The notes beneath the pieces are model-generated. The model was not told the origin of the DNA, ran no database searches, and saw nothing but the letters and a program-made list of their open reading frames with translations. DNA of 34,396 nucleotides from Candidatus Nomurabacteria bacterium RIFCSPLOWO2_01_FULL_33_17 (GTDB lineage: Bacteria > Patescibacteriota > Minisyncoccia > Phycocordibacterales > UBA9973). Each line of letters begins with the position of its first letter. The first letter of the stretch is position 1. The stretch is from NCBI GenBank assembly GCA_001786995.1, contig MFUO01000006.1, positions 1 to 34,396 on the forward strand, read 5' to 3'. This document shows, one piece after another, positions 1 to 34,396 of the stretch. The position numbers were made by a program, and so were the translations under genes.

Positions 1-105
1 GGAACAGCGGTAGCGGAGAGACACTGCTTCCGCAGTGTCTCGGAGCGGACGATGTGCCGTGACGGAATTCATTACCTCACTTTGTTTTGAAAATAGGTTC
101 TAACT

Positions 106-114
106 TGGTACAAT
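106..114 (+). promoter_or_regulatory. extended -10 element TGGTACAAT upstream of tRNA-Arg
   Basis: TGnTAnnnT match 15 nt upstream of the tRNA 5' end. The same motif class recurs before many genes here. Confidence 0.35.
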
Positions 115-129
115 AGAGACACTGGTAAT

Positions 130-201
130 GCCCTTGTAGTTAAATGGATATAACTGCGGACTTCTAAGCCGTTATTGTAGGTTCGATTCCTACCGAGGGC
201 A
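130..201 (+). tRNA. tRNA-Arg (anticodon UCU)
   Basis: Hand-folded cloverleaf. Acceptor GCCCTTG/CGAGGGC, D arm GTTA/TAAC, anticodon loop CTTCTAA (TCT), T arm GTAGG-TTCGATT-CCTAC, discriminator A. CCA is not encoded. Confidence 0.9.
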
Positions 202-244
202 CAAATAAAAAAGACTATAATTATAGTCTTTTTTATTTGTGCCC
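197..244. repeat. 48-bp perfect loop-less palindrome overlapping the last 5 nt of tRNA-Arg
   Basis: GGGCACAAATAAAAAAGACTATAA (197-220) is the exact reverse complement of 221-244. Confidence 0.95.
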
Positions 245-365
245 GAGAGCAAACATCTGCATGTTTGCGTGTAGGATATCGAAAAGCTTTTCGTTGTGTA
301 TGAGAAATTTATAATTTTGAATACACCGAAAAGGTGTACAGTTCATGTAATGAAAGATCCCTACC
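241..365 (+). repeat. tRNA-linked module, copy A
   Basis: Order of parts: pseudo-acceptor GCCCGAG, hairpin GCAAACAT-CTGC-ATGTTTGC (249-268), GTAGG (271-275), 77-nt core 281-357 identical to 1661-1737, then GATCCCTACC (356-365). Confidence 0.9.
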
Positions 366-377
366 ACAAATATAAAT

Positions 378-403
378 AAAAAAGGACTGCTTTCGCAATC
401 CTT
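378..403 (-). terminator. intrinsic terminator of the 425-736 minus-strand gene
   Basis: On the minus strand: AAGGATTGC-GAAA-GCAGTCCTT followed by T6, about 20 nt after the stop codon. Confidence 0.7.
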
Positions 404-424
404 AAAAATATTTTGGCAGATATA

Positions 425-736
425 TTAGTCTGCTGGCTCACTAATATCAACACGATAGGATGCAAAAGGGATGTCTTCATCTTCCGGGAAATTTCCCTCA
501 TATCTTTTTTCGATCGGGTCTTTGACTTCACTTAAAGAAAGTGGAATCATATACCTTTCTGTGTTTTTATTGAAATTTGGTTTTTCGTTATTAGGGATTC
601 TTGTTTTTGTGAATACAATAATTTTATGACCATCTATCTTAAGATTAAGATAATAACCTCTTTTTAGTTTTTTGTACTGTTTCCAGTTCAAATTGATGCA
701 AAGGATTTTTCGATTTTCTGTGCTCATCGTTACCAT
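425..736 (-). CDS. hypothetical protein, 103 aa, acidic C-terminal region containing EDEDIPF
   Basis: Intact ORF with its own terminator, divergent from 893-1390. No family recognised. Confidence 0.55.
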   Translation of the reverse strand: MVTMSTENRKILCINLNWKQYKKLKRGYYLNLKIDGHKIIVFTKTRIPNNEKPNFNKNTERYMIPLSLSEVKDPIEKRYEGNFPEDEDIPFASYRVDISEPAD

Positions 737-892
737 AGCCTTAATTTTTTAGTTTTAGTTAAGTGAAGTTTGAATTGAATATTAATATACCAATACAAGA
801 GTTTATTGTCAATGAAAAATAAGATAGGTTTTGTCTTATTTGACATTTTTATGTATTATGTATAAAATAAAGAAAACTTAAAAAAGCGACAT

Positions 893-1390
893 ATGGAACA
901 TTTTAAAATTTTTTGCGGTGATTGGATTTATCCATCACGTGATAGTTCTACAAAAATAAACTATCCAATTGACATACCATTGGTAGCTGAAATATATCCA
1001 CGAAGTGATAGAAAAGGGAAGATGGTTTCTGAAAGTGGAATGATTAAGGAACACTTAAACAGTTCTCGCTTCCTTAAATTACATTTAAGAACTGATAATA
1101 TACTTTGCATTCTTTCTCTTCACAATGAAACTGAAAGCATGTTTCTGAAAGAAATTAATGAAGATATTTCTTTCGATCGAGAAACGCTCGCTAGGCCTAA
1201 TTCTCTTTGGTATGATGGGAAATATCCAGGAAAAATAATAAAGCATAAGAACAGAGAAGAGAATGAATGGAATTCTATTTTCTTCACCAGCATTTTACTG
1301 CAAGTATTTATGGCTGGAGAAAAATTACCAAATGGTATTTCTTTTCGTAACGCAACGATTCCCGAGATAGAATCTCTCGGGCGTTGGTAA
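893..1390 (+). CDS. hypothetical protein, 165 aa
   Basis: Intact ORF followed by a terminator hairpin. A TTGACA box lies in the upstream region. No family recognised. Confidence 0.55.
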   Translation: MEHFKIFCGDWIYPSRDSSTKINYPIDIPLVAEIYPRSDRKGKMVSESGMIKEHLNSSRFLKLHLRTDNILCILSLHNETESMFLKEINEDISFDRETLARPNSLWYDGKYPGKIIKHKNREENEWNSIFFTSILLQVFMAGEKLPNGISFRNATIPEIESLGRW

Positions 1391-1415
1391 AACGAGTCTA
1401 ATTTATTGAATATAA

Positions 1416-1445
1416 CCCCAGTTTATTATAATTGGGGCTTTTTTA
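1416..1445 (+). terminator. intrinsic terminator
   Basis: CCCCAGTT / AATTGGGG stem followed by a T-run (CTTTTTT). Confidence 0.65.
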
Positions 1446-1494
1446 TATTGCATTTTTGTATTTTTATGATAGACTGTTTTTATCAATTTAATAT

Positions 1495-1567
1495 GGGCCG
1501 TTAGCTCATCTGGTAGAGCACCTCATTTGCAATGAGGGGGTGGCAGGTTCGAGTCCTGTACGGTCCA
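1495..1567 (+). tRNA. tRNA-Ala (anticodon UGC)
   Basis: Acceptor GGGCCGT/ACGGTCC with the G3:U70 alanine identity pair. D arm GCTC/GAGC, anticodon loop TTTGCAA (TGC), T arm GCAGG-TTCGAGT-CCTGT, discriminator A. CCA is not encoded. Confidence 0.92.
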
Positions 1568-1626
1568 CAGATAAATTAAAACACGCTTGATAGAAATGTC
1601 AAGTGTTTTAATTTATCTGTGGCCGT
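1561..1626. repeat. long inverted repeat overlapping the tRNA-Ala 3' acceptor strand
   Basis: Arms 1565-1584 and 1603-1622 are perfect 20-bp reverse complements. With one bulged T the pairing extends to ACGG(T)CC / GGCCGT (1561-1626). Confidence 0.9.
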
Positions 1627-1742
1627 AAGCAAATAAACTGCTTTATTTGCCTCAGAACGAGAAAAGCTTTTCGTTGTGTATGAGAAATTTATAATTTTGA
1701 ATACACCGAAAAGGTGTACAGTTCATGTAATGAAAGAGTCCT
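1621..1742 (+). repeat. tRNA-linked module, copy B
   Basis: Order of parts: GGCCGTAAGC (resembles the tRNA-Ala 5' end GGGCCGTTAGC), hairpin GCAAATAAA-CTGC-TTTATTTGC (1629-1650), 77-nt core 1661-1737 identical to 281-357, then GAGTCCT (1736-1742). Confidence 0.9.
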
Positions 1743-1749
1743 CTTTTTA

Positions 1750-1758
1750 TGCTAAAAT
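1750..1758 (+). promoter_or_regulatory. extended -10 TGCTAAAAT, 6 nt upstream of ATG 1765
   Basis: TGnTAnnnT motif. The spacing implies a leaderless or near-leaderless mRNA. Confidence 0.45.
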
Positions 1759-1764
1759 AAATTT

Positions 1765-2238
1765 ATGAAGAAAATTATATTAGTCTTATTAATTTGCGTA
1801 ATTTTAATTTTGGGTTATTGGTTGATATCGCCTTTTTGGCGTAATAAAGTAGTTAGTGAAAATTTACCAAATACTATTGATAATATTTCTGAAGATAAAA
1901 AAGATAATGAAATTATGATTTTTAAAAAAGGAACTTTTACAGGTTTTGATAAAATTCATAATGGTTCCGGTGATATTGTTTTAGTACAAATTAATGGAAA
2001 AAATTATATTAGATTTGAGGAAAATTTTAATGTAAATAATGGACCAGATTTATATGTTGGTTTGGGTAAAAATGGTGAATATATAAAAGATAGTGAATTA
2101 GGTAAACTAAAAGGTAATATTGGTTCTCAAAATTATGAGCTACCAGAAAATATTAATTTTGAAAATGTTCATGAAGTTTGGATTTGGTGTAAAGCTTTTT
2201 CTGTACCTTTTGCAAAAGCTATTTTATTTGATTTTTAG
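1765..2238 (+). CDS. DM13 domain-containing protein with N-terminal membrane anchor
   Basis: N-terminal hydrophobic helix. G-F...H..SG...NGPDLYV pattern typical of DM13 domains. Confidence 0.75.
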   Translation: MKKIILVLLICVILILGYWLISPFWRNKVVSENLPNTIDNISEDKKDNEIMIFKKGTFTGFDKIHNGSGDIVLVQINGKNYIRFEENFNVNNGPDLYVGLGKNGEYIKDSELGKLKGNIGSQNYELPENINFENVHEVWIWCKAFSVPFAKAILFDF

Positions 2239-2266
2239 TTATCCACAGGTTCAATACTAATATCGC

Positions 2267-2295
2267 TTGCATGTGAACGAGCGTTCACATATAAT
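2267..2295 (+). promoter_or_regulatory. promoter with embedded LexA (Cheo-type) SOS box
   Basis: -35 TTGCAT (2267-2272), 17-nt spacer, -10 TATAAT (2290-2295). The spacer holds palindrome TGTGAACGAGCGTTCACA (2272-2289) with GAAC-N4-GTTC at 2275-2286. Confidence 0.75.
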
Positions 2296-2303
2296 ATAAA
2301 CAT

Positions 2304-2513
2304 ATGACACGAGAACAATACATACGAATATTGCAAAGAGAATTAGATAAACTAAATCAAGAAATTGACATGAAAATCATTTCTAAAGAAAGTTATTCTA
2401 AAGAATCTAAAGAGCATAAATTACTACTTAAAAAGATTTATCAACATACTCATAAAAATTCTTTGAAAAACTTCTTTATGAAAATATTTACTCAACGATC
2501 TTTGCAATTTTAA
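2304..2513 (+). CDS. hypothetical small Lys/Glu-rich protein, 69 aa, first gene of the lexA operon
   Basis: ORF starts 8 nt after the -10 box and ends 3 nt before lexA. No family recognised. Confidence 0.5.
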   Translation: MTREQYIRILQRELDKLNQEIDMKIISKESYSKESKEHKLLLKKIYQHTHKNSLKNFFMKIFTQRSLQF

Positions 2514-2516
2514 TAT

Positions 2517-3080
2517 ATGAATGAATATAAAAATAAACTTGTGGCTTTTTATGCATCAGCAAGTCGTATGCCGACTTATAGCGAAATGATGAAGTTATTT
2601 AGTTTCAAATCTAAAAATGCAGTTGCAAGACTTGTCGAAAAATTAATTGATACCGGAATTGTTAAAAAAGATTCACTGGGGCGACTGATACCCAGTGCAT
2701 CTTTTAGTGATGTTCCATTGTTGGGTTTAATCAAAGCTGGTTTTCCATCACCTACGGAAGATATTGTTGAAAGCACAATTAATTTAAATAATTTTTTAAT
2801 TCGCAAAAAAGATTCGACATATATACTAGAAGTCGATGGTAACTCTATGATTGATGCTCATATTGCTGATGGGGATATGGTTATCGCTGAAAAGACTGAA
2901 TTTGCCCGCGACCGAGAAATTGTAATTGCCGAAGTTGATGGGGAATTCACTATGAAATATTTTCGACAAGAGGGAAGTAAGATTTGGCTTGAACCAGCCA
3001 ATAAAGATTTTAAACCAATCTATCCAGAAAATGATCTAAAAATTTGTGCAATAGTAAAGGGTGTAATTAGGAAGTATTAA
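2517..3080 (+). CDS. lexA: LexA-family repressor (winged-helix domain plus S24 peptidase domain)
   Basis: Ala-Gly cleavage site in LIKAGFPSP, Ser nucleophile in GNSM, Lys in TMKYF. Length is 187 aa. Confidence 0.88.
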   Translation: MNEYKNKLVAFYASASRMPTYSEMMKLFSFKSKNAVARLVEKLIDTGIVKKDSLGRLIPSASFSDVPLLGLIKAGFPSPTEDIVESTINLNNFLIRKKDSTYILEVDGNSMIDAHIADGDMVIAEKTEFARDREIVIAEVDGEFTMKYFRQEGSKIWLEPANKDFKPIYPENDLKICAIVKGVIRKY

Positions 3081-3085
3081 TAAAT

Positions 3086-4081
3086 ATGAAAAAAAAGATT
3101 TTAAAAAATAATAAAGAACTAGTTATATACCAAACAAAATCAGGAGCGATTGAGTTGCGGGGGGATTTCTCGCACGAAACTTTATGGGCGACACAGGCAC
3201 AAATCGCTAATGTTTTTGGTGTTGATACTAGAACAGTTAACGAACATATAAAAAATATTTTAAAAACAAATGAATTGAAAGAATCTGCAACTGTCCGGAA
3301 TTTCCGGATAGTTCAAATCGAGGGTAATCGTCAGGTAGAACGTGATATATATCACTATAATTTGGATATGGTGATATCGATAGGTTATAGAGTTAATTCA
3401 AAAACAGCTACTCTTTTTCGTCAATGGGCTACAAAGACTTTAAAAGAGCACTTAGTAAAAGGCTATACGATAAACAAAAAAGTTCTTTTAAAGAACCATG
3501 AGCAGTTTTTAAAGACAGTATCTGAGATTCAATTACTTTTACCAACACATACAATTTTAGACCCAAAAGCTATGATTGATTTAGTGAAAGAATTTTCCAT
3601 TACTTGGAGTAATCTTGATGCATATGATAAAGATCTTCTATTTGGAAAAGGTGTTACTAAAAAGAAGATTAAAGTAAAAAGTGAAGAAATATTAAAAGAA
3701 ATAAATGAGTTAAAATTGGAATTACTTAAAAAAGGTCAAGCTACAGATATTTTTGCTCAAGAAAGAGTAAGAGGTAGTATAGAAGGTATCATTGGTAATG
3801 TCATGCAGTCTTTTGGTGGTGCCGATTTGTACCCAAGTCTTGAAGAGAAAGCCGCACACCTTTTATACTTTATAGTAAAAAATCATCCGTATATTGATGG
3901 TAATAAACGCTCGGGAGCTTTTGTTTTTATTAGATTTTTAAGAAAAAATGGTATAAAAGGTGCTCAAAATATAAACCCAGCAGGTCTTGTAGCTATAACT
4001 CTTCTGATTGCCGAAAGTGATCCAAAACACAAAGATAAACTAACCGCATTGGTTGTGGAGCTACTAAGAATAGGGAAGTAA
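3086..4081 (+). CDS. RhuM-family N-terminal domain fused to a Fic/Doc (death-on-curing-like) domain
   Basis: N-terminus matches the RhuM signature (LWATQAQIANVFGV, ISIGYRVNS, FRQWATKTLKEHLVKGY). C-terminus has the Doc-type motif HPYIDGNKRSG. Confidence 0.8.
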   Translation: MKKKILKNNKELVIYQTKSGAIELRGDFSHETLWATQAQIANVFGVDTRTVNEHIKNILKTNELKESATVRNFRIVQIEGNRQVERDIYHYNLDMVISIGYRVNSKTATLFRQWATKTLKEHLVKGYTINKKVLLKNHEQFLKTVSEIQLLLPTHTILDPKAMIDLVKEFSITWSNLDAYDKDLLFGKGVTKKKIKVKSEEILKEINELKLELLKKGQATDIFAQERVRGSIEGIIGNVMQSFGGADLYPSLEEKAAHLLYFIVKNHPYIDGNKRSGAFVFIRFLRKNGIKGAQNINPAGLVAITLLIAESDPKHKDKLTALVVELLRIGK

Positions 4082-4161
4082 ACCTGAACCCGTTTGAGGT
4101 ATCCCCCTTAAAATTTGACTTATTTTGAGATTTTTGCTACTCTATTATCTAGTGTCACACT

Positions 4162-4377
4162 ATGAGTAACAAAGAGAATGAAACGCTCATCCAAGGAACG
4201 GTTGAAGAAGCATTACCGAATGTAATGTTTCGTATTATTTTAGATGATGGACGAAAAATCATCGCATACCTTTCAGGGAAAATGCGCATGCATCGTATCA
4301 AAGTTATTATTGGAGACAAAGTAGAAATGGTGGAAGACCTGCAAGGTAATCGCCATCGAATAGTTCGTAGATTGTAA
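4162..4377 (+). CDS. infA: translation initiation factor IF-1
   Basis: 71-aa S1-like OB protein ([16 protein letters not shown]) at the conserved position before rpmJ. Confidence 0.92.
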
Positions 4378-4384
4378 AAATTGT

Positions 4385-4501
4385 ATGAAAGTTAAATCAT
4401 CACTTAAAAAAAGAAGTCCAGAAGATAAAATTGTTCGTCGTCGCGGGCGACTTTATATTATTAATAAAAAGAATCCTAAGTTTAAACAAAAACAAGGTTA
4501 A
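4385..4501 (+). CDS. rpmJ: 50S ribosomal protein L36
   Basis: Not in the ORF track. Hand translation gives [38 protein letters not shown] (38 aa) between infA and rpsM. Confidence 0.9.
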
Positions 4502-4503
4502 AT

Positions 4504-4884
4504 ATGCGTATTTTAGGTATAACAATTCCAGCAGAAAAAAAACTTGACATCGGACTCACTGTTCTTTTTGGCGTGGGTCGCAAGACTGCCGAAAAAGTTT
4601 TAGCAGCACAAAAAATAAAGGTTGGAAGTCGTCCAGCTGATTTGACAATGGATCAAGAAAATGCGATCCGTCGTGTTATCGAAGAAATGAAAATAGAGGG
4701 TAATCTCAAGCGTGAAATTTCTGGAAATATCAAACGCTTGAAAGATATCAAAAGTTATCGCGGTTCACGACACACTAAAAAATTACCTATTCGTGGACAG
4801 CGTACAAAAACAAATTCACGAACATTACGAGGTAATGTGCGTGCAACAATGGCTTCTGGTCGTCGAAAAGAAAGCAAGACATAG
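4504..4884 (+). CDS. rpsM: 30S ribosomal protein S13
   Basis: MRILGITIP...GVGRKTAEKVL and SYRGSRH signature, plus synteny. Confidence 0.95.
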   Translation: MRILGITIPAEKKLDIGLTVLFGVGRKTAEKVLAAQKIKVGSRPADLTMDQENAIRRVIEEMKIEGNLKREISGNIKRLKDIKSYRGSRHTKKLPIRGQRTKTNSRTLRGNVRATMASGRRKESKT

Positions 4885-4899
4885 TTTGAATAATATATT

Positions 4900-5337
4900 A
4901 TGGGAAAATTAAAGATAAAAAACAAAAATGAAGGATCACAGAATGAAGGAGTTCCAAGAACTAATTCTTCTGTCCGCGTGCCCAAAAAGAAAGTTGTAAG
5001 CGGTACACTTCATATAGATGCGACTTTTAATAATACAAAGGCTCTTGTATCGGACAAAAATGGTAATACATTGTTTTGGTCATCAGCCGGATCATTGGGA
5101 TTCAAAGGTGCTAAAAAGGGTACTCCATTTGCAGCAGCAAAAGTTGGTGAGATATTGGGTGAAAAGTCTCGTGCAATGGGTATAAAAGAAGTAGATGTTA
5201 TCATTGTTGGAGTTGGTTCTGGTCGTGAACCTGTGATTCGGTCATTTAATGCATTTGATATCGAAGTTACTGCAATTCGTGATCAAACACCAGTACCACA
5301 CAATGGTCCAAAACCTAAAAAGCCTAGACGCGTTTAA
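4900..5337 (+). CDS. rpsK: 30S ribosomal protein S11, with an N-terminal extension of about 30 aa
   Basis: HIDATFNNTKALVSD...GFKGAKKGTPFAA signature, plus synteny. Confidence 0.95.
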   Translation: MGKLKIKNKNEGSQNEGVPRTNSSVRVPKKKVVSGTLHIDATFNNTKALVSDKNGNTLFWSSAGSLGFKGAKKGTPFAAAKVGEILGEKSRAMGIKEVDVIIVGVGSGREPVIRSFNAFDIEVTAIRDQTPVPHNGPKPKKPRRV

Positions 5338-5344
5338 ATAATAT

Positions 5345-5950
5345 ATGAAACCAGTAAAGAAATATAAAGTAGCTCGAAGACTTGGTGCACATGTTTTTGA
5401 AAAAACACAAACTGCAAAATTTGCGGATTCTCTTAATCGTCGCAGTAAAAAAAGTACAAAGCGTGGTAAACCATTGTCTGGCTATGCTGAACAAATGTAT
5501 GAAAAACAAAGAATTCGTTTTTCATATGGAATTTCAGAAAAGCAATTTTCTAATTATGTTAAAGTTAGTACAAATACAAAAGGTGCAATTCCATCTCTAT
5601 TATTAGCCGCACAATTAGAATCAAGATTAGACAATATTGTTTATCGTCTTGGTTTTGCACCAACTCGTAGAATGGCTCGTCAAATGACTTCACATGGACA
5701 TTTTTGTGTTAATGGAACTCGGACAACTGTACCATCGTATTCTATAAAACAAGGTGATGTTATAACTGTCCGCGAAGGTAGTAAAAAATCAATTATGTTT
5801 GCAGATATGATTGCGAAACAAAAAGATAATTCAATTCCACCATGGTTAACATTATCTATTGATACATTAACAGGTAATGTAAAAGGAAAACCAGGATTAG
5901 TTGACAGCGGTTTTGATTTTAATAGAGTGATCGAGTTCTATAGTCGTTAA
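5345..5950 (+). CDS. rpsD: 30S ribosomal protein S4
   Basis: RLDNIVYRLGFAPTRRMARQMTSHGHFCVNG (S4 domain). Confidence 0.95.
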   Translation: MKPVKKYKVARRLGAHVFEKTQTAKFADSLNRRSKKSTKRGKPLSGYAEQMYEKQRIRFSYGISEKQFSNYVKVSTNTKGAIPSLLLAAQLESRLDNIVYRLGFAPTRRMARQMTSHGHFCVNGTRTTVPSYSIKQGDVITVREGSKKSIMFADMIAKQKDNSIPPWLTLSIDTLTGNVKGKPGLVDSGFDFNRVIEFYSR

Positions 5951-5978
5951 TTATTAGTTAAATATTATTTTCTCCTAT

Positions 5979-6965
5979 ATGCATGAATATTCTATAATTC
6001 TTCCCACAAAGCCACGCGCAGTTAAAGATGAACCAACAAAAGGTGTCTTTGAAATAGACAATCTATACCCAGGGTATGGACACACATTGGGTAACTCGCT
6101 TCGTCGCATTATTTTGTCCTCTATTCCAGGAGCGGCAATTACTTCTATTAAAATAGATGGAACTCAACATGAATTCTCTGTTATTGATGGAGTTCGTGAA
6201 GATGTTATTACAATTATTCTTCACTTAAAACAACTTCGTTTGCGTTTACATTCTGATGAACCACAAGAAATTACTCTTGAAATCAAAGGTGCAAAAATTG
6301 TAACTGCTGCCGATATTAAATCCAGTAGTCAAGTTGAAGTTTTGAATAAAGATTTATATATTGCAGAATTAACAGACAAAGCTGGCTCACTTTTTGTAAC
6401 TATGCGTGTAGAGCGCGGTCTTGGTTTTGTAACAAAAGAAGAACATCAAAGATCTAAAGTTGAAATAGGAACAATTGCTGTTGATGCTATATTTACACCT
6501 ATTCGTCGCGTTTCTTATGAAGTTGAAAATATGCGTGTTGGAGACAATACTAATCACAATCGTCTTCGTATTAATATTGAAACTGATGGTTCCATCACAC
6601 CAAGAGAAGCTTTGAATCGTTCTATTCGTATTATGATAGAACAATTAGATGCAATGTTGGAACATGAAGTTCGCAATATCTCAAACGATAGTGATGAAGA
6701 CGAAGTTTCTACTAAACACGAAGAATCAAGTAAAAAAACTTCAGCTGTCGATGGTGAATTTACAGATATTTTGAAAACTCGTATTGATACACTGGGTCTG
6801 TCATCTCGTATATTAACCGCTTTACAAAATGCAAATATTCGAACAGTTGGAGGCGTTGCTCGTAAAAGAAAAGATGATTTATTAGATATTGATGGTATTG
6901 GGGAAAAAGGCATTAAAGAAATTAAAGACATACTTGGTAATTTTGGAATAACCTTGAAAGAATAA
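5979..6965 (+). CDS. rpoA: DNA-directed RNA polymerase alpha subunit
   Basis: GYGHTLGNSLRRILLSS-type N-terminal domain, C-terminal helix-hairpin-helix domain, plus synteny. Confidence 0.95.
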   Translation: MHEYSIILPTKPRAVKDEPTKGVFEIDNLYPGYGHTLGNSLRRIILSSIPGAAITSIKIDGTQHEFSVIDGVREDVITIILHLKQLRLRLHSDEPQEITLEIKGAKIVTAADIKSSSQVEVLNKDLYIAELTDKAGSLFVTMRVERGLGFVTKEEHQRSKVEIGTIAVDAIFTPIRRVSYEVENMRVGDNTNHNRLRINIETDGSITPREALNRSIRIMIEQLDAMLEHEVRNISNDSDEDEVSTKHEESSKKTSAVDGEFTDILKTRIDTLGLSSRILTALQNANIRTVGGVARKRKDDLLDIDGIGEKGIKEIKDILGNFGITLKE

Positions 6966-6966
6966 T

Positions 6967-7320
6967 ATGAGACATCACAATTCTAATCGTAAATTTGGTA
7001 GACCAGCATCACAACGCCGAGCACTTTTAAAAAGTTTGGTTGTGGCTTTTGTAACACATGACGCTATAACTACAACTGATGCCAAAGCTCGTGAGCTTCG
7101 TCCATTTATGGAAAAATTAATTACAACTGGCAAGAAAAAGACATTGTCATCTCGTCGTGATTTACTTTCAAGACTTGATAATAATGAAGCCGTTGTTAGT
7201 AAAATTATTGATACTTTAGCAACTAAATATGAGAATCGACCAGGTGGGTATGTTCGTATTTATAAACTTCCTCGTCGACTGGGAGATGCCGCATTGATGG
7301 CTCGTATCGAATTTGTATAA
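6967..7320 (+). CDS. rplQ: 50S ribosomal protein L17
   Basis: MRHHNSNRKFGRPASQRRALLKSL signature. Confidence 0.95.
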   Translation: MRHHNSNRKFGRPASQRRALLKSLVVAFVTHDAITTTDAKARELRPFMEKLITTGKKKTLSSRRDLLSRLDNNEAVVSKIIDTLATKYENRPGGYVRIYKLPRRLGDAALMARIEFV

Positions 7321-7328
7321 TAAAAATT

Positions 7329-7694
7329 ATGGAAAAGAAACAAAAACCACAAATATATACTGTTGATGCAACTGGACAAGTATTGGGCCGTATGTGTTCG
7401 TCTATTGCAAAAATTTTGATGGGTAAAACAACTGTGGGGTACGAAAGACATATTTTATCAGGAGCAAGTGTAAATGTTATAAATGCGAGTAAATTATTCA
7501 TGACTGAAAAAAGAAAGCTTGAAACAATGCATGAAAAATATTCCGGATATCCAGGAGGTCTGAAATATAAAAGCAATGCTGAAATAATTTCTAAAAAAGG
7601 TTATGCGGAATTAATTCGTCTTGCTGTATATAATATGTTGCCACCAAATAGACTTCGTCAGCCTATGATGAATAAATTAAAGATTACAGAATAA
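7329..7694 (+). CDS. rplM: 50S ribosomal protein L13
   Basis: VDATGQVLGRMCSSIAKILMGK signature. Confidence 0.92.
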   Translation: MEKKQKPQIYTVDATGQVLGRMCSSIAKILMGKTTVGYERHILSGASVNVINASKLFMTEKRKLETMHEKYSGYPGGLKYKSNAEIISKKGYAELIRLAVYNMLPPNRLRQPMMNKLKITE

Positions 7695-7698
7695 TAAT

Positions 7699-8154
7699 AT
7701 GGAAACAAAAATAAAAACAAAATCCACAGCTGCCCATGGAGACCTGCCTACCGGACAGGCAGGTAAAAAATACATTCGTGCTATTGGTCGCCGTAAAACA
7801 GCAACAGCTGTAGTTAAAATTTATCAAGACGGAACAAATACTTTTACAATAAATGGTAAAAAAAGTAGTGAATATTTTCCAACAGCTGAATTACAAAAAG
7901 TTATTCATGACCCTGTAACAAAGACAAAAAATACAGAGAAATATGATATTGTTGTAACTACCAAAGGTGGTGGTATCCATGGTCAAGCCGAAGCAGTTCG
8001 TCATGGTATTGCTCGTATTCTTGCAAGTTTTGATGAAGAAACAAAGGGTAAAGTTAAAAAACTTGGATTCCTAAAACGCGATCCTCGTGCTAAAGAACGC
8101 CGTAAATTCGGTCTCAAAAAAGCCCGTAAGAGTCCACAATGGAGTAAGAGATAA
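7699..8154 (+). CDS. rpsI: 30S ribosomal protein S9, with an N-terminal extension of about 20 aa
   Basis: GRRKTATAVVKI...GGGIHGQAEAVRHGIARIL...KKARKSPQWSKR. Confidence 0.93.
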   Translation: METKIKTKSTAAHGDLPTGQAGKKYIRAIGRRKTATAVVKIYQDGTNTFTINGKKSSEYFPTAELQKVIHDPVTKTKNTEKYDIVVTTKGGGIHGQAEAVRHGIARILASFDEETKGKVKKLGFLKRDPRAKERRKFGLKKARKSPQWSKR

Positions 8155-8158
8155 AAGT

Positions 8159-8180
8159 AAAATCCCGAAAGGGATTTTTT
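8159..8180 (+). terminator. intrinsic terminator ending the ribosomal protein operon
   Basis: ATCCC-GAAA-GGGAT stem-loop followed by T6. Confidence 0.8.
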
Positions 8181-8228
8181 GCTTGACATAATCATTAAAT
8201 ATATATAATTTAAATAAAACTATAATTT

Positions 8229-8618
8229 ATGGAAGCTATAAAATTAAATATATTACTATCTGAAAAGAAAGAATTAATAAAAATAGGAACAAGCCTAGTC
8301 AAACAAAAATATGGAAATATTTATGATTGTTCAAGTTTTGTTAGAGGAATTTATCAACAAGTTGGTCTAAATTCTGATTTTAATAATCAGCCAATATTAT
8401 CTCTTGAAGATATTTTTAAAGAGGAAAATATAGGGTATCTTTGTTTTTTAAAAAATAAAAAATATATACAAAATCTTTATCGTTTTAGTCACATAGGAAT
8501 CATATTTCCAGAACAAAATTTACTTCATTATACTAGATATTTTGGAGAACCTAATGTGCGAGAGGTTCATTTAACACCTATTTTAAAAATATTGGAAGTC
8601 TATAATTTTGTAACCTAA
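8229..8618 (+). CDS. NlpC/P60 (C40)-like cysteine peptidase domain protein without a signal peptide
   Basis: YDCSSFVRGIY (catalytic Cys context) and FSHIGIIF (His context). No N-terminal hydrophobic segment. Confidence 0.5.
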   Translation: MEAIKLNILLSEKKELIKIGTSLVKQKYGNIYDCSSFVRGIYQQVGLNSDFNNQPILSLEDIFKEENIGYLCFLKNKKYIQNLYRFSHIGIIFPEQNLLHYTRYFGEPNVREVHLTPILKILEVYNFVT

Positions 8619-8620
8619 AT

Positions 8621-8650
8621 GCCCTAAATCTTAATATTATGGGGCTTTTT
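8621..8650 (+). terminator. probable intrinsic terminator
   Basis: GCCC...GGGC imperfect stem followed by T5. Confidence 0.45.
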
Positions 8651-8679
8651 ATTTTTCAAAAAATAAGTATAATAAAGAC

Positions 8680-9255
8680 ATGAAAGATGGTGAACAAACT
8701 AAAATAGTGTATATCTTTATAGATGCATCAAATCTTTGGCAAGCACAAAAGGCTAAAGGAAAAATGTTTGATTATCAAAAATTAAAAGCTTTTTTAAAGA
8801 GTAAATTTTGTGCTTCTGAAATTCAGATTTTTTATTATACAGCTTATCCAAAAGAAGGAACTCGTGATCAAAGTCAAGATGGAAAACATAAATTTTTTAC
8901 TTATCTTAAAAAAGGATTGGGTTTTACTGTACGGAAAAAAGAACTTAAAAGGATAATCCAACATAGTGATATTGGAGACTCGATACAAGAAAAAGGAAAT
9001 ATGGATGTTGAAATGACGATAGATGCAATTCATTTTTGTAAAAAATATGATACCTCTGTATTGTTTACAGGAGATTCTGATTTTCTTGCTTTGGTTAATT
9101 ATTTGCGAAATGGTGGGAAAAAGGTTTTTATTTTTTCATCTAAAAACAATATCTCTCAAGAACTTCGAACAGGGGGTGATGGATATTTTGATGTATTAAA
9201 TATAGAAGAAGATATATGGGGAAGAGACCTTAAATATAAAGAAGAAAAAATTTAA
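8680..9255 (+). CDS. NYN/LabA-like (PIN-fold) domain protein
   Basis: IFIDASNLW, DVEMTIDA and TGDSDFLALV motifs typical of NYN domains. TATAAT lies 6 nt before the ATG. Confidence 0.75.
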   Translation: MKDGEQTKIVYIFIDASNLWQAQKAKGKMFDYQKLKAFLKSKFCASEIQIFYYTAYPKEGTRDQSQDGKHKFFTYLKKGLGFTVRKKELKRIIQHSDIGDSIQEKGNMDVEMTIDAIHFCKKYDTSVLFTGDSDFLALVNYLRNGGKKVFIFSSKNNISQELRTGGDGYFDVLNIEEDIWGRDLKYKEEKI

Positions 9256-9261
9256 TAAAAA

Positions 9262-9285
9262 GTAGCCCTCCTTGCGGAGGGCTAC
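9262..9285 (+). terminator. GC-rich hairpin after the NYN gene
   Basis: GTAGCCCTCC-TTGC-GGAGGGCTAC, a perfect 10-bp stem. No clear T-run follows. Confidence 0.5.
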
Positions 9286-9457
9286 CCTTGGATGTAAAAC
9301 CCTTAAAGTTTTTATGACAAAACCCTAAGACAATACTAGTATACACTTTTTAACCAAAAAGTCAAAATTAGGTTAAGTTATACACATATAAGATTTATAT
9401 AATTACAACGTCTTGTTATCTTTTAAAAAAGCCATTTTTTTGCTATACTGCTGGTAT

Positions 9458-10069
9458 ATGAATGATAATGAAGAAATTGCTAAACAAGATGAAATCTTTT
9501 CGCACGACGATTCTAATGAATCGTTTAGTGACGATGTAGAATTTGTAGCTGATGAAGAGAATTCAGGGGGTAGTGCTTTATCCGGAGAGTCTAAGCTTCA
9601 AAAATCTAAAGAAAAGATAGAGAAATTAACATCTGAAAAAGATGAATATCTTTTGAATTGGCAAAAAGAAAGAGCAGATTTTGTGAATTATAAAAGGGAA
9701 GAAGATGTTCGTTTAAATCGTGCTAGAGCCATAGGATTTGAAAGGGGATTAGAGGGCGTTATAAAAATGCTCGACACTTTTGATATGGCAATGGTCAACA
9801 AAGATTCATGGAGTAGTGTTGATGCGAATTGGCGTATGGGTGTGGAATATATTTATAATGAAGGCTTGAAATTCTTACAAGATTCTGGTATTGAAATAAT
9901 CGAACCAACTTTAACTTCTGCTGTTGACCCAAATATTCATGAATCAGTAGAAACAATAGACACCAATGATGAAAAACTAGATCACACTGTTGCAAGTGTT
10001 ATTCAAAAAGGATACCGAACATCCGAATATGTAATCCGCCCCGCAAAAGTTGCGGTGTATACTTTATAA
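9458..10069 (+). CDS. grpE: nucleotide exchange factor GrpE
   Basis: LLNWQKERADFVNYKRE signature. ATG 9458 is preferred over TTG 9413 because TGCTATACT (9441-9449) lies 8 nt upstream. Confidence 0.88.
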   Translation: MNDNEEIAKQDEIFSHDDSNESFSDDVEFVADEENSGGSALSGESKLQKSKEKIEKLTSEKDEYLLNWQKERADFVNYKREEDVRLNRARAIGFERGLEGVIKMLDTFDMAMVNKDSWSSVDANWRMGVEYIYNEGLKFLQDSGIEIIEPTLTSAVDPNIHESVETIDTNDEKLDHTVASVIQKGYRTSEYVIRPAKVAVYTL

Positions 10070-10076
10070 TATAATT

Positions 10077-10331
10077 ATGAAAACTAAAGCTAAAAAATGG
10101 CTCAAAATTGCACTCTTTGCACTATTAATACCATTAATTGCTATGCAGTTTATTAGTGGTTGGAATTGGAAGCTACACGATTTTGTTTTTATGTTTTCTT
10201 TTATTTTCTGTATTGGTATGGCTTATGAATTTGTAGTTAGTGGTGTAAACAATAAAAAATATAGATTTTTACTTGGTGTTTTATTTTTACTTGGTGCTTT
10301 TACAATTTGGGGAATACTAGCTACTGGTTAA
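10077..10331 (+). CDS. small integral membrane protein (3 predicted helices)
   Basis: Hydrophobic ORF. ATG 10077 is preferred because TATAAT (10065-10070) lies 6 nt upstream. Confidence 0.55.
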   Translation: MKTKAKKWLKIALFALLIPLIAMQFISGWNWKLHDFVFMFSFIFCIGMAYEFVVSGVNNKKYRFLLGVLFLLGAFTIWGILATG

Positions 10332-10335
10332 TTTA

Positions 10336-10376
10336 GCAATATAAAAGTCCAGGCAAGGCCTGGACTTTTATATTGC
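10336..10376. terminator. bidirectional terminator: 19-bp perfect inverted repeat between convergent genes
   Basis: GCAATATAAAAGTCCAGGC-AAG-GCCTGGACTTTTATATTGC. It overlaps the last 3 codons of recR. Confidence 0.75.
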
Positions 10377-11000
10377 TCTTTTGCGGTTGTCTATCGCATA
10401 GCGAATAGTTTGATCATCAGATTCGGAAAGGCGAGAGCCTAAAGACATACCACGGCCAAGGCTGGTGATGGTTATTTTGTTTTTATTTAATTTATCGTGA
10501 ATAGTTTCTAAATAATCAAGCGTTATAGATTCCATAATTTCACCTTCTGGCGAAATTGGAAAAGCTAAAATAATTTCTTCCAATCCTTTTTCAATCCAAT
10601 ATTCTATTGTTTTTGGAATGTAACTTTTTTCTATAATATGTACATCTTCTGCCATTTCAATTTTATTTGGAAATGGAACTATCGCTAAAATTCCTCGATA
10701 TGATTCTATAATATAAAGTGAATCATAATCTTCTTGATTTGCAAGTAGTGTTAGGATTTTTGGATTTCGATTTTCATTTATACAAACATTACAAATAGGG
10801 CCGTCACCAAGACTTGTTGCACCGCATAAATTACAACTAAAAACATGCCCCTTTAAATTATTTAAAATATTTACTAATTCATTTGATAAAACACCATGAT
10901 TGCGAGTCAAAGCATATGCAAAACGGCGGGCTTGCCGTGGTCCTATACCAGGTAATTTGCCAAGAACTTTTACTAAATTTTCTAAATTAGATGTATGCAT
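10368..11000 (-). CDS. recR: recombination protein RecR
   Basis: LPGIGPRQARRFAY helix-hairpin-helix, C4 zinc finger (CNLCG...CNVC) and a Toprim region. Confidence 0.9.
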   Translation of the reverse strand: MHTSNLENLVKVLGKLPGIGPRQARRFAYALTRNHGVLSNELVNILNNLKGHVFSCNLCGATSLGDGPICNVCINENRNPKILTLLANQEDYDSLYIIESYRGILAIVPFPNKIEMAEDVHIIEKSYIPKTIEYWIEKGLEEIILAFPISPEGEIMESITLDYLETIHDKLNKNKITITSLGRGMSLGSRLSESDDQTIRYAIDNRKRAI

Positions 11001-11003
11001 ATT

Positions 11004-12437
11004 TTAGAATCCTTCTAATCCTGTTTCTTGAGGTTTGACAGACCCATATTGTTCACCGGTTTTATCAATTGGTAAAAATGACGTGGTCTTATCATCAAAG
11101 TATAATTCAATTCTACCTGTTGGTCCATTACGATGTTTCTCTATTAAAATTTCGGCAATATTTGTGCGTTCACTTTCGTCGCGACCCTTATCCTCACGAT
11201 GAATAAACATAACAACATCGGCATCTTGCTCGATAGATCCCGAATCACGCAAATCAGATAATCTTGGTTTACCTCCGCGTTGCTCTACAGCACGAGACAA
11301 TTGAGATAAAGCTAGTACTGGGACATCTAATTCTTTTGCAAGTTGTTTTAAAGATCGTGAAATTTCAGTAACTTGATTTACCATATTATCATATTTTTGA
11401 GCTGTAATGACTAATTGTAAATAGTCTACAACAATTAAACCCAATCCATGTTCGGATTTTAATTTACGAGCAATTGACCGCATTCGAGCAATTGTATTAC
11501 CAGCAAAGTCATCTATAAATAGGGGAGCTTTAGACATGCGAGACAATGCTTCTTGTAGAATTGTGTAATCATTTTCTTGAGTCAGTCTTCCTGTACGCAA
11601 ATGCCAAGATGAAACTCGAGCTTCGGCAGCTAGCATTCTGTCTACTAATTGTTGCGAACTCATTTCCAAAGAAAATATTCCAACGGGTATATTATTGCGA
11701 ACTGCAACATGCCGAGCAATATCCATAGCCAGTGTTGTTTTACCAACAGATGGACGAGCAGCCAGAATTATAAGATCTGATTTTTGAAGACCGGCCAATA
11801 AATTATCTAAATCTTTGTATCCTGTTGGTATACCACGCAAAGAACTATCAGAATCGGAAAGTTTATCAAATCTTTGCCAAGCTTCATCTATCATTGCGCT
11901 CATTGGAATAAATTTTTGTGAACCTGGACGAGAAGTAACTTCATGAACTCTTTTTTCAGCACCATCTAATGCATCGGTTATATTTTCCGGTTCACTATAT
12001 CCCATTTCACCAATATCACTACCGGCTTCAATAAGAGCTCGAAGCATAGCTTTTTTATATACAGTTTCCGCATAATGGTTTGCATGAGTTGCGCTGGGAA
12101 CACCTTCGGTAAGACTTGCAACATATAAAGATCCACCAATAGTATCTAATTGGCCCAGGTCTTTTAATTTTTCTGTTACGGTTAGAATATCTATGGGTTC
12201 ACCATTTTTGGATAAATTAAGCATTGCATCATAAACAATGCTGTGTTTATGAGCATAAAAATGGTCAGGTACAAGAATGTCTGATACTTCATGTAAAGCT
12301 TCCACCCGAAGCATTATAGAGCCCAATACAGCACGCTCTGCATCCAGTGATTGTGGGGGAATACGAGACCCAGTATCGATTGGTTTTTTCTCTTTGTATT
12401 GGTTTTTTCTGTAATTTTTCTGGTCTCTGTCTGACAT
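11004..12437 (-). CDS. dnaB: replicative DNA helicase DnaB
   Basis: PPQSLDAERAVLGSIM N-terminus, Walker A ARPSVGKT, and the DnaB C-terminal motifs. Confidence 0.95.
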   Translation of the reverse strand: MSDRDQKNYRKNQYKEKKPIDTGSRIPPQSLDAERAVLGSIMLRVEALHEVSDILVPDHFYAHKHSIVYDAMLNLSKNGEPIDILTVTEKLKDLGQLDTIGGSLYVASLTEGVPSATHANHYAETVYKKAMLRALIEAGSDIGEMGYSEPENITDALDGAEKRVHEVTSRPGSQKFIPMSAMIDEAWQRFDKLSDSDSSLRGIPTGYKDLDNLLAGLQKSDLIILAARPSVGKTTLAMDIARHVAVRNNIPVGIFSLEMSSQQLVDRMLAAEARVSSWHLRTGRLTQENDYTILQEALSRMSKAPLFIDDFAGNTIARMRSIARKLKSEHGLGLIVVDYLQLVITAQKYDNMVNQVTEISRSLKQLAKELDVPVLALSQLSRAVEQRGGKPRLSDLRDSGSIEQDADVVMFIHREDKGRDESERTNIAEILIEKHRNGPTGRIELYFDDKTTSFLPIDKTGEQYGSVKPQETGLEGF

Positions 12438-12542
12438 ACGATTTAATATAGCACATAGAAATCAAGGTGTCTTTCAGACCTGTTTATAGTATGGGGAATA
12501 TCTGGGAAAACTAGTTATATCATTTACACACCTCACCCCTGG

Positions 12543-12564
12543 CCCCTCTCCTGGCTGAGAGGGG
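12543..12564. other. isolated GC-rich hairpin in the dnaB/trpS divergent intergenic region
   Basis: CCCCTCTC-CTGGCT-GAGAGGGG in an otherwise AT-rich spacer. Confidence 0.6.
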
Positions 12565-12624
12565 AATAAATAGTAAGGTATATAAAATGTTGCTAGAATT
12601 GTTTTTTTAGTGTACTATTGAACT

Positions 12625-13596
12625 ATGACAAAAAAGATTTTACTTTCAGGGATCCAGTCCACAGGAACTCTCCATATAGGTAACTATTTTGGAGCTATAA
12701 AGCAATTTGTGGAATTACAAGATAATTATGATACTCGTATATTTGTAGCCAATTTTCATTCTGTTACAACTATTCAAGATAAAGAAAAATTAGAAAAATT
12801 AACTCGCGAAATAGTCATTGATTATTTAGCTTGTGGTCTTGATCCAGAAAAAGTTACTTTATTTTTACAATCATCAATTCCAGAAGTTACAGAACTTGCT
12901 TGGTATTTTAATTGTTTAATAACCGTACCTTATTTAATGCGAGCTCATTCATATAAAGATAAAGTTGCTAATGGTAAAGAACCATCAGCAGGACTTTTTA
13001 CTTATCCAATGCTTATGGCTGCTGATATTTTAATTCAAGATTCTGAGATTGTTCCTGTTGGACAAGACCAAAAGCAACATATTGAATTTACTCGTGATGT
13101 TGCAACTAAATTTAACCATACTTATGGTGAAACTTTTAAATTACCAGAAGCTTATATTTTGGATGATGTTTCAATAGTTCCTGGGTTAGATGGGCAAAAA
13201 ATGAGTAAAAGTTATGGTAATACGATTCCACTTTTTGCCGAAGATAAAGATATAGAAAAACTTTGTATGCAAGTAGTTACAGATTCCTTAAGTCCAGCAG
13301 ATCCTAAAGATCCAGAAACTTCAAATATTTTTCAAATTCATAAGTTGTTTTTAAATAATGTTGAAAAAGAAGAATTGGCAGAAAAATATCGTGCAGGTGG
13401 ATTGGGGTATAAAGAAGCTAAAGAAATGTTAGCTGAAAGTGTTAAAAAATTTATCGGACCAATTCGCGAAAAAAGAAAAGAGATAGAAAATAATCCTGAT
13501 TTTGTAGACCAAGTTTTAAAACAAGGAGGGCAAAAAGCTCAAGCTATTGCATCTAAAAAATTATTAGAAATTCGCAGTAAAGTAGGAATTTTATAA
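12625..13596 (+). CDS. trpS: tryptophan--tRNA ligase
   Basis: Class I motifs (GTLHIGNYFG as HIGH-like, KMSKS) and length 323 aa. Confidence 0.93.
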   Translation: MTKKILLSGIQSTGTLHIGNYFGAIKQFVELQDNYDTRIFVANFHSVTTIQDKEKLEKLTREIVIDYLACGLDPEKVTLFLQSSIPEVTELAWYFNCLITVPYLMRAHSYKDKVANGKEPSAGLFTYPMLMAADILIQDSEIVPVGQDQKQHIEFTRDVATKFNHTYGETFKLPEAYILDDVSIVPGLDGQKMSKSYGNTIPLFAEDKDIEKLCMQVVTDSLSPADPKDPETSNIFQIHKLFLNNVEKEELAEKYRAGGLGYKEAKEMLAESVKKFIGPIREKRKEIENNPDFVDQVLKQGGQKAQAIASKKLLEIRSKVGIL

Positions 13597-13600
13597 TTTT

Positions 13601-13876
13601 ATGGACGAATACAAAAAAGAAGTAAATACAATAATTCGTAAATGCGCCGGAGCAGGGGCATTGTTAAATGATTTTTTGGAAGATATTTTAACCACTGGTG
13701 AATACGAAGAAATAGCTCGTCGTTGGCAAATAGTCAAAATGCTCGATACCGGAACTCCACAGCGCGAAATAACTGAAACACTTGGTGTAGGGGTCGCAAC
13801 CGTTACCCGTGGTGCAAAAGAATTAGCAGACAAAAAAGGCGGCTTCCGCAAAGCCCTAGCCAAATTCGGGAAATAA
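13601..13876 (+). CDS. TrpR-related YerC/YecD-family DNA-binding protein
   Basis: EYEEIARRWQIVKML..G.PQREI...LGVGVATVTRG pattern typical of YerC/YecD. Confidence 0.75.
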   Translation: MDEYKKEVNTIIRKCAGAGALLNDFLEDILTTGEYEEIARRWQIVKMLDTGTPQREITETLGVGVATVTRGAKELADKKGGFRKALAKFGK

Positions 13877-13900
13877 CCTACAAGGTCTTGCCTTGTAGGT
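13876..13900 (+). terminator. hairpin after the yerC-like gene
   Basis: ACCTACAAGG-TCTTG-CCTTGTAGGT. The T-run is weak. Confidence 0.45.
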
Positions 13901-13914
13901 CCAAATATTTAATT

Positions 13915-15684
13915 ATGAAAACAAAGATAAATTTTAAAAGAATACTATTTTACCTATGGCCACATGTTAAAAAACATTGGTTATCTTTTTCGTTAGTTTT
14001 TGGTGGTTTTGGAATTGGTATAATCTTTGAGGCGATAATTAGACCATATTTATATAAAGAACTTATTGATGCTTTCTCGTCTGGTTTACCAAAAGATATG
14101 ATTTTAAATCAATCCTTAGATCTATTGCTTTTACTTTGTATTGTTATTTTTATTCATCTGATTGGTTTTAGAATTGGAGATTTTAGCCTTGCATATTTTG
14201 AAAGTAAAGTTATGAAAAGACTTCATAATTTTTCATTTAATAAATTATTAGAACATTCCTATAATTTTTTCTCAAGTAATTTTTCAGGTAGTTTAATTGC
14301 TAAATCAAAAAGATTTTCAAAGTCTTTTGAAACTTTTTTTGATGTTATAAGTTTTCAAATTTATTTCTCAATTCTTACATTGTCTGGAATTCTTGTTGTT
14401 TTGTTTATTAAAACTCCAAAGATAGCTTGGATTTTTTTAGCATGGGCATTTATATATGTATTAATAACTTTTCTTTTTATTAAAAAAAAGATCCGATATG
14501 ATCTTTTAGAAGCTGAAGCTGATTCTAATGTAACTGGTAGATTATCTGATTCAATAATAAATATATTAAATATAAAAATATTCAGTAGTTCTTTTTTTGA
14601 AAAAAAATCTTTTGAAAATGTAACACAAGATGAAGAGTTAAAACGTAGAAATAGTTGGCAATTTGGTAATTTCCAAAGTTTAATTCAGTCAATTATGATG
14701 GCATTACTACAAGTAGTAATTATTTTTATTTGTATAAAAATGTGGTATCGAAATGAAATTTCTATTGGTACTATAGTTCTTCTACAGGCGTACATGTTTA
14801 ATCTTTTTGATATTCTTTGGAACCTAGGTCGAGCTATGACAAAAGTCATAAAATCTTTAACTGATATGAAAGAAATGATAGATATTTTTGATTTAAATAC
14901 TGATATTAGTGACCCACAAAATCCCGAAGTTTTGGAAATGAAAAATGGGCATATAAAATTTAATGATGTTAGTTTTTCATATAAAAATGGAAATTCTTTA
15001 ATAAATAAATTAAATTTTGCAATATTACCTGGCGAGCATGTTGGTCTTGTTGGGCATTCAGGAGCTGGTAAATCAACAATTACTAAATTATTGTTACGCT
15101 TTGCTGACACAACAAAAGGTGAAATTACAATTGACAGCCAAAATATCAAAAATGTTTTGCAAGATGATTTAAGATCTGTCATTGCTTATGTTCCACAAGA
15201 CCCAATTTTATTTCATCGAACCATTAAAGAAAATATAATTTATAGTAAACCTGATGTGACAGATGAAGAAATGATAGCTGTTGCCAAGTCAGCATATGCT
15301 CATGAATTTATAAGTAAATTACCAAACGGGTATGATACATTAGTGGGCGAGCGTGGTGTAAAGCTTTCCGGTGGAGAAAGACAACGAGTAGCAATAGCAC
15401 GCGCTATGCTTAAAAATTCCCCAATTCTTGTATTAGACGAAGCCACAAGCTCGCTTGACAGTCTTAGTGAAGGCTATATTCAACAAGCCTTTATAGAACT
15501 AATGAAAAATAAAACAACCCTTGTTATCGCACACCGTCTTTCTACAATTCAAAAAATGGACAGGATTATAGTGCTTGATAATGGGAAAATTGTAGAAGAT
15601 GGAACTCATACAGAATTATTAAATAAAGATGGAATTTATGCCGAACTTTGGAACCACCAAACCGGCGGATTTATTAGTGAATAA
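13915..15684 (+). CDS. ABC exporter, fused permease and ATPase (MsbA/ABCB-like)
   Basis: Six N-terminal helices, Walker A GHSGAGKST, signature LSGGERQR, Walker B ILVLDEATS. ATG 13915 is preferred over the TTG inside the hairpin. Confidence 0.9.
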   Translation: MKTKINFKRILFYLWPHVKKHWLSFSLVFGGFGIGIIFEAIIRPYLYKELIDAFSSGLPKDMILNQSLDLLLLLCIVIFIHLIGFRIGDFSLAYFESKVMKRLHNFSFNKLLEHSYNFFSSNFSGSLIAKSKRFSKSFETFFDVISFQIYFSILTLSGILVVLFIKTPKIAWIFLAWAFIYVLITFLFIKKKIRYDLLEAEADSNVTGRLSDSIINILNIKIFSSSFFEKKSFENVTQDEELKRRNSWQFGNFQSLIQSIMMALLQVVIIFICIKMWYRNEISIGTIVLLQAYMFNLFDILWNLGRAMTKVIKSLTDMKEMIDIFDLNTDISDPQNPEVLEMKNGHIKFNDVSFSYKNGNSLINKLNFAILPGEHVGLVGHSGAGKSTITKLLLRFADTTKGEITIDSQNIKNVLQDDLRSVIAYVPQDPILFHRTIKENIIYSKPDVTDEEMIAVAKSAYAHEFISKLPNGYDTLVGERGVKLSGGERQRVAIARAMLKNSPILVLDEATSSLDSLSEGYIQQAFIELMKNKTTLVIAHRLSTIQKMDRIIVLDNGKIVEDGTHTELLNKDGIYAELWNHQTGGFISE

Positions 15685-15699
15685 TGATATAATAGATTT

Positions 15700-16483
15700 A
15701 TGAAAAAATTTTCTATAAATAATAGATATGGTTTAAATATTATTGGGAGTATTTTAATTCCAGAAAATTCTATTGGTCTAGCGTTTGTATTACATGGACT
15801 GGGGGGGGTTCCAAGCTCAAGATAATATACAACAAATTATAAATGTTTTTTATAAAAATAATTATACAGTTGTAAGTTTTGACGCTACAAATTCTATTGG
15901 TGAATCTGGTGGTAAATATGAAGATGCAACATTGGGTAAACATTATGAAGATTTAGTAGATGTTATTAATTGGTCCAAAAAACAAGAATGGTTTATTAAA
16001 AATTTTATATTAGCCGGGCATAGTATGGGTGGATATGCTGTTTTGCGTTATGCTGAGGAATTTCCTGATGAAGTAAAAGCAGTATTTCCGTATGCACCAG
16101 TAATTTCTGGTGAGCTAAGTATTGAAGCACATAAAAAATTTGAATCAGAAAAATTTAAAATTTGGGAAGAAACTGGTTGGCAAACTAGAATTAGTAAATC
16201 AAAACCAGGTTTAGAAAAGAAATTACCATTTTCACATATAGTAGAGAGATTAAAACATGACTTAAGATTAAAAGCCGAAAATTTAAACATGCCTGTATTC
16301 ATTATTGTTGGTGAAAAAGATGAATCTTGTCCACCAAATCACCAGAAAATTTTTTATGATTTAATACCAAAAGATACAAAAAAAGAATTATATATTGTTA
16401 AAGGAGCTCCACATACAATACGCGAAACTGAGCAAGTTCGTGAATTACTTAATTCTCTGGATTCTTGGCTTAAAAAATTATAA
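15700..16483 (+). pseudogene. alpha/beta hydrolase interrupted by a +1 frameshift in a G8 tract
   Basis: Frame A (15700-15825) encodes MKKFSINN...AFVLHGLGG and then stops. Frame B continues as GGFQAQD...GHSMGG. Seven Gs instead of eight at 15801-15808 would give one continuous ORF. Confidence 0.75.
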
Positions 16484-16523
16484 GTCTTCCATTTTACAAA
16501 CGGCCGTTTCTTAAATGGAAGAC
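16484..16523. repeat. imperfect 40-bp palindrome centred on AAACGGCCGTTT
   Basis: Outer arms GTCTTCCATTT / AAATGGAAGAC, with inner palindrome AAACGGCCGTTT. Confidence 0.85.
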
Positions 16524-16525
16524 TA

Positions 16526-16563
16526 GTATAACAAATTTCAACGGCCGTTGAAATTTGTTATAC
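16526..16563. repeat. 38-bp perfect loop-less palindrome centred on CAACGGCCGTTG
   Basis: GTATAACAAATTTCAACGG followed by its exact reverse complement. Confidence 0.9.
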
Positions 16564-16611
16564 TAACTGAATGATTTGGTTAATTTTATGGGTGCGTGGT
16601 ATTATGAATTT

Positions 16612-17253
16612 ATGAAAATTACAAAGTTGGGGCATTGTTGTTTAGTTATTGAATATAAAGGCAAAAGGATTTTGACTGATCCTGGGTCATATAGCAGTAG
16701 TCAAAATGAAGTCAAAGATATTGATCTTATTTTAATTACTCATGAGCATCCTGACCATTTACACATAGAATCACTTGAAATGATACTTCAAAATAATCCA
16801 CAAATAAAAATAATCACTAATACATCTGTTGGTGAAATAATAAAACAAAAAGGAATTATTTTTGATATTGTTGAAGATGGCCAAAATACAATATTTGATG
16901 AAATATTAATTGAAGGATTTGGAACTAAACATGAAGAAATTTATCAAGAAATGGGCAGGGTACAAAATACTGGTTATTTTATTGATAATAAGCTTTTTTA
17001 TCCCGGAGATGCTTTTACAAATCCTGGGAAGCCTATAGAAATTTTAGCTTTACCAATTGTTGCTCCTTGGATGCATTTTAAAACGGCAATCCAATATGCA
17101 ATAGAGGTTAAACCTAAAACTATTTTTCCAGTGCATGATGGTATGCTTATCCCAGGACGAGTTGGTCCAATATATCGTTTACCACCACAAATTTTTGAAC
17201 CATATAATATTAAATTTATTCCTTTGCAAGAAGGAGAATCTTTTGAAGCATAA
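16612..17253 (+). CDS. MBL-fold metallo-hydrolase
   Basis: HEHPDH motif. ATG 16612 is preferred because TGGTATTAT (16597-16605) lies 6 nt upstream. Confidence 0.8.
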   Translation: MKITKLGHCCLVIEYKGKRILTDPGSYSSSQNEVKDIDLILITHEHPDHLHIESLEMILQNNPQIKIITNTSVGEIIKQKGIIFDIVEDGQNTIFDEILIEGFGTKHEEIYQEMGRVQNTGYFIDNKLFYPGDAFTNPGKPIEILALPIVAPWMHFKTAIQYAIEVKPKTIFPVHDGMLIPGRVGPIYRLPPQIFEPYNIKFIPLQEGESFEA

Positions 17254-17256
17254 TTG

Positions 17257-17265
17257 TGGTATAAT
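17257..17265 (+). promoter_or_regulatory. extended -10 TGGTATAAT
   Basis: Consensus TGnTATAAT, 6 nt upstream of ATG 17272, which opens a 15-codon uORF. Confidence 0.5.
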
Positions 17266-17392
17266 AACGGAATGAGTCCCGTTAGAAGTTATTCAGTTAA
17301 TTTAGGTTTTATACAATAGATTATGTTTAAATCTTTTTATAAGTTATTAGTTAATAAAGGACGCCCTACAAAGTTGGGCTACTTCTAACGGG

Positions 17393-17653
17393 ATGAGCAA
17401 TTGGGCTATTGTTGGAATTATTATTGTGGTGTTATTGATTACATCGCCAGGACGGAGAGTTTTGGTTATTGCTTTTGGTGTTATTTATATTCCGTTACAG
17501 CATATTTTTATGTGGTTGCAAAAAATTAATTTGTCGTTAAAAGATAAAGATCCTTTGTCGTATTATTTGTCTTGCATTGTTATTTATCCTTTATATGCAA
17601 TTATTATTCCATTGTCCAAGCTTTATGAAACTTTTAGTGAATCATCACATTAA
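17393..17653 (+). CDS. small membrane protein, 86 aa
   Basis: Hydrophobic ORF followed by a terminator. Confidence 0.5.
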   Translation: MSNWAIVGIIIVVLLITSPGRRVLVIAFGVIYIPLQHIFMWLQKINLSLKDKDPLSYYLSCIVIYPLYAIIIPLSKLYETFSESSH

Positions 17654-17675
17654 ACCCCATACATGGGGATTTTTT
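17653..17675 (+). terminator. intrinsic terminator
   Basis: CCCCA-TACA-TGGGG followed by a T-run. Confidence 0.7.
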
Positions 17676-17700
17676 CTTAAATATGCTAATATAAATTTAT

Positions 17701-19041
17701 ATGCAAAATAGAATTTTAGTTAAGAACACAAGTGAAAATGTAGGTCAAACCGTGATTATGGCTGGGTGGGTAAATAACCGCCGAGACCAAGGTAAAATGG
17801 TGTTTTTTGACTTACGAGATATGTCTGGAATATTGCAATGTGTGGTGTTACCAAACCATATTGAAGCTCTAGAATCTGCGAAAGATATTCGCCCAGAATG
17901 GGTCTTAAAAATTACTGGAGTTGTAAATAAAAGACCAGAAAAAAATATCAATATAAATATTGTTGGCGGAGATGTAGAATTGGAAGTTACAGAAATTGAA
18001 ATATTAAGTGCTACAAAAGAATTACCATTTGCAAATGACGCCGAGCTTAATTTAGACACACTACTTGATTATCGTCCTTTGACATTGCGACGACAACGCG
18101 AGCAGGCGATATTTAAAGTTCAAAATGTAATTTTACAGTCTTTTAGAGAATTTTTAAATAGTGAAAACTTTACCGAATTTCGTGCACCAGCTATTGTTGG
18201 TGATGATGCCGAAGGTGGAACAGAGGTTTTTAAATTTGATTATTTTTACGACCAAAAAGCATCACTTGCTACAAGTCCACAATTATACAAACAAATGATG
18301 GTTGGTGTATTTGAAAGAGTTTACACAATAGCAAATGTTTTCCGTGCTGAAAAGCATGCCACAACTAGACATTTGAATGAATATACCTCATTGGACTTAG
18401 AAATGGGGTACATAGATGGACCTGTTGATGTAATGAAATTAGAAACAAGATTACTGCGGTATGTTGCAGAATCTTTGAAAGAAAAATGTAGTGCTGAATT
18501 TAAACTACTTGGTGCAGATTTTCCGCTTATCCCAGAAAGTGAAGTTTTCCCAATGATGAAACTAACTGAAGCTCAAGAATTAATTTCACAAGCTACCGGT
18601 GTAGATTGTACAAAAGAACCAGATCTAGATCCTGAGCACGAACGATGGCTTTGTGAATATTCAAAAAAAGAATTTAATTCAGATTTTATTTTTATTACAA
18701 ATTACCCACGAAGTAAAAGACCATTTTATGCAATGGATGATCCCGAGATTGAAGGCCGTACCAAATGTTATGATTTGCTTTTCAGGGGACTTGAACTTAT
18801 TTCCGGATCTCAAAGAGAGCATAGATATGAACAACTTGTAGAAAAAATGAAATTCAAAGGTCTCGATCCAGAAAAATTTAGTTTTTATTTACAAGCATTC
18901 AAATATGGTTTACCACCACATGGAGGTTTGGGTATGGGTTTAGAACGGTTAACCGCTAGATTTTTAAATATACCAAATATAAAAGAAGCAACACTTTTCC
19001 CAAGAGATATTAATCGTATAGATAAAAGATTGAGTGAATAG
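17701..19041 (+). CDS. aspS: aspartate--tRNA ligase, short archaeal/eukaryal-type
   Basis: OB anticodon-binding domain, SPQLYKQ, FRAEKHATTRHLNEYTSLDLEM, GGLGMGLERL. Length is 446 aa. Confidence 0.88.
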   Translation: MQNRILVKNTSENVGQTVIMAGWVNNRRDQGKMVFFDLRDMSGILQCVVLPNHIEALESAKDIRPEWVLKITGVVNKRPEKNININIVGGDVELEVTEIEILSATKELPFANDAELNLDTLLDYRPLTLRRQREQAIFKVQNVILQSFREFLNSENFTEFRAPAIVGDDAEGGTEVFKFDYFYDQKASLATSPQLYKQMMVGVFERVYTIANVFRAEKHATTRHLNEYTSLDLEMGYIDGPVDVMKLETRLLRYVAESLKEKCSAEFKLLGADFPLIPESEVFPMMKLTEAQELISQATGVDCTKEPDLDPEHERWLCEYSKKEFNSDFIFITNYPRSKRPFYAMDDPEIEGRTKCYDLLFRGLELISGSQREHRYEQLVEKMKFKGLDPEKFSFYLQAFKYGLPPHGGLGMGLERLTARFLNIPNIKEATLFPRDINRIDKRLSE

Positions 19042-19042
19042 T

Positions 19043-19816
19043 ATGGATGAAACCGTTTATCAAGTTAAAACGGAAAAGTTTCAAGGGCCACTTGATGTTT
19101 TGTTATCTCTGATTGAGAAAAAGAAAATGCACATTAGTGATGTATCACTGGCAAGTGTAACTGATGATTATATTTCATATCTTTCGGGTAATATCAGTGA
19201 TGATTTACCTAATGTAACTTTGTTTTTGTCTATTGCGGCAACATTGGTTTATATGAAATCTAAAATGTTGCTTGATGACGGGTCATTGCAGGATACCGAG
19301 ATGAATGATGCCGGGCATAATTTGGAAGAAAGATTAAGACTATTATCGTCATTACGAAATGGGACAAATGCATATTTAAATTCTATTCCTTCCCCATATA
19401 TAAAACTTTTAAGAAAAAAGAATTTACTTAGTGTTTCATTTCAACCATATGAATCTGTAAATAAAAAAAATCTTTTTGAAATTGCAAGTTTATTAATTCA
19501 ATCTCTACCCGAAGAAAAAGAAAAATTACAAAAAGTCTCTGTCCTACGCGTTGTATCTCTTGAAGAAATGATTTATAAAATAAATAAAACATTAAAAACT
19601 GTTCAAGGTAAAATTTCTTTTTCAAAACTTGCAAATGCTGCAAGTTTTGATTCTATGAATTTTAAAGAAAAAAAGGTATCTGTGATAATTAGTTTTTTGG
19701 CAGTTTTAGAACTGATGCACGGAGGGCTTTTGAACATTGAGCAAAGCTCTACATATGGTGATATACTATGTGAATCTATGAATGAAATACCAGTAGTAAC
19801 AAAAGATATATCATGA
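19043..19816 (+). CDS. scpA: segregation and condensation protein A
   Basis: FQGPLDVLLSLIEKKKMHISDVSLASVTDDY signature. ATG 19043 lies just after the aspS stop. Confidence 0.85.
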   Translation: MDETVYQVKTEKFQGPLDVLLSLIEKKKMHISDVSLASVTDDYISYLSGNISDDLPNVTLFLSIAATLVYMKSKMLLDDGSLQDTEMNDAGHNLEERLRLLSSLRNGTNAYLNSIPSPYIKLLRKKNLLSVSFQPYESVNKKNLFEIASLLIQSLPEEKEKLQKVSVLRVVSLEEMIYKINKTLKTVQGKISFSKLANAASFDSMNFKEKKVSVIISFLAVLELMHGGLLNIEQSSTYGDILCESMNEIPVVTKDIS

Positions 19817-20358
19817 GTGAACTTGCAAATATAATTGTTGGAATATTATTTTATGAGTCAGATTCATTAAAGCTTGAAGAGCTTGTTAGTTTGACAGGTA
19901 AAAAAGAAGATAAAATAAAAGAAGCAATAAATGAAATTTCTGAAATTTATAATACGTCAAATTCATCTATTAATTTACTTTCGCATAATGATTCATATCA
20001 GTTTACGATAACAGGAGAAGCTCGTGATTTAATAATGGTAAGAGATGCTAAAGAAAGAGATGGTGAATTGTCCCGCGCTGCACTTGAAACATTATCATTG
20101 ATAATATATCTTTCCCATGCTACAAAAAATGAAATTGATTATATTCGTGGGGTTCAAAGTTCTTATATGTTACGAGTGCTTGTGTCTCGAGGTCTTATTG
20201 CACGAGGCTCAAAGTCTGGGAATCAAACAATATATATTCCAACTATAGAAACATTAAGATTTATGGGATTGGAGAAAATAGAAGATATGCCAGATTATGA
20301 AAAAATTCATAATGATTTATCGGTTGCTGCGAAAAATAGTTTTATAATATCAGAATAA
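19813..20358 (+). CDS. scpB: segregation and condensation protein B
   Basis: ATGA overlap with scpA. LSRAALETLSLIIY...EIDYIRGV winged-helix repeats. Confidence 0.85.
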   Translation: MSELANIIVGILFYESDSLKLEELVSLTGKKEDKIKEAINEISEIYNTSNSSINLLSHNDSYQFTITGEARDLIMVRDAKERDGELSRAALETLSLIIYLSHATKNEIDYIRGVQSSYMLRVLVSRGLIARGSKSGNQTIYIPTIETLRFMGLEKIEDMPDYEKIHNDLSVAAKNSFIISE

Positions 20359-20362
20359 TTAT

Positions 20363-21421
20363 ATGTCAGAATCTTCTTTACACATTGCTTCATTACTTGC
20401 ATCTGGCGCAATTGCAGTATTTTTGGGGTTTGGTATTGCTCCTGGTTTTCGACGTTTTGTTTATAAATTTAAACTATGGCGTCAAACTAGTAGATCAGAA
20501 AATACGACAAATTCTAGTTTTCATTTAATTAATAATAAAGAAGAAACAAGTATTCCACGAGTTGGTGGGGCATTGATTATACTTATTACTATATTTACTA
20601 TTTTAATTTTATTTATTTTAGCAAGATTTTCCAATATTTCTGCATTTAATTCATTAGATTTTTTATCTCGATCACAAACATTATTACCATTAGGAGCGTT
20701 TATATTAGCGGGGGCAATTGGATTTTTTGATGATGCAATTGGGATTTGGGGTAAAGGATATTGGGCGACGGATCCGGTTCGTTTACGAATCATTAAATCT
20801 ATATCGATTATATTTTTAGGCTTACTTTTGGGACTTTGGTTTTATGTCAAACTTGGGATATCAACTGTACATATACCATGGTATGGGGATATTAATATTG
20901 GTTTTTTATTTGTACCATTTTTTATACTTGTTTTGTATAGTGTTTTTTCAGGAAGCGTTATTGATGGTATAGATGGTTTGTCCGGAGGAGTATTATTGTC
21001 TTCATTTGGGGCATATGCTGTAATTACATTTTTTAGACATCAATATGATTTGTCTGCATTAGCAGTAATTATACTTGCGAGCTTGCTTGTTTTTTTGTGG
21101 TATAACATTATACCTGCCGAATTTTATATGGGAGAAACGGGGATGGTAGCATTAACAACTTTGATAACAATTTATGCATTTTTTACTGATACTGTATTAC
21201 TTTTACCTATTCTTGTTTTTCCTTTATTTATTACATCTATATCTGTTGTCCTTCAGCTTGTTTCAAAAAAATTACGCCGTGGTAAAAAAATATTTATTAT
21301 TGCTCCACTTCATCATCATTTTGAAGCATTGGGTTGGGGTAGACCCAAAGTTGTAATGCGTTTTTGGATTATAAGCTTTATTACATCACTTATTGGCAGT
21401 GTGTTTGTTTTTGTAAGTTAA
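20363..21421 (+). CDS. mraY: phospho-N-acetylmuramoyl-pentapeptide transferase
   Basis: Polytopic membrane protein with DDAIG, IDGIDGLSGG and PLHHHFE motifs. Confidence 0.9.
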   Translation: MSESSLHIASLLASGAIAVFLGFGIAPGFRRFVYKFKLWRQTSRSENTTNSSFHLINNKEETSIPRVGGALIILITIFTILILFILARFSNISAFNSLDFLSRSQTLLPLGAFILAGAIGFFDDAIGIWGKGYWATDPVRLRIIKSISIIFLGLLLGLWFYVKLGISTVHIPWYGDINIGFLFVPFFILVLYSVFSGSVIDGIDGLSGGVLLSSFGAYAVITFFRHQYDLSALAVIILASLLVFLWYNIIPAEFYMGETGMVALTTLITIYAFFTDTVLLLPILVFPLFITSISVVLQLVSKKLRRGKKIFIIAPLHHHFEALGWGRPKVVMRFWIISFITSLIGSVFVFVS

Positions 21422-21423
21422 AT

Positions 21424-22560
21424 ATGAAAAAGCTTTTTGAATCAGATAAGGTTTTAATAACTACATTTGGATTACTTTTGATTATTGGTTTATTATTTTT
21501 TTTATCTGCATCACTTGGTGTTTTGGCATCTAATGGTGCAAAATTTAATTCAATAATACAAAATCAGCTTCTTTTTGGATTTTTAGGAAGTATAATTTCT
21601 TTTATTATTATAATTCGTATACCAACAACATTTTGGCAAAAGTATGCATCATTATTATTTTTTATATCTTTAATATTAACAGCACTTGTTTATATTCCAG
21701 GAATTGGTATTAGTCATGGTGGTGCTGTGCGTTGGATTGATATTGGTCCTGTTTCTTTTCAACCAAGTGATTTTTTAAAAGCCGGAGTACTTTTATATTT
21801 ATCAGCATTATATTCAAAATTTTTAAATAAAAATAATATTCAAAATAATAAACTAAAACCAATAAATATATTTTCTTTGATAGCACCAGCTGTTATTATT
21901 TTAGGTCTTTGTTCTTTGGTTCTTCTTTTTCAACCAGATACAAAAAGTGTTGTACTTATATTTCTTATGGTATCAGTAATTTTGTTTATTGTTGGTTTAC
22001 CTTATAAAATTATTATAAGTATTTTAGGGATTTTAATAATTGTTACGACAATGCTTATCATGAGTAAGCCATATATAAAAGATAGATTTGAAACTTTTCT
22101 TAATCCAGAAAGAGATCCACGAGGTAGTTCATATCAACTTAAACAATCATTGATTGGATTTGGTAGTGGTGGGTTAATAGGACAAGGATTTGGTCAAAGT
22201 GTTCAAAAATTTAATTTTCTTCCTGAACCACAAGGAGATTCGATTTTTGCTGTTGTTGGTGAAGAAGTTGGTTTTATTGGATCTATAGTTATTATTGGTC
22301 TTTATCTTATTTTTATTTTAAGAGGTATTAAATTAGTCTCAACATTGGAATCACCATTTGGAAGATTGTTTTTTGTTGGGTTTTTTACTTTATTTGCATT
22401 TCAAACATTTCTTAATATTGGTTCAATAACAGGGCTTATTCCATTAACTGGTGTTACATTGCCATTAATGAGTCAAGGTGGAACCTCGTTATTAATAACA
22501 TGTTCTTTGTTTGCAATAGTTGTTAGATTATTATATGAACAAAATAAATTACATAATTAG
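21424..22560 (+). CDS. ftsW: SEDS-family peptidoglycan polymerase (FtsW/RodA)
   Basis: QPSDFLK, FLPEPQGDSIF and PLMSQGGTS motifs. ATG 21424 lies directly after the mraY stop. Confidence 0.85.
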   Translation: MKKLFESDKVLITTFGLLLIIGLLFFLSASLGVLASNGAKFNSIIQNQLLFGFLGSIISFIIIIRIPTTFWQKYASLLFFISLILTALVYIPGIGISHGGAVRWIDIGPVSFQPSDFLKAGVLLYLSALYSKFLNKNNIQNNKLKPINIFSLIAPAVIILGLCSLVLLFQPDTKSVVLIFLMVSVILFIVGLPYKIIISILGILIIVTTMLIMSKPYIKDRFETFLNPERDPRGSSYQLKQSLIGFGSGGLIGQGFGQSVQKFNFLPEPQGDSIFAVVGEEVGFIGSIVIIGLYLIFILRGIKLVSTLESPFGRLFFVGFFTLFAFQTFLNIGSITGLIPLTGVTLPLMSQGGTSLLITCSLFAIVVRLLYEQNKLHN

Positions 22561-24001
22561 ATTTTTTATATTTGTTATTTGTATAATTTTTTATACACCC
22601 AATGTATATGCCGGAAATTTAACAATTACAGAGATAATGTATGACTTAGATGGTAGTGATATTGATTGGGTAGAAATTTATAATTCAAGTAGTAATGATA
22701 TAGATATTACTACTTTAGGACTTTTTATTAGTAATTCTACTTCTAATCATGGCATTATAAAATATGAAGGATCACAAGTTATTAAACCTGATAAATATGG
22801 TGTTATAGTTCCAACTTCACAAATATCTTCTTTTATAACTAAATGGGGAAGTTCATTAAATATTTTTACAAGTTCTTTTTCTTTACCAAATAGTACAGCT
22901 AAAATAGAAATTAATAATGGAGACAAAAATGCACCAATTTCTTCAGTTACCTATAGTTCATCCCAAGGTGCTACTAATGATGGTAAAAGTTTACAATTAA
23001 ATAATTCTAATTCTTGGGTATCTGGTAATCCAAGTCCTGGAGCTGGGTTTAGTCAAAATACTTCTCTAGAAAATAATAATACACAAAATCAAAATACTAG
23101 TCTAACACCTACAACAGTATCATCTAGTCCAGAAATAACAAAAGTTTACAAAGAACCAGTAATGCAATTTGTTTTTGATGTTCCTATAAATGTTATTGTT
23201 GGTAATAATACAACAATGAAGACAAAACTTTTGGGTTATAGCGGAGAAACAATCAATAATGGTTTATTTGTTTGGAATTTTGGTGATGGACAAACAATAA
23301 ATTTAAATACTAATACTAATGTTGAACATGCATATCTTTTTCCGGGAACTTATACTATTAGCTGCTCGTATTTTTATGGGTCTTGGTATGGCAAACCAGT
23401 GGTAGTTGGTCGTACTAAAATAGAAGTTATAGAATCTCCTTTGGAGATTAAAGATATTTATAGAGAACCATATCCGGCATTGCGTATTAGTAATAATTCT
23501 GATAATGAATATGATATTAGTAATTATATTATTCAAACAAAAAATACAAATATTACAATACCCGTTGGTACTTATATTGGTGAAGATGATGATATTGTAA
23601 TTGTTTTACCAAACCAAACCGAATTAGATGGAGAAATAAAATTATTATCACCATTGGGTTATACCAGTACTATATTTAATAAAACTAATACAAATAAAAC
23701 AGTTTTGAGTTTAAATAATAATATAAATGATACTACAAATAATGTTTTAAAAAATAATCAAAATATAAATTTATTTGAAACAGATTTTAGTAATACAGAA
23801 ATATTTGATAATAAAAATAATACAGATAAAATAATTAATTTGGACAATAATCTAGAAGAGAATTCTAAAAATAATAAATCAATATATTTACAATTATTCT
23901 TCATTATTGCATTTTCTATTGGTCTATTAGTTTTTTTAAGATTATATATAAAAAAAGAAAATAAAAACAATTCTGATGATTATGCTTTACAAGACGAGTA
24001 G
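22535..24001 (+). CDS. surface protein with lamin-tail domain, PKD-like domain and C-terminal membrane anchor
   Basis: N-terminal signal or anchor. ITEIMYDLDGSDIDWVEIYN is lamin-tail-like. FGDGQT...HAYLFPGTYTISC is PKD-like. Asn-rich linker and a C-terminal helix. Confidence 0.7.
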   Translation: MNKINYIIRFFIFVICIIFYTPNVYAGNLTITEIMYDLDGSDIDWVEIYNSSSNDIDITTLGLFISNSTSNHGIIKYEGSQVIKPDKYGVIVPTSQISSFITKWGSSLNIFTSSFSLPNSTAKIEINNGDKNAPISSVTYSSSQGATNDGKSLQLNNSNSWVSGNPSPGAGFSQNTSLENNNTQNQNTSLTPTTVSSSPEITKVYKEPVMQFVFDVPINVIVGNNTTMKTKLLGYSGETINNGLFVWNFGDGQTINLNTNTNVEHAYLFPGTYTISCSYFYGSWYGKPVVVGRTKIEVIESPLEIKDIYREPYPALRISNNSDNEYDISNYIIQTKNTNITIPVGTYIGEDDDIVIVLPNQTELDGEIKLLSPLGYTSTIFNKTNTNKTVLSLNNNINDTTNNVLKNNQNINLFETDFSNTEIFDNKNNTDKIINLDNNLEENSKNNKSIYLQLFFIIAFSIGLLVFLRLYIKKENKNNSDDYALQDE

Positions 24002-24022
24002 ATTACATTAAGCTGTATTTGT

Positions 24023-25171
24023 ATGATAATAAAAAAGAATGTAGTTATTGTTGGTGGAGGTTTTGGAGGATTAGAATCTGCTAGGATTTTAGCTAGATAT
24101 AGTAATTTATTTAATATTACCCTTATTTCGAAACAAGAAAACTTTTTATACTATCCAGCACTTTATCAATTAGCTGAAAAGGCCTCTACATATTTTTCCG
24201 TCTTAAAGATTAAAGATATGTTACCAAGATCAATTAATCTGATAATAGATGAAGTTATTGGTTTTGATAGGATTAAAAAAGTTGTTACATTTTCTAATCG
24301 TTCTGATCTATCGTATGACATATTAATTGTTGCATTAGGTAGTGTTACAGAAGATTTTGGTACACCTGGTGTTCGTGAATTCATGTATCAATTTAGAACA
24401 AAAGAAGATTTAGATCGTTTACGAGGTATTATTTTACAATATCTTGATTCAAATCAAAACGAACCAATTATAGTTGTTGGTGGTGGGCCAACCGGGATAG
24501 AGCTTGCCGCACAAATATCTACTTTATTCAAAGGAGAATCGTCGTATGATAATATTCATCCACGGGTAATGGTTATAGAAGCTTTATCTTCTGTTGTTGC
24601 TCAATTACCAGAAAGAGCTCAACATTTTATTAAAAAACATTTATTAAAACTAAAAGTTGCATTATATACAAACACAAAAGTTACATCTTATGATGGGCAT
24701 ATATTAAAAACAAATAATGGAGAATTTATTTCCAAAACCGTAGTTTGGGCTGCAGGGTTGGCTGCAAATCCATTACTTCGTGATTTAAACACTGAAACTG
24801 ATAAAAAGGGTCGTGTAATTGTTAATGAATATTTAGAGATTCCAACTGATAATAATGTATTTGTAATAGGGGATTCAGCTTCAACATTACGAGCAGGATT
24901 GGCACAAACAGCAATATATGATGGGGCTTTTGTTGCCAGATCTATAATTGCACGAACAATAAGACATAAAAGAGAAGTTTATTCAGCCCCAAAACATGTT
25001 GGTTACGCTATTCCTGTTGGTAAAGGTTTTGGCGTTGCATCATTTGGGTCATTTATATTTCGTGGTTTTTTGGGCTCACTTTTTCGTAATATTGTTGATT
25101 TTGAATATATAATAAAACGTGCAGATCTTCGTAGTGCAATTCAAATATTTTTCCACAAAACCCGAGAATAG
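24023..25171 (+). CDS. ndh: type II NADH dehydrogenase / FAD-dependent pyridine nucleotide-disulfide oxidoreductase
   Basis: Two Rossmann motifs (VVIVGGGFGG, VVGGGPTGIELA) and the GD motif VFVIGDSA. Confidence 0.82.
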   Translation: MIIKKNVVIVGGGFGGLESARILARYSNLFNITLISKQENFLYYPALYQLAEKASTYFSVLKIKDMLPRSINLIIDEVIGFDRIKKVVTFSNRSDLSYDILIVALGSVTEDFGTPGVREFMYQFRTKEDLDRLRGIILQYLDSNQNEPIIVVGGGPTGIELAAQISTLFKGESSYDNIHPRVMVIEALSSVVAQLPERAQHFIKKHLLKLKVALYTNTKVTSYDGHILKTNNGEFISKTVVWAAGLAANPLLRDLNTETDKKGRVIVNEYLEIPTDNNVFVIGDSASTLRAGLAQTAIYDGAFVARSIIARTIRHKREVYSAPKHVGYAIPVGKGFGVASFGSFIFRGFLGSLFRNIVDFEYIIKRADLRSAIQIFFHKTRE

Positions 25172-25199
25172 AGCTTTATTTGTAAGGGTTTTATAGGGC

Positions 25200-25229
25200 T
25201 TGACAAGGTAGTATGATAGGTGATATAAT
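25200..25229 (+). promoter_or_regulatory. sigma70-like promoter
   Basis: TTGACA (25200-25205), 18-nt spacer, TGATATAAT (25221-25229). ATG follows 6 nt downstream. Confidence 0.65.
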
Positions 25230-25235
25230 AGAGTT

Positions 25236-25775
25236 ATGAAAAGATATATTAATAATTTAATAATTTTGACAGCTTTCATATTTATTTTTATGTTTAGCTT
25301 GTCTTTAAAAGCTGATGCATCAATTGGTTTCTCAATTGGTTTTGGTGGTAGTAATTATTCTTCAGGTTATAATTATTATGATGGTGGTTATGATCCATAC
25401 ATGAATGATTATTATGGATATAATACTAATTACAATTATTCAAATTATTATTCTCCAAGTTATTATGCTGGAACTAATTATAATTATGCTGGTACTCCTT
25501 TATATAATAATTTGTATAACAATTATTATAATCAAGGTTATTATAATAACTCAGTAGCCCCAATGAATTGTTTTATGTCTGGTTATCCATGTGATAATTA
25601 TGGGTATAATAACTACAACTATAATAATTATAACAATAACTATAATAATTATAGTCTATCTTCTCCATTATATACTTACGGAGGAGATTCGAATTATTAT
25701 TCAAATAATAATTATTATGATTATGGTTCATCCCTTTCTTACTCTAATTCCGGTTCTATGTATAGACGACGCTAA
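25236..25775 (+). CDS. secreted Tyr/Asn/Gly-rich low-complexity protein
   Basis: Signal-peptide-like N-terminus (cleavage context LKADAS) followed by about 150 aa dominated by Y, N, G and S. Confidence 0.65.
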   Translation: MKRYINNLIILTAFIFIFMFSLSLKADASIGFSIGFGGSNYSSGYNYYDGGYDPYMNDYYGYNTNYNYSNYYSPSYYAGTNYNYAGTPLYNNLYNNYYNQGYYNNSVAPMNCFMSGYPCDNYGYNNYNYNNYNNNYNNYSLSSPLYTYGGDSNYYSNNNYYDYGSSLSYSNSGSMYRRR

Positions 25776-25808
25776 TAAACGAATTCAAATATACAAAAAC
25801 CAATATAT

Positions 25809-25836
25809 AAAAAATCACCTAAAAGGTGATTTTTTT
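25809..25836 (+). terminator. intrinsic terminator
   Basis: ATCACCT-AAA-AGGTGAT followed by T6. Confidence 0.8.
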
Positions 25837-25885
25837 GTTATTGTGTGTATTTCAAAATTTTTGATAAAAATGTTATGATAGATTT

Positions 25886-26254
25886 ATGCATGAAATAATA
25901 CAAAAAATAAAATTATACATAAAAGAAAGAGGCTGGTCTGTATTAAAAAATCCTGGGTCAATTGCAAAATCTATTAGTATTGAATCCGCTGAACTTCTAG
26001 AGATTTTTCAATGGGAAGATCTTTCTTTAAAAAAATTAAAATCAGATGAAAAATCTCTACAGAAAATTAAAGAGGAATTAGCTGATGTTTTTATATATGC
26101 TACAGAAATGTCAATTTCTCTTGATTTAGATATTGAAAAGATAATGTTAGAAAAGCTAGAAAAAAATTCAAAAAAATATCCAGCTAATCTTGTGAAAGGG
26201 AATCAAGAGCAATATTTAAAAATAAAAGAAAAACATAGAAAAAATACTCAATAG
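25886..26254 (+). CDS. MazG-like nucleotide pyrophosphohydrolase
   Basis: SIESAELLEIFQW and EELADVFIY motifs, with the ...LEKNSKKYP tail. Confidence 0.82.
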   Translation: MHEIIQKIKLYIKERGWSVLKNPGSIAKSISIESAELLEIFQWEDLSLKKLKSDEKSLQKIKEELADVFIYATEMSISLDLDIEKIMLEKLEKNSKKYPANLVKGNQEQYLKIKEKHRKNTQ

Positions 26255-26285
26255 ATTGCATTAGGCAAGGCCTAACGCAAGGGGT

Positions 26286-27053
26286 TTAAAAAAGTTTGTT
26301 TGGTTTTTTAAGGTAGTAGCGCAGGGTATATATCCAATCTTCTTCGGTGTCGTTTTGGCTATTTACTTTTTGTTCCAGTAGCCATTCTAAATATCTAGGG
26401 TCAGTATTGGCAACATCACTAATTTGTTTACCTATATGTTTACCAAATGTAAATGTTTTCATAAGAAAAGGTTCATAAGATATAGTCATCATTTGCTCGG
26501 TTAATTTGTCGCCAGTATTTCCGGTAATTTCACTAACTTTGTCAGACAAATATTTAAATACTGCTTCTAGAATTACAATATCACCCCGTGCATCGTGAGC
26601 GATAGCATCGATATCAACATCATAATAATATCTCAAATATTGTAAATTATATTTAGTCAGTATTCCTTCACGGTCTACAAATCTTGCAATCTTTAATGTA
26701 TCAATATATTGTGTAATTTGAATATTTTCGCGTTTTAGCATCCCAATATCAAATTTGGCATTATGCGCGATAAAAACATTGTTCTTATCGTCATTTATTT
26801 TTTTAAATTCATCCCACAAAACACTGCCCTGAAAAGGTGGCATATTTGCAACCATTTTGTTTGTTATATGACAAACAGCCATTGATTCGACAGACATGGG
26901 AACAGGGGGCTTGAATAGGCCATCCTTTATTTCATTATCAGTAGCTTTCTTCCAAGCAATTTGACATAAATAGTCATCATTTGTATTACCAGTTGTTTCT
27001 GTATCAAAAAAAATGTGGGTGTATTTCATACTAGATATTAGTATAACACGCAT
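26286..27053 (-). CDS. DEDDh 3'-5' exonuclease (DnaQ-like) with a DUF3820-like C-terminal domain
   Basis: FFDTETTG (Exo I), AHNAKFD (Exo II), HDARGD (Exo III), and C-terminal FGKHIGKQISDV...YLEWLL. The start may be ATG 27029 (MKYTHIFFD) rather than 27053. Confidence 0.8.
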   Translation of the reverse strand: MRVILISSMKYTHIFFDTETTGNTNDDYLCQIAWKKATDNEIKDGLFKPPVPMSVESMAVCHITNKMVANMPPFQGSVLWDEFKKINDDKNNVFIAHNAKFDIGMLKRENIQITQYIDTLKIARFVDREGILTKYNLQYLRYYYDVDIDAIAHDARGDIVILEAVFKYLSDKVSEITGNTGDKLTEQMMTISYEPFLMKTFTFGKHIGKQISDVANTDPRYLEWLLEQKVNSQNDTEEDWIYTLRYYLKKPNKLF

Positions 27054-27061
27054 GCTATACT

Positions 27062-27526
27062 ATGGGTATGACTGATATTCACCTGGGGTTAAAACAAGCA
27101 TTACCAGACGCTATGCGAGCCAAAGACACCAATAGGCTTAACGTTATTCGGGGTCTTTTGACCTCTTTTACAAATGAATTGGTTGCAACAGGGTCTACCC
27201 CTCAAAATACGCTAGATGATATCTTATGTGGTAAAGTAATTTTACGAACCATAAAACAACGCCAAGATGCAATAGAACAATTCGAAAAAGCTAATCGACA
27301 AGACTTGGCTGACGAAGATAAAATCCAATTAGAGATTTTACAAGAATTTGCACCAGAGATGGCAAGTATCAATGAGGTTAAAAAAATCGCTGATAGTCTA
27401 AAATTATCTATGGGAATAGAAGATAAAACAAAAATGGGTATGTTAATTGGTGCGGTAAAAAAAGAACTTGGAGACCGCGGGGATGGTGCTCTTATTAAAA
27501 AGGTAGTAGAAGATTTATTTATTTAA
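27062..27526 (+). CDS. GatB/YqeY domain protein
   Basis: LKQALPDAMRAKD..RLNVIRGLL signature. The start may be ATG 27068, which lies 6 nt after TGCTATACT (27053-27061). Confidence 0.8.
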   Translation: MGMTDIHLGLKQALPDAMRAKDTNRLNVIRGLLTSFTNELVATGSTPQNTLDDILCGKVILRTIKQRQDAIEQFEKANRQDLADEDKIQLEILQEFAPEMASINEVKKIADSLKLSMGIEDKTKMGMLIGAVKKELGDRGDGALIKKVVEDLFI

Positions 27527-27529
27527 TTT

Positions 27530-27871
27530 ATGGTTTTAAAACTCGTTTATCATTGGTTTACTATTTTATTAGCAGTTGGTGCATTGGCACATTTTGTAAC
27601 AGGTGCAACAATTGACAATATATTTACAGCATCTCTTATTGCTGTATTTTTAACTATTGTTCATGTTTTAATAAAACCAATTTGTACTGCATTTCATATT
27701 CCAATTAATTTAATTTCATTAGCAATTGTAGCTGTTATTTTTAATACATTGGCTTTGTGGGCACTGGGGTCATTGATTGATGGTTTTGTAATCTCGTCAA
27801 TCTCTTCAGCAGTTTTAGGAGCAATAATTTTGTCAATTTTAGCTTGGTTTAATAATCGAATGGTTAGTTAA
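27530..27871 (+). CDS. 4-helix membrane protein of the phage-holin-family-4 / DUF360 type
   Basis: 113 aa with four hydrophobic helices and a LIKPI motif typical of this family. Confidence 0.65.
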   Translation: MVLKLVYHWFTILLAVGALAHFVTGATIDNIFTASLIAVFLTIVHVLIKPICTAFHIPINLISLAIVAVIFNTLALWALGSLIDGFVISSISSAVLGAIILSILAWFNNRMVS

Positions 27872-27873
27872 TA

Positions 27874-28734
27874 ATGGATAAAGATTTAGAAATAAAGACA
27901 GATATTGTTGTAATCTATCACGCTAAATGCAGTGATGGATTTGGTGGTGCATGGGTAGCTTGGAAAAAGTTTGGTGATAATGCTACATATATTCCGGCAA
28001 CAGATAGGGAACATTATGATTTTAATCTTGATGGTAAAGAAGTTTATATCATTGATTATTCTTATCCACAAGATGTTTTGTTGGAATTAGAAAAGAAAGC
28101 AAAAAAATTAGTAATTATTGATCATCATATTTCCGCAAAAGATTCGGTTACATCTGTCGCAGAACATGTTTTTGATATAAATAATTCGGCTGCATATTTG
28201 ACTTGGAAATTTTTTTCCCCAAATGTTCCTGTTCCTAAATTAATAGATTATATTGAAGATGGGGATTTGTACCGATTTTTACTTTTAGATGCTCGACCAG
28301 TGATTGCTTATATTCATACTATGCCTTTTGATTTTGTTGCATATTCTAAAATTGCAGGAGATCTTGAAACTACTGATGGCTATATGAAAATTCTTGAACA
28401 AGGGACATTGCTTCGTACTGTACACGAGCGTCAAGTTGAATATTTTGCTGATAGGGCCGAGCTTGTAGAATTTGAAGGATACAAAGTGTATGCCGTAAAT
28501 GCCAACAATATTGTTGCCAGTGATTTGGGTCATGTTTTGTCTAAAAAGCAGGGTCCTTTTGCTATAATTTTTAATTATGAAGATTTAGCTTGGAAATGTT
28601 CATTACGGGGTGATGGGACGGTAGATGTGTCAGAAATTGCAGGTAAATATGGTGGCGGTGGGCATCACAATGCTAGTGGTTTTATAATAAAAATCGATTC
28701 TCATCCATTAACAGTATTTAAGAAAATAGATTAA
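27874..28734 (+). CDS. DHH/DHHA1-family phosphoesterase
   Basis: IIDHHIS (DHH motif) and GGGGHHNASGF (DHHA1 motif). Confidence 0.8.
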   Translation: MDKDLEIKTDIVVIYHAKCSDGFGGAWVAWKKFGDNATYIPATDREHYDFNLDGKEVYIIDYSYPQDVLLELEKKAKKLVIIDHHISAKDSVTSVAEHVFDINNSAAYLTWKFFSPNVPVPKLIDYIEDGDLYRFLLLDARPVIAYIHTMPFDFVAYSKIAGDLETTDGYMKILEQGTLLRTVHERQVEYFADRAELVEFEGYKVYAVNANNIVASDLGHVLSKKQGPFAIIFNYEDLAWKCSLRGDGTVDVSEIAGKYGGGGHHNASGFIIKIDSHPLTVFKKID

Positions 28735-28737
28735 GAT

Positions 28738-29715
28738 ATGGCATTAACTGATGAATTAAAATTTATAGCAAAAGCCGGAGATGGTGGAAACGGTGTTGTT
28801 CGTTGGCGTCAAGAAAAATTCATTGCCCGTGGTGGACCGAATGGCGGTGATGGTGGCTGGGGTGGAAATATATATGTAACAGCAACAAGAGATACAAATA
28901 TTTTAGGAACTTATAAAAAATCTCAAAAAAAGTTTACCGCAGGGAACGGTAAATCTGGAGAAGGCCAAAGTAAACATGGTAAAAATGGAAATGATATAGA
29001 AATTCCATTACCTGTTGGGTCTGTGATTACAAATATCAAAACTGGTGAATCCTTTGAAATTCTAAAAGATACTGATCGTTTTATGATTTTAGCTGGGGGT
29101 AAAGGAGGATTTGGAAATGAACATTTTAAAAGTTCTTTAAAAGTATCGCCACTGGAAGCTACAGATGGTAAATCAGGTGAGCAGGGTGAATTTTTTGTAG
29201 AACTTAAAATAATTGCTGATATTGGATTAGTTGGATATCCTAATTCCGGTAAAAGCTCTTTGTTGAATATTTTAACAAATTCAAAATCAAAAGTTGGGAA
29301 TTATGACTTTACTACATTAGAGCCTCATTTGGGTATTTATCATGGTTATATTATTGCTGATATTCCAGGGCTTATCGAAGGTGCAAATATTGGTCGCGGA
29401 TTAGGGTCTAAATTTTTGAAACATATTTCTCGAACAAATATGATCGTACATCTTGTATCCGCTGAAAATGAAAATGTAGCAAAAGCTTATAAAACAATTC
29501 GATCTGAACTTGCAGATTATGGAAGTGGTTTAAAAGATAAGACTGAAATTGTTGTTTTATCTAAAAGTGATACTGTTGATACAAAAAGTGTTGAAAAGAA
29601 AAAGAAAGATTTGGAAAAAGTTTGTAAATCTATAGTTTTTGTCTTATCTTTATATGATGATAAAAGTCTTAAAATATTTGCCGATGCCATTATTAAATCT
29701 CTTAAAAATAAATAA
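28738..29715 (+). CDS. obg: GTPase Obg
   Basis: Glycine-rich Obg fold (AGDGGNGVV, GGPNGGDGGWGGNIY) and G domain (GYPNSGKSS, DIPGLIEGA, LSKSD). Confidence 0.92.
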   Translation: MALTDELKFIAKAGDGGNGVVRWRQEKFIARGGPNGGDGGWGGNIYVTATRDTNILGTYKKSQKKFTAGNGKSGEGQSKHGKNGNDIEIPLPVGSVITNIKTGESFEILKDTDRFMILAGGKGGFGNEHFKSSLKVSPLEATDGKSGEQGEFFVELKIIADIGLVGYPNSGKSSLLNILTNSKSKVGNYDFTTLEPHLGIYHGYIIADIPGLIEGANIGRGLGSKFLKHISRTNMIVHLVSAENENVAKAYKTIRSELADYGSGLKDKTEIVVLSKSDTVDTKSVEKKKKDLEKVCKSIVFVLSLYDDKSLKIFADAIIKSLKNK

Positions 29716-29734
29716 TTTCTGATATACTAATTTT

Positions 29735-31171
29735 ATGGAAACTAAAAGACCATATTATGTAACAATTGGACTCGAAATTCATGTCGAGCTTAAAACCAAT
29801 ACCAAAGCATTTTGTAGTTGTAAAAATGAGTCTATTGTAATTGGACAAGAAGACCTACCAAATACAAATGTATGCCCTGTATGTACAGGACAGCCTGGGA
29901 CATTGCCAGTATTAAACAAAGCCGCAGTCGACCATATGGTAAGAGTTGGTCTTGCAATAGGGGCCGAGATTGCAGATTTTACAGAATTTGATAGGAAGAA
30001 TTATTTTTATCCTGATATTCCCAAAGCTTATCAAATATCGCAATATAAATTCCCAATAGTCTCAGGGGGTAAACTTGCCCGAATTGATATAACTCGTGTT
30101 CATTTAGAAGAAGATACAGCAACATCTAGTCACGACACAGGTGGGTATTCTTTGATCAATTATAACCGTGCTGGAGTACCTTTGATGGAACTTGTTACTG
30201 AACCTTTGATACGAGATACGGAAACAATAGTTGTCTTTGCAAAAGAATTACAATTATTACTTCGAACATTAGGGGCTAGTGATGCAAATATGGAGCGTGG
30301 TCAAATGCGTGTAGAAGTCAATGTTTCTATTTCACCTGACCGTGATAAACCATGGCCTAAATATGTAGAAGTTAAAAATATTAATTCATTTCAAGCTGCA
30401 AAAAAAGCCGCCGAATATGAGATTAGTCGGATGACAGATTTGTGGGAAAATGGTCGTGAAAATGAAATTATCAAAGAAACTCGTGGTTGGGATGAAAATA
30501 AACAAATAACAATTTCGCAAAGGTCTAAAGAAAATGCTGAAGATTACAGGTATTTCCCGGAACCTGATTTACCAAAACTTTATTTGCATTCTATGTATGA
30601 TTTAGATGAAGTAAAAAATAGTTTACCTGAACTACCTTGGCAAATGAGAGAAAGATATAAAAAAGATTTTGATATTAAAGACAGTGATATAGAAATTTTT
30701 GTAAATGAGCAAGTCATGAGAGATTTTTTTGAAGCTATTGTAACCGAAATTCATGATAAAAATAGTATTCAATTAGCTTCAAACTATATTACATCTGATT
30801 TAGCAGGTATAATGAAGACTGATAAAGATGCATTACTACCAACCCCAGAAGATTTTGCCGAATTAATGAAAATGGCACAAGAGGGGGAATTATCGAGTCG
30901 CGGTGTAAAAGATATTTTATTTGTCATGGTTAAGACTCCTATTAAACCCAAAGACTATGCGACAGAGCATGATTTGATTCAAAAAAATGATCCGGAATTT
31001 TTAAAAAATCTGGCACAAAAATTGATCAGTGAAAATCCTGATGTTGTAGCTTCTTATAAAAGTGGTAAAGAAAATGCAATTATGTCTCTTGTTGGTAAAA
31101 TAATGAAAGAATCCGGTGGCAGTGCTAACCCCCAAATGGCGAAAGATATATTATTAGAATTATTAAAGTAA
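29735..31171 (+). CDS. gatB: Asp-tRNA(Asn)/Glu-tRNA(Gln) amidotransferase subunit B
   Basis: IGLEIHVEL, the VCPVCTGQPGTLP zinc site, and a C-terminal YqeY-like domain. Confidence 0.93.
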   Translation: METKRPYYVTIGLEIHVELKTNTKAFCSCKNESIVIGQEDLPNTNVCPVCTGQPGTLPVLNKAAVDHMVRVGLAIGAEIADFTEFDRKNYFYPDIPKAYQISQYKFPIVSGGKLARIDITRVHLEEDTATSSHDTGGYSLINYNRAGVPLMELVTEPLIRDTETIVVFAKELQLLLRTLGASDANMERGQMRVEVNVSISPDRDKPWPKYVEVKNINSFQAAKKAAEYEISRMTDLWENGRENEIIKETRGWDENKQITISQRSKENAEDYRYFPEPDLPKLYLHSMYDLDEVKNSLPELPWQMRERYKKDFDIKDSDIEIFVNEQVMRDFFEAIVTEIHDKNSIQLASNYITSDLAGIMKTDKDALLPTPEDFAELMKMAQEGELSSRGVKDILFVMVKTPIKPKDYATEHDLIQKNDPEFLKNLAQKLISENPDVVASYKSGKENAIMSLVGKIMKESGGSANPQMAKDILLELLK

Positions 31172-31181
31172 AAATAATGGT

Positions 31182-31409
31182 ATGGAAATAAAACCAGGAC
31201 AAATTTACAAACATTTTAAAGGTGATACTTATAAAATTCTTAGTTTAGCGAAACATACAGAAACTGAAGAATGGATGATAATTTATGAAAGACAGACTGA
31301 TATTGTTCATACTGGTTGGCGTGTTTGGGCACGACCCGAGAATATGTTTTTTGAATATATTGAAAAAGATGGTTATAATGGCCCTAGGTTTGAATATATT
31401 AGTGGATAA
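31182..31409 (+). CDS. DUF1653 domain protein
   Basis: YKHFKGDTYKIL...HTETEE..IIY...W.RP..MF pattern. Confidence 0.7.
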   Translation: MEIKPGQIYKHFKGDTYKILSLAKHTETEEWMIIYERQTDIVHTGWRVWARPENMFFEYIEKDGYNGPRFEYISG

Positions 31410-31426
31410 ATGATATAATACAATAT

Positions 31427-32455
31427 ATGAATGAAAAACAGATTAAAGTTGCGATAAATGGTTTTGGGCGAATAGGGCGGGCGTTTTTAAAAATTGCGCA
31501 GGATCGGCCTGAATTAGAGGTGGTGGTGGTAAATGACTTGGGCAGTATTGATAATATGGCCTACCTTTTGCAATACGACACTGTGTACCATAAATGGGGG
31601 CATGATGTGACATTTGATGAACATGACATTATAGTTGATGGGCGAAAGGTTAAGGTAATATCTGAAAAAGATATCAGTAAACTACCTTGGAAAGAATTAG
31701 ATATTGATGTAGTGGTGGAATCAACAGGCTTGTTTACTTCATACGACAAAGCAAAATTTCATTTAGATTGTGGTGCAAAAAAAGTTGTAATTTCAGCTCC
31801 CGCCAAAGATGAAATAGGTGGCGGAATCGCTGAAACTATTTTAATGAGTGTGAATGAAGACAAATTTGGCACATGTGATATTACCAGTAATGCATCATGT
31901 ACAACAAATGCAGCCAGCCCTATAATTGGCATAATGCACGAAACAATTGGTATACAAAAAGCCATTTTAAATACAGTGCATGGTTATACAGCAACTCAGT
32001 CACTGGTAGATGGTCCAAACAAAAAGGATTTACGCGAAGGCCGAGCCGCCGCCCAAAACATTGTACCGTCTTCAACAGGCGCTGCAATTGCTGTAACCAA
32101 AGCCTTCCCCGAATTAGACAATTTATTTGATGGAATTTCCATTCGTGTACCTGTACCAGCAGGGTCAATTGTCGACATTACATTTATTGCAAACCGTGAT
32201 ACAACAGCCGATGAGGTAAATGAAATTTTAAAAAATGCATCTCTGGATACTCACTGGAGTAAAGTTTTTGCTGTTACCGACGAACCACTTGTTTCATCTG
32301 ACATTCTTGGTAACTCACATGCATCTATCGCTGACCTTGCACTAACACGAGTTGTAGGCGGTAATTTAGTAAAAATCATGGGTTGGTACGACAACGAAAT
32401 GGGGTATACGAGTACTCTGGTGGAGCATGTTATTAAAACAGGGGAGACTATTTAG
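31427..32455 (+). CDS. gap: type I glyceraldehyde-3-phosphate dehydrogenase
   Basis: INGFGRIGR, the SNASCTTN active site, and WYDNEMGY. Confidence 0.95.
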   Translation: MNEKQIKVAINGFGRIGRAFLKIAQDRPELEVVVVNDLGSIDNMAYLLQYDTVYHKWGHDVTFDEHDIIVDGRKVKVISEKDISKLPWKELDIDVVVESTGLFTSYDKAKFHLDCGAKKVVISAPAKDEIGGGIAETILMSVNEDKFGTCDITSNASCTTNAASPIIGIMHETIGIQKAILNTVHGYTATQSLVDGPNKKDLREGRAAAQNIVPSSTGAAIAVTKAFPELDNLFDGISIRVPVPAGSIVDITFIANRDTTADEVNEILKNASLDTHWSKVFAVTDEPLVSSDILGNSHASIADLALTRVVGGNLVKIMGWYDNEMGYTSTLVEHVIKTGETI

Positions 32456-32469
32456 TAATTTTTTCTAAT

Positions 32470-32745
32470 ATGATATACAAAAAAATATTCTATGTGTTTT
32501 TAGTTTTAATTCTTATTTTTTTTATTGCTTTGCAGAAAAAAGTTAATTTACATAATAATGGTTCTAGTTTTTGTTATCTTGATAAAAAAACTGATTATAT
32601 AAAAGAAGATGGTATTAATAAAGCATATCAAAATGATTATCTAGTTATTGAATCAAAAGGTATTCGTAATTACATTATTCCTTATTCACACACAACTTAC
32701 ATTTTAAATTCAGAAGGAAAATTTACTTGTGAAGATATAAAATAA
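32470..32745 (+). CDS. hypothetical membrane-anchored protein, 91 aa
   Basis: N-terminal hydrophobic helix. No family recognised. Confidence 0.5.
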   Translation: MIYKKIFYVFLVLILIFFIALQKKVNLHNNGSSFCYLDKKTDYIKEDGINKAYQNDYLVIESKGIRNYIIPYSHTTYILNSEGKFTCEDIK

Positions 32746-32756
32746 TATCTTTCAAA

Positions 32757-32792
32757 AAACATTCTCACATTCTGCAGAATGTGAGAATCTTT
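32757..32792. repeat. 36-bp palindromic repeat, copy 1
   Basis: AAACATTCTCACATTCTGCAGAATGTGAGAATCTTT. The core 32761-32788 is a perfect 28-bp palindrome. Confidence 0.92.
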
Positions 32793-32844
32793 TTAAGACT
32801 CTAAAACACTATAATTTTTTGTTGTTTTGTAATATAATTTATTT

Positions 32845-33114
32845 ATGAAAACGGCGAAGCAAATGGAAAGGCATTTTAAGGGTTTGGCCAATCATTGGCG
32901 AATTAGTATTTTGATTTTGGTTGGTAAAAAATCCGGTATAACTTTAGATCAAATTACCAACGAACTTAATGCAAATTTTAAAACTATTTCCGAGCATACT
33001 CGTAAACTTGCTCAGTCTGGGCTTTTGAATAAGAAATACCAAGGTCGAAATGTAGTCCACTCACTTTCACCATATGGCGAAAAGTTGGTTGAGTTTATCA
33101 AATCCTTCAAATAA
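32845..33114 (+). CDS. ArsR/SmtB-like winged-helix transcriptional regulator
   Basis: 89 aa with the HTH region [28 protein letters not shown] followed by a wing. No metal-binding Cys motif is obvious. Confidence 0.6.
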
Positions 33115-33148
33115 ACATTCTCACATTCTGCAGAATATGAGAATGTTT
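33113..33148. repeat. 36-bp palindromic repeat, copy 2
   Basis: AAACATTCTCACATTCTGCAGAATATGAGAATGTTT. It begins inside the ArsR-like stop codon and ends 9 nt before the msrB ATG. Confidence 0.92.
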
Positions 33149-33157
33149 AAAAATAAT

Positions 33158-33547
33158 ATGCAGTTAAATAATTTAACCGAAGAAGAAAAAAGGGTGATAA
33201 TTGATAAAGGTACTGAGGCACCTTTTGTGGGTGAGTATGTAAACACGACTGCTCATGGTGTGTATGTTTGCCTGCAATGCAATGCACCGCTTTATAATTC
33301 AAAAGATAAATTTGAAAGTACTTGTGGTTGGCCAAGCTTCGATAATGAAATTGCAGGTGCAGTAAAACGCACATTAGATGCCCGCCCGACCGAGTCATTC
33401 GGGCGGGCCGATGGATCAAGGACTGAAATTACTTGTGCAAATTGTGGTGGGCATCTAGGTCATGTATTTGAAGGCGAAATGCTAACCGACAAAAATATTC
33501 GTCACTGTGTAAATTCAATATCATTAAAATTTATTGAAGGGAAATAA
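33158..33547 (+). CDS. msrB: peptide-methionine (R)-S-oxide reductase MsrB
   Basis: CxxC pairs ([20 protein letters not shown]), GWPSF, and catalytic RHCVNS. ATG 33158 is chosen because the longer ORF would run through the palindrome. Confidence 0.88.
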
Positions 33548-33548
33548 T

Positions 33549-33926
33549 ATGCAATTTTTAATACATTATTTAATCGGTTTGGTTTTGGGGTTCATTTTGG
33601 AATTTATTTATCGATCTGTAGAATCCAAACGTTTTATTAAGCCACTTTTTATAAATTTGCAAATGTATGGATTTAGTACAGCCTTTTTATACTTTTTGTC
33701 GTTATTTAATTTACCAATTTATTTTTTAATATTATTTATTTTGATTTTTACTACGGGAATCGAATTTGTAATTGGCTACATATATTTAAAATATAATAAT
33801 ATAATGCTTTGGGATTATTCAAGAGAATATTTAAATTATAAAGGTTTAATTTGTCTAAAATTTTCGATTGCTTGGGTAATACTCTCATTGATTTACTATT
33901 ATTTTATAATGCCTATCTTTTTATGA
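33549..33926 (+). CDS. small polytopic membrane protein (possibly the 'putative ABC-transporter type IV' / DUF1113 family)
   Basis: Four hydrophobic segments and a GxxxEFxYR motif near the N-terminus. The family assignment is tentative. Confidence 0.5.
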   Translation: MQFLIHYLIGLVLGFILEFIYRSVESKRFIKPLFINLQMYGFSTAFLYFLSLFNLPIYFLILFILIFTTGIEFVIGYIYLKYNNIMLWDYSREYLNYKGLICLKFSIAWVILSLIYYYFIMPIFL

Positions 33927-33933
33927 CTTGTAT

Positions 33934-33969
33934 AAACATTCTCATATTCTGCAGAATATTGGAATGTTT
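33934..33969. repeat. 36-bp palindromic repeat, copy 3
   Basis: AAACATTCTCATATTCTGCAGAATATTGGAATGTTT, with two arm mismatches. Confidence 0.9.
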
Positions 33970-34003
33970 ATTTAGGGGGGATTTTTATGGTAAAGTAAGT
34001 TGT

Positions 34004-34330
34004 ATGAAAAAGGTTTTGGTGAAAAAAAATTTAGGAAAAAAGGTGAAAAAAATTAAAAAATATAAATTGACATTAAAGGTATGGAAATGGCCCGGAGATG
34101 GAGCTTGGCATTTTGTGACATTGCCAAAAAATCTTTATACGGAAATTCGGGGAATACACGGCAAGGGTATGGTGCCTATTCGGACAACTGTCTACAAAAC
34201 TACTTGGGATAATTCTCTTTTTCCACACACACAATCCCAAAGTTACATCCTCGCTATCCGCAAATCCGTCCGCAATGCCGAAGGCATTTTTGAAGGGGAT
34301 GAGATACCAGTCTCGTTTGTGTTGAGGTAG
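34004..34330 (+). CDS. DUF1905 domain protein
   Basis: GAWHFVTLP...GMVPIRTTV....W..SLFP pattern. TGGTAAAGT lies 7 nt upstream of ATG 34004. Confidence 0.7.
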   Translation: MKKVLVKKNLGKKVKKIKKYKLTLKVWKWPGDGAWHFVTLPKNLYTEIRGIHGKGMVPIRTTVYKTTWDNSLFPHTQSQSYILAIRKSVRNAEGIFEGDEIPVSFVLR

Positions 34331-34348
34331 GTATTATATAACCTACCC

Positions 34349-34381
34349 AACTTTTAATTTACTTTGTTCAAATTAAAAGTT
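34349..34381 (+). terminator. AT-rich hairpin after the DUF1905 gene
   Basis: AACTTTTAATTT-(9 nt)-AAATTAAAAGTT, a 12-bp stem. No T-run falls inside the window. Confidence 0.35.
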
Positions 34382-34396
34382 AAGCCCTTAATCTTT

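Follow-up and report, generated by a model that had tools for sequence, protein, structure and literature searches.

Two tRNA genes are each followed by a module with an identical core

We analysed a 34,396-nt stretch of DNA from Candidatus Nomurabacteria bacterium RIFCSPLOWO2_01_FULL_33_17 (hereafter, the window). Two intact tRNA genes on its plus strand, tRNA-Arg(TCT) at 130-202 (ARAGORN; Rfam RF00005, 62.6 bits) and tRNA-Ala(TGC) at 1495-1568 (ARAGORN; Rfam), lie upstream of two composite modules on the same strand, which we term A and B, respectively. Directly behind tRNA-Arg stands a terminator-like hairpin formed by a perfect 24+24 bp palindrome (197-244), whose arms (197-220 and 221-244) are 100% complementary and fold with 0 nt between them. 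The left arm of this palindrome takes in the final 5 nt of the tRNA (GGGCA), and the right arm closes with TGCCC, where the outer left arm of module A (TGCCCGAG, 240-247) begins. This outer arm is a partly decayed version of the reverse complement expected from tRNA positions 66-73 (TGCCCTCG). There follow a branch hairpin of 8 bp with a CUGC loop (GCAAACAT-CTGC-ATGTTTGC, 249-268), the inner left arm (GTAGGATATCGAA, 271-283; expected reverse complement of tRNA 54-65, GTAGGAATCGAA), and a 77-nt core (281-357), the first 3 nt of which are shared with that arm. The right arm (GATCCCTACC, 356-372) repeats the tRNA from position 57 onwards in direct orientation but in decayed form, with GAGGGC deleted and the trailer ACAAATA following. 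A terminator-like hairpin on the minus strand (382-403), serving a convergent 103-aa ORF (425-736), closes the region and marks the 3' boundary of module A.

Module B follows the same plan. A long imperfect hairpin behind tRNA-Ala (1560-1626), in which the acceptor 3' strand and trailer (ACGGTCCACAGATAAATTAAAACAC..) pair with ..GTGTTTTAATTTATCTGTGGCCGT, holds a terminator-like stem (1583-1606) at its tip. Next come a 9-bp branch hairpin with a CUGC loop (GCAAATAAA-CTGC-TTTATTTGC, 1629-1650), homologous to that of module A and differing from it by compensated changes, a decayed inner left arm (TCAGAACGAGAA, 1652-1663; 8/12 match to the expected ACAGGACTCGAA), the second copy of the core (1661-1737), and a right arm (GAGTCCT, 1736-1742) that equals tRNA-Ala positions 57-63, the remainder being lost. 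Directly past the module, a DM13 gene starts at 1765, and homology between the window and locus L010 begins at 1761, immediately after module B.

A reading made from the letters of this DNA alone (the sequence-only reading) had reported cores identical at 77/77 positions; we confirm this and extend the match to 82 nt at 98%. For a 47-nt sub-pattern, the window gives exactly these 2 matches, versus 0 expected (100 shuffles). That reading was likewise correct on the CTGC-loop hairpins with compensated stems at both positions, on the two T-stem strands repeated in copy A (GTAGG, 271-275; CCTAC, 360-364), and on the trailer registers: 356-372 (GATCCCTACCACAAATA) corresponds to 185-194 plus 201-207, as does 1736-1742 plus 1757-1763 to 1551-1557 plus 1571-1577. 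It had further described pseudo 5' acceptor strands at the start of each module. GCCCGAG indeed lies at 241-247, whereas GGCCGTAAGC occupies 1621-1630 instead of 1622-1631, an offset of 1 nt. What had been taken for copies of the tRNA 5' end are in fact Watson-Crick complements of the tRNA 3' strand, and the outer left arm has this character in other genomes, too. As that reading had also noted, the window contains neither integrase nor transposase; a reverse transcriptase is equally absent, and none of the three occurs within 6-10 kb in relatives.

The modules recur behind tRNA and tmRNA genes in other genomes

The two modules of the window recur in about 20 independent contigs from several samples, and other tRNA genes, in unrelated MAGs and metagenomes, are followed by related modules. 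This contradicts the case in which the 77-mer would be confined to two loci as a simple segmental duplication, which had been named as grounds for abandoning the idea. Using the core sequence or a covariance model alone, we retrieved 12 copies of two core types (core1, to which the window cores belong, and core2) from Paceibacterota, Saccharibacteria and unclassified contigs. The earlier proposal had been to count how many further copies sit directly 3' of tRNA genes: 11 of the 12 do so, at a distance of 30-90 nt from the end of a tRNA gene (Arg, Ala, Val, Pro, Met, and four times Asp) or of a tmRNA gene (twice), and the twelfth stands behind a decayed tRNA-Arg. All 12 share the strand of their tRNA or tmRNA gene. 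A genome scan whose pattern extended into the variable P4 hairpin of the core gave no matches, and candidate copies L025 and L029 were dismissed as chance matches in GC-rich coding DNA.

For a comparison of whole modules, we assembled 15 from about 12 genomes, a small sample with loci partly picked for containing core1. One scaffold bears several different cores, a refinement of the sequence-only reading. Core1, core2 and core4 look related and core3 looks separate; the three core3 sequences yielded no reliable alignment and hence no consensus structure. The modules apparently constitute an undescribed family located behind tRNA and tmRNA genes of Patescibacteria (CPR bacteria), and full-text literature searches returned no published description of them.

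Coding capacity and database matches

Length differences among copies are not multiples of three. We considered a small peptide encoded in the core, given that frame 1 is open, and rejected it over 1-4-nt indels in P3 between copies. At gathering and E-value thresholds, Rfam 15 returned only tRNA, tmRNA and noise for the window and six related loci, with no match to Intron_gpI. Within 241-372 and 1621-1763, no tRNA was called even at E <= 10, the only calls being those at 130-202 and 1495-1568. The conserved motifs of hammerhead, twister, pistol and hatchet ribozymes, retron msr/msd and archaeal bulge-helix-bulge introns were not found in the three-way junction, as judged by eye and by Rfam.

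A phage origin was likewise set aside: the 2.9 million viral contigs of IMG/VR contained no real match, and L030 proved to be a chance match inside a gene. Following synteny through a 165-aa ORF (893-1390) led to homologues that do not lie beside tRNA genes, and only to an unrelated tRNA-Glu islet. For an IS30-like gene in L019, no link to the modules was established.

The modules share one layout, built from the 3' end of the neighbouring gene

All 15 modules display the same order. Behind the gene comes a terminator-like hairpin, then tRNA positions 66-73 in reverse complement, a small branch hairpin whose loop is often CUGC, tRNA 54-65 in reverse complement with the T-loop in full, the structured core, and a direct tRNA copy starting at position 57. 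In every module, the segment 5' of the core deviates from the reverse complement of tRNA 54-65 by 0-4 mismatches. T-loops such as TTCAAGT, TCCGATT and TGCAAGT make the orientation of the arm unambiguous, and at G.U sites the arms track the tRNA 3' strand, not the 5' strand (Asp 49.65, Val 6.67, tmRNA 3.70). The left arm is thus an inverted copy of tRNA 54-73, which amends the sequence-only reading of a 5'-strand copy.

Modules measure about 110-190 nt, including cores of 60-130 nt. The repeating unit runs from tRNA position 57 through the end of the core, comprising the 57-73 copy, the terminator-like hairpin, the complement of 66-73, the branch hairpin, the complement of 54-65 and the core. 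In the chromosome, a second 57-73 copy follows the core and later decays, with the tRNA gene left intact. The resulting target duplication starts at tRNA position 57 and spans 7-30 nt; the direct copy is perfect over 16-30 nt in L027, L026-Gly, L040, L041 and L042, and decayed in the window.

The arms pair as an acceptor/T-stem minihelix in which the core replaces the T-loop. [quoted passage not shown] Since the left arm forms a palindrome with the upstream tRNA and a minihelix with the downstream remnant, the two are circular permutations of one helix. It is the tRNA sense strand that folds. The complete L027 module is predicted to fold at -60.4 kcal/mol (z = -6.9). In circular folds of a single period, 72-78% of the bases pair, and L027 has an uninterrupted run of 35 bp. 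Acceptor pairing has been lost in many copies.

Structure is conserved in the core and the branch hairpin

Core1, as numbered in copy A (CM R1, 96.8 bits), consists of J1 (281-286), P1 (287-293 with 327-333), a UU bulge (294-295), P2 (296-301 with 321-326), a GA/GA internal loop (302-303 and 319-320), P3 (304-309 with 313-318), J2 (334-341) and P4 (342-346 with 350-354, GUA loop). Compensatory changes affect 13 of the 22 core pairs, and 99% of cells are paired, in a covariance model-fitted alignment that leans towards the fitted structure. None of 500 shuffles reached this level, and slid controls gave 29-56%. In an unfitted MAFFT alignment, four of the five P4 pairs were compensated. The branch hairpin keeps its structure as its sequence varies (module A versus 10 other modules), and the CUGC and UGUAA loops are conserved together with junction bases. 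Covariation, suggested earlier as a check on the hairpin, is therefore found in branch hairpins and core alike. The module structure is under selection, and the compensated base pairs of the core are what either a structured RNA or a single-strand element would display.

In the window, intact cores stand beside decayed right arms, which could equally mean a host-level RNA function of the core.

Sites are empty or differently filled among relatives

A comparison of orthologous loci had been proposed as a search for empty sites, and these exist. Among syntenic relatives, L042 and L043 have an empty tRNA-Asp site; the others have it filled, with core1 in L038, L040, L041 and L027, a core2-like core in L044 and a core3-like one in L045. 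The tRNA-Thr(GGT) site is empty in L022, L043, L044 and L045 and carries core4 in L041 and L042 and core3 in L027, and the tRNA-Met2 site is occupied only in L041. Tandem arrays stand behind one gene in L027 and L028. The modules of L040 and L041 are about 97% identical, as compared to 78.5-80% for the flanking genes and unalignable flanking intergenic DNA. L023 is a chimera, joining an Arg-type left half to an Asp-type right half across the core. This family is probably mobile.

Two observations bear on how copies arise. In L040, a lineage-specific T62 occurs in tRNA and remnant alike, and the inverted arm holds the ancestral G. A simple crossover would leave one element-derived copy, so that a target duplication or later gene conversion fits better. 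In the window, an identical core is combined with different arms, and the arms would therefore have been rewritten during or after the move to a new tRNA, a step we hypothesise. We also asked whether the tRNA 3' half derives from the element, as an A.C mismatch in the L041 tRNA-Met2 T-stem seemed to suggest; L043 and L044 have this mismatch as well, with no module behind that gene, and this candidate was dropped. The tRNA 3' end may be restored by element DNA or plainly duplicated.

With a co-oriented tRNA gene on either side, the tRNA-Met module of L041 is probably transcribed.

A candidate family of target-mimicking insertion elements

The sequence-only reading had offered two interpretations, a small element targeting the T-loop or a tRNA-tethered structured RNA family, and is supported in this. 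Both can hold together, and the data fit a DNA-level as well as an RNA-level role. We lean, at somewhat better than even confidence, towards the view that the modules are miniature, non-coding insertion elements that are specific for the 3' ends of tRNA and tmRNA genes and mimic their target.

Under such a mechanism, the repeating unit would be a small circle or hairpin, or a derivative of one, entering the T-loop between tRNA positions 56 and 57. A recombinase supplied in trans may read the conserved T-loop/T-arm at entry, and the folded arms would imitate the double-stranded target, comparable to CTX phage attP folded at dif or a folded attC at attI. Following insertion, palindrome correction (template switching) could keep the arm adjoining the tRNA perfectly complementary, and gene conversion could maintain the remnant. 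The core might be conserved for mobility, or for a harmless self-contained fold once transcribed. No recombinase linked to the modules was found in the window or near the copies in relatives, nor did a circular form or an excision junction turn up in the assemblies.

The alternative that survives best is that of a structured small RNA serving the host and made together with the tRNA, of the 3' external transcribed spacer type. Its minihelix would lend stability or supply signals for processing by RNase P, RNase Z or RNase III, its core would be functional, and mobility would be incidental or absent. P1-P4 and the branch hairpin covary strongly, the CUGC and UGUAA loops and junction bases are kept, G.U pairs are confined to the tRNA sense strand (pair 24-39; the L040 T-stem), cores in the window have outlasted their decayed arms, all 12 copies lie on the tRNA strand, and the L041 Met module, flanked as it is, would have to be transcribed. 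We nevertheless judge this account improbable, if worth keeping in sight. Unrelated cores occupy one tRNA site in syntenic relatives and others leave it empty, and different cores stand side by side in tandem arrays. The arms are exactly Watson-Crick complementary even at tRNA G.U pairs and decay with age, which looks like templated DNA copying and not like selection at the RNA level. Moreover, a terminator-like hairpin precedes each module, with no promoter-like site between it and the core in the window, and acceptor pairing is gone in many copies.

We have little faith in the proposition that the modules are attL/attR scars of integrase-bearing islands or prophages whose cargo was later deleted. 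It is favoured by the intact tRNA with a displaced 3' fragment behind it as direct repeat, by the occupation of tmRNA genes in addition to tRNA genes, by tandem accretion, and by a conventional small islet with a tRNA-Glu 3' remnant in L031 and L033. However, the layout is identical to the nucleotide in 15 modules, excluding random deletion end points; the 5' and 3' T-stem copies lie 60-130 nt apart, separated by the core, versus 7 nt for the core site of a tyrosine recombinase; and covariation signifies selection on the fold. Nor did any copy adjoin a full-length integrase-bearing relative, or the viral contigs provide a match.

Similarly doubtful to us is an analogy with bridge or seek RNAs, by which the arms would be programmable guides of RNA-guided recombination, the module RNA pairing with the tRNA gene 3' end and directing a trans-encoded recombinase. 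Two target-complementary segments (8 nt and 12 nt) do surround a conserved hairpin beside a structured core, and modules A and B combine one core with different target-matched segments in a single genome. Yet recombinase genes, IS110-like or otherwise, are missing from the vicinity, the target segment has been duplicated rather than split, both arms match one target stretch instead of its left and right halves, and the arms decay in older copies. Finally, an assembly artefact or local segmental duplication limited to this contig, to which the 48-nt palindrome (197-244) lends some substance by producing fold-back chimeric assemblies (L001, L004), is already refuted by the recurrence of both modules in independent contigs, by the related modules elsewhere and by the fact that A and B have only the 77-nt core in common.

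If the modules are indeed target-mimicking inserts, they represent a hidden layer at Patescibacteria tRNA and tmRNA genes that annotation pipelines miss, and would relate to tRNA-targeting integrative elements as MITEs do to transposons. They would offer a minimal system to study the T-arm as a recombination site and new structured core families for functional study, might account for the breaks and fold-back chimeras that affect tRNA loci in assemblies of CPR metagenomes, and could serve as strain-level markers of recent DNA exchange in unculturable organisms. A more far-reaching version, which we regard as speculative and rather unlikely, would make them the smallest site-specific integrative elements yet: gene-less, self-complementary rods or mini-circles of ~110-190 nt whose target-mimicking fold is the sole att site. 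Their interchangeable cores would be functional RNAs or ssDNAs driving insertion (for instance, a scaffold recruiting a host T-arm-binding enzyme, or a small ribozyme) and their arms would be rewritten upon each move, in effect a programmable, homing, non-coding element.

Relation to islands, repeats, tRNA-like RNAs and folded attachment sites

Tyrosine integrases put genomic islands and prophages into tRNA and tmRNA genes, with the T-loop as one sublocation, as reportedly documented by Williams 2002 (NAR) and the Islander database. tmRNA genes serve as integration sites (PMC11915505). Like such islands, the modules target the 3' part of the gene and leave the gene intact, bear a displaced fragment beginning in the T-loop as a direct repeat beyond the insert, and form tandem arrays. 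Unlike islands, they measure 110-190 nt rather than kilobases, lack an integrase, any ORF and cargo, and hold an inverted besides the direct target copy. Their pseudo T-stem halves are split by a structured core whose fold is conserved by covariation, at 60-130 nt instead of the inverted arms with 6-8 bp overlap of an island attR.

Correia, RUP, BOX, ERIC and REP/BIME are bacterial MITE-like repeats that are transcribed and fold. The modules resemble them in being small, non-coding and multi-copy, with inverted arms and a stable hairpin; they can also be likened to these repeats in that the latter are tolerated in transcribed intergenic DNA and need a trans-acting enzyme. MITEs have constant, element-specific terminal repeats and a short target duplication of fixed length, whereas module arms represent the neighbouring tRNA 3' end and vary by copy (those of A and B differ despite an identical core), the duplication covers 7-30 nt, and insertion is confined to tRNA and tmRNA genes.

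tRNA-like or tRNA-linked RNAs include the tRNA-like domain of tmRNA, YrlA, mascRNA and the 3'ETS-leuZ sponge. Viruses, too, have tRNA-like structures (PMC7749636). The modules share with tRNA-like RNAs a coaxial acceptor/T-stem helix, with a single hairpin standing in for both D and anticodon arms, like helix 2 of tmRNA, and with 3'ETS RNAs the location in the tRNA 3' trailer. In contrast to tRNA-like RNAs, they possess no D-loop, no encoded CCA and, with the core in its place, no T-loop; their stems copy the adjacent tRNA, Rfam detects no match, acceptor pairing is dispensable in many copies, and no cloverleaf with D, anticodon and T arms (RF00005) is found.

Group I introns insert in the T-loop of tmRNA genes (PMC11915505), and in the modules, too, a tRNA-like arm has a foreign, structured sequence set into its T-loop. 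Such introns average 293-414 nt, contain a catalytic core and interrupt a functional gene, whereas the 60-130-nt module cores, devoid of an Intron_gpI match, interrupt a pseudo-copy without D and anticodon arms behind an intact gene. As to IS110-type bridge or seek RNAs, no DEDD recombinase lies near the modules, and the target is duplicated, not split.

Folded single-stranded attachment sites are known from the CTX phage attP(+) at dif (PMC3089051, PMC4246890) and from integron attC (PMC4792948). The modules differ in that their target is the tRNA/tmRNA T-arm, not dif or attI, in that they are little more than an att hairpin, with the loop (that is, the core) as the most conserved part, and in that the folding strand is the sense strand; neither Xer nor IntI could be tied to them. 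In CTX and attC, recombination by XerCD or IntI takes place on single-stranded DNA, with the recombinase acting in trans (host-encoded for CTX), and by analogy we propose that one may act likewise on the modules. In both systems as in the modules, inverted arms fold to mimic a duplex target, an intervening loop of about 90 nt or more is possible, the target is regenerated, tandem arrays arise, and structure is kept rather than arm sequence. The mimicry is evident in silico, with the module arms providing an exact complement and an exact copy of tRNA 54/57-73.

Two tRNA genes are followed by modules with an identical core

ARAGORN and Rfam both place tRNA-Arg(TCT) at 130-202 and tRNA-Ala(TGC) at 1495-1568, and each gene is followed by a module (A and B, respectively) containing a folded 77-nt core, core1. 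A repeat finder bore out the sequence-only reading that the two cores (281-357 and 1661-1737) are identical, the match reaching 82 nt at 98%, and a 47-nt core sub-pattern occurred in the window only in these two cores (0 matches expected by chance). Neither module matched Rfam 15 at any threshold. The reported repeat periods of 171 nt (A) and 185 nt (B) likewise held, each running from tRNA position 57 through the final core base, and the smaller features lay where that reading had put them, except for GGCCGTAAGC, which lies at 1621-1630. What had been described as a pseudo 5' acceptor copied from the tRNA 5' end proved to be something else: each tRNA is followed by a long hairpin whose left arm takes in the gene's own 3' acceptor strand, and in module A positions 197-220 pair perfectly with 221-244 (inverted repeat I14); this segment thus complements the tRNA 3' end.

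The same locus, including both modules, was present in ~20 contigs from several aquifer samples. Several megahit contigs (L001 and L004 among them) are chimeras that fold back on themselves, with the 48-nt palindrome following tRNA-Arg (197-244) as the mirror point, and many other contigs terminate there; the modules therefore cause assembly breaks. In a strain variant (L019, 446-1393), an IS30-like protein with an HTH_38 domain replaces everything past window position 886.

The window is ordinary chromosome of a low-GC Patescibacteria (CPR) bacterium, with infA, rpsM-rpsK-rpsD-rpoA-rplQ, rplM-rpsI, dnaB, recR, scpAB, ftsW, gatB, gap, trpS or tyrS, and asnS or aspS among its genes. Integrase and transposase genes, earlier said to be missing, were indeed not found in the 34,396 nt, nor was a reverse transcriptase. 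The region separating module B/DM13 from infA (2304-4081) encodes a small ORF, an S24 (LexA-like) peptidase and a RhuM-Fic protein, which look like an accessory or toxin-type cassette wedged ahead of the ribosomal operon. Window 1761-2687, spanning at least DM13, the small ORF and the beginning of the S24 gene, recurs in a different context in another locus (L010), with homology beginning at 1761. An ORF of Asn/Tyr-rich low-complexity repeats (25236-25775; D5, D6, I3) had no Pfam match.

The family resides at the 3' ends of tRNA and tmRNA genes

Scanning other metagenomes and MAGs with the invariant parts of the core returned modules behind tRNA-Asp (metagenome contigs L021, L022 and L038, and a Paceibacterota MAG, L027), tRNA-Val (metagenome contig L024), tRNA-Pro (a Saccharibacteria MAG, L026) and, in an uncultured bacterium (L028), the tmRNA gene adjoining smpB, as well as one on a metagenome contig with no intact tRNA ahead of it (L023). 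L040 (Asp) and L041 (Asp and Met) were reached by way of a neighbouring protein. A covariance model built on six cores gave 93-101 bits for all core1 copies listed and 36.9 bits for a diverged homologue, core2, directly behind the L028 tmRNA gene. Linkage to tRNA genes extended to these copies: in total, all 12 lie on the tRNA strand, 11 of them 30-90 nt behind a tRNA or tmRNA gene, and the sequence upstream of the twelfth (L023), though decayed, aligns to tRNA-Arg and its hairpin.

Modules carry inverted and direct copies of their target

The order of parts is identical in every module examined. First comes a hairpin resembling a terminator, whose A and U tracts are complementary, and then tRNA 66-73 in reverse complement, the base facing the discriminator included. 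A spacer of 1-2 bases (mostly A or AG) leads to a branch hairpin of 6-9 bp, which 12 modules possess and which has a CUGC loop in 8 of these. After (C)GU follow an inner arm, the reverse complement of tRNA 54-65; the core, which opens with GAA, GGA or GCA, three bases complementary to T-loop positions 54-56; and a remnant, the direct copy of the tRNA from position 57. The inner arm differs from the expected 12-mer by 0-4 mismatches in 15/15 modules and matches perfectly in L027-Asp and L041-Thr. Non-palindromic T-loops (TTCAAGT, TCCGATT, TGCAAGT) make its inverted orientation unambiguous. Where the tRNA has a G.U pair (Asp 49.65, Val 6.67, tmRNA 3.70), the arm has A, never G, which marks it as a complement templated by the 3' strand.

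The core fold is conserved by compensatory changes

The complete L027 module folds at -60.4 kcal/mol (z = -6.9) into an acceptor stem of 7 bp, the branch hairpin and a T-stem lengthened by ACUU:AAGU, with the core replacing the T-loop; other modules fold likewise. Core1 comprises J1 (GAAAAG), P1 (CUUUUCG/CGAAAAG), a UU bulge, P2 (GUGUAU/AUACAC), a GA/GA internal loop, a variable P3, J2 (GUGUACWG) and P4, a 4-5 bp stem with a (U/A)GUAA loop. Covariation, which the earlier reading had proposed as a check, was evident: when nine distinct sequences were aligned to the model, compensatory changes appeared at 13 of 22 core pairs and 99% of cells paired, values that 0/500 shuffles reached; slid controls paired at 29-56%. 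Fitting this alignment to the model favours structure, yet the changes are plain in the raw sequences. They include P1 variants CUUUCCG/CGGAAAG and ACUUUCC/GGAAAGU and P2 variants AUGUAU/AUACAU and AAAUAU/AUAUUU, and in a MAFFT alignment of eight modules 4/5 P4 pairs were compensated. Because G.U pairs occur on the sense strand of the tRNA, this is the folding strand.

Folded as a circle, the unit from tRNA position 57 to the core end is 72-78% paired and forms one long helix of T-stem, acceptor, A/U tract and terminator stem (35 consecutive pairs in L027), with the branch hairpin lateral and the core at the far end. The perfect palindrome formed with the upstream tRNA and the mini-tRNA helix formed with the downstream remnant are thus one helix read in two registers. 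An integrated circle would produce this, as would slightly more than one repetition of the unit.

Modules are gained and lost between relatives

Among relatives sharing gatCA-188aa gene synteny, occupancy of tRNA sites differs, and empty sites of the kind that the sequence-only reading had suggested seeking do exist. The tRNA-Asp site is empty, with a plain terminator only, in L042 and L043, and filled by core1 in L038, L040 and L041, a core2-like module in L044 and a GC-rich core3-like module in L045. The tRNA-Thr(GGT) site is empty in L022, L043, L044 and L045, and holds core4 in L041 and L042 and core3 in L027; tRNA-Met2 is filled in L041 only and empty in all others examined. Arrays also occur (tmRNA, core2 module, core1 module and a fragment of another core2 in L028; tRNA-Asp, core1 module, core3 fragment and core3 module in L027), the gene-adjoining module being the most complete.

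Between L040 and L041, gatA and the 188-aa gene differ by ~20%, flanking intergenic DNA is unalignable and the entire tRNA cluster is inverted; their Asp modules are ~97% identical, differing only in one remnant base and the hairpin loop, where the sequences look like a flip. In L023 the core links a left half of Arg type to a right half of Asp type, on a contig that may be an assembly chimera. Cores are more similar within than between genomes: A equals B in the window, and the two L041 cores have common P2 and P3 variants.

Other palindromes and tRNA-derived debris

A 44-nt palindrome, AAACATTCTCACATTCTGCAGAATGTGAGAATGTTT, occurs at window 32749-32792, 33105-33148 and 33926-33969 (D3, I1, I2, I4), 77-100% identical to the reference copy, in intergenic DNA around msrB and small ORFs; it may serve as an operator or terminator or represent a further repeat family. 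Between two hydrolase genes (16524-16565) lies TAGTATAACAAATTTCAACGGCCGTTGAAATTTGTTATACTA (I11), an overlapping 26-nt palindrome without mismatches.

Upstream of tRNA-Arg, an unusually GC-rich stretch (window 1-70; L005 160-360) contains long inverted repeats CCGCCCTCGCCCGCCACC ... GGTGGCGGGCGAGGGCGG, a 10-bp hairpin and a terminal GCCGTGACGGAATTC, an ending similar to the 3' ends of core3 modules (CGTGACC, then a T-loop half). This stretch has no Rfam match and may be a remnant of another module.

In L031/L033 (17936-18480), tRNA-Glu is followed by a ~480-nt islet with a 63-aa ORF, bounded by a direct repeat including a decayed tRNA 3' end and promoter-like TTGACAAATC..TATAAT; L032 has different DNA there. 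The islet represents a conventional small insertion at a tRNA site within the same bacterial group. The 5' pseudo-tRNA fragments GTAGCTGTTTTGGTTAGAAAGCGC.., GCAGGCGTAGCTGTTTTGG.. and GCAGTCGTAACGAG upstream of tRNA-Met2 and tRNA-Asp (L040 ~10715-10836; L045 ~7408-7516 and ~7592-7706; L044 ~8012-8074) form another class of tRNA-derived debris, located on the 5' side.

A possible mechanism and a possible RNA role

We propose that a small unit is inserted into the T-loop, between positions 56 and 57, by a recombinase supplied in trans. The unit's folded arms would mimic the target duplex; parallels are the folded attP of CTX phage (at dif) and attC (at attI) (PMC3089051, PMC4246890, PMC4792948). 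The T-loop being the most conserved DNA common to all tRNA and tmRNA genes, this could account for the broad target range.

Window modules A and B differ in their arms and are identical in their cores, so either the arms are rewritten from each new target or gene conversion has homogenised the cores. We favour palindrome correction by intrastrand template switching, a known mutational process, together with gene conversion of the direct repeat. This pair would explain the strict Watson-Crick arms, the perfect 24-35 bp palindromes of complete modules, the flipped loop and the L040 remnant tracking its own tRNA. That remnant has T62, as does its tRNA, and the inverted arm retains the ancestral G, a sequence pattern that argues against a simple crossover with one of two copies element-derived.

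A possible host-level RNA role for the cores is suggested by the window, where they are intact beside decayed arms, and by the Met module of L041, whose position between two tRNA genes of the same orientation makes its transcription probable. This role and the mobile element that we propose are compatible: the modules could be a mobile element with a transcript that has to fold in a harmless or useful way.

Comparison with known systems

A full-text literature search found no description of such modules. Integrase-borne islands have the same target and a displaced 3' fragment, whereas the modules lack an integrase, cargo and a contiguous core site. MITEs are alike in size and inverted arms, but the module arms are the target's own sequence. 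CTX attP and attC share target mimicry by folding, but any Xer or IntI link of the modules would be conjectural; tRNA-like RNAs share the acceptor/T-stem helix, but the modules are without T-loop or D-loop. The more radical reading, a programmable target-mimicking mini-circle, we consider unlikely; we file the modules as a previously undescribed variety of tRNA-targeting integrative elements.
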